Made by a program: the position numbers and the translations under genes. From contig OZ024741.1 in assembly GCA_964016885.1 (NCBI GenBank), forward strand, positions 35,216,001 to 35,280,000: a DNA stretch of 64,000 nt. Reading direction: 5' to 3'. Below the pieces are notes generated by a model. It saw nothing but the letters and a program-made list of their open reading frames with translations, searched no databases and had not been told where the DNA came from. This document shows, piece after piece, positions 1 through 64,000 of this stretch. This DNA comes from Eledone cirrhosa. Its lineage: Eukaryota. How positions within the stretch are numbered: position 1 is the first letter of the stretch; each line of letters opens with the position of its first letter.

Positions 1-160
1 TTAACGTGGTGATGATGCTAGGCGCTGGAACAACCAAGCACCCTCACGGGCATCACCTGAGATTTCGGTAAGGCAAGCCGACAACGATGACAAGAACTTC
101 CTTGTCAGCGGCCCAGCTCCTCCAAACGCCTCGAACGTCACAGGCTGGAAAACATAGTTT
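1..160 (-). mobile_element. CRE-like (RLE-type non-LTR) retrotransposon 3' fragment, copy 1
   Basis: Minus strand reads YVFQPVTFEAFGGAGPLTRKFLSSLSACLTEISGDAREGAWLFQRL, the C-terminal restriction-like endonuclease region shared with the other three copies. Confidence 0.75.
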
Positions 161-1228
161 GGCAATTTATCCCTGTGTGGTCAAACGGCAGATAAAGTGA
201 AGCTTTCAGAATAATTCACTCATATTATTACTGGAAACGTAAGCCAAGCGGATCCAAAGACCCAGTCTTCGTTGAAGTGATAGTTCGAAACATGCGATCA
301 AAAACAAAATATCCCAGATATAAGTTATTAATACTATTTCAAATAATCAATACATTTAACATACAATTTACGAAGTCAACATGAAGAAATATACTCACTC
401 AATACTCGGTAAGCCTGGCAAAACTTCTGGAAGATAGAATGGATACAAAAAACAGTTAAAGTGTTCAGGTTCAACTGTGTTTACACTTTTTGAACTGGAA
501 CAACAAACTTGTCATTTCTATTTGTAATATTTAGGCTGCGATTTAAATAACTGTAAATTTATCTACAATCGAAGGATTGCATATAACTAGTTTATTAAAG
601 TTATAATTCAATTGAATTCATTAAATCTTTAAAACTTCTCAGTCAACATCAATAAAGGGTGTGTTGGAAAAACATCAAATATGTTCATCCATTAACCACC
701 CATTGACAAAAGTGAGATATTGAATTACACGTATAAAATGTCAGCACTGAATGAATAACAATTTTACATACCTTAATGTTTTAAAAATATAAGTCATACT
801 TCATATAGTGTCCTCATTTGTAATAATAAGAGATAATAATAATATTTGATCGCCAATGGACGCCACTATATTTCTCAACAACTCAAACGAAAGTACTTCA
901 GACTCGTTCAAGTCATGTGACCAGAGATCATAACGGAGTTATTTCCCTTTGTCTTTGGCGCATTCTGCTGTTGTTTAGCCTCGTTTATGTATAACTGGTC
1001 GAACTGACCTGTGATCCCGTGTTATTTTCAGAAATAGATATGTCTAAGACAACATTATCCCGTATATCCTTCTTTGTTTAAGATATTAAGATAGTATGGT
1101 GCGATTTCAGTGAGAATTAGCGGAGATTTCCAGCTTAATGCTAGCAAACTACAGTTTAATAGTGCTACCGCCCCCGAATTCCTTTCTTCATACCCTTCTT
1201 AATGACTTCTAGCATAGGCATAGGGCCA

Positions 1229-1263
<35 letters not shown>

Positions 1264-1382
1264 CATACATACACACACATATATATAGGTAGGTGTACTG
1301 GATTATCATGAACTTAGTACTTGACGGGTACTTTATTTTATCGACCCCAGAACTTTAAATGGTTACAATGAAATACTGCAGT

Positions 1383-1567
1383 AATAATTGTTCTACATTT
1401 GGCACAAGGCCAGCAATTACTCCAGTGTATTACTAGTACTTTATTTTATCGACCCCGTAAGGATGAAAGGCAAAGTTAACCTCGGCGGGATTTGAACTCA
1501 GTCGGTAAAGGGACGTAACTATGCTGGAAAGCATGGCGTCCGACCCTCTACCGATACTGCCAATCCA
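1383..1567 (-). mobile_element. tRNA-like-headed SINE, family A
   Basis: A-box-like TGGCAGTATCGG, B-box-like GAGTTCAAATCC, conserved body CTTTCATCCTTACGGGGTCGATAAAATAAAGTAC; at least five similar copies in the window. Confidence 0.75.
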
Positions 1568-1879
1568 CATAATGCAGCCATTCAACCGCCCTATATACTT
1601 TTCTTAATAATATATACACATTTTTTAATGGAATATTGCAGAGACACGTTTTTGAAGGTGCTGATAAAATCGAAATATATATATATATATATATACATTC
1701 ACTTTCATTTTATTGTCTGGATGTGTATACAGTATAGCTTTATTAATCCTTCAACATGTATAAAAATATAATATAAGTCATTGAACAATAATGATAAAGG
1801 AAAGAAAAAAGAGCTGGGGGGAGGGGGGCAATTCACCACCAAGAGCGACAAACGGCCGCACCCCACATCTTAGGGGTGA

Positions 1880-2965
1880 ACTACACTCTTTGAGGCAGGC
1901 CAACACACTCGCAGCATTGCCACGGGTGATAGCCAGGCTAAGGCGCTGAAATAAGCAGGTACCCACACGGGCATCACATGAGACCTCAGTAAGGCGAGCC
2001 GCTTACAATGACAAAAACTTTGCTGTCAGTGGCCCAACTACACCAATCGCCTCGAATGCCACAGGCAGGAAAAAATAGGTATTTCTGAACTTTATTCTGT
2101 TTGGCAGTGGAAGCGGTGACCCCAACAATCACCGCAGTGTGTGGGAAGGAGCAAAAGAGTCACTGGCTGTGACATCCCAGATGAGACACCTACTTCTCAC
2201 CCAGGGACAAAGGGTAAGACCGTCTGGGCTTTTCTCATCACTTCTGGATAAACCAGCTAGCTCCAATACTGTGGGGATATTTACCCAAGCCAGGACCTGT
2301 TTGATGATTAGGTTTAACTCTGTGTGATGGGCAAAATGACCAGCATTCAGGCAGCAGAACAAACCATGTAAACCTGTGGAACGAAGGGACCTACCACAGA
2401 CGTCGGCTTCCACTCAAAGTGCAATGGAGATACAGAGTTTTCCTGACTCAGAAGGCCACCAATGTTGGCCACAGGCAGGGCATCAATCCAGTCCCCCGAG
2501 AACTTTATGCTTGCAGAAAGTAAGTGGCACCTAGAATATTGATCGGAAAGATCAAAGAAACAGTTGAAAGTTTCCCTCGAACGCAGATTGTCCCATACTC
2601 TCTGCTTCCGTCTATCCTCATCAGTAACTAGAACTGACAAACCTTTCTCTCTCCACTATAGTAAAGCTTCATCCAACTCCCTGGTGGAACTAGTCCAAGT
2701 AGGGAAGGAGAGGATGTCACCCACCAAAGGGGAGCAAGTGTGGATGGAGGAAAGAAAGCAAGGTAGGGACAAAGATGTACACTTACACAGATGGAGACCT
2801 CCAAACCGTTTGGGTAAGGCAGCTTGGTCATGGGATGCTGGAGAGAGTTGGACATTGACCAAACCCTTGAGCTCACTGAATATGAGGTTGTCGGAGCGTT
2901 GGAGAGACGATGAGAATTTGTAAAGACTAACTCTAAGGAAATACAACTTAGGGATTGACAAATAA
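1880..2965 (-). mobile_element. CRE-like retrotransposon, degraded 3' portion, copy 2
   Basis: Frameshifted fragments: SIPKLYFLR, SGDWIDALP, HTELN, KSPDGLTLCPW..CLIWDVT, FQRLSLAITRGNA (RLE PD..D core). Confidence 0.8.
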
Positions 2966-2993
2966 TTCTAAAGAATAAAAACAAAAAAATATA

Positions 2994-3146
2994 TAGTATA
3001 ATTAAAATTTCATACACTTAACATGTATGCACAACAATAGTTTCAGGGTCCAGTTATGCCCACCACTGTATAGTGGAGAAACTGTTTCAATAATAAAAAT
3101 AAAGTTTGCACATAGATGTTAAGTGTATGAAATTTTAATTATACTA
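2994..3146. repeat. Short foldback / MITE-like element with 31-bp inverted repeats
   Basis: 2994-3024 TAGTATAATTAAAATTTCATACACTTAACAT is the exact reverse complement of 3116-3146. Confidence 0.65.
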
Positions 3147-3291
3147 AATAAGCTCTCTTGAGCATTGTTTTCATTGGCTTTTTATCTACGGATATCCTGC
3201 ACGCATGCATATATACACACTTACATACATACGTACAAACACACACACACACGCACATATATATATATATATATATATATAGTAATAGTAG

Positions 3292-3452
3292 TAAATGTGA
3301 AGACTAAAATCCGAAGAGGGCTCGATAAGGATAAATATATATCAAATATATAAAAACCATAGAGCAAATAGTAATTAAAATAACAGATTCAAGTTTAAGC
3401 AAAGAATCGCTGCTTTCACCCTGCCCGCTTCAGATTTTAGTCTTCATATTTA
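3292..3452. repeat. ~30-bp imperfect inverted repeat element between TA-rich flanks
   Basis: TAAATGTGAAGACTAAAATCCGAAGAGGGC (3292-3321) vs reverse complement of 3423-3452 TAAATATGAAGACTAAAATCTGAAGCGGGC. Confidence 0.55.
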
Positions 3453-3689
3453 TTAGATATATATATTGTTATATTTTGGGAGGGTCATGCTGCCAATAAA
3501 AAACACATGCACCTGTTGGTTTTTACTTCAATTTATTATAACCTTCCAGTTGGTTAGTTTAATAACTGGATGGTTTTTTATTGTCAGAGCTCTTTTGTTA
3601 TACATTCTGTGACCTCACTGACTAATTTGATATTTTGTGTCTCTCTTTTGTTCTGTCCTATGCCATCTTGTTTTTGTAAGCTAAGGCCT

Positions 3690-5160
3690 TTTATTTCCAT
3701 GTTGTGCATCCATATCTGAAATATCTTCTCTAATTCTGTCATAGAATTGGCTAAGAGAGTCAGGTTGTCAGCATATAGGAGTTCTCATGGACAACCAGTC
3801 TTAAATTCCTCTACTATAGTCTGTAGGACAATAATAAAGAGAAGGGAGCTCAGGACGAAACCCTGGTGGATTCCCACATGTACACTGAATTCCTTACTGT
3901 ACTCATTGTTGATTTTAACTTTGCTGGTGTGTCCTCCGTACATGGTTTGTACTGCTCTTACAAGCCACTCATCTACCCCTTGTTTTCTGAGGGCCTACCA
4001 GATTATGGGTCAAGGGACTCTGTCAAAAGCTTTTTCTAGGTCCACAAATGCTAAGTAGAGTGGCTTGCTTTCAGCCAGGTACTTTTCCTGCATTTACTTC
4101 ACAAGGAAGAGGGCTTCGGTGGTTCTTTTTCCCAGCACAGAACCAAGCTGCATCTCGTCTGGGCATACGATCTCTAGATGTCCGATGACTCTTTCTGTAT
4201 CTTTCATGACCTGGTCAATCAGTTTGATGCCTCTCTAGATACTTCTATCTAGGGCATCTCCTTTACTGTTATAACAGTTGATGATAATGCTGCTATTCCA
4301 GTCACTGGGAATGACACCATTCTGTATTACTTGGCTTACAACAAGGGTGCCCCACCGTCCCAGGTGCTTTCAACATCTCAGCAACTATTCCTGATGGTCC
4401 GGCTGCTTTAGCCATCTTCATGTTCTTAATTGCCTTACACACTAGGATGCTGCTTACTCATACAGCTGAACCTTCTGTTGGGTGCACTTGGGGTAGGCTG
4501 TTTACCTCCCATGCATTTTCCTCTCATAGTAGCATTTCCATGCAACTTTGTTTTCAGTGTCAGTGAGGACAAATGTACCGTTGTTGTTACCAACGCATTT
4601 CTCCCCAATAACATCATGGTTTTCCTTGACACAATGCCTTTTAATCCTGAACACCTCTCATTTTTGGTATTCACATTCTAAGACATGCTTAAACTTTTCA
4701 TTTTCTGCTTCACTCCTTGACAGGTATACTTGCCATCTAGCCTCTCTCCTAGCTTCTTTGAAGGGATGCTTGCTACATCAGTTATTCCATGCCTGTCGTT
4801 TGGCTTTAATTGCCACGTCTACCTTGCTATTCTACCCCTAGGTGGCCTTGTTCCATCTGCAGATCTCATTTGTCACTTTCAGTCGGTTATCTATCAGGAA
4901 CCCCCCACTGTTCATCTATATTGTATGTTTTTATTTCTTTTTCCATGCTTTCAAAAGCATCATGTAAGAGTCTCCAGAATTTGTTATGAGCTGGGGGCTC
5001 CTTCTGTTTCTATATCCTTCTCCTCTAGGCTGACTTCTGACTCCAGGTCTGCCTGGTTCTTATTCTAAAGATGCTGACTACCAGGTTAAGTTGAGAGATG
5101 CAATCCTCATCCGTGATGCTTTTTGTGTTTATGACTCTTGCTCTGTCTTGTCTTCTGGTG
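3690..5160 (-). mobile_element. RTE-clade LINE fragment (end of APE, linker, RT), degraded
   Basis: Minus-strand motifs KAAGPSGIVAEML, YLAFVDLEKAFDRVP, IHQGFVLSSLLF, LLYADNL with stops and frameshifts. Confidence 0.8.
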
Positions 5161-5829
5161 AGGATATATATATATATATATATATATTGTTGTAGAGATG
5201 ACATCATGTAGAAAACAAATCTATAACATTATTCTGATTAATATTATTCATTATCAACATAAAATTTGAAGGCAGAATGAAAACATTTTCGAGTTTATAT
5301 TTAACCTACTACAAACACAAATCGAAAGTATTCAGTAAATTTCATTCAAGAAATATGCATTATTAAAAAGGTTTAGAGGAAACAAATGTGAGATTTGGCT
5401 GCTATTTCCAGCAGGTCAAACGACCCCTTAGAGCCTTTGCTCTTTGGTTTGCAACACATTTATCAGACATGGTGGATCTGTTTGTTTTTAGTGTTTACAA
5501 AAAGCTGAACTTGCCTTTCCTATGTGTATTTCAGTTTCCTTGTCTAACTTTGCATCACTAGTAACAGTAACTCCATGCTTTGTAAAACTAATGACTGTCT
5601 TCAGAGTTTTGCCTTCAATATAAATCCGTGCAAAGCTTTCAGACTATTTCCTGGCCTCGGTTGAAACACGAGTTCAAATTACTTTATGCTTTTGTTAGCC
5701 CAAAAGCTCTAAATGCTGAAGCAAACTTATTAACAATGAACTGCATGTCTTGTAGGGAGTGTGCAAGAAATGCAGTCATCTGCAAAGAACAAATTGTGTT
5801 TTGATATTCTATTCTAGTTCTTGCTTTGA

Positions 5830-6320
5830 AACATTGCTAAATGACGATGCTTCCTGTAGTTTGGTATTCCAATAAGACACATTCAGTAATGTCTGAGAAA
5901 GCACATTGAAGCATTACTAAGAATAAGGCAAAGAGCACAGGAGCCAATATACATCTTTGTTTTGTACCATTTTTCACATCAAATGACTGTCATTGTTCAC
6001 TGTTAGAGTATACAAAGGCTTTTATGCCTTTATGTAAGGATATAATGACCTTGAGCATTTGCTCAGGAATGCCTAAATTTCTCCGAACCTTCCATAATGC
6101 CTTGTGTAATACAATGTCAAAGGTTTTTGTGATATCGACAAAGACTACATACAAGTCCTTGTCATGCTCTTGAGCCTTTTACTATACCTGCCACAATCTG
6201 AAAATCATATCTACAGTCCCACAGACTGACCTAAAGCCACATTGTCTTTTCAGGGTAAATGTTAGGCATCAATTTTTCATTGATTCTAGTCAGCATGGCT
6301 CGCACAAGGATTTTTATGTC
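5830..6320 (-). mobile_element. RTE/BovB-like LINE RT fragment, heavily degraded
   Basis: DMIF..QV*EKAQEH, VFVDITKTFD, GTKQRCILAPVLF motifs. Confidence 0.65.
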
Positions 6321-6917
6321 AGTTCTCTCTCTCTCAAGCACTACTGGTAACATTGCAGCCAGCTTGTGGCTGTCTAAACTGACAACCCCACCAAGTTTGC
6401 TTGGTGAAGGTGATCTTTGACATCCTGTGGGAGGAAAAACAAAACCCATCAAAGGCTGGAGGAACTCGTCAGAGTCAATGGCCACCCACGACTGTATATC
6501 TGTATATAAATGTGTGACTGCGACTGAGTGCTTATATTTATTTTTATTTTTTTATATTTTTTTTACCTTTTAACTCTTTTACCATTTTAACTTGAAAACT
6601 TTTTTTTCATCTTTTAACTTTTGGGGTGGGGTGGGAGGGGGACTCCTAGCCTTTTCATGTGGCATTGCCAGGTGAAGGTGCGAGGCCAGGTCCTGGTACC
6701 TTCAAACCAGTGCTTGAACAAGCCAACTATCAATTAATCTGTGACCTAGTCTGTATCTGACAACTGGCACACAGTGCACCAGTATAGTAAATACCTCCAG
6801 GTGGAATGAGTGGATCCTGCCCTGCACGAGTAAAATCTACTATAATTAAATTCACAGTGTAAGTCATTCAATAGAATACATATATACACACACACACACA
6901 CATATATATACATATAC

Positions 6918-9626
6918 ACATCATTTAACGTCCACTTTCCCTGTTAGCAAGGGTTGAACGAGTCTACATAGACCAAATCAGTACTGAAGTGGGGCTACTG
7001 ACTACCTAGACAAGTGAAAGGATCTGTATCCTGCTTGTGTACAGTCATATTGAGTGCAAAGGGGCAGTTGTGTCTTTTGAGACAAACTGAAGGTGTCTCT
7101 TTCTACAGCTGGATGCCCTTCCTAACACCAACCACTTTACTGTGTGTACTGGGTACTTTTATTGTGTAGACCATCAGCACTAGGAAGGCTGCCATGTCCT
7201 TGACACAACTAAAGTGTCTTCCCATCCCTTTTAAGCATAGTTTCTACAGTGGGGTGCCCTTCCTGTCACCAACCACCCTTATGGAGTGTACTAGATGCAT
7301 TTTCATGGTACCATCACTAAAGATGTTGTTGGTCATAGACCCAACTGTAGAGCCCTCTCAGTTCTGGTAAGGGCTGCAATTGGGAGGGAGATAGGTATGA
7401 AGTTCTGTGTGTGGGAGGACTTGGCAGGAGAGTAAGTAAAGGGCAGAGGCAATTTATTAGTGTATAGGGATGTGCTCAATATGGTGGAGAGATAGGTAGA
7501 AGGTAAGGTATGAGTAAGTGGTAGGGGTAGCTGATGGGTGTATGGATAGAGGGAATGTACTCTATAGAAAGGGGGATCATGAAGAGATAGGTAGTGGGTA
7601 GAGAGTAGCTACTAGGGTGCAATGGTGAGGATATCTAAGGAGTGTGTGTGTGTGTGGGGGGGGGGGGTGTAATAGTTAAAAAGTCGTTCTGGAGGAGGCA
7701 TGGGTGGTGGGTGCAGTAGTGGTGAGACGTGCTGGGGAAGGGGTTCATGGCTGGGTCAGGTCATATTGTATGCTTCTGGCTGGGTCTTCATCATCACAGC
7801 ATAGTGCCATCCCTCTTGGTCCTTTGTCATCTCAGTTATCAGGCTTAGTTTCTTAAGATCACTCTTCATTACCCCCATCCCAAGCCTTCCTGGGTCTGCC
7901 TTTTCCTTGGGTTCCAACCACTGGGATTGCTTTGCTTTTCTTTATGCAGTATCTATCTTCCATACACATCTCATGTCCATACCAGCATAATCTTCTCTCT
8001 TGTTCATTACATCCAATTCCTTTTATGCCAAGTTTTCCACTCGGTTCACTTATACATTACACATCCAATGGACCATACTCATTTCATTTCTCTCCAGCCT
8101 TTACAGGTCTTCTATGGTTAAGGCCCATGTTTCACTGTAGCATTGCAGTTCACATCTCCTCTGTGCAGCATCATACAGTCTACCCTTCACTCGTCATCTC
8201 CTGTTAGTCTCTGTGATTTGAGGTCAGCTCTCACAACCTCTACCCGGGTCTTTCTTGGTCTACCTGTATGGTGGCTTCCATCCACTGGCACTTCTTCACC
8301 CAACGATCATTGTCCATACCAATGCAGTCTTCTCTCCTGCACACCACTGTGGATTCCTCTTAAACCCAACTTCCAAGCTCTGCCTTTCTCTCATACTTAC
8401 ATTGCACATCCAATGGAACATGGTTGCTTCATTTCTCTCCAGTCTAGCATGACTTCTGCAGTCATTGCTCATGTTTCACTACCATTTAGCACCCAGGTGT
8501 CATGCAGTCGTCCTTTTAACCTTTTGTTGTCAGCAGTGGGTGTAGCTATTTAAATTTTTTCAATCCTGTTCTTATTCTTGCTATTATGCTCTCAGAGCAC
8601 TCTCCTCTGCTGCTAATTATGTCCCCTAGATAGCAGAAGCTATCAACTACTTCTATGGGTCTTACCTGTGACTGCAATAGGTTTATATCACTGGCTCTCT
8701 CCACCTTGGTATCTACATACAAAGTCTTCCCTTCCAGTTAGTCTACCTGTTATCCCACATCTCTTGTGTAGCTAAGATTTATATTGTATACATTATATGG
8801 GGTTTATGCATACTCCTTTTCTACATATTGAACAGGGCCACTTCCCTGAAGGAATCAGGGTCCTATTTTCTTTCCTACTCACTAGCATTTTAGTTTTAGC
8901 CAAGTTTACTCTCAGACCTTTTCCAAAGTCTATTTCCATAGTCAGAACTTATTTTCTAGTTCTTTAATTGATTCGGCTATAAGGACCAGATCATTTGCAT
9001 AGAGAAGTTCCCATGGGCAGCCAGTTTTAAACTCCTCTGTTATAGCCTGGAGAACTATAATGAATGGTTGTGGGCTAAGAACCAAACCCTGATGAACTTG
9101 TACCTTGAATTCCTCACTATTCTAACAGCTCCTCTGTACATGGCTTGCACTGCTCTCTCCAACCATTCTTCTATAATTTCCTTAAGGACCACCAGATAAT
9201 AGATCAAGGTACTCTGTGAAACGTCTTATCTAGATCAACAAATGCTAGGTATAGTGGCTCATTTTTGGCTAGGAACTTCTCTTGTAGTTGTCTCACTAGG
9301 AAGAGGGCATCTGAAGTACTTTTCCCAGACATGAAACCAAACTGCATCTCATCTAATTTGACTCTTTCTCTAATTAGCTGCACTATAACTCTTTCCATCA
9401 CTTTCATAACTTGGTCCATTAGTTTTATTCCTCTATAGTTGCTCCTCTCTAGAGCATCACCTTTGCCCTTGTAGCAGTTTATGATTGTACTACTGCACCA
9501 GTCATTGTGTATGACTCTGTCATGATTATTTGAGTGACTATGCAGGTTACTAGTTTGACTCTTATCTCTCCCAATGTTTTTAGCATCTCAGCAACTATTT
9601 CTGATGGTCCTACAGCTTTACCACTT
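6918..9626 (-). mobile_element. RTE LINE, older copy, 3' part (continues at 11322-11965)
   Basis: GKAVGPSEIVAEML, MQFGFMSGKSTSDALF, AFVDLDKTFHRVP, ELLYANDL; 3' end GGACGTTAAATGATG. Confidence 0.75.
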
Positions 9627-11321
9627 ATCATCATCATCACCGTTTTACGTCCGTTCTTCCACGCTAGCATGGGTTAGACGGGTTGTCCTGTTGTAGGCAG
9701 TGTCTGGTCGGCTGACCATGCCTTGCTCATACAGGAACTGATTCTGGCTTGATTTCTACAGCTGGATGCCCTTCCTAACACCAACCTCATTTACAGTGAG
9801 TGCTGGGTGCTTTTTCGTGGCGCCTACACGTCCACTTTACAGTGTGGGCTGGGTGCTTTTTTGCCGTGGCACCTCCACGACCACCTTGCGGTGGGGTGGG
9901 GTGGGGGGGGGGGCATATTGTCTATATGCTTCAGCTTGTACCCATGGGAGGTCGGGTACTCTGTATTACTGCGTGACGCCAGAGGTCACGGTCATCGCCT
10001 TTGAGAGGTGTAATTGGGTAAGGTCGGCTTTTATCACCTCATCCCAGGTCATCTTGGGTCTCCCCACTCCGCTGTTTCCATCGACTTCTAGTGCTCTGCA
10101 CCTTTTTATGCAGCTGTCGTCCTTCATACGCATCACATGTCCATACCAGCACAACCGCCTCTCCTGCACACAGCATTTGATTCCTCTTATGCTCAGTCTC
10201 TCTCTCAATTCATTTATGCTTTGTCGTTCGCGTATATTACTGTTACACATCCATCAGAGCATGCAGGCTTCGTTTCTCTCTAATCTACGTAAGTCTTCCA
10301 CCTTCAGCGCCCAGGTCTCACTAACATGCAACATCGCTGTTCGGATACACGCATCATAGTCTGCCTTTCATTTTGAGGGAGAAGCCTTTTGCAGCTAGCA
10401 GTGGTAGTAGTTCCCTGAACTTCTTCCATCCCGTTCTTACCCTAGTTATTGTACTTTCTGAACACCCACCTCCGCTGCTAATTCGGTCACCTAGGTAGCA
10501 GAAGCTGTCTACTGTTTCTACAGAGTCCTCCCAGAGATTGGTGGTACTTGTTTCCTGTGGCCGTTTGCTGCTTGCTGTCCCAGCACAGCTGCTGCATGTG
10601 AATCCTACATTCTTAATTAAGCTTCCTGAGATCCCGCTACATCTCTTGTGTACCCATTGTTTGCATTTGGGGCAGAGAATGGAGTTCCTACCTACACCTT
10701 TCCTACATACTGAGCAAGGCCATTTCCCTGAGGGGATCTGGGTTCTGTTTTCTCATCTATTTACAAGGACCTTAGTCTTTGTCATGTTGACTTTGAGACC
10801 CTTTCTTTCTAGTCCCTGCTTCCAAGTTTGGAATTTCTTCTCTAGTTCTACCATAGATTCAGCTATAAGTGCGAGGTCATCAGCATACAGGAGTTTCCAT
10901 GGGCATCCGGTCTTAAACTCCTCCGTTATTGCCTGCAGGACTATGATGAACAGGAGGGGGCTAAGAACAGAACCCTGGTGGACCCCAACCTGTACGCTAA
11001 ATTCCTCGCTATACTCATTGCTAATCCTAACTTTGCTGACTGCTCCCCTATACATGGCTTGTACCGCTTTCACAAGCCATTCATCTACTCCTAGTTTTCT
11101 AAGAGCCCACCAGATTACAGCACGTGGAACTCTGTCAAAGGCTTTCTCAAGGTCGACAAATGCCAGGTAGAGTGGCTTACTTTTAGCTAGGTACTTTTCC
11201 TGTAACTGCCTGACAAGGAAGAGGGCATCAGTGGTGCCACTTCCTGGTACAAACCCAAATTGCATCTCGTCTAGTTTCACCCGGTCCCTAATCAACTGTG
11301 CTATAACTCTTTCTGTTACCA
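9627..11321 (-). mobile_element. RTE LINE, younger 5'-truncated copy nested in the older copy
   Basis: ORF 10753-11322 with AFVDLEKAFDRVP, GVHQGSVLSPLLF, LLYADDL; RRLCWYGHVMR..GRPKMTW; (GAT)n tail at 9627-9639. Confidence 0.9.
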
Positions 11322-11965
11322 TTCATCTCCTTAATTGCCTTTTTCACCCTATAACTGTCAACTTCAATGGCTGGCCCTTCTATTGTGTGGGTTGGGGTAG
11401 TTTCTCTTCCTCCCATTCTGTACATTCATCAGTCTCTCATAGTAACATTTCCAGGCCTCCCTCTTTTGAGCATCAGTGGTGCTAAGTGCACCAGAGTCAT
11501 TTCTAACACATTTTTCTTCAACAACATCACAATTTTCACTGACACACTACCTTTTATGTGGAACACTTTGCATCTCTGATCCTCTCGTCTCAGAATGTTG
11601 GCAAACTTTCTTTCTTCAGCCTGTCTCCGAGCTGTGTATACCTATCATCTAGCCTCTGTCTTAGCTACCTGGTACTGGTCTCTGCTACCTCCCTTTTTAA
11701 CCAGTCTTTCCAAGCCTGTCTCTTGGCTTTAATGGTTCTATCCATTGAGCTGTTCCACCACCAGGTCACCTTCTTTCTGGCTGGTGCTCTCAAGTCTCAT
11801 CAGTAGTTTACAAAAGGTTTGTCATGCAAGAATTTCCAATTACCCTCTACATCACAGGTATCTAGCTCATCACTTTTTTCATCAAATGCATCTTGTAGGG
11901 CCTTGCTAAACCTATATTTATCTGAAAGGTCCTTTAGCTTCTAAACTCTCTGTTTCCATATTTTC
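11322..11965 (-). mobile_element. RTE LINE, older copy, 5' part
   Basis: KVTWWWNSSMDRTIKAKRQAWKDW linker; ends VKKAIKEM, which rejoins KSGKAVGPS at 9626 in frame. Confidence 0.75.
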
Positions 11966-12879
11966 CTGCGTATCTTGTGCTTATTTTGATGTCACTAATA
12001 ACAATATATATATATGTATTTCGGAAAATAGACGTTAAACAATGATGATGATTTATTGTATACACGTGTTTTATTTGAAATCAAATAAAAACCTGTTATA
12101 TTTGGAAGATGGCACTATTGTTGCCCGCTAAAGCAAAGTAAACAAACATTTGAGAAACTTGTGGAAACTTGATGAAATGGTAAAAAATTATTATATGATC
12201 GAGTTGTGAAACAAAAACGACACTTAAAAACACTTTGGATATCAAAATACTAAAACTTCATAAAATATTCTTCACTCGTGGGAATTCACAAAACTGAGCC
12301 ATCTAAATGTGTTGATTAGTGACTTAAATATGAGTATATACAGTAAGTCTTTGGAAATAGGTTTGTTGCATCCTGTATCACATCATGGAGAAGGAAACCT
12401 GAAATAAAGAAGGAAAATTTCGATTAGAAATCTAGTTTTTTCTCATTGAACCCTATATACATCTCAGGGACATGGCTTTCACTTTGAAAATCAGATGGAT
12501 GCTTCAGTTCTGGTTAAGTGATGGCCTTCTGCAGGGTTTTGAAGGGGGCTTACAGTGATTTAAGGGGTCAATATGAACAATGAAACCCATTCTGGCACTG
12601 CCCTAGTATAATGACTGAAACAAGTAAAAGAATAAAAGAGCGAATGAATAGGAAAGGCACTGCTTTCAACTTTTAGTATTTTAATTCATACTGCCACAAT
12701 ATAATGCACCAAGTACACGCTGTAAAGTGGTAATACTGATGCCACAATAATATGCTCCCTAATACACTCTGTAAAGGGGGTTGGCATTAGGAAGGGCATT
12801 CAGCTATAAAAACCAAGCTAGCATGGAAGATAGACGTTAAACGATGATGATGATGTTTCTAGCATGGAAGCTGCATGTA

Positions 12880-13135
12880 TGGTGGCTTTAATTTGATGGC
12901 CATTTCGAAGTAAACTCTGAGGAAAATTCTTCACTTGAGTCCAGCAGGAACACTTAGGCAGCCTTATCTAAGGACAGCACTCCCTACACAGATTTGGGAG
13001 GGAATAAAAATAAAATGTATACTAAAGAAAGTCTGTTCCATTTTGTACGTGATTAGAAGACTAAAAAAATTCTCTAAACAAACAAAAAAAAAATTGTTTC
13101 TTGGTTCCTGGAATGTTCAGACTCTCATGGATGGT
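12880..13135 (+). mobile_element. RTE/BovB-like LINE 5' end fragment
   Basis: LFLGSWNVQTLMD resembles the first APE endonuclease motif (TWNV). Confidence 0.5.
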
Positions 13136-13399
13136 TCTGTTAAACACCCAGACGCTCTTCTTGGCATCAACCATTTCAGTAGTCTCTTATGACCCATAGT
13201 CTACAAACAAGTATATACCAACCAAAGCAATATACAATGAAACAAAACTACAAACCTTAATTTGGAAACATGTGTGCGAAATATAAATGCCACTTCAAAA
13301 ACGATTTTGAGATTCTCTGATGTTCAGTTTTATCAGACCTACAAAAATAATTAGAAACATATTTATAAAACTTTATAAAATAAAATTAACATTTTTCAA

Positions 13400-13670
13400 A
13401 TACAGAGAGAAAAGTAGAGCTTGGATGAACTGAGGGAGAAACTGGGTTTAAGAGGAATACAGAGTGGTGTGCATGAGAGAAGACTGCATTGGTAAGGACA
13501 TGTGTTGTGCATGGATGATGATTGTTGGGTGAAGAAGTGCCAGAAAATTCCAGTGGAAAGAAACCATAGTAGAGGTAGACCAAGAAAGGGCTGAGGTGGT
13601 GAGAGCTGATCTCAAGCTGCCAAGACTCACAGAGGAGATGATGAAGGAACATGGCATGTGGTCAGAGCTC
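13400..13670 (+). mobile_element. RTE LINE ORF C-terminal fragment
   Basis: LREKLGLRGI..ERRLHW*GHVL..CWVKKC..RGRPRK. Confidence 0.7.
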
Positions 13671-15014
13671 CGAAGGTCACCCAGGGAGAAAGCCCACAAA
13701 AAGCCATAGTAACCCTCCCAGTTTGTCCTCTTCTAAGGAAAGTGGTAGGGTAATCCTCACAATGGACTCAACTGATAGCCAGATCTGTCCCACATGTGTT
13801 CAACATAAACCTACAAGTCAGCAATGCTTGGGTAATTGACGAGTGCATGCAGAACAGCTATATCATCCTACACACATCTTGGATAGGCCCGGCTTACGGC
13901 ACTGCTGTTCCTCTAGAGTTTATTTCAAACTGGCAATGCACCTTGGCAGCACTGCCAAGCTAGAGATTTCTGGAAGTTATCCATGGGCCCTAGAGAAAGT
14001 CCTCTGGAAAAGAGTGGCTAATTGATTTTCATCAATGTCCAGAGTCTCCCCAAGAACATCATCACTTTTACCCATTTCTAACCCTCTGTAGAACGCCAAA
14101 GTGGAGTTTCCTCTGATTGTACTGCCCAATTGGCAGAAGGCTGTGAGTGCTTAAAGACACTCAATTCATGTCCTATTGTGCCAAATCAGCGAGGGCATGT
14201 CTTCTTCTCATGTAGTTGGCATTGGTGTTGACGTTGCTATTGTTTTTGGCCTTTGTAGGTGCTGGTGGTGTTGAAAGGAGAGAGGGCCTTTCTTTCCTCG
14301 TGGTATATTATGGACAGAAAGCCCCATGAGTATTACACTTTGGTTTTCTACCTTCCATGATTATTGGAAGGTGGGTGCTATCTGCAAAATCTATCATATC
14401 AGGGATGCCCTTGATGTACATTTAGTCTGTTTGGATGAGTAGCTCCATCCTCGATCCAGACTAGTTTTATTTTTTGATTTTTGTACACCAATAAATTGAT
14501 TGTTTTGTCCTCAATGTCTGTTAGGACAGCTGTGACTAGCCAAGGAATGACTATTGTGGATGGCATGAGAGTGAGTTTGCTGCACCTGAGAGGAGCTAGG
14601 GAATGAGATTTTGCTTCCTGGGGTGTGAAACATAAAATATCCACCAACCCAATTTGTTTGCCTCGAGTGGTATGTTTTGCATGCTTTAGCTCCAATTGTC
14701 GCCATATAACAAAGTTGATTTTTCATCACGTTGGATGGAGGTTTGTGGATCCTTCTTTTCAACCATTTTCTTTGTCTCTGTTATTTCTTCCTCTTTGAGA
14801 GATTTTTGGTTGCCCCTGCAAAGGAAGCAGCTGGATGGATGGGTGCCCTTTTTGTGGCAACAGCTTCATTTTTCTTTGAAACCATGTTATTCATTACTTG
14901 ACTGGTTGACTGACTGGCCAACCCAGTGACAGACACTGTCTCAATTTTTTTTTAATTGTTGTTACTGTTGCTGAATAAATAAAACAAAGATATATTAATG
15001 GGGTAAAAACTTAC

Positions 15015-15068
15015 TGTTGATCAGTAGGAAAACATTTCTCAAAGTGCTCATACCATAAATCTGATTGT
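15015..15068 (-). CDS. Candidate internal exon of the gene at 16196-16939
   Basis: Acceptor TTTATTGCAG and strong donor GTAAGT flank 54 nt open in two phases; linkage to the upstream exon is unproven. Confidence 0.3.
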
Positions 15069-15755
15069 CTGCAATAAATAAATGAGAAGTTCCATTAAGA
15101 AAAAACTATTACAACCCCTACTAACATCCGAAAGTAGATTACTGTTTAGTGCCCAGTCTCATTACAATTTTGTTAATAATGCATGCTTTTTCATAATGAA
15201 AGTTTGTAGGGATATGTTTCTATGATGTAGCTTATGATTAATGATCCTTCGATTTCAGTAAACAACAAATTTCAGCATTGTCTGAATTTTCTTTTATAAA
15301 GTTAAATTCCTTCATTGTGGAGAACTAGTTTGGGTAAATCATTTCTCTTTAAATTGTAAATTAGTTGATAGGTTTTTTTTTTGTAGTCCCACTACTCAAG
15401 AACCCCATAACACCCTGGAAAGATAACCTTATGATTCATGTTGATGTAATATTAAATATATATATCCCCACACCACCCTTACTCTGTAAAGTTGTTGGTA
15501 TCACAAAAACATCCAGCCCATTGTAAAGTGGTTGTGAAGGTGTCACGACAAAAAGCACCCAGTCCACACTGTAAATGTGGTTGGCATTAAGAAGGGCATC
15601 CAGCTAGAAACAGTCCTATATGAGCGAGACACGGTCACTCGATCCAACTTGCTTCTAATGGGACAAACCCGCCTAACCCATGCTAACATGGAAAATAGAC
15701 GTTAAACGATGATGATGATATATATATATATTTAATTGTTTTAAAATTATTTCAT

Positions 15756-15940
15756 TGGATTGGCAGTATCGGTAGAGGATCGGATGCCATGCTTTCTAGC
15801 ATAGTTACGTCCCTTAACGATCTGAGTTCAAATCTCGCCGAGGTTGACTTTGCCTTTCATCCTTACGGGGTCGATAAAATAAAGTACCAGTAATGCACTG
15901 GTTAATTGCTGGCCTTGTGCCAAAAGTAGAAACAATTATT
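15756..15940 (+). mobile_element. SINE family A copy
   Basis: Close match to 1383-1567. Confidence 0.75.
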
Positions 15941-16195
15941 TTATATAAGCGAGTGTTTCAGCCCTTAACTCCTCATAATAATCAAGATAATTACATACAT
16001 TTTCTACAGGAGCGCAATGTTATCTCTGCAACAATATAATTTGTTTATTTTATAATCCATCAACATAATCGTAATCTATACATTCATAAACGTATTTCAG
16101 TAAAGCTTCCATTAAAAATATGCATTGAGTTATGACTAACACATTCTAAGGCGGGTGTTCTAAACACTAGTTATGCTAGAGCCTTCACATTAATA

Positions 16196-16939
16196 TTAGA
16201 ACTTAAAATTAAAATTGTGATGATAACAAATGAAAATACTATACATTTCATTGTCCAGGGGGGAGTACTTATTGACATCACATTTTTCTTCAATCATCGT
16301 CGGTGGAGTACAGTATCCACTTCTTTCAATTGAATAGTTTTCTTCAATAATAGTTGGGGGATTACAGAACTCACTTCCGTTTGCATCTATTTCTAGGTTC
16401 GTATTAACACTACAATTAATATGATCGTCTTCATCGCCGCTTGCATTCGAACAATATAGATCAATAATAGTCGGTGGTTCACAGAATATACTTTTGTTAC
16501 TCGATGCCCCCCAGCCAGCAACAGTGTGGCAGTTCTTCTTTAAAGGACTCTGAGAAATATCTTTCAAATGTTCATTTGATTTGGGCGCTATTTCTAATTT
16601 ACTCGCCACATTTTGAGTAGCGTTGTGTTTACGAGATGTCGAGCCCTTTTTTTTGCTTACTATACTCTTTGTTCGACGTTTCGCGATTTTCTTGCAGTTG
16701 CCGAACGCAAACTTTTTAACAAATTTGCGTCGCATTTTCTTTATTTTAGATACATAGGAAGATTGTGTAGAAGAAACAGATTTCTTTCTTGAAATATCCG
16801 ACAGTCCGCTATCATGGAATAACTTATTTAGATCGACCACTTCACAATCACTAAATGTATGATCGAATAGTTCGAATACCTCTTCGAATTTCTTCCGTTG
16901 TATTTTCCTGTTTGCCTCCAGGCATTTTACTAAATCCAT
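16196..16939 (-). CDS. Host gene exon; candidate Scm3/HJURP-like CENP-A chaperone (N-terminal domain, basic region, three CxPPTxI repeats)
   Basis: 247-codon non-TE ORF in otherwise decayed DNA. Residues 3-40 align gaplessly to the Scm3 domain pattern. The true 3' exon boundary is probably a GT near 16238-16245. Coding status is more secure than the identity. Confidence 0.55.
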   Translation of the reverse strand: MDLVKCLEANRKIQRKKFEEVFELFDHTFSDCEVVDLNKLFHDSGLSDISRKKSVSSTQSSYVSKIKKMRRKFVKKFAFGNCKKIAKRRTKSIVSKKKGSTSRKHNATQNVASKLEIAPKSNEHLKDISQSPLKKNCHTVAGWGASSNKSIFCEPPTIIDLYCSNASGDEDDHINCSVNTNLEIDANGSEFCNPPTIIEENYSIERSGYCTPPTMIEEKCDVNKYSPLDNEMYSIFICYHHNFNFKF

Positions 16940-17139
16940 AATAACTGAATCTGATCGTGGCGTGATTATATTCTCTGATGTTTTAAACGTTGAGAATAGA
17001 TGACAACCTGAGCGGTGTAATGTGACTTAAGTGATCGCTGAACTATTTAGCAGTTCACCGGTAATTTCACAACAGGTGTTAGTTGCAGAAGCAAACTCGT
17101 CTCATTTGAAATGTGCGATATATTTAGCAACATTGTCTT

Positions 17140-17862
17140 TTTTTTAATTTTTTTTATCGTATACATTTTTATTTTACAAAGCATATAAATAAATTTACAG
17201 TAGAATAACATAACAAATATGTTTTAAATATATACATAAATAACATTACAAATGCTTAGATAACATAAATTGCTCGCGATTCTTTCAGAAGGATATATTC
17301 TTTTAATGTTGCAATATTAAAGAAAATTTAAAGGAAGGGGTGAACAACCGAGCCAACACCAGAGCAAAAGAAAAGACAGCAGCATCGCGATGAGTACCGG
17401 GCAACCTCTCTAATGATTTTTGAGGCAAGCCAGCACACTGCAGCGTTGCCTCGGGTGATGGCGAGGCTAATGCTCTGGAACAACCAAGCGCCCTCACGAG
17501 ATTTGCTAGTTACCTCTATTAGGCGAGCCGCCAGTGAAGAGAGGAACCTCGCAGTCAGCGGCCCGACTCCCCCAAACGCCTCGAAAGTCACAGGCTGAAA
17601 AATGTAGCTGGCCGACAGATCACAATATTTGAGGGTCTTACTCCACTCGGCTGCGGAAACTGTGGCTCTCGTCCTAACCGCAGCATTCAGGATGTGGGAA
17701 GAAGCAAAAGAGTCACTAATAGTGACGTTCCAGACAAGGCACCTGCCTCTCGACCAAGGGCACAGGGTAAGACCGTCAGGTCTTTTGCTGTCACTTCTGG
17801 ACAACCCAGATGGTTCTAAGATTGAGGAGATGTTCGCCCGGATCAAAGCTCTCTTGAGAATA
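17140..17862 (-). mobile_element. CRE-like retrotransposon 3' fragment with 3' UTR and A-rich end, copy 3
   Basis: ORF 17328-17876: KRPDGLTLCPWSRGRCLVWNVT, FQPVTFEAFGG, FQSISLAITRGNA. Confidence 0.85.
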
Positions 17863-18540
17863 AACACCCAGCACAAAATAAAACAATTCTTATTTTATTC
17901 CATTTAAATTATACTAGAACAGCTACCTTGCGATGTCGAGATATTCATAAAATAGAATTTCCGAGTTACTGTAGAAGTTGACTGAATAAAGGTTTTGCAT
18001 TGAACTGTTTTGGGACTTTTCTGTAGTAAGGGTGTCGGACTTCGGGTTCGATTCCTGGATTAGGTTGTTCTTGATTAAAAACACTTCATTTCACGTTACT
18101 CAAGAATAGTCAGCTGAAAAATAGTACCAGCAACAACTGAGTGTTTAATCCTTCGATGGACTGGCGTCCTATCCAGTGATTTAAAAAAAATATTTTTTCT
18201 CTTTTTCGCGTTGATTATATATTTTTGTGTATAATATTTATAAGGTTTCCAGCAATAATTAATTGATTATATGTATGATTTTCTATTTAGTCTTATATAT
18301 TTATTATATGATAATGAAGTTTCAAAGGTACAAAAAAAAACAAAAAAAAATACTGAATACTTTCAAAGGCAGTTTTGTTTCCTTTTATGGTCATTATTCA
18401 CTTGAATTTTAACGTTTTTGGGAAATCGTTTTGCCAACTTCAATTGCACGACAACATTGATTATTGATCAATCTAAGGAATAATTCAGTAAATTTTTTTT
18501 TATACAAAACAGAAGCAAATATATTTATTTCTATTGTTAC

Positions 18541-20184
18541 AATAACGCTTTCAACTCTGTCAGCCGCGATGTCGTCCCCAGTTCAGTAAAAGAGAGGGCC
18601 CCACAGCTCCACCACTTCGCTTGGCAGGCTTATCAGGAGCCCTCCTATCTCTCTTTTGGTGACCAAATAATCACCTCTGCCTCAGGAGTCCAACAGGGCG
18701 ACCCACTCGGGTCCTCTCTGTTTGCACTGGGAATTGATGACATCACCAAGATGGGGTTGAGTTGGCCCTCAACGTCTGGTATCTCGAAGACGATTGTTTG
18801 GGGGGACCTCCGGATAAGGTTCTCGCCACTGCTAACAAAATGGTTGAGAAGCTTGTCCGTCGTGGTCTCCAGTTCAATAGCTCCAAATTCACATTAGGAG
18901 CTATTGAACTGGATACCCCCAACGGGATCCTCAACCACACGGCTTCTCAACATCAACAGACAATTGACGTGTTTACAGTGTCCTTCCCTTCCATTGCGGT
19001 CCTTCCCTCGTCGGTTTGGAGTTCCTTAGGAGCCTTAATTACAGACTTTACCTTCGAGTCAATCTTCCTATCGAAGATGGTTGGCCTTGAGCAGTTGCTG
19101 ATGAATATCGAAGCAATCGAACCCCATCAAGGTTTTTTCATACTCAGAAACTACTTTTCGATTCCTAAGCTTCTATATCTGCTCAGGGTCAGCCCTTCTC
19201 ATAGATTTCCGTCCTGCCTCTAACGCCTCTACGACCTAATCTTCGAGAGTCTCAAGTACTTAGTCAATGCCAGATTCTTTCCAGAGTCCCGTGATCAGGC
19301 TGTGTTACCCAAGCGATTTGATGGTTTTGGTCTTCATAAATGTTCGTCCTTCTCTCTTCCCCGCTTCCTTTCCTCCACCCTGGTGAGCAACATACTCTCC
19401 TCTCCAACATGAACTAGTTCCAACAGGATGAATCTCTCCAACAATGGAATGAGTTGGGCTTGTATGTTCCTGAGAAGGTGGAGGACAGTCGAAGTCAGAG
19501 AACTTGGGACAGCATAAGTTCGAAGGCCACCTTCGACTCCCTCTTCGTCCAGTCGGATCAGTTTTCAAGGTGCCGCTTACTGTCTGCCAGCGCCAAATAT
19601 TCAGGTGACTGGGTTGATGCCCTACCCGTGGCTAACGTTGGTGGCCTACTCAGCTTGGACGAACTTCGTGTCTCGATTGCCCTCACAGTGGGAGCTGACG
19701 TCTGTACGGGTTTGAGGTATCGATGTGGCAAACTTCTCGACTCCACGGTCTTTCTGAATGCCAGTCGTTTCACACGTCACACGGAGCTAAACCTTATTCT
19801 CAAGAGAGCTTTGGCTCGAGCAAATATCCCCTCAATCTTGGAACCATCTGTGTTGTCCAGAAGTGTTGGGAAAAGACCTGACAGTCTTACCCTGTGTACC
19901 TGGTCGAGAGGCAGATGCCTTGTCTGGGACGTCACAGTGGGTGACTCTTTTGCTTCTTCCCACATCCTGGATGCTGCGGTTAGGGCGAGAGCCACATGTC
20001 CGCAGCCGAACAACGGAACAAAATCCTAAAATACTGTGATCTGTCGAGCAACTACATTTTCCAGCCTGTGGCGTTCGAGACGTTTGGGGGAGTCGCGCTA
20101 CCGACTGCGAGATTCCTATCTTCACTGGCAGCTCACCTAACAGAGGTAACTGGTGAATCTCGCGAGGGCGCTTGGTTGTTCCAG
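18541..20184 (+). mobile_element. CRE-like retrotransposon copy 4, 5' part (RT to RLE), interrupted by the Gypsy element
   Basis: NAFNSVSRD, SGVQQGDPLG, WYLEDD, SIPKLLYLLR, KRPDSLTLCTWSRGRCLVWDVT, ending GAWLFQ; frameshifted. Confidence 0.85.
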
Positions 20185-20587
20185 TGTAGCAGTGAATAAA
20201 ATGTATTTTCCTTCTGCGGAGGAATGGTGTTACGGAGGTAAGTTGGCTGAAGTGTGAGCCAATCAAAACCTTCGGCGCACTAATTCGACTGTCCAGAACT
20301 ACGTCACCAGGGTGAGCGGAGGTGACGAAGAGAATCAGTAGTCTACACGCACCTCTCTTATCGACAAGACCAGGCTACACTCATCGCTGCTAACAACATC
20401 TCCATCTTGCAATGAAGCGGACCAAACTACATCCTACACATGTAGATACGACCTGTACCTAATGTATCCGTTCAACATGTACGACTAATAAATAGAGTTA
20501 CAACATCGATAATGGATTTAGTTAATGTTCTAAATGCCTTCTGATCTCTATTATGTATATTAAGAATTGACCCTAAAACCCGTTATA
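20185..20587 (+). repeat. 5' LTR
   Basis: TGTAGC...GTTATA; I see two substitutions relative to the 3' LTR. Confidence 0.95.
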
Positions 20588-20589
20588 AA

Positions 20590-20607
20590 TGGTGACCCCG
20601 ACGTGAT
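20590..20607 (+). other. Primer binding site, tRNA-Trp
   Basis: TGGTGACCCCGACGTGAT is complementary to the 3' end of eukaryotic tRNA-Trp, 2 nt after the LTR. Confidence 0.9.
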
Positions 20608-21249
20608 ACGATACAACAAATCACATTATAAATGGTGACCCGAACGTTTAAGGACATCAACACAGAAGAAACCACATCTTTCCGTTGCAACGAACACATC
20701 AACATTTCGCACCCCCCACCCCCCCCCAAAAAAACAAAGCCACTCGCCTTTTCTCGGGGTATGTACGCGATTAGCGTGAGTCCTAATATGTATTTGATAT
20801 ATTGTCTTATTGTTACTAAATCTGCACATCACACCTTCACTTTCTAACATCACCGAACACATGCGTTAATACAAAAATCTTATTTTCCCCTCTCAATTTC
20901 TGATTGGGCGACGCTATTAAAAAAACTAAAAAAAAACTGTTGGTGCTGATAGCCGGTCAGAGCAAGATGGCCGACTTCCGTCTTCTACAGCTGTTTTCCC
21001 GCCAAAACGACGGAGGCAACGCCATTTTGAAAAGTACACAAAAAAAAAAAAATAATAGGACAAAGATAAATCATAATTTTTTTTTTTAAAGCTTGACGTT
21101 TTTCCCTCCAACATTGTTTTTGATATATTTTTCTTTTTCTGTCCTTCACTCGGATTATATTTTTTCTTGGCCTGAATTTTCACTTTTGTCTCGGTGACAA
21201 GTGCAGAGTTGTCCTTTCTTTGCCCTTTGCTTTTACATCAGTATACACA

Positions 21250-22158
21250 ATGGGTAGCACTTCATTGCCACCGTTTACCGGTGACGTCACTGTCTGGTTC
21301 GCCCAGATAGAAGCACATTTCACAGCGAATAACATCATCAGTGACCACAGACAGTTAAATCTCCTGTTAAGCGCTTTTCCAGCGTCATTGACGTCGGTCG
21401 TCAAAGACTTAATTACCGATCCTCGCCCTGGGGCCTCCTATGAGAGCGTGAAGCTCGAAGTGTTGCGGCGGACCACATTGTCCGCAGAAAAAAAATTTCA
21501 GACGCTCGTCAATGACGAACATTTGGGTGATCGGGCGCCCACACAACTACTGCGTCGGATGAGAGAGCTGGCGGAAGATGCCCCAGCTGACAGTGCCCTC
21601 CTTAGACAGCTTTTTGTCTCAAGGCTACCCCCCGGAGTTCAGGCGATCTTAGCGCCCATGATGGAGGCTGCTCCTGTCGACCAGCTAGCGGCTTCGGCCG
21701 ACAGGGTTATGAGTGTCATCGGACACCCAGCCTCATTTGCCCCCTTCCAGGCACCTCAGCCACCGGCTGCGGTCAATCCGTTCTCTCCTGCCTCCTTCCA
21801 GGCACCTCAGCCACCGGCTGCGGTCAATCCGTTCGCTCCTGTCTCCGTCAATGTATCCCAGCCGCCGACTGCGGTCGCTTCCTTCACTCCAGCGGCTGCC
21901 AGTTATACCGACCAGTCACTTGCAAATGCAGCAATGCTGCAAGCAATAGAGCAGCTAACCAAGGAAGTGAGAAAACTAAGCACTCACAGGGCTCATTCGC
22001 CCAGACGCCGTTTCCAGAGCCGTTCACCCTCGCCACGACGCCGTCACACAAGCAGTTCAGGTTTGTGTTACTACCACAGCCGTTTTGGCGCAGCAGCACG
22101 CTCCTGTAAACAGCCTTGTACATTTTCAGACCAGGGAAACAGATTTCAGGAGACCTGA
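21250..22158 (+). CDS. gag: Gag protein of the Gypsy element
   Basis: ATG at 21250; WFAQIEAHF N-terminal motif, RS-rich tract, CYYHSRFGAAARSCKQPC knuckle. Confidence 0.9.
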   Translation: MGSTSLPPFTGDVTVWFAQIEAHFTANNIISDHRQLNLLLSAFPASLTSVVKDLITDPRPGASYESVKLEVLRRTTLSAEKKFQTLVNDEHLGDRAPTQLLRRMRELAEDAPADSALLRQLFVSRLPPGVQAILAPMMEAAPVDQLAASADRVMSVIGHPASFAPFQAPQPPAAVNPFSPASFQAPQPPAAVNPFAPVSVNVSQPPTAVASFTPAAASYTDQSLANAAMLQAIEQLTKEVRKLSTHRAHSPRRRFQSRSPSPRRRHTSSSGLCYYHSRFGAAARSCKQPCTFSDQGNRFQET

Positions 22159-25100
22159 GCACGGCACAGTCTCCTCTGACCCTTCCTAATAACCGTGTGT
22201 TTTTCATCACAGACACTGAGTCGTAAGCACGTTGTCTGATCGACACCGGCGCGGCTTGTAGCATTTGGCCGCTAAAACTTCTCAAAGAGAAGCCCCAACT
22301 CTCAACCGTCTCTCTGCAAGCAGTAAACCAGTCACCGATCCCCACGTACGGTCAAATTTCTCGTTCTTTGAACCTGGAATTGCGTAGAGATTTCACGTGG
22401 ATCTTCACTGTTACTGATCTGCCTTACCCCATCCTAGGCTCAGATTTCCTGCACCACTATAACTTGATAGTGGATATGCGCAGACGCCGGTTGTTGGATG
22501 CCAACACAGAACTGTCTGTGCCGGGTACCAGATCGACTGTCTCGTCGGTCAGCCCGGTCTTCTTTATCGCTGCTACAGAAGATCCTTACCAATCACTTTT
22601 GCATTCCTTCCCGGAATTAACAAATTTGAATTTTGTGATGAGTGAGCCTACTCACTCCACCAAGCACCACATTGAAATATCCGGAGCTCCTGTGTTTTCG
22701 CGCCCTCGCCGTCTCTCTGCTGAGAAACTGAAGGCCGCAAAGGCTGAATTCAATCACATGCTGCAGCTCGGGATCATTCACCCATCCTCAAGCCCGTGGG
22801 CCGCACCCTTGCATTTGGTACCAAAGCGTTCCGGTGATTGGCGTCCCACTGGGGACTTTCGCCGGTTAAATGCAATGACGGTACCCGACCGCTACCCGAT
22901 ACCACACATACAGGATTTTGCATCTTCGCTGCATGGATGCAACATATTCTCCAAATTGGATTTGGTCAAAGCATACCACCAAATCCCGGTGAACCCGGCA
23001 GACATACCTAAAACTGCAGTAACAACTCCATTTGGAGCGTTTGAATTTTTGACCATGCCTTTCGGTTTGCGAAACGCAGCCAGCACGTTCCAACGATTTA
23101 TGGATGAAGTTGTGCGCGATTTAGACTTCATGTACAACTACATCGACGACATTCTTGTGGCAAGTGCCTCACCTGAGGAACATGTCATTCACCTCCGTCT
23201 CCTGTTCGAGAGATTTTCAAAAATACCAAGTGAGAATTAATCCGGCAAAATGTGTTTTCGGTGCTTCCTCGCTTGTCTTCTTGGGCCATGTCATCAGCCC
23301 AGAAGGAATTTCGCCACTACCTGATAAAGTGAAAGCGGTACAAGACCTCCAACCACCCACTTCACTTCGTCAACTACGACATTTCCTTGGGCTACTGAAC
23401 TATTACAGGCGCTTTATCCCACACTGTGCGGATCTCCTGTCTCCTCTGTCCGACCTGTTACGTAACAGGAAAAAGAAGAACGATTCCATTTCATTGGACA
23501 CGAATCAGCTAAAAGCCTTCGACGAAGTGAAGCGGAAGCTTGCGGAGACATCATTGCTTGCACATCCTGTGTCTGGTGCCCAGTTTTCACTGGTTGTTGA
23601 TGCATCAGGCACAGCTGTAGGTGCAGTACTGCAACAACATCACCAACAACAGTTACAACCTCTTGCCTACTTTTCTAAACAGCTGAAGCCTGCAGAAACA
23701 CGGTATAGCACATTCGGCCGTGAACTCTTGGCTATGTACCTTGCAGTGAAACACTTTCGGCATTCACTGGAGGGTCGCCAATTTGTTATATACACTGACC
23801 ACCGTCCGCTTACGTTCGCACTGCGTTCTAAGCCGGACAAATATTCACCTCGCGAGACTCGCCACTTGGACTTCGTTTCGCAATTTACCAGCGATATCCG
23901 ACACATCTCTGGTGAACAGAATGCGGCGGCAGATGCACTGTCTCGCCTCCCAATTAATTCCCTGTCATCGCCAGCGGAAATCGACCTCCAACGAATGGCC
24001 ACAGAACAACCACCTCTGGATACTTTGGACCTCTCGTCTTCTGAATTTGCAACTGGCAAATTTGCATATCTGCCTGTGCCCACTTCGGACACACAGATTA
24101 TCTGCAACACCTCGACAGATGCACCTCGCCCTCTAGTGCCAGTGACTCATCGTCGAGCAGTTTTCGACACCTTGCACGGTCTGGCACACCCTGGAATATC
24201 GACCACAGTGAAGCTCGTTTCGGCTAGATTCTTCTGGCCTAATATGAGGCGTGACATCACTGCCTGGACACGTTCCTGCCTATCCTGCCAAAAGTCAAAG
24301 GTGCACAAACACATCCGCGCACCCCTTGGAACTTTCAGCACTCCAGACGCTCGGTTCAGCCATGTCCATATATATCTTGTCGGACCATGGCTGGTCAGCC
24401 GAGGATTTACATACCTCCTGACCTGCATAGATCGCTTCACACGTTGGCCTGAAGCCATTCCTTTAAGTGACATTTCGGCGGAATCTGTAGCGCGAGCCCT
24501 AGTATCGGGTTGGATATCGCGTTACGGAGTTCCAGCCACTATCACCACTGACCGCGGTGGACAATTTGAGTCACACCTTTTCCGAGAGCTTTCAAGGATC
24601 CTGGGAATGCAACGCATTCGAACGACCAGCTACCATCCAGCTTCTAACGGAATGATTGAACGCTTCCACCGCCAATTGAAAGCCGCACTGCGCGCTTATC
24701 CGGATCAGCAGCGGTGGAGCGAATATGTACCAATTGTCCTCCTGGGCTGTCGTGCAGCCATCAAGGAAGATCTAGGCTACTCCCCCGCCGAGTTGGTTTA
24801 CGGAGTGCCTATATCTCTGCCTGGTCAGATGTTAGCTCCATTGGACCTACCAACAACAGACCCAGCTTTGTATGTGAGCAGACTGCAATCATATTTCAGC
24901 AATCTTCCGCCTATGCACCCTCGCCAACAGACAATCAAATCTTCGGTCCCGAAAGACATTGCTTCATGGACCCACGTCTTTTTACGAAAGGACGCCGTGA
25001 GAGCTCCTCTCATGCCACCTTATACCGGTCCCTATCGCGTGCTTGAGCGCACAGATAAGCTATTCACCCTAGACATTGGGGGTAAAAAAGAGACTGTGTC

Positions 25101-25296
25101 CATTGACAGGGTAAAACGGGCCTATACAGACACTCTCACACAAGAGCCCCATTCCCCCCCCCCCCCCACATACACCTGGCATCAGCCAAGCCACAATACA
25201 CATATAACATCGCCTACACCTACATATGTCACCACCACACGTAGCGGTCGGCGAGTACATTGGCCCAAGAAGCTTTGCAAGACTCTTTATATATGA
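22134..25296 (+). pseudogene. pol: pol (protease, RT, RNase H, integrase), entered by -1 frameshift; disrupted
   Basis: LIDTGA, YIDD, VDAS/ELLA/TDH/ADALSR, HHCC and GPY motifs. TAA at 22224-22226, +1 frameshift near 23214-23217, integrase HIYLVGP in place of HIDLVGP (24373-24375). Confidence 0.9.
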
Positions 25297-25518
25297 ACTA
25301 TGTTATTTACAGCAATCTTCTTGGAGTTTGCTCCGCCCTTGTATTTGTATTAAATGTATGAACTAAGGTGAACATTACACTATTTCTGACTTTCCTGTAA
25401 TATGAACATTTCTTTATCAGTGATATATTTTATTGTGTTTACTATTATATAGTACTTTTTCTTTCATTCAACTGCTACCCTTATTTCTCTGTCGGCTGTA
25501 AGCCTAAGCAGGGGGTGA

Positions 25519-25921
25519 TGTAGCAGTGAATAAAATGTATTTTCCTTCTGCGGAGGAATGGTGTTACGGAGGTAAGTTGGCTGAAGTGTGAGCCAATCAA
25601 AACCTTCGGCGCACTAATTCGACTGTCCAGAACTACGTCACCAGGGTGAGCGGAGGTGACGAAGAGAATCAGTAGTCTACACGCACCTCTCTTATCGACA
25701 AGACCAGGCTACACTCATCGCTGCTAACAACATCTCCATCTTGCAATGAAGCGGACCAAACTACATCCTACACATGTAGATACGACCCGTACCTAATGTA
25801 TCCGTTCAACATGTACGACTAATAAATAGAGTTACAACATCGATAATGGATTTAGTTAATGTTTTAAATGCCTTCTGATCTCTATTATGTATATTAAGAA
25901 TTGACCCTAAAACCCGTTATA
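25519..25921 (+). repeat. 3' LTR
   Basis: Direct repeat of 20185-20587, preceded by AAGCAGGGGGTGA. Confidence 0.95.
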
Positions 25922-26170
25922 CCAGCGCATCAGCCTTGCCATCACCCGAGGTAACGCTGCGAGCGTGCTAGCTTGCCTAAAATATTATTTGAGGAGCTTT
26001 CCAGTGCTCCTCGCGATATTGTTATCTTTTGTTCTGGTTGTGGTTCGTTTATCCACTCCTTTTGCCTACCTTTTGTTATATGTGTATTACCTGCTGGTGA
26101 TTTTTTCTTCTTTTTTCTCTTTTTATTTGTAATATTATGGCGACGGTTATGTTGAGAAATAAAGTATTTA
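25922..26170 (+). mobile_element. CRE-like copy 4, 3' remainder and 3' UTR
   Basis: Continues RISLAITRGNAASVLACLK in frame with GAWLFQ once the LTR element and one TSD are removed; AATAAA near 26158. Confidence 0.85.
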
Positions 26171-26337
26171 TTTCGATATTTCTTGTTTTGTTTTTTTTTT
26201 ACATATATTTTGGGGCATTACATTTGTGAGGTTCCGAATATCTGAGTTTCTATTTTCATTCTGTAAGAACTATAAACAATTTGTAATGTTATTTATACTC
26301 ATTACAAAATGGAAACAAAACTTATTTAAAAGGGCAG

Positions 26338-26722
26338 TGGATTGGCAGTATCGGTAGAGGGTCGGACGCCATGCTTTCTAGTATAGTTACGTCCCATTAC
26401 GGTCTGAGTTGAAATCCCGTCGAGGTTAACTTTGCCTTCCATCCTTACGGGGTCGATAAAATAAAGTACCAGTAATGTAATGGGTAATTGCTGGCCTTGT
26501 GCCAAAAGTAGAAACATTTATTTAAAAGGACGATGGATTGGCAGTATCAGTAGAAGGTTGGACGTCATGATTTGCAGAAAAGAGTTACGCCCCTTTACGG
26601 TCTAAGTTCAAATCCCACCGAAGTTAACTTTGCTCTTTATCCTTACGGGATCGATAAAATAAAGTATCAGTAATGCATTGGAGTAATTGCTGGCCTTGTG
26701 CCAAAAAGTAGAAACAATTATT
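26338..26722 (+). mobile_element. Two tandem SINE family A copies
   Basis: 26338-26520 and 26534-26722 each match 15756-15940. Confidence 0.75.
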
Positions 26723-27225
26723 TAAAAGTTTTCAGATGAATTCATGAGTGAAGATAAGGAGGGTTTAAAAGAAAACCAAAGCAGTGTCCCCACATCTTAC
26801 GTTGGTTTATAGTTGGAATTTGTTTTTAATAAAAAAAAAAAAAATGTAAAAGTTTTGTCGCATATAAAACACATAGCACCCAAGTGAGAGAACATTTTTT
26901 TGCTACAATTCTTTTCCTGAAATCGTGTGTTGAAGCAGATATCGTTATATTTGGTAATATTAGGACAACCCGCACCAAATATAACAATATCTTTTCCTGA
27001 GTTTTTTATGCTATTCTTCCTCCACAAACACCGACACTCTTGAACATAGTCAGTTTTCAATGCAGTGGTCTGGTGGAACTATGATAATTGACTGTGTAGG
27101 ATGCAGGCCCACTATGTTACTAGATTCAATGATCCTTTTGAAACGATGTGATTTTCTGGTTGTCACTTCATTTCATTGTGACAAAAATTTGAAAATGTAA
27201 AACTCTAAAAAAATTTTTAAAGTAA

Positions 27226-27410
27226 TAATAATTGTTTCTACTTTTGACACAAGACCAGCAATTATCCCAGTGTATTACTGGTACTTTATTTTATCGACCC
27301 TGTAAGGATGAAAGGCAAAGTTAACCTCTGCGGGATTTGAACTCAGATCATAAAGGGCCGTAACTCTATGCTGAAAAGCATGGCATCCGGCCCTCTACCG
27401 ATACTGCCAG
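27226..27410 (-). mobile_element. SINE family A copy
   Basis: Close match to 1383-1567. Confidence 0.75.
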
Positions 27411-27758
27411 TAATAATAATAATGAGTAAATATTTTTCAAAGTCTGAATCTCTTATGTTTAAAACAAGAATTTAAAGGCGGTCTTACAGACAAAAAAAAC
27501 GAAGTGGTGAAAAAAAAAATTAGGCTAAAACTTAGAGATGTTCCAGTAACTTCCCAACAGTGATTTAATGGAGATTTGGTTGCTATATCTAGCAGGTTGA
27601 GAAACTGTGTAATGGCACCATCTTATTGTTAGTTCATGTTCCTTACTGAGACAATTGGTATAAAGGAGAAATCTAAAATATAGGTTTGTATCAATCTGAA
27701 CAGTTCACAAAAAATATTTTTGTTGCTCATGAAAACAAAAAGGGGGTGGGGAGGGTGA

Positions 27759-27955
27759 GCAGTTCTTACAGAGTTTGGCAGTTCTTCATGTTATTCTAAA
27801 GCTTATACTTGAGGGGGAATGGGTCTTATAGAGTTTAGCAGTGCTTCATGATATTGAGAGTATGGCAGTTTTTGATATTCAAAAGTTTATACTTGAGAGG
27901 AAGCAGTTCTTACAGAGTTTGGCAGTTTTTGATGATATTATAAAGCTTATACTTT
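27759..27955. repeat. Degenerate ~60-bp tandem repeat, about three units
   Basis: Recurring TCTTACAGAGTTTGGCAGT...AAAGCTTATACTT. Confidence 0.6.
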
Positions 27956-28074
27956 AATTATTTTATGAAATAATATAGATTTTGTAAAAATATATTATCA
28001 TTATCAAATTTAAGGGTTTTTCTTTTTTTTATAAATCTTTTATTAATATCTGGTGTTCATATCATGAAACAGAA

Positions 28075-28800
28075 TTTGGAATCGAAGGTCTGAGAGTAAA
28101 CTTAACCAAAACTAAAGTGCTAGTAAGTAGAAAAGAAGATAGGACCTGGATTCCTTCAGTGACGTGGCCCTGTTCAATATGTAGAAAAGGAGTAGGCATA
28201 TACTCTATATGATGTACACAAGAGATGTAGTGGGATAAAAGGTAGACTACCAAGAAGGGAAGACTTTGTATGTGGAAGATACACAGGAAAAATTGAGGTG
28301 AAGAGTGTCAATGATATAAACCTTTTCTAGTCACAGGAAGGATCCATAGAAGTGGTTCATAGTTTCTGCTATCTAGGTGACCTAATTAGAAGCAGAGGAG
28401 GGTGCTCTGAGGGCATGATAGCTAGAATAAGGATAGGATGGAAGAAGCTTAGAGAGCTAATCCCACTGTTGACAACAAAAGGTTTCTCCCTACATACAAA
28501 AGAATGACTGTATGACACATGTGTGTGAAGTGTGATGCTGCATCATAGTGAAACATAGGCAGTGACTGCAGAGGACATGTGTACACTGCGTTGGTACAGA
28601 CATGTGATGTGCATGGATGACAAAGGGTGCTGCAGTAGAAGAAGACCTGGGCAGAGGTGGTGAGAACTGATCTCAAATCACTGAAACTCACAGTGGAGAT
28701 GATGAAGGTACAGGTCGAGAGAAGAGATGGTGTGCTAAAAAGAATCCGTCCAACATATCCAAGCATGGAAAAACGGATGCAAAAACGTTGATGATGATTA
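28075..28800 (+). mobile_element. RTE LINE 3' fragment, degraded
   Basis: LESKGLRVNLTKTKV, WPCSICRKGVG, FCYLGD; ends ACGTTGATGATG. Confidence 0.75.
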
Positions 28801-29789
28801 TGTATCATGAATTATCAAGTTTATGGGTAAATTATGCTCCAAACACCAGCTTAATAATGATAAAGTTATATTACTAAATCCTTCCAAATTCATGATTATA
28901 TTCAAAATTATTTGAAAACCATTCTTTCATTAGAAATATAGTAATGAAAGAGATAAAGTTTTTATGTTTATTGAAAAATCTTCCATCACAATTTTATGCA
29001 AGGACTTTTGGCAAGTTATGCTCCAAACACTAAATAGATAATGAAAAAGTTAGTTATATTATTAAATCCCTCCAAATCTTTGGTTATTTTCAAAATATTT
29101 TCATTTGAAATATGGTAATGGAAGAGTTAAACATATTGTTTTTCTATTTGAAGGCCCTCTGTGACCAACGGGATTGATACTGTTGATTTTTAGCTTAAAT
29201 TGTTGCAGATCACCTCCTGCAGGAACGACATTCAGAGAGAAAATTCCAGAAAGGATGACGTTCTGGGGAGGAAGGATTGATCATAATGGTTAGTATGGGC
29301 CTTAGGAGGTTGGGCACAATATGGGTGATTAATGGAGGAGAGATGTATGCTTGAGTGGAGGTGGCATGAGATCAGCCAGATCCAAGGAGCAGAGACCATT
29401 ATAATAGTAGTAGAGAAATCAGAGAGTGAGGAGACTAATTTAACTAAATGTTTATAAACTAGTTTTAATTCCTAGTTAGAAGTGCTCCACTTCAGTTGCT
29501 AAAGCTTTATAGATAAGCTTGAGTGTCACAACTTGCCATTCCACACCAACTTGTGATTAAAAAAAGAACAATGGCAGTGCCCCAGCATAGCCCCAGCTTG
29601 TCGACTGGAACATGTAATAGAATAATAGAACAATAGAAATAAGTTATACTCAAGGAAGTATGTTTAGAAAGCGGTGAATGAAGTTTGAAAATTGAAATAG
29701 AAATAGAAGACTTTGCCATAACATTTGACTAAATAATTAGCAACAGCATCCTCATCATCATCATAATCATCATCACGATCATTGTCATC

Positions 29790-30255
29790 ATCATCACAAT
29801 CATTGTCATCATCATCATCACCAGCTCCATCATCATCATCATGTCTATTATTAATATTCATATAAATAATAGTCATTAATACTGGATTGGCAGAATCAGT
29901 AGAGCGTTGGACAACATGCTTTGGAGTATATAGTTATGTCCCTTTATATTCTGAGTTCAAATCCCACCCAGGTTAATAAGGTGTATAAATCCATTGAATG
30001 GAAAAAGATGGATATCAGTACATACTGTTGCTTTATTTTATCGACTCCGTAAAGATGAAAGGCAAAGTTAACCTGGGTGGGACTTGAACTCAGAATATAA
30101 AGGGACATAACTATATACTGCAAAGCATGTTGTCCGACGCTCTACTGATTCTGCCAATCCAGTATTAATGACTATTGTTTATATGAATATTAATAATAGA
30201 TGTGATGATGATTAAGCTGGTGATGATGATGATGACAATGATGATTATGATGATG
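29790..30255. repeat. Inverted duplication of a SINE A 5' half plus flank and (GAT)n
   Basis: 29790-29976 is the reverse complement of 30068-30255, including non-SINE flank. Confidence 0.75.
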
Positions 30256-31105
30256 TGGATGCTGCTGCTGATGATGAAGACAATAAGGATAATGATGAGG
30301 AAGTGGATGATAATGATAATGATGGTGATGATGGTGGTGATGATGGGGATGATGGTGATGATGGGGAGGAAGAGGTTCATGCAGATTGCAGAGACTGACC
30401 GTATGCTTTATAATACTTTATTAATTGACTCCCACACTTGAATTCAAGTCCAATCATGACAGTCTCAGCTTTTCATCCCAGGGTTGTGGGAATATTCAGT
30501 TATAATCCCTACTGTTTTTACAAAATGCCCTGTATAACTATTAGAAAGAACCTACTATTACTATTTCCTATTTGAAGGTGACAGAGTGTGCTAAATTAAA
30601 TTCCTTGTAATATTTTGCAGGGGTAGTGGAAGCATTTCTGAATTTGTGTGGGTGGCACATTTGGTAAATTTAGCTGTAGCAATTAGTTTAGCTGTTATCA
30701 AATATCAACCAAGATATAAAACCTCCATGCTTCCCGAGATTTGCCAACACTACACCTAATGTTTCCCCTTCACACACATACACACATGTATATCATGACT
30801 CATACACTATTCACTTCCCTGACATTTGTATATTATTCTATGTACTATACATGCACCTTTGACGAGTTGTAGTGTACCTGAGCACTTTACACAATAATTT
30901 CATTATTATAAAATACTTCGATATGTGACATGTGACTTCGAACGTAACATGTACATAAGCTGTAGCGCATATACAAATAGATGTGTTTTGGTAGTTTGGG
31001 GAGAAAAAATATAATTACTGGGGGGAACCATGCCCACCTCCATAAGTTCCTCGACTCCTGTTTAGCAATGATTTTTTTTAAGTTCAGAGTTCAAAACCTG
31101 CATTA

Positions 31106-31237
31106 GAAGGGATGGCTGAAAAGTTGAAAAGTTCATAGGCTGACTATGAAAGAATGATGCTAGGGCTGTGAAATCTTGCATGCATTAATTTCAACTCTTC
31201 TTATTGGTCAGCCTATGAACTTGTCAGCCGACCTTCA
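31106..31237. mobile_element. Mariner-like MITE
   Basis: TIR-like GAAGG..GGCTGAAAAG..TTCATAGGCTGAC / GTCAGCCTATGAACTTGTCAGCCGACCTTC with TA flanks. Confidence 0.6.
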
Positions 31238-31494
31238 TATTTTATATTTTATATACATATATATATATAGCTTCAGTTAAAGTATATGTATAATAACATT
31301 GACAACAAACTGTAATTTGTTGGATTATTATTTAATGAATAATAAACTTTGACAGAAAGGAGAATCTACCCCAAAAGCCCAGGCCATATTGCAATGCACC
31401 CTGGGAAATCTTTCTACTGTCCAGTTCAATACCAAGTCCACAGTAAATGAACACATTTAACAGTTCGTCCTTTATAAGCTTGCAGGCGATGCTC

Positions 31495-31547
<53 letters not shown>

Positions 31548-31741
31548 TCAGGTTTGAGGTTCACCACTGTATAGAGCTGGTCTATTCCGTATGGTCAATC
31601 GTAATGTAATAATATAGAGAGTACTCAACGTAAAGCAGTTCAACCGTCTTTGTTTTTGTAGTTGGTGGTGCTATTACGGAGTTAAATATTATAATGAAAT
31701 GACAGGAGGCTGGATTTGTGTAAATCCTTGAAAGGTTTATT

Positions 31742-31799
31742 ATACTATGATCATTTCAATGACCGGGTTCCGTATGAATCCGGTGATATCATCAGGTAT
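31742..31799 (-). ncRNA. Type I hammerhead ribozyme motif
   Basis: ATAC-CTGATGA-[TATCACCGGATTC ATACG GAACCCGGTCATT]-GAAA-TGATCA-TA-GTAT: core boxes, 4-bp stem I, palindromic stem III; base of stem II is imperfect. Confidence 0.7.
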
Positions 31800-33552
31800 T
31801 CGAAATATAATACGTGAATGTAATAGATAAAATCCATGGGGCTGAAAATCGAGGACCGCTATCTTGCACCTTCTACCTTAGCCGGTCGCCCTCGAGCGAC
31901 GTGGCTAAAGCTCACAGTGTGCTATTACCGGTCAGATAAAGGAAAACAGAAAGGGATGGGAACATAAGTTAGCGTTAATCTCATGCCACAAGACAAAAGA
32001 AAGAAAGAAAGGAAGGAGAGAGAAGAAGGGGGAAGGAAGAAGAAGAGAAGCCAGGGTTAATGTCAGCTATAAGAAGAATGACAGAAAGAAAGAGGGGGAA
32101 AGGTCGGTTTTACAGTCAGGCCAGGATTGTCGCGAAGAAATTTTTTTATTCTACGGGACCCGTATCTAAACAACTACAACCGGTCAGATATAGGCAAACA
32201 AAAAGGGGGAAGGAAGATAAGTCTGCGGGAGGAAGACAGAAAGAGGGGAGAAAAGAAGGAAGAAAAGGAAGAAGTAGAAGAGTAAGGGTTGATGGCTACA
32301 AGAAGGAAGATAGAAAGAAAGAGGAAGAAAGGTCGATATTAATGTCAGACTACAGTCAGGCCAGGAGTGGCGCGAGAAAATTTTCACAGGGACCCGTATC
32401 TTAGCAGAGGTGAATATAGTGGGGGTCAGTGTGTTATAATGTGTGAGCAGAAGATTGGAACGTTACGTTTTTGTTTAGACTTATAGGATGAAGTTAAAAA
32501 TTAATAATTAATATTTAATATTAAAGAAATTAGAAAATTTAAGGTTAAACAGTTTAACATTTTAAGGTTGATATATCTAATAGTTCTGATTTGATCTGTA
32601 ATTTAAAGGTACTATGTGGTGGTTAAAAACCGGCCGCGCTCCGGGCCCCCGGGGCAAATTAAACCACTCCGAGTAGTTTCATTTACCGAAAGAAGGGGAA
32701 ATTTATTTTTCCAAGCACTCAAGGTAGGCCCATGCGTCAGGGGGCTGGTCGCGCCGCCATTAAAACCCACCCAACAGTCCGACAGAAAGTTTTAAAATAT
32801 TGTTTAAATTTATAGGATGAAGTTGAAAGAATTCAGAATAACATTATAAAATTAAAGAGTAAGAAGATTGAGAATTGAACAAACAGAAAATTGAAAATCA
32901 AACATTTAAAAAAAACTTCTATAAGGTTTTGGGGTTGCGGAGTTTAATTAAAGAGAGTCTTTTATGAAGAAACGTTAATTGTATTATGTAGATCTATAAT
33001 TTATCCTAGTGGGATGTAGAGTACGGGATATAGCCGGGTAATATTTATTTTTGTTCTCAGGGGAGACATTCTAGTGTCGTGTCCTAATGGGTACAAGTGA
33101 GCAAAAGTCCCAATAGGAGGAGTAGAAATACATGGATACATAGAAGTGGAATACGTGGAAGAGCACATTGATAAAGCAAAGGTATAAATATATAAATATA
33201 AATATGTAAATAAACCAACAAGAGTGGTGTTGGAGTAAGATGGAGAAATCAGACATAGGAGAAGTACAATATAGTTCAGGTTGCAGTATTAATGTTCCCA
33301 GGGGGAGACATTCCAGTGTCGTGTGCTAAGGGTACACGCGAGTAAAAGTCCGAATAAGGGAAGTAAAAAGTACATGTATGTATAGAGGTAGAATACGTGG
33401 AAAAGCATTAATACAGCAAATAAAGATATAAATTATATTATATATATATATATATATATAAAAGGAATAGGATTTCGCTTCAAGCATAGCTTTATACAAT
33501 ATGTATAAATATTTCGTATCTCTGTATTTCTTTGGAGATACGAAATATTTAT

Positions 33553-33616
<64 letters not shown>

Positions 33617-33764
33617 AATGAGTTATATGGTTTGTTAATTTTACAACAGATTAGAAGCACTCAACAATTTTATCTGGAGTATCATTAATATTAATAAATG
33701 GAAAATATCTTTATAAAACCATATTTATTTTATATACGTATTTATTTATTTATAAAACGATATT

Positions 33765-33825
33765 TATTTTATTATACGTATTTCAAAGGTACTAATATTT
33801 AAGTACGCTTTCGTCAGATGAAATA
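33765..33825 (-). ncRNA. Type I hammerhead ribozyme motif
   Basis: TATTTCAT-CTGACGA-[AAGCGTACT TAAATATT AGTACCTTT]-GAAA-TACGTA-TA-ATAAAATA: stem I 7 of 8 pairs, palindromic stem III. Confidence 0.7.
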
Positions 33826-33964
33826 TAATATTTGGTGTTAAGATAGTGACATATCTTCATGTGAACTTAATGGTATAAGTCCAGTGACTTAAAAATAAAT
33901 ATGGTTTTATAAAGATATTTCCCATTTATTAATATTCTTAATATATATATATATATATATATAG

Positions 33965-35157
33965 GAAGGAAAATAGGGCACCGGTCCCATCTGGGAAATG
34001 ACCATGCTCAGTGTGTAGGAAAGGAGTAGGCAGAAACTCCATTTTATGTCCAAAATACAAAGTATGGGTGCATAAAAGATGTAGTGGGATCACAGTTAAG
34101 CTAACTAAGAATATAGATTTTATATGTGGCCGGTGCTCAGGTGTAATAAGTAGCAGCAAGTGCCCACAGAATACTAGCTCATTCCATTGCACAGATGGTT
34201 CTATAGAAATAGTGGACACCTTCTGTTACCTGGGTGACAAAATCAGCAGTGGGGGAGGGTGCTCTGAAAGTACAGTCGCTAGAGTCAGAACGGGATGGAA
34301 GAAGTTCAGAGAGCTTATACCACTATTGGCCGCTAAAGAGTTCTCTCTAAAAATGAAAGGCAGGCTGTATGATGCCTGTATACGAACAGCAATGTTACAT
34401 GGCAGTGAGACTTGGGCATTGTGTGCAGAGGATATACGCAGACTGGAGAGGAATGAAGCTTGCATGCTCCGCTGGATGTGTAATAGTAATATACGTGAAC
34501 AGCAAAGCATAAACGAACTAAGGGAGAAATTAGGAATAAGAGGGATCAGATGTTGTTTACTCGAGAGAAGACTACGTTGGTACGGTCACGTGATGCACAT
34601 GAAAGATGACAGCTGTATAAAAAAGTGCAGGGCGATAAAACTAGACGGTAGCCACGGAGTAGGCAGACCCACAAAAACCTGGGACAACTTGATAAATTCC
34701 GACCTCACACACTTACACCTCTCCAAGACAATGTCACTCGACCGAGATCTTTGGCGCTACACAGTAATAGAGAAGACCCGCCTTACCTAAGTACAAAGTG
34801 AAACCTACCACAGTCAGTAGGCACCTCTAACAAAAATACACCCCCGTCCCACTACCCCCACCTCATCCACACCATCCCTTTCAATGTAAAGTTATGTTGG
34901 TACCACAACATCCAGTCCAAAACAAATGAGGTCGTGTAGGTGTCACGACAAAAAAACACACAGTTCACGCTGTAATGTGGCCGTGTAGGTAACACGGTAA
35001 AAACCTCCCAGTCCACACTGTAAACGTGGTTGGTGTTAGGAAGGGCATCCAGCCGTAGAAAACCCGCCAGACAGTCCTATACGAGCAAGTCAACCAATCT
35101 TGCCCAAGTGGGAAAATTCCCGTCCAAACCCATGCAAGCATGAAAGATGGATGATGA
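33965..35157 (+). mobile_element. RTE LINE 3' portion with 3' UTR
   Basis: ORF 34011-34790 (CRKGVGRNSILC, FCYLGD, LHGSETW, RRLRWYGHV, GRPTKTW); the 3' UTR recurs at 40665-41072 on the minus strand. Confidence 0.85.
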
Positions 35158-35214
35158 TATATATATGTTATATATATATGATGATGATGATGATGATATA
35201 TATATGATATCGAC

Positions 35215-35403
35215 AGTGGATCGACTTTTTTTGTCAAATCGGACCGAGGAAACGATGTTTCCATTGGTCTTTCTAATTGCTAATACTCTCTATCGGTCGC
35301 AACTCCAGGTAGAAGGAGCAATGTGAAATAAAGTGTCTTGCCCAAGGACACAACACATCGCCTGGTCCGGCAATCAAACTCACAACCTCAAGATTGCGAA
35401 TCC

Positions 35404-35405
<2 letters not shown>
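35215..35405 (-). mobile_element. tRNA/CORE-like SINE, family C
   Basis: GTGTCCTTGGGCAAGACACTTTATTTCAC core; head and tail shared with 45745-45948. Confidence 0.6.
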
Positions 35406-35434
<29 letters not shown>

Positions 35435-35648
35435 CGTGTAGGCACCACAGAAAAAAAAAAGCACCCAGCACTCACTGTAAATGAGGTTGGTGTTAGGAAG
35501 GGCATCCAGCTGTAGAAATCAAGCCAAATCAGTTCCTGTATGAGCAAGGCATGGTCAGCCAACTGGACACTGCCCACAACAGGACAACCCGTCTAACCCA
35601 TGCTAGCGTGGAAGAATGGACGTAAAACGGTGATGATGATGATGATGA

Positions 35649-35720
<72 letters not shown>

Positions 35721-36355
35721 TTATTTATTTATTTATTTGTTTATTTATTTATTTATATGTATATATGAATGTATGTGAAGTTAAGAAAGTATGATACCAA
35801 GAAAAGCAACCAAATGCATATGGCCATACTTATACCACAACTACAATAGTTGTGGTATAAGTATGACCACATACATTTGGTCGCTTTTCATGGTGTCATA
35901 CTTTCTTAACTTTGTATTCAGTCTGGAGGAAAAAGTATCAAATTTTTGTATCTTCAAGTGCTTTGTGACTGCTTCAAACAATTTGATTAGTATCTGCTAT
36001 ATTGCGGCTACATCTTTGATTTATACATATTATTAATATATGTATGTATATTGAATGGTCCTGTTTTTTTCTCTAAATAAATATTTTTTCATTTCCACCA
36101 CTGCCCATCTCCTCAATCTTTCTATTTCTACTTTAATTTCTTAATTTCTCATTCTATTTTCTGATGAAGGACTAGTATCCAAAACATTAAGACACTTTTC
36201 CTACTATATCAAGTGTAAAACTAATAAAATATTTCTTCATTATACTGTGTCATTTTCTTTGTTATTTCGATTTGCCTTTTGCATACACACACACCTCACA
36301 CACACACCACACACACACACACACACATATATCTATATATATATATATGTGTGTA

Positions 36356-36430
36356 CAGGGTGTCCCCAAAAATGTATACACACTTCAACAGCATTCTAAT
36401 AAAGTATGTATACATTTTTTGGACACTATG
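36356..36430. mobile_element. 75-bp Tc1/mariner-type MITE
   Basis: TA|CAGGGTGTCCCCAAAAATGTATACACACTT ... AAGTATGTATACATTTTTTGGACACTATG|TA. Confidence 0.7.
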
Positions 36431-36552
36431 TATGCATATATATATAAATAGTGGAAGCTAACTAGTATCCAAGTACGACCACCTCTTAGAAAAACAGACA
36501 TTGGCAAAAACATGTTATTGATGTTGCTGTCGCAGATGTTGCCTTAGATTTC

Positions 36553-37365
36553 TCAGGAACTGACTTGCATGTCTACACAGTGTGCAGGTAAGTTTCTTGC
36601 TTGCTTGAGTTTGATTGATGGGGCATGGCATGCTTTGTGGTGCCATGTTATCCAACATGCTGATTGATACATTTTGGTACAAATGCCACATGCAAAATTA
36701 AGGTGTATGAAGTATTCAAAGGTGTTATTTCCATGAGTATAACGTCTGCTATGGCTTAGTAGCCCAGCTTTTGACATGCATACACATCTGTATTCCTCAC
36801 AGGTAAGACTCTCTTTCGAAACCTGTTCTGGGAGCAGATTAACATCACCCACATACTCAGCTGCTTACTTCATTACAGAATAGTCTCTCTGTTTCTGTCC
36901 AAATTCTTTAACACAGGTAGCAATCAGATTTCACCACTGGCCTCTGTCTGTTGCAGATTTTCCTGTTTTGGTGTTGATGTTGACCTTCTTTGAGGTATCC
37001 TTGTGTGATTTGCACTTGCAACAGCTCTTCATACAATACTTGTTTTAGGAGTCTACTGTCCTCTACATGTACTATGTAACCTGACCACTGGAGACCTTGT
37101 TTCATGATAATGGCTTCGATGCTTGGCAGACTGTCCTGCTGCAACACATCAGTGTCTGGTGTATAAGACCTGCATGAGATCTTCAGAATGAAGTGCAAAC
37201 GTTATTGGTGGAAACGGTCAAGGCACTGAATGTTGTCCATGACTCACCCCATACAGCAAGGCTGTCAGCACCCATTCTTTGTACACTTCAACTCTCATGT
37301 GCACACTGATATCTAACTGTGACCTCTGGTTCTTCTCCAGCTTACCAAAAGCATCAGAAGCTTTA
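36553..37365 (-). mobile_element. RTE/BovB-like LINE 3' ORF fragment with Cys/His-rich tail
   Basis: LDRFHQ..ILKI, DVLQ..LPSIEA..LQWSGYIV.VEDSRLLKQVLYEEL; C..C..S.AGLLSH.R motif. Confidence 0.7.
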
Positions 37366-37490
37366 CAACTTCATAACATAAAATGTTAGCTTAAATATAT
37401 TTTGCCTTTCATAATATTGGTTATATGAAGAAGATTAAATGAAGTAGACAGTATTGATTCAATTTAGCTAAAGTTGGGGTGAGGGACTGC

Positions 37491-37661
37491 AAAAAGATTT
37501 TGATCAGAAAGTTCTAGAACAGGAGAACTTTTAAAATGCCACATTTGATCTGTCATCACTTATCACAAGTAGCATATTGCTACTTGTGATAAGTGATGAC
37601 AGATCAAATGTGGCATTTTAAAAGTTCTCCTGTTCTAGAACTTTCTGATCAAAATCTTTTT
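37491..37661. repeat. Perfect hairpin palindrome, 84-bp arms with 3-nt loop
   Basis: 37491-37574 is the exact reverse complement of 37578-37661; loop TAT. Confidence 0.9.
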
Positions 37662-38622
37662 ATAAAAGACACACAAAAAAGACATGTGTTACTAGCTATC
37701 ATACTATGCTTCATTATAAATCTTTGGTAGATATATTCAGCTATATATATGACAATAAATTTAAAGTGTAAGTAATACCATTTTAGAGTTATTTCATAAA
37801 CTGGGTTTCTTGTCTGCTATATTTCAAACTGTTAGCCTAATTCAACTTTTCCTGACCATCCCTGCAAATTCAGTTGCAAACAAAAGATGCTTCCCAATTT
37901 TGGACAGAATTCAATCATTCTTTAAGATGGATTATGGTTCAAGAACAACTGTTGTTTTCACTAGCTTGTATTTCCATTGAGAAACAGACACTCATTGATT
38001 TAGAATAGCAAGAGGAATTAGATGTCAAAATATTAGAATCATTTGCTTTATAATTAAAGTGTTTGGAATATATTTTTAAATCAAGTGATTATTTTTTATA
38101 AAAATTATGCATATTTTCTTTCAAATTCAGTAAATCAGTGCCCATTCCATGCAAATTATGTTGCTGATTCTACTGTAAGAAAGCTTTTCAAATGATTTTA
38201 ATATAGAAATGCATTAAAAATCTTGTGTCTTTTCTATTAGTCCTCATCACACAAAATAATTATAGCTACAACCTACTGTATTTTTGTTTGTCAAATGTAA
38301 ATAAACTTTGTTTCATCACAATTTTCTTATTAATGCCTGTTTTGTATAGTTTCTGTCTACCAAATTTTACTCATGAAATATTAGTGTCATTCAATATGGT
38401 AGAGGTTATGAGTACAAAGTGTTGTGCAGTGTGATTAAACCTAGAATCATGTGGTTACAGAGCCCACTTATTAACCTCACAGCATTACTTACACCAATAT
38501 TAGCAACTATCAAGTCTTCTTGAAATATATGTTAATCTTTATTTAACTTAACTTTAGTACATGCTCTTGTGTTACTTTAAATAATCTGTAAACCAAAACT
38601 GCAGCCTAGGTTTAGTCTGCAT

Positions 38623-38652
38623 ATGTCTGTATGTGTCTGTTTGTGTGTGCGT

Positions 38653-38700
<48 letters not shown>

Positions 38701-38907
38701 ATGTGTGCGTGTGTATGTGTTTGTATGTCGGTGTGTGTGTGTGTGTTTGTATGTGTGTGTGTGTGTATGCGTGTGTGAGTGTGTATGTCGATGTGTATGT
38801 GTGTGAGTGTTTGTATGTGTGTGTGTGCGTGCGCGTGTGTGAGTGTGTATGTTGATGTGCATGTGTGTGTGTCAGTGTGTGAGTGTTTGTATGTGTGTGT
38901 GTGTGTT

Positions 38908-38946
<39 letters not shown>

Positions 38947-38947
38947 A
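38623..38947. repeat. Imperfect (GT)n microsatellite
   Basis: Direct reading. Confidence 0.9.
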
Positions 38948-39619
38948 GTTGTGGATAAGTTTAGACTCAGTTCAAACTGTAAATCCAGGAAATTCAAAAA
39001 TATGACATTTTATTTAGAATATTTAGATTATTTAGAATATCATGATAAAAAGGAAAAGAAAATAACAGAAAAAGAGGGAGAAATAGGTAGAGTCCAGCCT
39101 AGGCTGGCTGGTGTATCTCAGCTGTGACCCATGGATAAAATTACAAAAGCATTGACGTAGGAAAGAGCCAACCTTACCCACTGCATCAGCCATTCATGGG
39201 GTTCCTCCCTCAGGCATGATGTCCTCCTCTTGATTTAACAGAAGAAAATGTCTGGGGCCAAAAGAAATTGTTAAAAATTATGTGTAACAAGAAGAAAAGA
39301 AATGTTAGAACAATGGTTCTTAACTGAGGGAAGGGGTTATGCTCCATAGCCCACCATAACACTTCAGAACATTTGATGTCCTCCTCAATATAAAAACATA
39401 TTTGGTGTAAATTGTATATATCATTATTTTGTTGTATGTATAGTTTGTGCCTTCGGTCGGTTCTCTTGGTGTCACGTTTTATAAGTACGGTGTTTAACTC
39501 TGGACTATATGTTTGTTTTTAACTTTTGGTCCATTCAGTGCTCTGTGATTGCTTCAAAACAAATCGAATTGTACTTGCTGTACTGCAGCTAAAGTTTGAT
39601 TTACAAATATAATATATAT

Positions 39620-39654
<35 letters not shown>

Positions 39655-40249
39655 ATATATATATATATATATACATATATGTATATATATATATATATAT
39701 ATATAAGTGATATGAAGGACATTCAGCTGTAGAAAACCTGCCAAACAAAACGTCAGAAGGAATCTTGAGCTGTGTCAAAGACATAACAATTTCCCTAGCG
39801 ATGGTGCTATGATAAAATACATTCAGTAGAGCATGAGAACATTTTGTCAGCGAGATGCAGGCCCCTGGTCTATCTGAGCACCCAGTTGTGTGCATGAACG
39901 TGAGATGTCAGTAGCTCTGCTTGAGTACAAACTCAGTCTGTGATGACTTTTCTAACCTTTGATAGCAGGGAAAACAGACATTGAATAATGAGACCAATGA
40001 TATATGTATATTAAACAGTATGATGCCTGCATGTGAATGGCAATGCTTCATAACAGTGAGACATGGGCTTTGACTGTAGAAGACCTTGTAGGTGAGAAAG
40101 AAATGAAGTAGATATGTTCTGTTGGATGTGTAAGGCTGTGTGTAATGTTAAATTTCTGAGGCAATTTAATCAAATCAAAAGACAAGGGAACAGACAAAAA
40201 TGATATTTTCATAGCCGACATCTGTTCCCTTGTGAATTACATAATGATA

Positions 40250-40328
40250 CTGTCTGATGAGATCATGTGGCTGGTTACTTAACTGAACAATCACATAGCC
40301 ACAATTGTCATTGAAATATGTATCACAG
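40250..40328 (+). ncRNA. Type I hammerhead ribozyme motif, partly decayed
   Basis: CTGT-CTGATGA-[GATCA TGTGGCT...AGCCACA ATTGTCATT]-GAAA-TATGTA-TC-ACAG. Confidence 0.6.
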
Positions 40329-40664
40329 CTTTGTTGATAAACGACTCTTTAACATCTACACTGAACTTTGCATTTCCCCTATTCTATATATATATATATA
40401 TATATATATACACTATATTGTATGAAATACATAGCAAACTAGTGTTTACCTTCTTGGGTATTCCAAGTTTCCAAAAGCAAATTGATTACATATTGAGGGC
40501 TCTTTCTTTACTGATAACTACCATGCATTCAGGCCACACACACACACACACACACATGCACACAAACATACATGCACCTCCTGAAGCCCAACACATCGAA
40601 CTAATGAGACTGTTTGTACTGCTGTTTTGTTGTTTCTTTGAACTATATATACATATCATCATCA

Positions 40665-41069
40665 TCATCATCATCAACGTTTAACGTCCGTGTTCCACGC
40701 TTGCATGGGTTTGGACGGGGGTAGTCCCACTTGAGGCAAGAGTGATTGTCTTGCTCGCATAGGACTGTCTGGCAGGTTTTCTACAGTTGGATGCCCTTCC
40801 TAACACCAACCACATTTACAGTGTGGGTCTGGGAGGTTTTTACCGTGTTGCCTACACGGCCACATTACAGTGTGGACTGTGTGTTTTTTTTGTCGTGACA
40901 CCTACACGATCTCATTTGTTTCGGCCTGGATGTTGTGGCACCAACATAACTTTACATAGAACGGGGTGGTGTGGATGGGGTGGGGGTGGTGGTGGTGGGA
41001 CGGGGTGTATTTTGTTAGAGATGCCTACTGGCTGGAGTAGGTTTTACTATATATTTAGGTAAGGCGGGT

Positions 41070-41161
<92 letters not shown>

Positions 41162-41475
41162 CATCATCATCATCACCGTTTTACGTCCGTTATCCATGCT
41201 AGCATGGGTTAGACGGGTTGTCCTGTTGTGGGCAGTGTCTGGTCGGCTGACCATGCCTTGCTCATACAGGAACTGATTTTGGCTTGATTTCTACAGCTGG
41301 ATGCCCTTCTCAACACCAACCTCATTTACAGTGAGTGCTGGGTGCTTTTTCCGTGGCGCCTGCACGTCCACTTTACAGTGTGGGCTGGGTGCTTTTTTGC
41401 CATGGCACCTCCACGACCACCTTGCAGTGGGAGGGTGTGAGGGCATATTGTCCATATGCTTCAGCTTGAACCCAT
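40665..41475 (-). mobile_element. Two RTE 3' UTR fragments with (GAT)n tails, separated by (TA)n
   Basis: 40665-41072 matches 34775-35157; 41163-41475 matches 9627-9945. Confidence 0.75.
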
Positions 41476-43414
41476 ATACATATATACATATATACATGCA
41501 TGTATAGTGTGAATGTGTGTGAGTGTGTATGTGTGGGAGTGTGTATGTGTATCTGTAAGTGTGTGTCTCTAATTTTAGTTAACCATTCACATTTTCTTGG
41601 TAATTATATCATGATGATAAAAATGTCCTATGTCCCAAATCCTCATTGTTAGTTGAAAAGGAAGAAAGACAAGACAACAACCAAACAAACCAATCAACAG
41701 TTATTTCGTTAATTAATCACGTGAATATTCACAATTGTCATATCAATAATTTATTTCTCTTTTTTTTTTTCGCTTAGTTATTATTTCTATTATATTTTTT
41801 TCTGTTTAGTTTTATTTCTTGATCTTTGGAGGATAAAGTTCTTTGGACAATAATACACAGACATGTATTTTACAAGGTGTGACCACACTGCTAACTAATT
41901 TCTTCGACTGGCCAGAACATGCACCAACAAATACAATATGACAAATGGCAGGCAATCTTCTAATAAACACGACTGCAGTTCATCTGATCTTAATCCTGTT
42001 TTTTAGATTATATATCATTGGGTTGGAATGGAACCTAGTCCTGTTCTTTTGTTCATTTATCCATTTGTTCGTTAACTTTCTTCTTCTTTTTTTTCTTCTT
42101 CGTCTCCCCCCTCCCCTTTTTCTTCTCTTTCTCCCCCCATTCTTCTTCTTCTTCTTCTTCTTCTTCTTCTTCCCCCCCCCTTCTTGTTCTTCCCCCTTCC
42201 ACTCTTCATCACCCCCCTCTACCTCCTCTGCCCCCCTTCTCTTTTGCATTTCTTTTTCTTCATATCTTTGTGGGGTAGGGGGGTAGGAAGGAGGAAGGGG
42301 TGTAATTATTTCTAATTACATCCATCCGTTTAGCTAAATGCCATTTGCTTAATCAAACCAACATTTCCATCATTTAAGAAGCATAAGTATTATTGGGAAT
42401 CATTTCTGGTCAGTTGCAGCTATCAATTCACCAAAGACACTATCTTCATGGCAACAGCTAAATCTTTTAGTGCTTTTGGTACCTTTATTGGTTGTAGTAT
42501 TAGCATTAGTAGTAGTAGTAGTATTAGTAGTGGCAGTAATAATTTTATACCTTTTTCAATAGATTGACGAAAACTTAAGGGGAAAAGAAAAATAACAAAA
42601 AAAAACAAAACAAACAAACAAACAAAAGCAGAATAATAATTAGACAAAATTTGGAAGTTTCTTTAAGTGATGACCATGGAATTTCTTGAAGATTAAGCTT
42701 GTTTTATTTTTAACTTTTGCCTGTTTTCTTTCTGTTTTCTGCTCTCTTTTCTGGTTTCATCCTGCCTTCCTAAAATTTTCGTCACCATTTTTATTTCTAA
42801 ATACTCACCAAGAAGGAATGTAAGAAAAAATAACAAAAAAAAAAGCAAAAAGCAACAACAACAAAAATAAACCACAAAAGCCCCCCTCCCACCAAAAAAA
42901 AGAAGAAAAATAGTGAGAAGAAAACAACAGACATTAATTTTAAAAAAAATTAAAAAAAGGGATATTATTGACCATTCAATGCAATATAATTTGTGTATTA
43001 TTCAGAAGAAAATAAACATCTCCGATAATAAGACCAGGAACAAACCAGTTTTAAAAATTTAATGTTTTATAGGGAAAAATAAAACAAAGAAAGAATCTAA
43101 ATTCTCTCAAAGTTTTCAGCATTTTAATGGAAAAATGAGATTAAACAAAAGAAGGTAAATAAAAAGTAAACGAACAAAAAAAGAAAACGTTTACAGACAA
43201 CAAAGAGATAACCAGGAATAAAAACAAGAAGAAAGACAACAACCAAATATAAAGATATAAGGTGAAAGAAAAAGAAATAAGAATAAGAAGAATCGTCAGA
43301 ATTAAAGCAATAAGTATAAATAACAATAATAATAATAACAACAACAGTAGTCATAATAAATAATATCCCATCCCTCCTCCACCCAAAACCCTTTCCTGAA
43401 CAACTAAACCAGAC

Positions 43415-43623
43415 ATGAAATCGTTGAACATTGTGTATTCGGTAATATTCTTCCTTTCGGTGCTTTCTTCGACTTGTTATGGCCACAGGAAATATAAGAT
43501 TGGTTTGCTGATCCCTCGCCATGGCTACCTCTCTACTTTCGGATGGACGACCAGTGTAGGTGCCATCACAATGGCCATTGAAACTATAGAGAAAGACAAG
43601 ATATTACCTCCACAGTCTCTCAG
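43415..43623 (+). CDS. First coding exon of a receptor guanylyl cyclase / natriuretic peptide receptor-like protein (signal peptide + start of ANF-receptor-type ligand-binding domain)
   Basis: Hydrophobic leader MKSLNIVYSVIFFLSVLSSTCYG, then KIGLLIP...GWTTSVGAITMAIETI...ILP; canonical donor AG|GTAAGG at 43623/43624. No later exon recognised in the window. Confidence 0.75.
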
Positions 43624-45352
43624 GTAAGGTTTCATGCTAACCACTGTTTTCTACTCACTGTAATAAATGCTCACTTAACAGTCAAACTGTTTAACCTTCT
43701 GATATTTCTATCTATCATTTCATACTGTTCCTTCTCTGTCTTTTTATATATACAGATCTTATAAACTCATATAAGCTCCTGAAGATAGGTCTCACAATTT
43801 GGATCCCTCTTTTATTAGAAAATAAAATTTACACACTACCCCACTAGCATTGAGTACTCAGTTAATGTTTGAATGTTTTGAAATCTCTGATATTTTAAGC
43901 ACACTTTCGAATCTATATTATAATAAGAGTGCTGTCTGTTTGTCCATCTGTCAGTTTGTCTGTCTGTCATGCTCACTTTATATAGAGAGCCAAGTAAGAG
44001 ATATGTACATAGAGAGAGAAAAGAGAACATCATGTGTTTTCAAGGTGACAAAAAGAGGTAGATAGACAGAAAGTTACGTCACCCTCATCTATATAGAGAG
44101 GGGGAATGTCAAGTGAAAGAGATGTACATAAATAGAGAGAAAAAAGGAATGTTGTTTGTTTAGAAAGAGAGAGAGAGAGAGCGTGTGTGTGTGTTGTGTG
44201 TGTGTTGTGTGTGTGTGTGTGTGTGTTGTGTGTGTGTGTGTGTGTGTTGTGTGTGTGTGTGTGACAGAAAGAGAGAGAAGTTGACACCCTCACCTTGTAT
44301 GTACACACACACACATACATATATATATGTATAGACATACATATACTTGTTGAAATATTAAAGACTTTGGAGGGATTTCAAATATAACTAACTTTCTCAT
44401 TATTAAAGCGATGTTTGGATATAACAAAAGTTCTAACATGACAAGGGTTTTAGATAAGCATAAACAACTTAAAATAAACAGTTTGGAATTGTAGAATTAG
44501 AGGCAGTTTCAGATAGGATGATATCAAAAGGGTGATATGATTATTTTTCTTTAAATTTAATTTGTTATAGTACCTTCAGCAATTCTCCAAAAATCACAGA
44601 ACCCATACCTATATTAGACAAGCATTCTCCTCTACTCTGATTTTAATAAGACATTAAATGAAACAAAAATTGTTTTAGAGAAAGAATTTTTCATATAAAA
44701 AATGTAATAAATTTTTTATTAAATTCTATTAAAAGACACCTTATGTCATTGAATCTACTTTGGGAAACATTGATCTACACCAACAACAAAACATTCCTGT
44801 ATATTTATTTCATAGTATCTAATTTAAGTCCTCACATCTGAGATTATTACTCTGTAAAAGAACTTGTAGAGCAACAGATAAAATGCCATTGAAGTACTTA
44901 TCCTGGCTCTTTACATTCTGAGTCAAAATCCTGTTATGGTCAACTTTACCTTTCACCCTTCGGGGTCGATAAAATAAAGTAGTACCAATCAAGTACTGAA
45001 ATTGAGTTAGTCAACTTTGCCCCTCCCTCAAAATTGCTAGCCTTGTGCTAAAATCAGAAATCAATTTTAGGCACAATACCAGCAATTTTTCAGGGTATAG
45101 GAAAATCAATTCCATTCATTTCAGTACAAATACTGCAAGGTATTTGTATCATATGCTCTAGTGACTGTGCCAATACATTGCTCTAAGTACTGTGTAGCCA
45201 TAATTTTGTAAAAGATGGGGTAATAGGCATTTGAATTGACTCCATTGCCTGACTGGTATCTATTTCAACAACCCAAGGGAGAAATCAAAAGGCAATGTCA
45301 AGTGTGGTGGGATTTGAGAACATAGAAGGATATAATTATATTAATCATTAAT

Positions 45353-45693
45353 GGAGGCACATGGCTTAGTGGTTAGAGCATTGGCCTTGCAATCGAAAGG
45401 TTGTGAGTTCAATTCTCAGACCGGGTGATGTGTTGTTTCCTTGAGCAAGACACTTTATTTCACATTGCTCCAGTTTACTCAGCTGTAGAAATGAGATGAT
45501 AGGGACTGGGGTCCATATCATCCCACTGCAAAGTGGTCGTGGAGGTGCCACTGCAAAAAAGCACCCAGCCCACACTGTAAATGAGGTTGGTGTTAGGAAG
45601 GGCATCCAGCTGTAGAAATCAAGCTAGAATCAGTTCCCATCCCACCCTTGCAAGCAGGGAAAAGTGGACGTAAAATGATGATGATGATGATGA
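45353..45693 (+). mobile_element. tRNA-headed, CORE-like SINE with RTE-derived 3' tail, family B
   Basis: A box TGGCTTAGTGG, B box GAGTTCAATTC, CCTTGAGCAAGACACTT core, tail TTAGGAAGGGCATCCAGCTGTAGAAA..GGACGTAAAATGATGATG shared with RTE LINE ends. Confidence 0.8.
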
Positions 45694-46042
45694 TAATCAA
45701 TTAAATTGGTTGACAAGATCCTAGACATCATTCGCTTATTGTGTGGAATGGAACTCATCAAATCTGACCAAGAAAACAATGTTTCCGTTGGTCTTTCCAT
45801 TGCTGATTCTATCTATTGGTTGCAGCTTCTGGCAGAAAGAACAACTTGAAATAAAATGCTTTGCTTAAGGACATAATGCACTATCCAGTCTGGGAATCAA
45901 ACTCAAACTACTGATTGCAAATCCAATTCTCTAACCACTAAGTCACACACAAGGAAATTAATCTAGCACTCTGCTATTTGGCAATCCTCAGTCTGGCACT
46001 CTGGGCACTCTGTTATTTCTGTCAACTGCAACAAGTTAAGTA

Positions 46043-46480
46043 CTCTTTGGTCTCAAATAATCATGCCTCCCCAACTGCTTATTAATTTTTCAGATTTTTC
46101 CAACCACCCCCACTCTTATCCCCTCCCTGCACTTATATTTTGCTAATCTCTCTCCGGTGAAATTATATTTTAAGTGGTAGCATTCCTGCAAGAATTAATT
46201 TTCTTTAGACATTAAAAAACATTATACATGACCCCAAAAAGTACATTACAAGAAATCCCATACATTATAAAATGAATAGGATGGGTTGGGGGTCTCAATA
46301 TGTAAACTAAATGACTAATTCTGTTTTTTTTAAAAATAAATCAACATCGACGACCTAGAAAAATTACTCCCCCCCCCGTTTATTCTCCCCCTCACTTACT
46401 CCAACTCCCCCGCGCATCCCCCCCCGTTTAATCCCCCCTGCTTATTCCACCCCACCCCACTATTATTTGGGAGCCGAGAG
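46043..46480. mobile_element. Non-autonomous DNA transposon (TA TSD, Tc1/mariner-type)
   Basis: TA|CTCTTTGGTCTCAAATAAT ... ATTATTTGGGAGCCGAGAG|TA. Confidence 0.55.
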
Positions 46481-47078
46481 TACATATATGATTGTTCCTC
46501 CATTGGTTTTAACAATGAGCATTCAGTTGTTTGGTCAACTGAATGTCCAACTGAATTAAAGTGTATGCGGCAGAGTATCTCACAGACACATGTACTCCTA
46601 ATGTAATTCTCAGACAGAATCAGTGTGAAACAATATACATGACAAAGCTGGACCTTTGAATTACATCCATCTGATGGGCTACCACACAGTTTCCATTTAG
46701 CCAAATTCACTCACAAAACTTGGCTTTAACTCAAGGCCAGGATAAAGACAGTTGCCAAAGATGTCACACAGTGGGACTGAAAGGCCCCTGACCTCATGAT
46801 TGTGAAGTGAACATCTTAACCACTCAGTCATGCCAATGTTCTAAGTACATATAATAAGTAATTGGATCACCAACACTTCACAAACATTTGGACAGATATC
46901 CTGTTAAAAGCAAACCATGAAAATAAGCTGTGTCTATTGAATGTAACACATCTATTAGAAACTTCAAACTGGAATTTTACTTAAGTGGAATAGTTTTGCA
47001 GCAGTTGACAGGGAACTTTAGTACATTCTTCTTAACCTACCTACATATCTATCTATCTATCTATCTATTTAAGGAGTA

Positions 47079-47277
47079 AAAATTCTTCGTACTCCTGGAG
47101 ATGAGGGTTGCACATTTTTTTCGGGGGTATGTGTTACCCTTATGTAATCTCTCCCCCTATTGGGGGAAATCGACGCATTTGTGATAATATTTTACATTTT
47201 TATTGTATGTAAACTTCCACCTTTGTATTTGTCCCCTTCTTTTGTGCCTCTGTGGCTAATAAAGAAACATATCTATT
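47079..47277 (+). mobile_element. Solo 3' UTR of the Tx1-like LINE
   Basis: Diverged direct repeat of 50174-50384, ending AATAAAGAAACATATCTAT. Confidence 0.8.
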
Positions 47278-47312
47278 TACTTCTCCTCTTCTTTTAACTT
47301 TTCAGAACCAAC

Positions 47313-50300
47313 ATGCCCAATATAAGAGTTGGATGTGTGAATGTACGCGGCCTGGGGATGCCCTGGAAACAGGGCAAACTCTTAAACAACCTCAGGTCGC
47401 ACACTATGGATGTAGTAGCCATTTGCGAGTCCAGGATCCACAGCGAGCGACAGCTGGCCCCCATATTTGATGACTTTGAGATCTACGCATCTCTCTGTCA
47501 GCCTGGGGGTGGGGGCGGGGTTGCCGTTTTGCTGCGGAAACACCTGGGCCTCGTAACACAGACGTACATCTGGACCCGGAGGGTCGACTGGTGGTCCTAA
47601 ACGTTGACGGTAGTGAAGGTGGAACCTTCAGGCTGGTGGCCGCATATGCTCCATCCGGGACACCGCGGCCAGACTTCTTCAAACGTCTAGAGACTTTTCT
47701 GGGAACGTCCCGCTCCTTGCTTTTAGTGGGGGACTGGAATGGAATCCTAGATGCACGTTCGGACTATGTGGGAGCATGTCCCGATAAAGGGGGATGTAAC
47801 AGCCTCAAACAGTTAATCGGCCGATTTGACCTGGCCAATAGATATGGACTAGATTTTCCGACTGTGCCACTGTGGACGTGGACTAATCTTAGCGGAACAT
47901 CTAGATCGTACCTAGATAGGGTTCTAGTTAGAAATAAGGATAGGGACATGTTAAGATGTCCACAAATGTTCATGGTTACCTATTCAGATCACAAACTAGT
48001 GACCTGCATGGTCAACCTTGATAGAACCATAGACAAGGACCCGGCTAGTGGAAGCTGAACTTGTCGTTACCGACATGCAAAGCCTACAGTAGACGGATTA
48101 GCACTTTAGTTAAACAGCACTTGACAGGGGCCATTGTGGTGGTACTCTCTCAAGAGGGCAGTTAGATTAGACTCGTTAGTTTTTAGTAAAGAATTAGCGT
48201 TATATAGAAATAGTACCGAGAAGGAACTGGTAGATAAAGTAGAAGAGGCAATTAGAAGTGGCAACGAAGCCAGCGTGCTAGCAACGAGAACGGCCTTGGA
48301 CCAGTTCTTCGACGCAAAGCACGAGGGCTGCATTGTCAGAAGCAAAATACGTGCTCTGGGAAACGAGGGAGCCAAAGCTGTTAGCTGAGCCCGAGTGACG
48401 GAGGCAAAAAGTGGCAACAAGTCCACAATTCGGTCTTTGAAGGACCAAGACGGACGCGTGATACTTGAGGGGCTATGGATTTCGGTCCATACCTCGACAG
48501 CCTACCGCGACTCTCGGACAGCGAGGTGAAGTTCTGCGAAAAGCCGATTTCAGCCGCTGAGATAAGGGACGCGCTGAGCCAATGCAGCAAACGCAAATCT
48601 CCAGGTCTCGACGGTCTACCCTACGAATTTTACGTAGCAATGCCGGACTTATTCTCCGGTCTATTGGAAGCGGTCTACTGCAACTGGCAGCAGAACGGGA
48701 GAATTCCCAGTTCTGTGACCGGGGGCGTAGTCACACTAGTCAGGAAGGACGAGAATAAGGGGGATGACATAGGCAACTTCCGGCCCATAACTCTGCTAAA
48801 CACAAAGTTACAGATTTTGGCCAAGGTGTTGGCAAAGAGGCTGGCGCTTGTCGTCGAGAACCTGGTGGGAGAAGCACAGACATGCGCAATCCCGAGCAGG
48901 TCCATACGCGACAACCTCCACCTCATGCGATACATCATAGAGAGGGTAGGGTGTAAACCCGGCTTCGGTGAGGCCCTGATCAACTTGGATCAGTCTAAGG
49001 CTTTCGATAGGGTTCACCATCGTTACCTGAATGCGGTGCTCGAGGCGGCAGGCTTCGGACCCGTGTTCAGGGGCTGGATTGCTGCAATGCACAACAGCAA
49101 CATAAGCTCAAGGGTCAATGTGAACGGCTACCTCTTGGAGCCCTTCCATATCACGCGATCCATTCGACAAAGATGCCCTCTCTCCTCCCTTCTGTACGTA
49201 CTGACTCTCGAGCCACTACTGCGGAAGTTGGAGCTATTGCAGGGCATCCATCTGGAACCGGGACTGCGGAAAGCGGCGTCGGCGTAAGCCGACGCCGTGA
49301 CAGTAATGGTGTCGAGCGCCTCGCAAATCGAGGAAGTCGGCAACTTATTGAAGGAATACGAAAGGTTCACAGGAGCGAAGCTGAACCGGGACAAGTCCAT
49401 CGGTTTGCAACTCAGATCGTGGAGAGGCAGACCGATGCCTTCCGATGGCGTCGTCAGACGCTGGACGGAAGGAACGGTAAAGCTGCTCGGGGTCTGGTTT
49501 GGTCCGGACCGCCAGGTGGAGAAGAACTGGAACGAGGTGACGGCCAATGTGTTTGCACTCACTCAGACAGAAGTGGGCCGAGTGCAAACTATCCTTGAAA
49601 GGTCGAGCGGAGGTGGCGAACACTTTTATAGCGTCCGCCATCTACTACCGCTTGACCGTCGTGCCTTGTCCAACCAAAACGCTCACCAAAATGGAGCGCG
49701 CGCTCTTCCAATTCCTTTGGAGGAGGCGGGCTCCTTTGGTGAGAAGATCCATCTGCTGCCAACACTCTTCCAACGGAGGGCTGGTGATGATGTGGCTGAC
49801 GATGCGCAAACACGCGCTCAGGCTTCGGCATCTCTACGTATTCATACACTGCCCGGGCGTTACCGACTATTATCGCGGGTGGGACCAATCCGGTTGACCA
49901 CCGAGTCCATTGTCATGATCAAACCGCCACCCTCCTTCAAAAACGAAGGAGAGGCGGTTTTCCTTTGTGTGATAGCTATGGCGAAAGAGGTTGTATGGTG
50001 GACAAGGTTGAAAGGGCTGAGGTCAGACACCTTTTTCTCCGGCCAACAACTGATTCTTTTTTTCAAATACCACTTTAGAAGAAGAATCAGGATGGAGAGA
50101 GAGGTGCTGTACCCCAGCAAGTTTTATATCAGCCTGTAGGTTGAGGAAAAAGAGGAGGAGAGGAAAGGGGTACAAACTCTTCGTACTCCTGGAGATGAGG
50201 GTTGCACATTTTTTCGGGGGTACGTATTACCCATATGTAATGTCTCCCCCTATTGGGGAAAATCGATTAACTTTTAAATTGTATTTGTGATAGTATTTTA

Positions 50301-50384
50301 CACGTTTTTATTGTATGTAAACTTCACTCTTTGTATTTGTCCCCTTCTTTTGTGCCCCTGTGGCTAATAAAGAAACATATCTAT
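47313..50384 (+). mobile_element. L1/Tx1-clade LINE ORF2 (APE + RT), disrupted, with 3' UTR
   Basis: CVNVRGL, GDWN, YLDRV, SDHK; KSPGLDGLPYEFY, NFRPITLLN, LDQSKAFDRV, RQRCPLS; YADD mutated to *ADA; frameshifts and deletions. Confidence 0.9.
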
Positions 50385-50423
50385 CTATTTATTTATCTAT
50401 CTGTCGCCCCCTCTCTCTCTTTG

Positions 50424-51747
<1,324 letters not shown>

Positions 51748-51749
<2 letters not shown>

Positions 51750-53065
51750 TCATCATCAATGTTTTATCTCTATTCTTCCATGCTAGCATGGGTTAGACAG
51801 GTTGTCCTGTTGTGGGCAATGCCAGGTCAGGTGACCATGTCTTACTCAATACAGAACTGATTTTGACTCGATTTTTACAGCTGGATGCCCTTTCTAATGC
51901 CAACCTCATGTACAGTGAGTACTGGATGCTTTTTACCGTTGCGCCTACATGACCATTTAGAGTGTGGACTGGGTGTTTTTTGTCATGACACCTACATGAT
52001 CCCTTTACAGTGGGTGGGGGTGGGGGTATACTGTCTATATGCTTCAGCTTCGGCTTGTATTTATGGGAAGTCAGGTCTTCTGTATTACAGGATAATGCCA
52101 GAGGTCTTGTTCCTGTGTCATCACCTTGGAGAGGTGCAATTGGGCAAGATCAGCTTTTATCACCTCATCCCAGGTTTTCTTGGATCTCCCCACTCCAAGG
52201 CTTCCATCGACTTTTAGTGCTCGGCACTTTTTTATGCAGCTGTCATACTTCATACACATCACATGTCCATACCAACTTAATCTCCTCTCCTGCACACAGC
52301 ATTTGATTCCTTTTATGTTTAGTCTCTCTCTCAATTCGTTTATGCTTTGCCATTCGCGTATATTACTATTACACATCCATCGGAGCATGCAAGCTTCATT
52401 TCTTTCTAATCTGTGCCAGTCTTCTGCACACAAGACTCAGGTCCCACTACCATGCAACATTGCTGTTCGTATGCATGCATCATATAGTTTACCGTTCATT
52501 TTGAAAGAAAAGCCTTTTGCAGCTAGCAGTAGTAGAAGCTCCCTCAAACCTCTTCCATCCCGTTCTTACCCTGGTTACTGTACTTTCAGAACACCCACCC
52601 CCACTGCTAATTCAGTCACCTAGGTTGCAGAAGCTGTCTACTGTTTCTACCAAGCCATCCCAGGATTTGGTAGTGCTTGTTTCCTGTGAAACTGCTACAT
52701 GTAAAGCCTACATTCTTATCTAAACTTCCTGAGATCCGACTACATCTCTTGTGTACCCATAGTTTGCATTTGGGGCAGAGGATGGAATTTCTACCTACAC
52801 ATTTCCTCCATACTGAGCAAGGCCATTTCCCTGAGGGGATCTGGGTTCTGTTTTCTCTTCTACTTACGAGGACCTTAGTCTTTGTCAGGTTGACTTTGAG
52901 ACTTGGAATTTCTTCTCTAGTTCCACCATAAATTCAGCTATAAGTGTAAGATCATCCATGTACAGAAGTTCCCATGGGCATCTGGTCTTAAACTCCTCTG
53001 TTATAGCCTGCAATATGATAATAAACAGGAGAGGGCTAAGAACAGAGCCTGGTGGACACCAACCT
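51748..53065 (-). mobile_element. RTE LINE 3' portion with (GAT)n tail
   Basis: Homologous to 9627-10990: ELLYMDDL, FCNLGD, RRLSWYGHV. Confidence 0.85.
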
Positions 53066-53080
53066 TTATATATATATATA

Positions 53081-58319
<5,239 letters not shown>

Positions 58320-60868
58320 ATAATGAGTTCATATATAAAGAACTCAGAAAAAATTATAAAAAATCTAATAATGCGTCACTCACCAACATCAACAACAAAA
58401 CACACAACATAGTAAAAAAAACTAAACATTGAAGATAGAACTGAACCTTTGGCATTGAAAAGACCACACTTCAACCTGAAGGATCATAAATCAAACTTTA
58501 ACTCAAATCCTTCTATTAGACTTATATGTCCCTCCAAATCAGATATTGGAATAATTAGCAAAAAAATTTTGGATAGAGTCATCCCACAAATAAGAAAACA
58601 CGTTATTTTACCACTCTGGGAAAACACCTCCCAGGTAATTAACTGGTTTAAAAATATTAGATGTAAATCTTCTGCTTCATTTCTACAATTTGATATAGAT
58701 AATTACTATTCTTCTATATCACCTATACTCCTGAACAAAGCATTGATATTTGCTAAAAATAGATCTAACTTAACTTTGGATGACATTAATATTATTACAC
58801 ATGCTAGACTAACACTTATTGAATTTCAGAATGAATACTGGACCAGAAACACATATAGTAATCTATTTGATATTACTATGGGTTCAAGCGATTCCGCCCA
58901 AATTACTGATCTTGTGGGCCTCTTTCTCCTTTTCAACATAAATGCCTCCTTTCCCCACCTCAAAGGTGGTTTATATCGTGATGACTGTCTTCTTCTTTCT
59001 AACAACCTTAGCCTTTCAGAAATTGAAAAAAACAAAAAACATATTAGAACTTTCCTTAAAGACTATTATAATCTTCATATTACTTTTGAAAAAACAAGTA
59101 AAGTAGTAAATTTCCTAGATATAACTTTAGATTTAGCTACGGGTATCTACCAACCTTACCATAAACCAAACCAAAACTTACATTACATACACTCACAATC
59201 TAATCACCCTAAATCTATCCTTAAAAACCTTGCATATAATATATCACTTAGAATTTCTAACCTTTCTTCTAACCAAGATGTATTTGATAAAAATGCGACC
59301 TTCTATAACGAAGCTCTAGATAGAAGTGGCCACAAAAATAGATTAGAATATATACCTTCTACTAAAAATACTGAAAGCATACAACCTAATATTACCAACA
59401 AACACCAAATGAAAAGTACACACCTAAATGCCACCCACACTATACCCCAAAATACCAAATCTTCTAATATAAAATATAGTAACTCTCAAAAAACTACTCA
59501 TCATACAACTCTAATAAATATTAATAATAAAACTCCTAATAAAAAGGATAAAACACCTAAATCTACAAATATAACTAAAAATGGTTGTGGTGAGATCATT
59601 AACATTAATCCTCCTAGTAAACATCACGATACAACCTATAAAAATAATAAAAATAATAAACAACATAGAGACCGTAATAGACGGGTTACTTGGTATAATG
59701 CTCCATTTAATTTACAAATTAAGGATAATATTGCTAAAAAATTTTTTTATATCCTAGAGAAAAACTTCCCGCCAAACCACAAATACCATCAAATCTTAAA
59801 TAGGTCTACAGTTAAATTCTCATACTCTACAACAAATAACATAAAACAAAATATAAGTGCCTATAATGCATATAAATGTAAGAAAACCATAAGTATACCA
59901 CCAGTACATCAAATTAACCATAATATCTCCTCAAATACAGAATTAACGAAAGGTTGTAACTGTAGAAACAAAGCAAACTGCCCATTAAAAGGGAATTGTC
60001 TTGTTAACAACATAGTCTATAAATGTAATGTTAAAACTAAAGATTCTATTTGCTCATATATAGGAGCTACCTCTAACAATTTTAAGACAAGGTTTAATAC
60101 CCACAAGCATAGTTTTAAAAATGCCGCACTGGCTAATACAACATCTCTAGCAGAAAAAATCAATAGTTATAAAAATAAGAATATAGAATATGATTTGACC
60201 TGGAGTGTGCTCAAAAGAGCCACCCCTTATCAAAATAATAGAAATGAATGTAGATTATGTTCCCAAGAACTATTTGAAATAATGAAATCTAAGGATATCC
60301 TATTAAATAAACGACAGGAATTAATTATATCGTGTAATCATAAACTAAAAAAAACATTTAAATATTATAAACCTAATTAATAACATTATTTTAGAAATTA
60401 ATTTAATTTAAATGTTAGTTAACCTATAAATTTAATTTAATTAAAATTCTATTACAGATGAGAATATAAAATATTGTGTAATCATAAATTGTGAAAAACC
60501 TTTAAATATTACTAATATATACTTAGTAATTTAATTTATAGATTAATTTTAATTTATTTAAACCTTTTATTAAAATTCCTTTACAGATAAAATATAACAA
60601 AATATCGTATATCCAATGACAGAGAAATAATTTTTAGTATTATAGACCTAATTAATATACATTTTAGAAATATATTTATAATTTGGTTTTAAATTTAGTC
60701 AACCTAAAAATTTAATTTAATTGGCTTAAAATTAGTATCCTTATACAGACGGATTGCAGAATGTCATGTAATCATAGAATGGGATGTGTTTTGGATATAT
60801 ACCTAGTTAATATATTCTTTGCAATTTTTGAAAAAATATGTATATGTATGTATGTATATGTATGTATA

Positions 60869-60911
<43 letters not shown>

Positions 60912-61744
60912 ATGTATATATATATGTGTATGTATATGTATATGTATATGTATTAATTTTGATTTCTATTTGCATATAATTATATTCTGCTATTGATAAA
61001 ATACAATATCTGTTTTATTTATTATATACCTAATTAACATATACTATAGAAATTAATATATAATTTTTAATTTAGTTAACCTATAATTTATATTCTACTA
61101 CCGATGTAATACTTTATTTGTTTTTTCCCTATTACTAAATTCATTTCCTAATATTGATACCATAACGTTATTAACTTTAATTTAGTTATACTATAATTAA
61201 TACTCTACTACTATTTAACTTCAAAATTCTGCTTCAAATATTATAAATCTAACTAATTTACACCTTAGAAATCAATATGTTAACTATCTTTAGTTTAGTT
61301 AACATATAATTAATGGTATACTTATTTATTTTGAAATGCATAAATTTTGCCTTATTTCTTGTATTTCCTAACACTGAAACTATGTAAAAACATACATTGG
61401 ATCCAGATACAGATAATATTCTATGTTTCTTGAAACATATATTTACTATAATCCCCTTCTCCACCCCCCCCCCCTTTCCCCCATACTATTATCATCTGTG
61501 TTTGTAAGCGTGTATGTATGAATATATATGTAGGTAGGTGTATATATGTTTGGGTATTTATATCTGAATATAAAAATACATATATGCGCATGCAAATAAG
61601 AATGTAAGATTGTGTGTATATATATGTGTGTATGTATATATATGTGTGTATATATGCATGTGTATATATATGTGTATGTGTATGTGTGTATGTGTATATA
61701 TATGTGTATATGTGTATATGTGTGTGGGCGTGTATGTGTGTATG

Positions 61745-61781
<37 letters not shown>

Positions 61782-62036
61782 GTGTGTATGTATGTATGTA
61801 TATATGTGTGTGTATATATATGTATGTCTCTCTATTTATATGTCTATCTTCGTATCTATGTGGGTATATGTGTGTATGTGCATGTATGCACATGTATGTG
61901 TTTACGTGTATATGTGTGTATGTGTATGTATGTGCGTGTGCGCACACACATATATATGTGAGTGTGTGTGTGTGTGTGTGTGTGTATATGTATATATATA
62001 TATATATATCTATGTGTGTATATATGTCTATATTCG

Positions 62037-62091
<55 letters not shown>

Positions 62092-62671
62092 TATTATTAT
62101 AATATAACTTATGTGTATGTGTGTATATGTGAGGGTGTGTGTATGTATATATATGTGTATATATATGTGTAAAAAAATATATATATGTATGTCTGTTTTT
62201 TGTGTGTGTGTATATATATGTATGTGTATATATATGTGTATGTGTGTGTTTGTATGTTTTGTATGTGTGTTTATGGTTGTATGTGTGTGTGGGTGTATAT
62301 ATATAAATGTATGTGTGTATATATATATATATATATATGTGTGTATATATATCTCTATTAATGCGTGTATATATGTATATGTATATGCCTTTTTCTTTGT
62401 ATGTCTGAGTTGTGTGAGGGTGTAGTGGTGTTTGTATGTATATACGCATATATGGATGCGTATGTATTTGTATATATGAGTATATGTAAGTGCATATGTA
62501 TGTATGAATATATATCTAATTCTATGTATGAGTATATATGTGTGTGTATGTATGTTGTGTGTGTATGTATGTATGTGTCTATGTGTGTATATATATGTAT
62601 ATATGTGTGTGTATGTATGTATGTATGTGTATGTATGTACATATATGTCTATGTATGTGTGTATGTATATG

Positions 62672-62706
<35 letters not shown>

Positions 62707-62898
62707 TTATTTTATATATATGTGTGTGTGTGTATGTGTGTGTGTGTATATATATATCTTTATATATGTGTATGTGTATGTTCGTGTAGGTGTATGTGTG
62801 TGTATGACTATATATGTATGTATGTATGTGTGTATGTATGTATATGTATGTGTGTGTACATGTATGTATGTGTATGTATGTATATGTGTGTATATGTG

Positions 62899-62933
<35 letters not shown>

Positions 62934-63239
62934 ATGTATATATATATATATATATGTATATGTATCTCTATTTGTATATGTATATGTATATAGGTATATA
63001 CCTTTTTCTTTGTATGTCTGAGTTGTGTGAGAGTGTAGTTGGTGTTTGTATGTATATACCGATATATGGATGCGTAAGTATTTGTGTGTATGTATGTATG
63101 TATATCTGTATGAATTTGCGTCTATATATAGGTATGTATGTGTATATCTGTATGTATATAAGTATGTATGTGTATGTATATGTGCGTGTATGTGTGTATA
63201 TATATGTGTGTCTATATAGTATGTGTGATTATATGTGTA

Positions 63240-63298
<59 letters not shown>

Positions 63299-63414
63299 GT
63301 ATGTGTATATATGTGTGTATGTGTGTATTTGTATATGTTTATATATGTGTGTGTATGTATGTTCTAAGTGTGGATGTGTGTATATGTATGTATGTGTTTG
63401 TGTATATATATATG

Positions 63415-63480
<66 letters not shown>

Positions 63481-64000
63481 CTTGATATATTTCTTTTTTC
63501 TTTTTATTTTCTTAGTTTATAGATACATCTATAATAAGCAGTCTGCCCAAACCGTTGAATACTGACCTCTCCCCATCTCCCACCTAATTTCTGTATCTTG
63601 ATCTAAATGTGTGTGACAGTGTTTATGTGAGTGAATTAATATCCATGTGCTTATGATATTATATCCACATATATATATGTGAGTGGGGGTGTGTGTGTGT
63701 TTGTATGTTCGTAATTATGTGTATGTTTATGCATATACGCGCGCGTGTGTGTGATTGTACGGATATGTGTGAGTATGAGAATATGTGTATACACTTATTT
63801 CATATTTATGTGTCTATACGCATCTTATCTGTGCATTATAAACTTACAGAGACATTAACCTTGAAATTTTGTATTTGCATCCATCCTTTTGGTATGCGTA
63901 TACATGTTGAGCATACATTTTTGTAAAATATGTGTAAGGGTAGTTACATGTATATACACACACCGAACTGCATAAAACCTTTTGTATTTTCATTGGTCAA
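58320..64000 (+). mobile_element. Penelope-like retroelement, probably Hydra clade; 5'-truncated, runs off the window
   Basis: RT + GIY-YIG ORF followed by AT-rich and microsatellite-rich 3' sequence that is duplicated in inverted orientation upstream. Confidence 0.85.
58449..60380 (+). CDS. Penelope-like polyprotein: reverse transcriptase + C-terminal GIY-YIG endonuclease
   Basis: LKDHK..RLI, QFDIDNYY, TMGS, LYRDD, NFLDI, CNCRNKANCPLKGNC, IVYKC..YIGAT..KTRFNTH, CRLC..E, LLN, SCNHK. Coding-like sequence extends back to ~58322 across a frameshift in the A-run near 58414-58421; no true start codon. Confidence 0.92.
   Translation: MALKRPHFNLKDHKSNFNSNPSIRLICPSKSDIGIISKKILDRVIPQIRKHVILPLWENTSQVINWFKNIRCKSSASFLQFDIDNYYSSISPILLNKALIFAKNRSNLTLDDINIITHARLTLIEFQNEYWTRNTYSNLFDITMGSSDSAQITDLVGLFLLFNINASFPHLKGGLYRDDCLLLSNNLSLSEIEKNKKHIRTFLKDYYNLHITFEKTSKVVNFLDITLDLATGIYQPYHKPNQNLHYIHSQSNHPKSILKNLAYNISLRISNLSSNQDVFDKNATFYNEALDRSGHKNRLEYIPSTKNTESIQPNITNKHQMKSTHLNATHTIPQNTKSSNIKYSNSQKTTHHTTLININNKTPNKKDKTPKSTNITKNGCGEIININPPSKHHDTTYKNNKNNKQHRDRNRRVTWYNAPFNLQIKDNIAKKFFYILEKNFPPNHKYHQILNRSTVKFSYSTTNNIKQNISAYNAYKCKKTISIPPVHQINHNISSNTELTKGCNCRNKANCPLKGNCLVNNIVYKCNVKTKDSICSYIGATSNNFKTRFNTHKHSFKNAALANTTSLAEKINSYKNKNIEYDLTWSVLKRATPYQNNRNECRLCSQELFEIMKSKDILLNKRQELIISCNHKLKKTFKYYKPN

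Follow-up and report, generated by a model that had tools for sequence, protein, structure and literature searches.

The window analysed here, a stretch of 64,000 nucleotides from the genome of Eledone cirrhosa, contains on its minus strand a gene that is very probably the octopod orthologue of the CENP-A chaperone HJURP/Scm3. The gene extends a known family, of which it is apparently the first cephalopod member. As support for this identity we count a docking-type pass of the N-terminal region in predicted complexes with a CENP-A candidate and H4, the ranking of human HJURP in a profile search, and the conservation of the N-terminus among octopods.

The spliced product of the gene comprises 276 residues and is assembled from four exons with GT-AG introns. 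The structure was derived from a contig of run X3 (record 17), which aligns to the window in three pieces, 16994–16245, 13336–13252 and 12394–12111, and leaves 56 bases unplaced. X3 is regarded as RNA-derived for the sole reason that its contig is without introns; the run is unlabelled, belongs to one study with the other three runs, and informs on splicing rather than on tissue or level. Exon 1, as far as the X3 contig reaches, spans 16245–16994 on the minus strand (bases 1–750 of record 17) and is followed by a GT donor after 16245. It begins with a 55-nt leader that contains no ATG and leads to the start codon at 16939; its true 5' end lies beyond what a contig can show. We infer an exon 2 of 54 nt at 15015–15068 (minus strand) from the 56 unplaced bases, from X3 read depth in the 14844–15211 bins, which indicates a small exon near 15040, from its AG/GT ends, and from the four exon lengths, which add up to exactly 1175 nt, the full length of the X3 contig. 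The exon is further supported because the C-terminus of the resulting product aligns with the O. vulgaris (16/44) and Argonauta (15/44) proteins. Exon 3 (83 nt, 13256–13338, minus strand; bases 807–891 of record 17) contains the stop codon at 13259–13257, and exon 4 (12111–12398, minus strand; bases 892–1175) is a non-coding 3' exon with polyadenylation-type hexamers shortly 3' of it, at 12075 and 12057. The 247-residue open reading frame seen at this place is exon 1 continued into the intron, and the spliced product has another C-terminus.

An in-frame stop lies just upstream of the 55 covered leader bases. The Octopus gene models have about 50 more N-terminal residues, whereas E. cirrhosa has an in-frame stop at that place. 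The leader at 16940–17056 (minus strand) can be aligned with the 50 extra N-terminal residues annotated in O. vulgaris but contains the stop, and these residues may therefore be untranslated leader, or may have been lost in E. cirrhosa.

The surroundings of the gene contain retroelement remnants, as judged from the lists of open reading frames. The gene itself is not one of these repeats, as an earlier note made from the letters of this DNA had held in calling its reading frame unrelated to transposable elements: the 3.0-Gb genome has a single match to each of three queries, namely the DNA, a 60-residue domain and the O. vulgaris orthologue. By eye, several degraded R2/NeSL-like LINE copies with a restriction-like endonuclease region occupy window positions 17300–20200, 1–150 and 1870–2960, one of them about 300 bp upstream of the start codon region of the gene. 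A Gypsy/Ty3-like retrotransposon, likewise labelled by eye, lies at 21124–25296 on the plus strand, with gag-, protease/RT- and RNase H/integrase-like reading frames in separate frames. A Penelope-like element, again so labelled by eye, at 57714–60380 has RT- and GIY-YIG-like reading frames, the endonuclease part being found on both strands, and is flanked by long CA/TA microsatellite tracts in mirrored arrangement, at approximately 54500–56500 and 61500–63400. At approximately 399–427 (minus strand) there is a short stretch bounded by AG and GT, possibly an exon belonging to another gene nearby.

The protein begins with a Scm3/HJURP-like domain (residues 1–41; 16817–16939, minus strand), which was delimited from conservation, the profile match to human HJURP, the Pfam Scm3 matches of its orthologues, and structure models. 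It features a long helix, an LF pair that replaces the KY of the family, F29, an acidic and hydrophobic strand, and a short predicted helix at residues 37–42. In the monomer model the first helix spans residues 3–30, and the short helix is modelled at lower confidence (mean pLDDT 73). The hydrophobic moment of the N-terminal helix is unexceptional and was reached by 849 of 10,000 shuffles. Residues 41–120 (16580–16819, minus strand) form a poorly conserved Lys/Arg-rich segment with 24 K/R in 80 residues, whose composition suggests that it is likely a DNA-binding or nuclear-import region. An acidic region follows with three C-x-P-P-T motifs (16286–16495, minus strand; Cys at 153, 192 and 210), each preceded in E. 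cirrhosa by an aromatic residue. All five octopod proteins compared have three copies of the motif, those of Argonauta being separated by very different spacers. The C-terminal block, residues 233–276 encoded by exons 2 and 3, is conserved and contains two Trp/Phe-rich segments. Pfam gave no matches at E ≤ 10 for any of three queries, the repeat region and two orthologue C-termini, and no internal likeness was found between the N- and C-terminal blocks (hhalign probability 0.4%). The earlier note had described an N-terminal domain followed by low-complexity sequence; the position of the domain stands, but the remainder is better described as a tail that turns from basic to acidic and bears three conserved copies of a motif.

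Orthologues were found in other octopods, in line with the expectation that the DNA comes from a mollusc; the closest named relatives are those of O. vulgaris, O. sinensis and Argonauta hians. A phmmer search of 1.84 billion representative sequences returned two matches, P0002 (E 8e-39) and the Argonauta hians protein P0003 (E 3e-13). A profile of the N-terminal region, which matched 3 of 254 candidates, added the O. vulgaris protein P0005, whose cluster contains O. sinensis LOC115216700. The named orthologues are thus O. sinensis LOC115216700, O. vulgaris CAI9727844.1 and Argonauta hians GAB1601124.1, all annotated as "uncharacterized" or "hypothetical", and orthology spans the N-terminal block, the triple motif and the C-terminal block. 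Word-indexed homologue searches with the 247-residue reading frame gave no matches at E ≤ 1 among 119 and among 600 candidates, though true orthologues exist. No squid, bivalve, gastropod or other named non-octopod relative was reached among the 1.84 billion representatives or the 254 profile candidates, and for this reason the connection with HJURP of bivalves and gastropods is drawn by eye only.

Conservation is highest at the N-terminus. Residues 1–41 are identical at 30–31 of 41 positions to P0002, P0005 and P0007, the highest value of six segments, and the next two segments are identical to the same three proteins at 17–20 of 59 and 14–18 of 48 positions. In the comparison with Argonauta, residues 1–41 (16/41) and the repeat region (29/70) are conserved to about the same degree. 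Residues C32, V35, D36 and N38 are invariant in all four aligned octopod sequences. The protein accordingly has a short N-terminal domain that is its most conserved part, about equal to the repeat region when Argonauta is the reference, and a polar and divergent remainder. Members of the published family have a short N-terminal domain, a polar disordered remainder and one copy per genome (available text of PMC13322267). We count this fit of architecture in favour of the HJURP identity.

The family signal is visible through the orthologues only and not from the E. cirrhosa sequence alone. The quoted residues on which the earlier note was based are indeed the translation of 16939–16820 on the minus strand, and on the HMMER register a count by hand recovers the gapless alignment to human HJURP that it had proposed, with identities at 10 of 38 positions (L3, L7, A9, R11, E23, F29, D31, V34, V35 and L40), and also the replacements that it had pointed out, Q14 lying under the conserved human F and L24-F25 under KY. 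A match to the Pfam Scm3 profile, which the note had proposed as a check, was obtained from the orthologues but not from the E. cirrhosa protein itself. All five of the whole orthologues that were scanned match Scm3 weakly and under the 24.3-bit cut-off, with E-values of 8.2e-4 (P0002), 0.014 (P0003), 0.047 (P0005) and 0.11 (both P0006 and P0007); 52-residue pieces reached a best E of 4.9e-5 (2 of 3 members matching) and, in a further set, 0.0033, again under the cut-off. A profile built from three octopod sequences placed human HJURP (3r45_C) first among 177,635 PDB sequences, with an E-value of 0.016 and a gapless HMMER alignment of profile positions 2–40 to residues 18–56 of 3r45_C (39 columns). 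With a four-sequence profile human HJURP was still first among the 177,635 sequences, at a weaker E of 0.087. This comparison was an hmmsearch on PDB sequences; the next matches span only 15–23 columns, and chains of yeast Scm3 and of CAL1 were missing from the results of both profiles at E ≤ 10. Searches of the PDB with a single sequence by phmmer gave no matches, among them one at E ≤ 10 with 70 residues of the E. cirrhosa protein. Foldseek with the 52-residue monomer model also returned no matches, a helix and a loop giving little signal, and the ESM Atlas gave no usable feature match, its structure rows being unrelated helices. Taken together, the weak Scm3 matches of the orthologues, human HJURP as the top PDB match and the lack of a confident match to any other family support the Scm3/HJURP-type reading with which the earlier note had begun.

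A Pfam match to Mei5 (E about 2) was set aside as noise. The scan of the genome with Pfam Scm3 scored only three candidates and missed the candidate gene itself; its single match, in locus L002 (G000:C6), was rejected, having an E-value of 8 and an internal stop and belonging to a dispersed repeat for which 12 matches were counted. The peptide of this repeat illustrates that in a genome of 3 Gb short Scm3-like matches can be expected by chance.

The protein's own first 40 residues match DAXX_hist_bd weakly over residues 2–25 with an E-value of 0.096, as might a general or H3.3-type (DAXX-like) histone chaperone whose helix binds H3/H4, and the complex model described below covers only the CENP-A candidate with H4. 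On the other hand, the match is far below the cut-off (13 bits against 27), none of the five whole orthologues scanned shows it, a separate DAXX locus on C5 passes the Pfam cut-off, and F29 and the VVDL segment, which match scm3, lie outside the part aligned to DAXX. We therefore regard a DAXX-like identity as very improbable.

A scan of the genome for histones gave 71 matches, and 11 of the best loci were translated and four further stretches examined. On C8 there is a two-exon H3-like gene (G000:C8, minus strand; L021:1498–1725 for the fold exon and L034 at approximately 3000–3200 for the upstream tail exon). Its whole histone fold is encoded in one exon and is identical to H3 at 44 of 76 positions, with F84W, Q68M, a divergent helix 2, and a loop 1 no longer than that of H3; its best PDB matches are H3 chains. 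The upstream exon encodes a short divergent tail unrelated to that of H3. Besides this tail and the fold, hallmarks that we assume to be characteristic of CENP-A led us to take this locus as the CENP-A candidate. Yippee-Mis18 family matches are present on C20 and C23, and together with the CENP-A candidate these partner genes are counted in favour of the HJURP identity. The C23 matches (L044 and L045) are two exons, presumably of a gene of Mis18/OIP5 type, and the C20 match (L043) presumably represents YPEL.

Residues 1–52 were modelled with the CENP-A candidate and the genome's own H4, without use of the octopod alignments. The complex scored 0.86, 0.86 and 0.87, and the best of three controls scored 0.02. 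Of solved pairs, 51 of 78 attain the mark used for this score, as do 2 of 108 mismatched pairs; among eukaryotes the figures are 71 of 105 solved and 2 of 126 unrelated pairs. The score does not tell CENP-A from H3, and near relatives of a partner reach the mark as well. The score may moreover derive from memorised structures, and because complexes of this sort are already solved, the pass is taken as likeness and not as binding. At least 85% of the contacts are common to the runs, and the partner pLDDT is at least 79. The model shows the helix-plus-strand docking on CENP-A/H4 that the earlier note had anticipated. The predicted helix, residues 3–28, runs antiparallel along CENP-A helix 2 with F18, V21, F22 and F25 buried. 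F25, the aromatic residue at the KY position, is placed between helix 2 of CENP-A and helix 3 of H4, where it touches CENP-A A35 and H4 A83, V86 and V87, and is the lowest-error contact of the model. V34-V35 is predicted to pair with the CENP-A loop-1 strand R27-W28-Q29-S30. Thirteen of the 14 invariant residues lie inside the predicted interface, which covers 27 of the 41 residues of the domain (P 0.009).

These results also bear on the possibility that the gene is an unrelated octopod orphan whose N-terminal helix is scm3-like by chance. The match covers only about 40 residues with marginal E-values, and single sequences, Foldseek and the Atlas gave nothing. Set against this, two libraries (Pfam and PDB) indicate one family, which had been named before testing; two unrelated proteins of similar size scored 0.00 in the same complex; and the position and architecture fit too. 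An origin by chance is very improbable.

At the KY position E. cirrhosa has LF, and the three other aligned octopod sequences have RF, RY and RF; the lysine has been replaced by Leu in E. cirrhosa and by Arg in the others, and the aromatic residue is kept. According to the available text of PMC13322267, KY is near-universal but not obligatory, having been lost in some Diptera, and orthologues without it were accepted; its contact is a conserved CENP-A glutamate. By our own mapping this glutamate seems to be kept in the CENP-A candidate, as E38 of the modelled domain. Human HJURP (PDB 3R45; PF10384) and the octopod protein share the N-terminal position of the domain, the hydrophobic register, the F after the KY position, the VV strand and, as predicted for the octopod, a helix-plus-strand docking on CENP-A/H4. 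Unlike human HJURP, the octopod protein has LF for KY, has 276 residues against 748 (PMC13322267, table S1), and is without a conserved block past residue 41 for further strands. The two repeats R1/R2 by which human HJURP binds Mis18 (available part of PMC6731319) were not recognised in the octopod protein, and no sequence link to them was found in a comparison made without profiles.

By eye, the octopod domain resembles those of the lophotrochozoan HJURP candidates in PMC13322267, with the same helix, then F, then D/E-x-V/I-D-L. In the alignment rows consulted, those candidates differ in retaining KY, and in most of them a further hydrophobic and D-x-G segment follows, for which the octopod sequences have no counterpart; the Biomphalaria candidate has 929 residues. 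With Drosophila CAL1 the octopod protein shares the loss of KY with retention of the aromatic residue, two aromatics seven residues apart, a conserved C-terminal block, and a second, short helix that follows the loop, which is predicted in the octopod and described for CAL1 in the available part of PMC7110144. The spacing and placement of F18/F25 match those of CAL1 W22/F29, which are described as packed between helix 2 of CENP-A and helix 3 of H4, and the antiparallel helix mode is common to such chaperones (PMC7110144). The octopod domain differs from CAL1 in that its sequence is nearer to the scm3 domains of vertebrates and fungi.

The lost KY lysine could also be expected of an HJURP descendant that is a diverged paralogue or is without CENP-A specificity, another gene doing the loading. 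By eye, the octopod sequences have not kept the hairpin-type residues that follow the D-L motif in the mollusc domains already published. The Pfam Scm3 scan missed the candidate gene and could likewise miss another. Nevertheless, the DNA, the 60-residue domain and the O. vulgaris protein revealed no paralogue (one match each), the sole other Scm3-profile match is the rejected repeat with its internal stop and E of 8, and dipteran CAL1 still functions despite having lost KY (PMC13322267, as far as available). A diverged paralogue, or a descendant without CENP-A specificity, is very improbable.

By inference from the family, octopod HJURP would deliver freshly synthesised dimers of CENP-A and H4 to centromeres. 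Its N-terminal helix and strand would capture pre-nucleosomal CENP-A/H4, in the manner of the predicted docking and presumably with a preference for CENP-A over H3. By analogy with the available description in PMC7110144, the bound chaperone would keep CENP-A/H4 from forming tetramers before it is deposited, and would then hand over CENP-A/H4 at the centromere, as is expected of the family. More speculatively, the basic segment might bind DNA, and the triple C-x-P-P-T motif or the C-terminal aromatic block might target the centromere via Mis18 or CENP-C. It is conceivable, if rather doubtful, that octopod HJURP has evolved along a path like that of CAL1, and independently of it, in which the KY lysine and the extra strands were dropped, a short helix serves as a cap, the protein was reduced to about 280 residues, and targeting depends on the triplicated F-C-x-P-P-T motif or the twin-aromatic C-terminal block and not on R1/R2-type repeats.

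The earlier note called this family hard to detect beyond fungi and vertebrates, a view that is no longer current. Hollis et al. 2026 (PMC13322267, available to us in part) report HJURP orthologues in the gastropods, bivalves, annelid and flatworm Biomphalaria, Pomacea, Crassostrea, Mizuhopecten, Capitella and Schistosoma, and accepted members at E-values similar to or weaker than those of the octopod proteins. A gene of this kind would be expected by specialists, because the survey shows the family across Metazoa including molluscs. The words "Octopus", "cephalopod" and "mollus" are absent from its main text, and none of the cephalopod names and accessions looked for was found in its text supplements; the supplementary PDF or figures may list one. 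Searches for octopus with CENP-A and HJURP, for LOC115216700, and for an scm3 domain in squid found no paper in the literature covered, most subscription journals being outside its scope. Molluscan CENP-A, including its expression in gonad and early embryo, has been described, in the available text of PMC12210499, without mention of HJURP.

The present assignment gives an identity to a centromere gene, likely an essential one, whose annotation in three octopod species is "uncharacterized", and, as far as the available text of the survey extends, fills its cephalopod gap (PMC13322267). At 276 residues the protein is among the most compact animal candidates, for which table S1 of the same paper gives 288–1823 residues. 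Being compact and without KY outside the flies, it therefore tests which contacts a CENP-A chaperone needs, and a lineage-specific targeting module may be sought in its conserved triple motif and C-terminal block.
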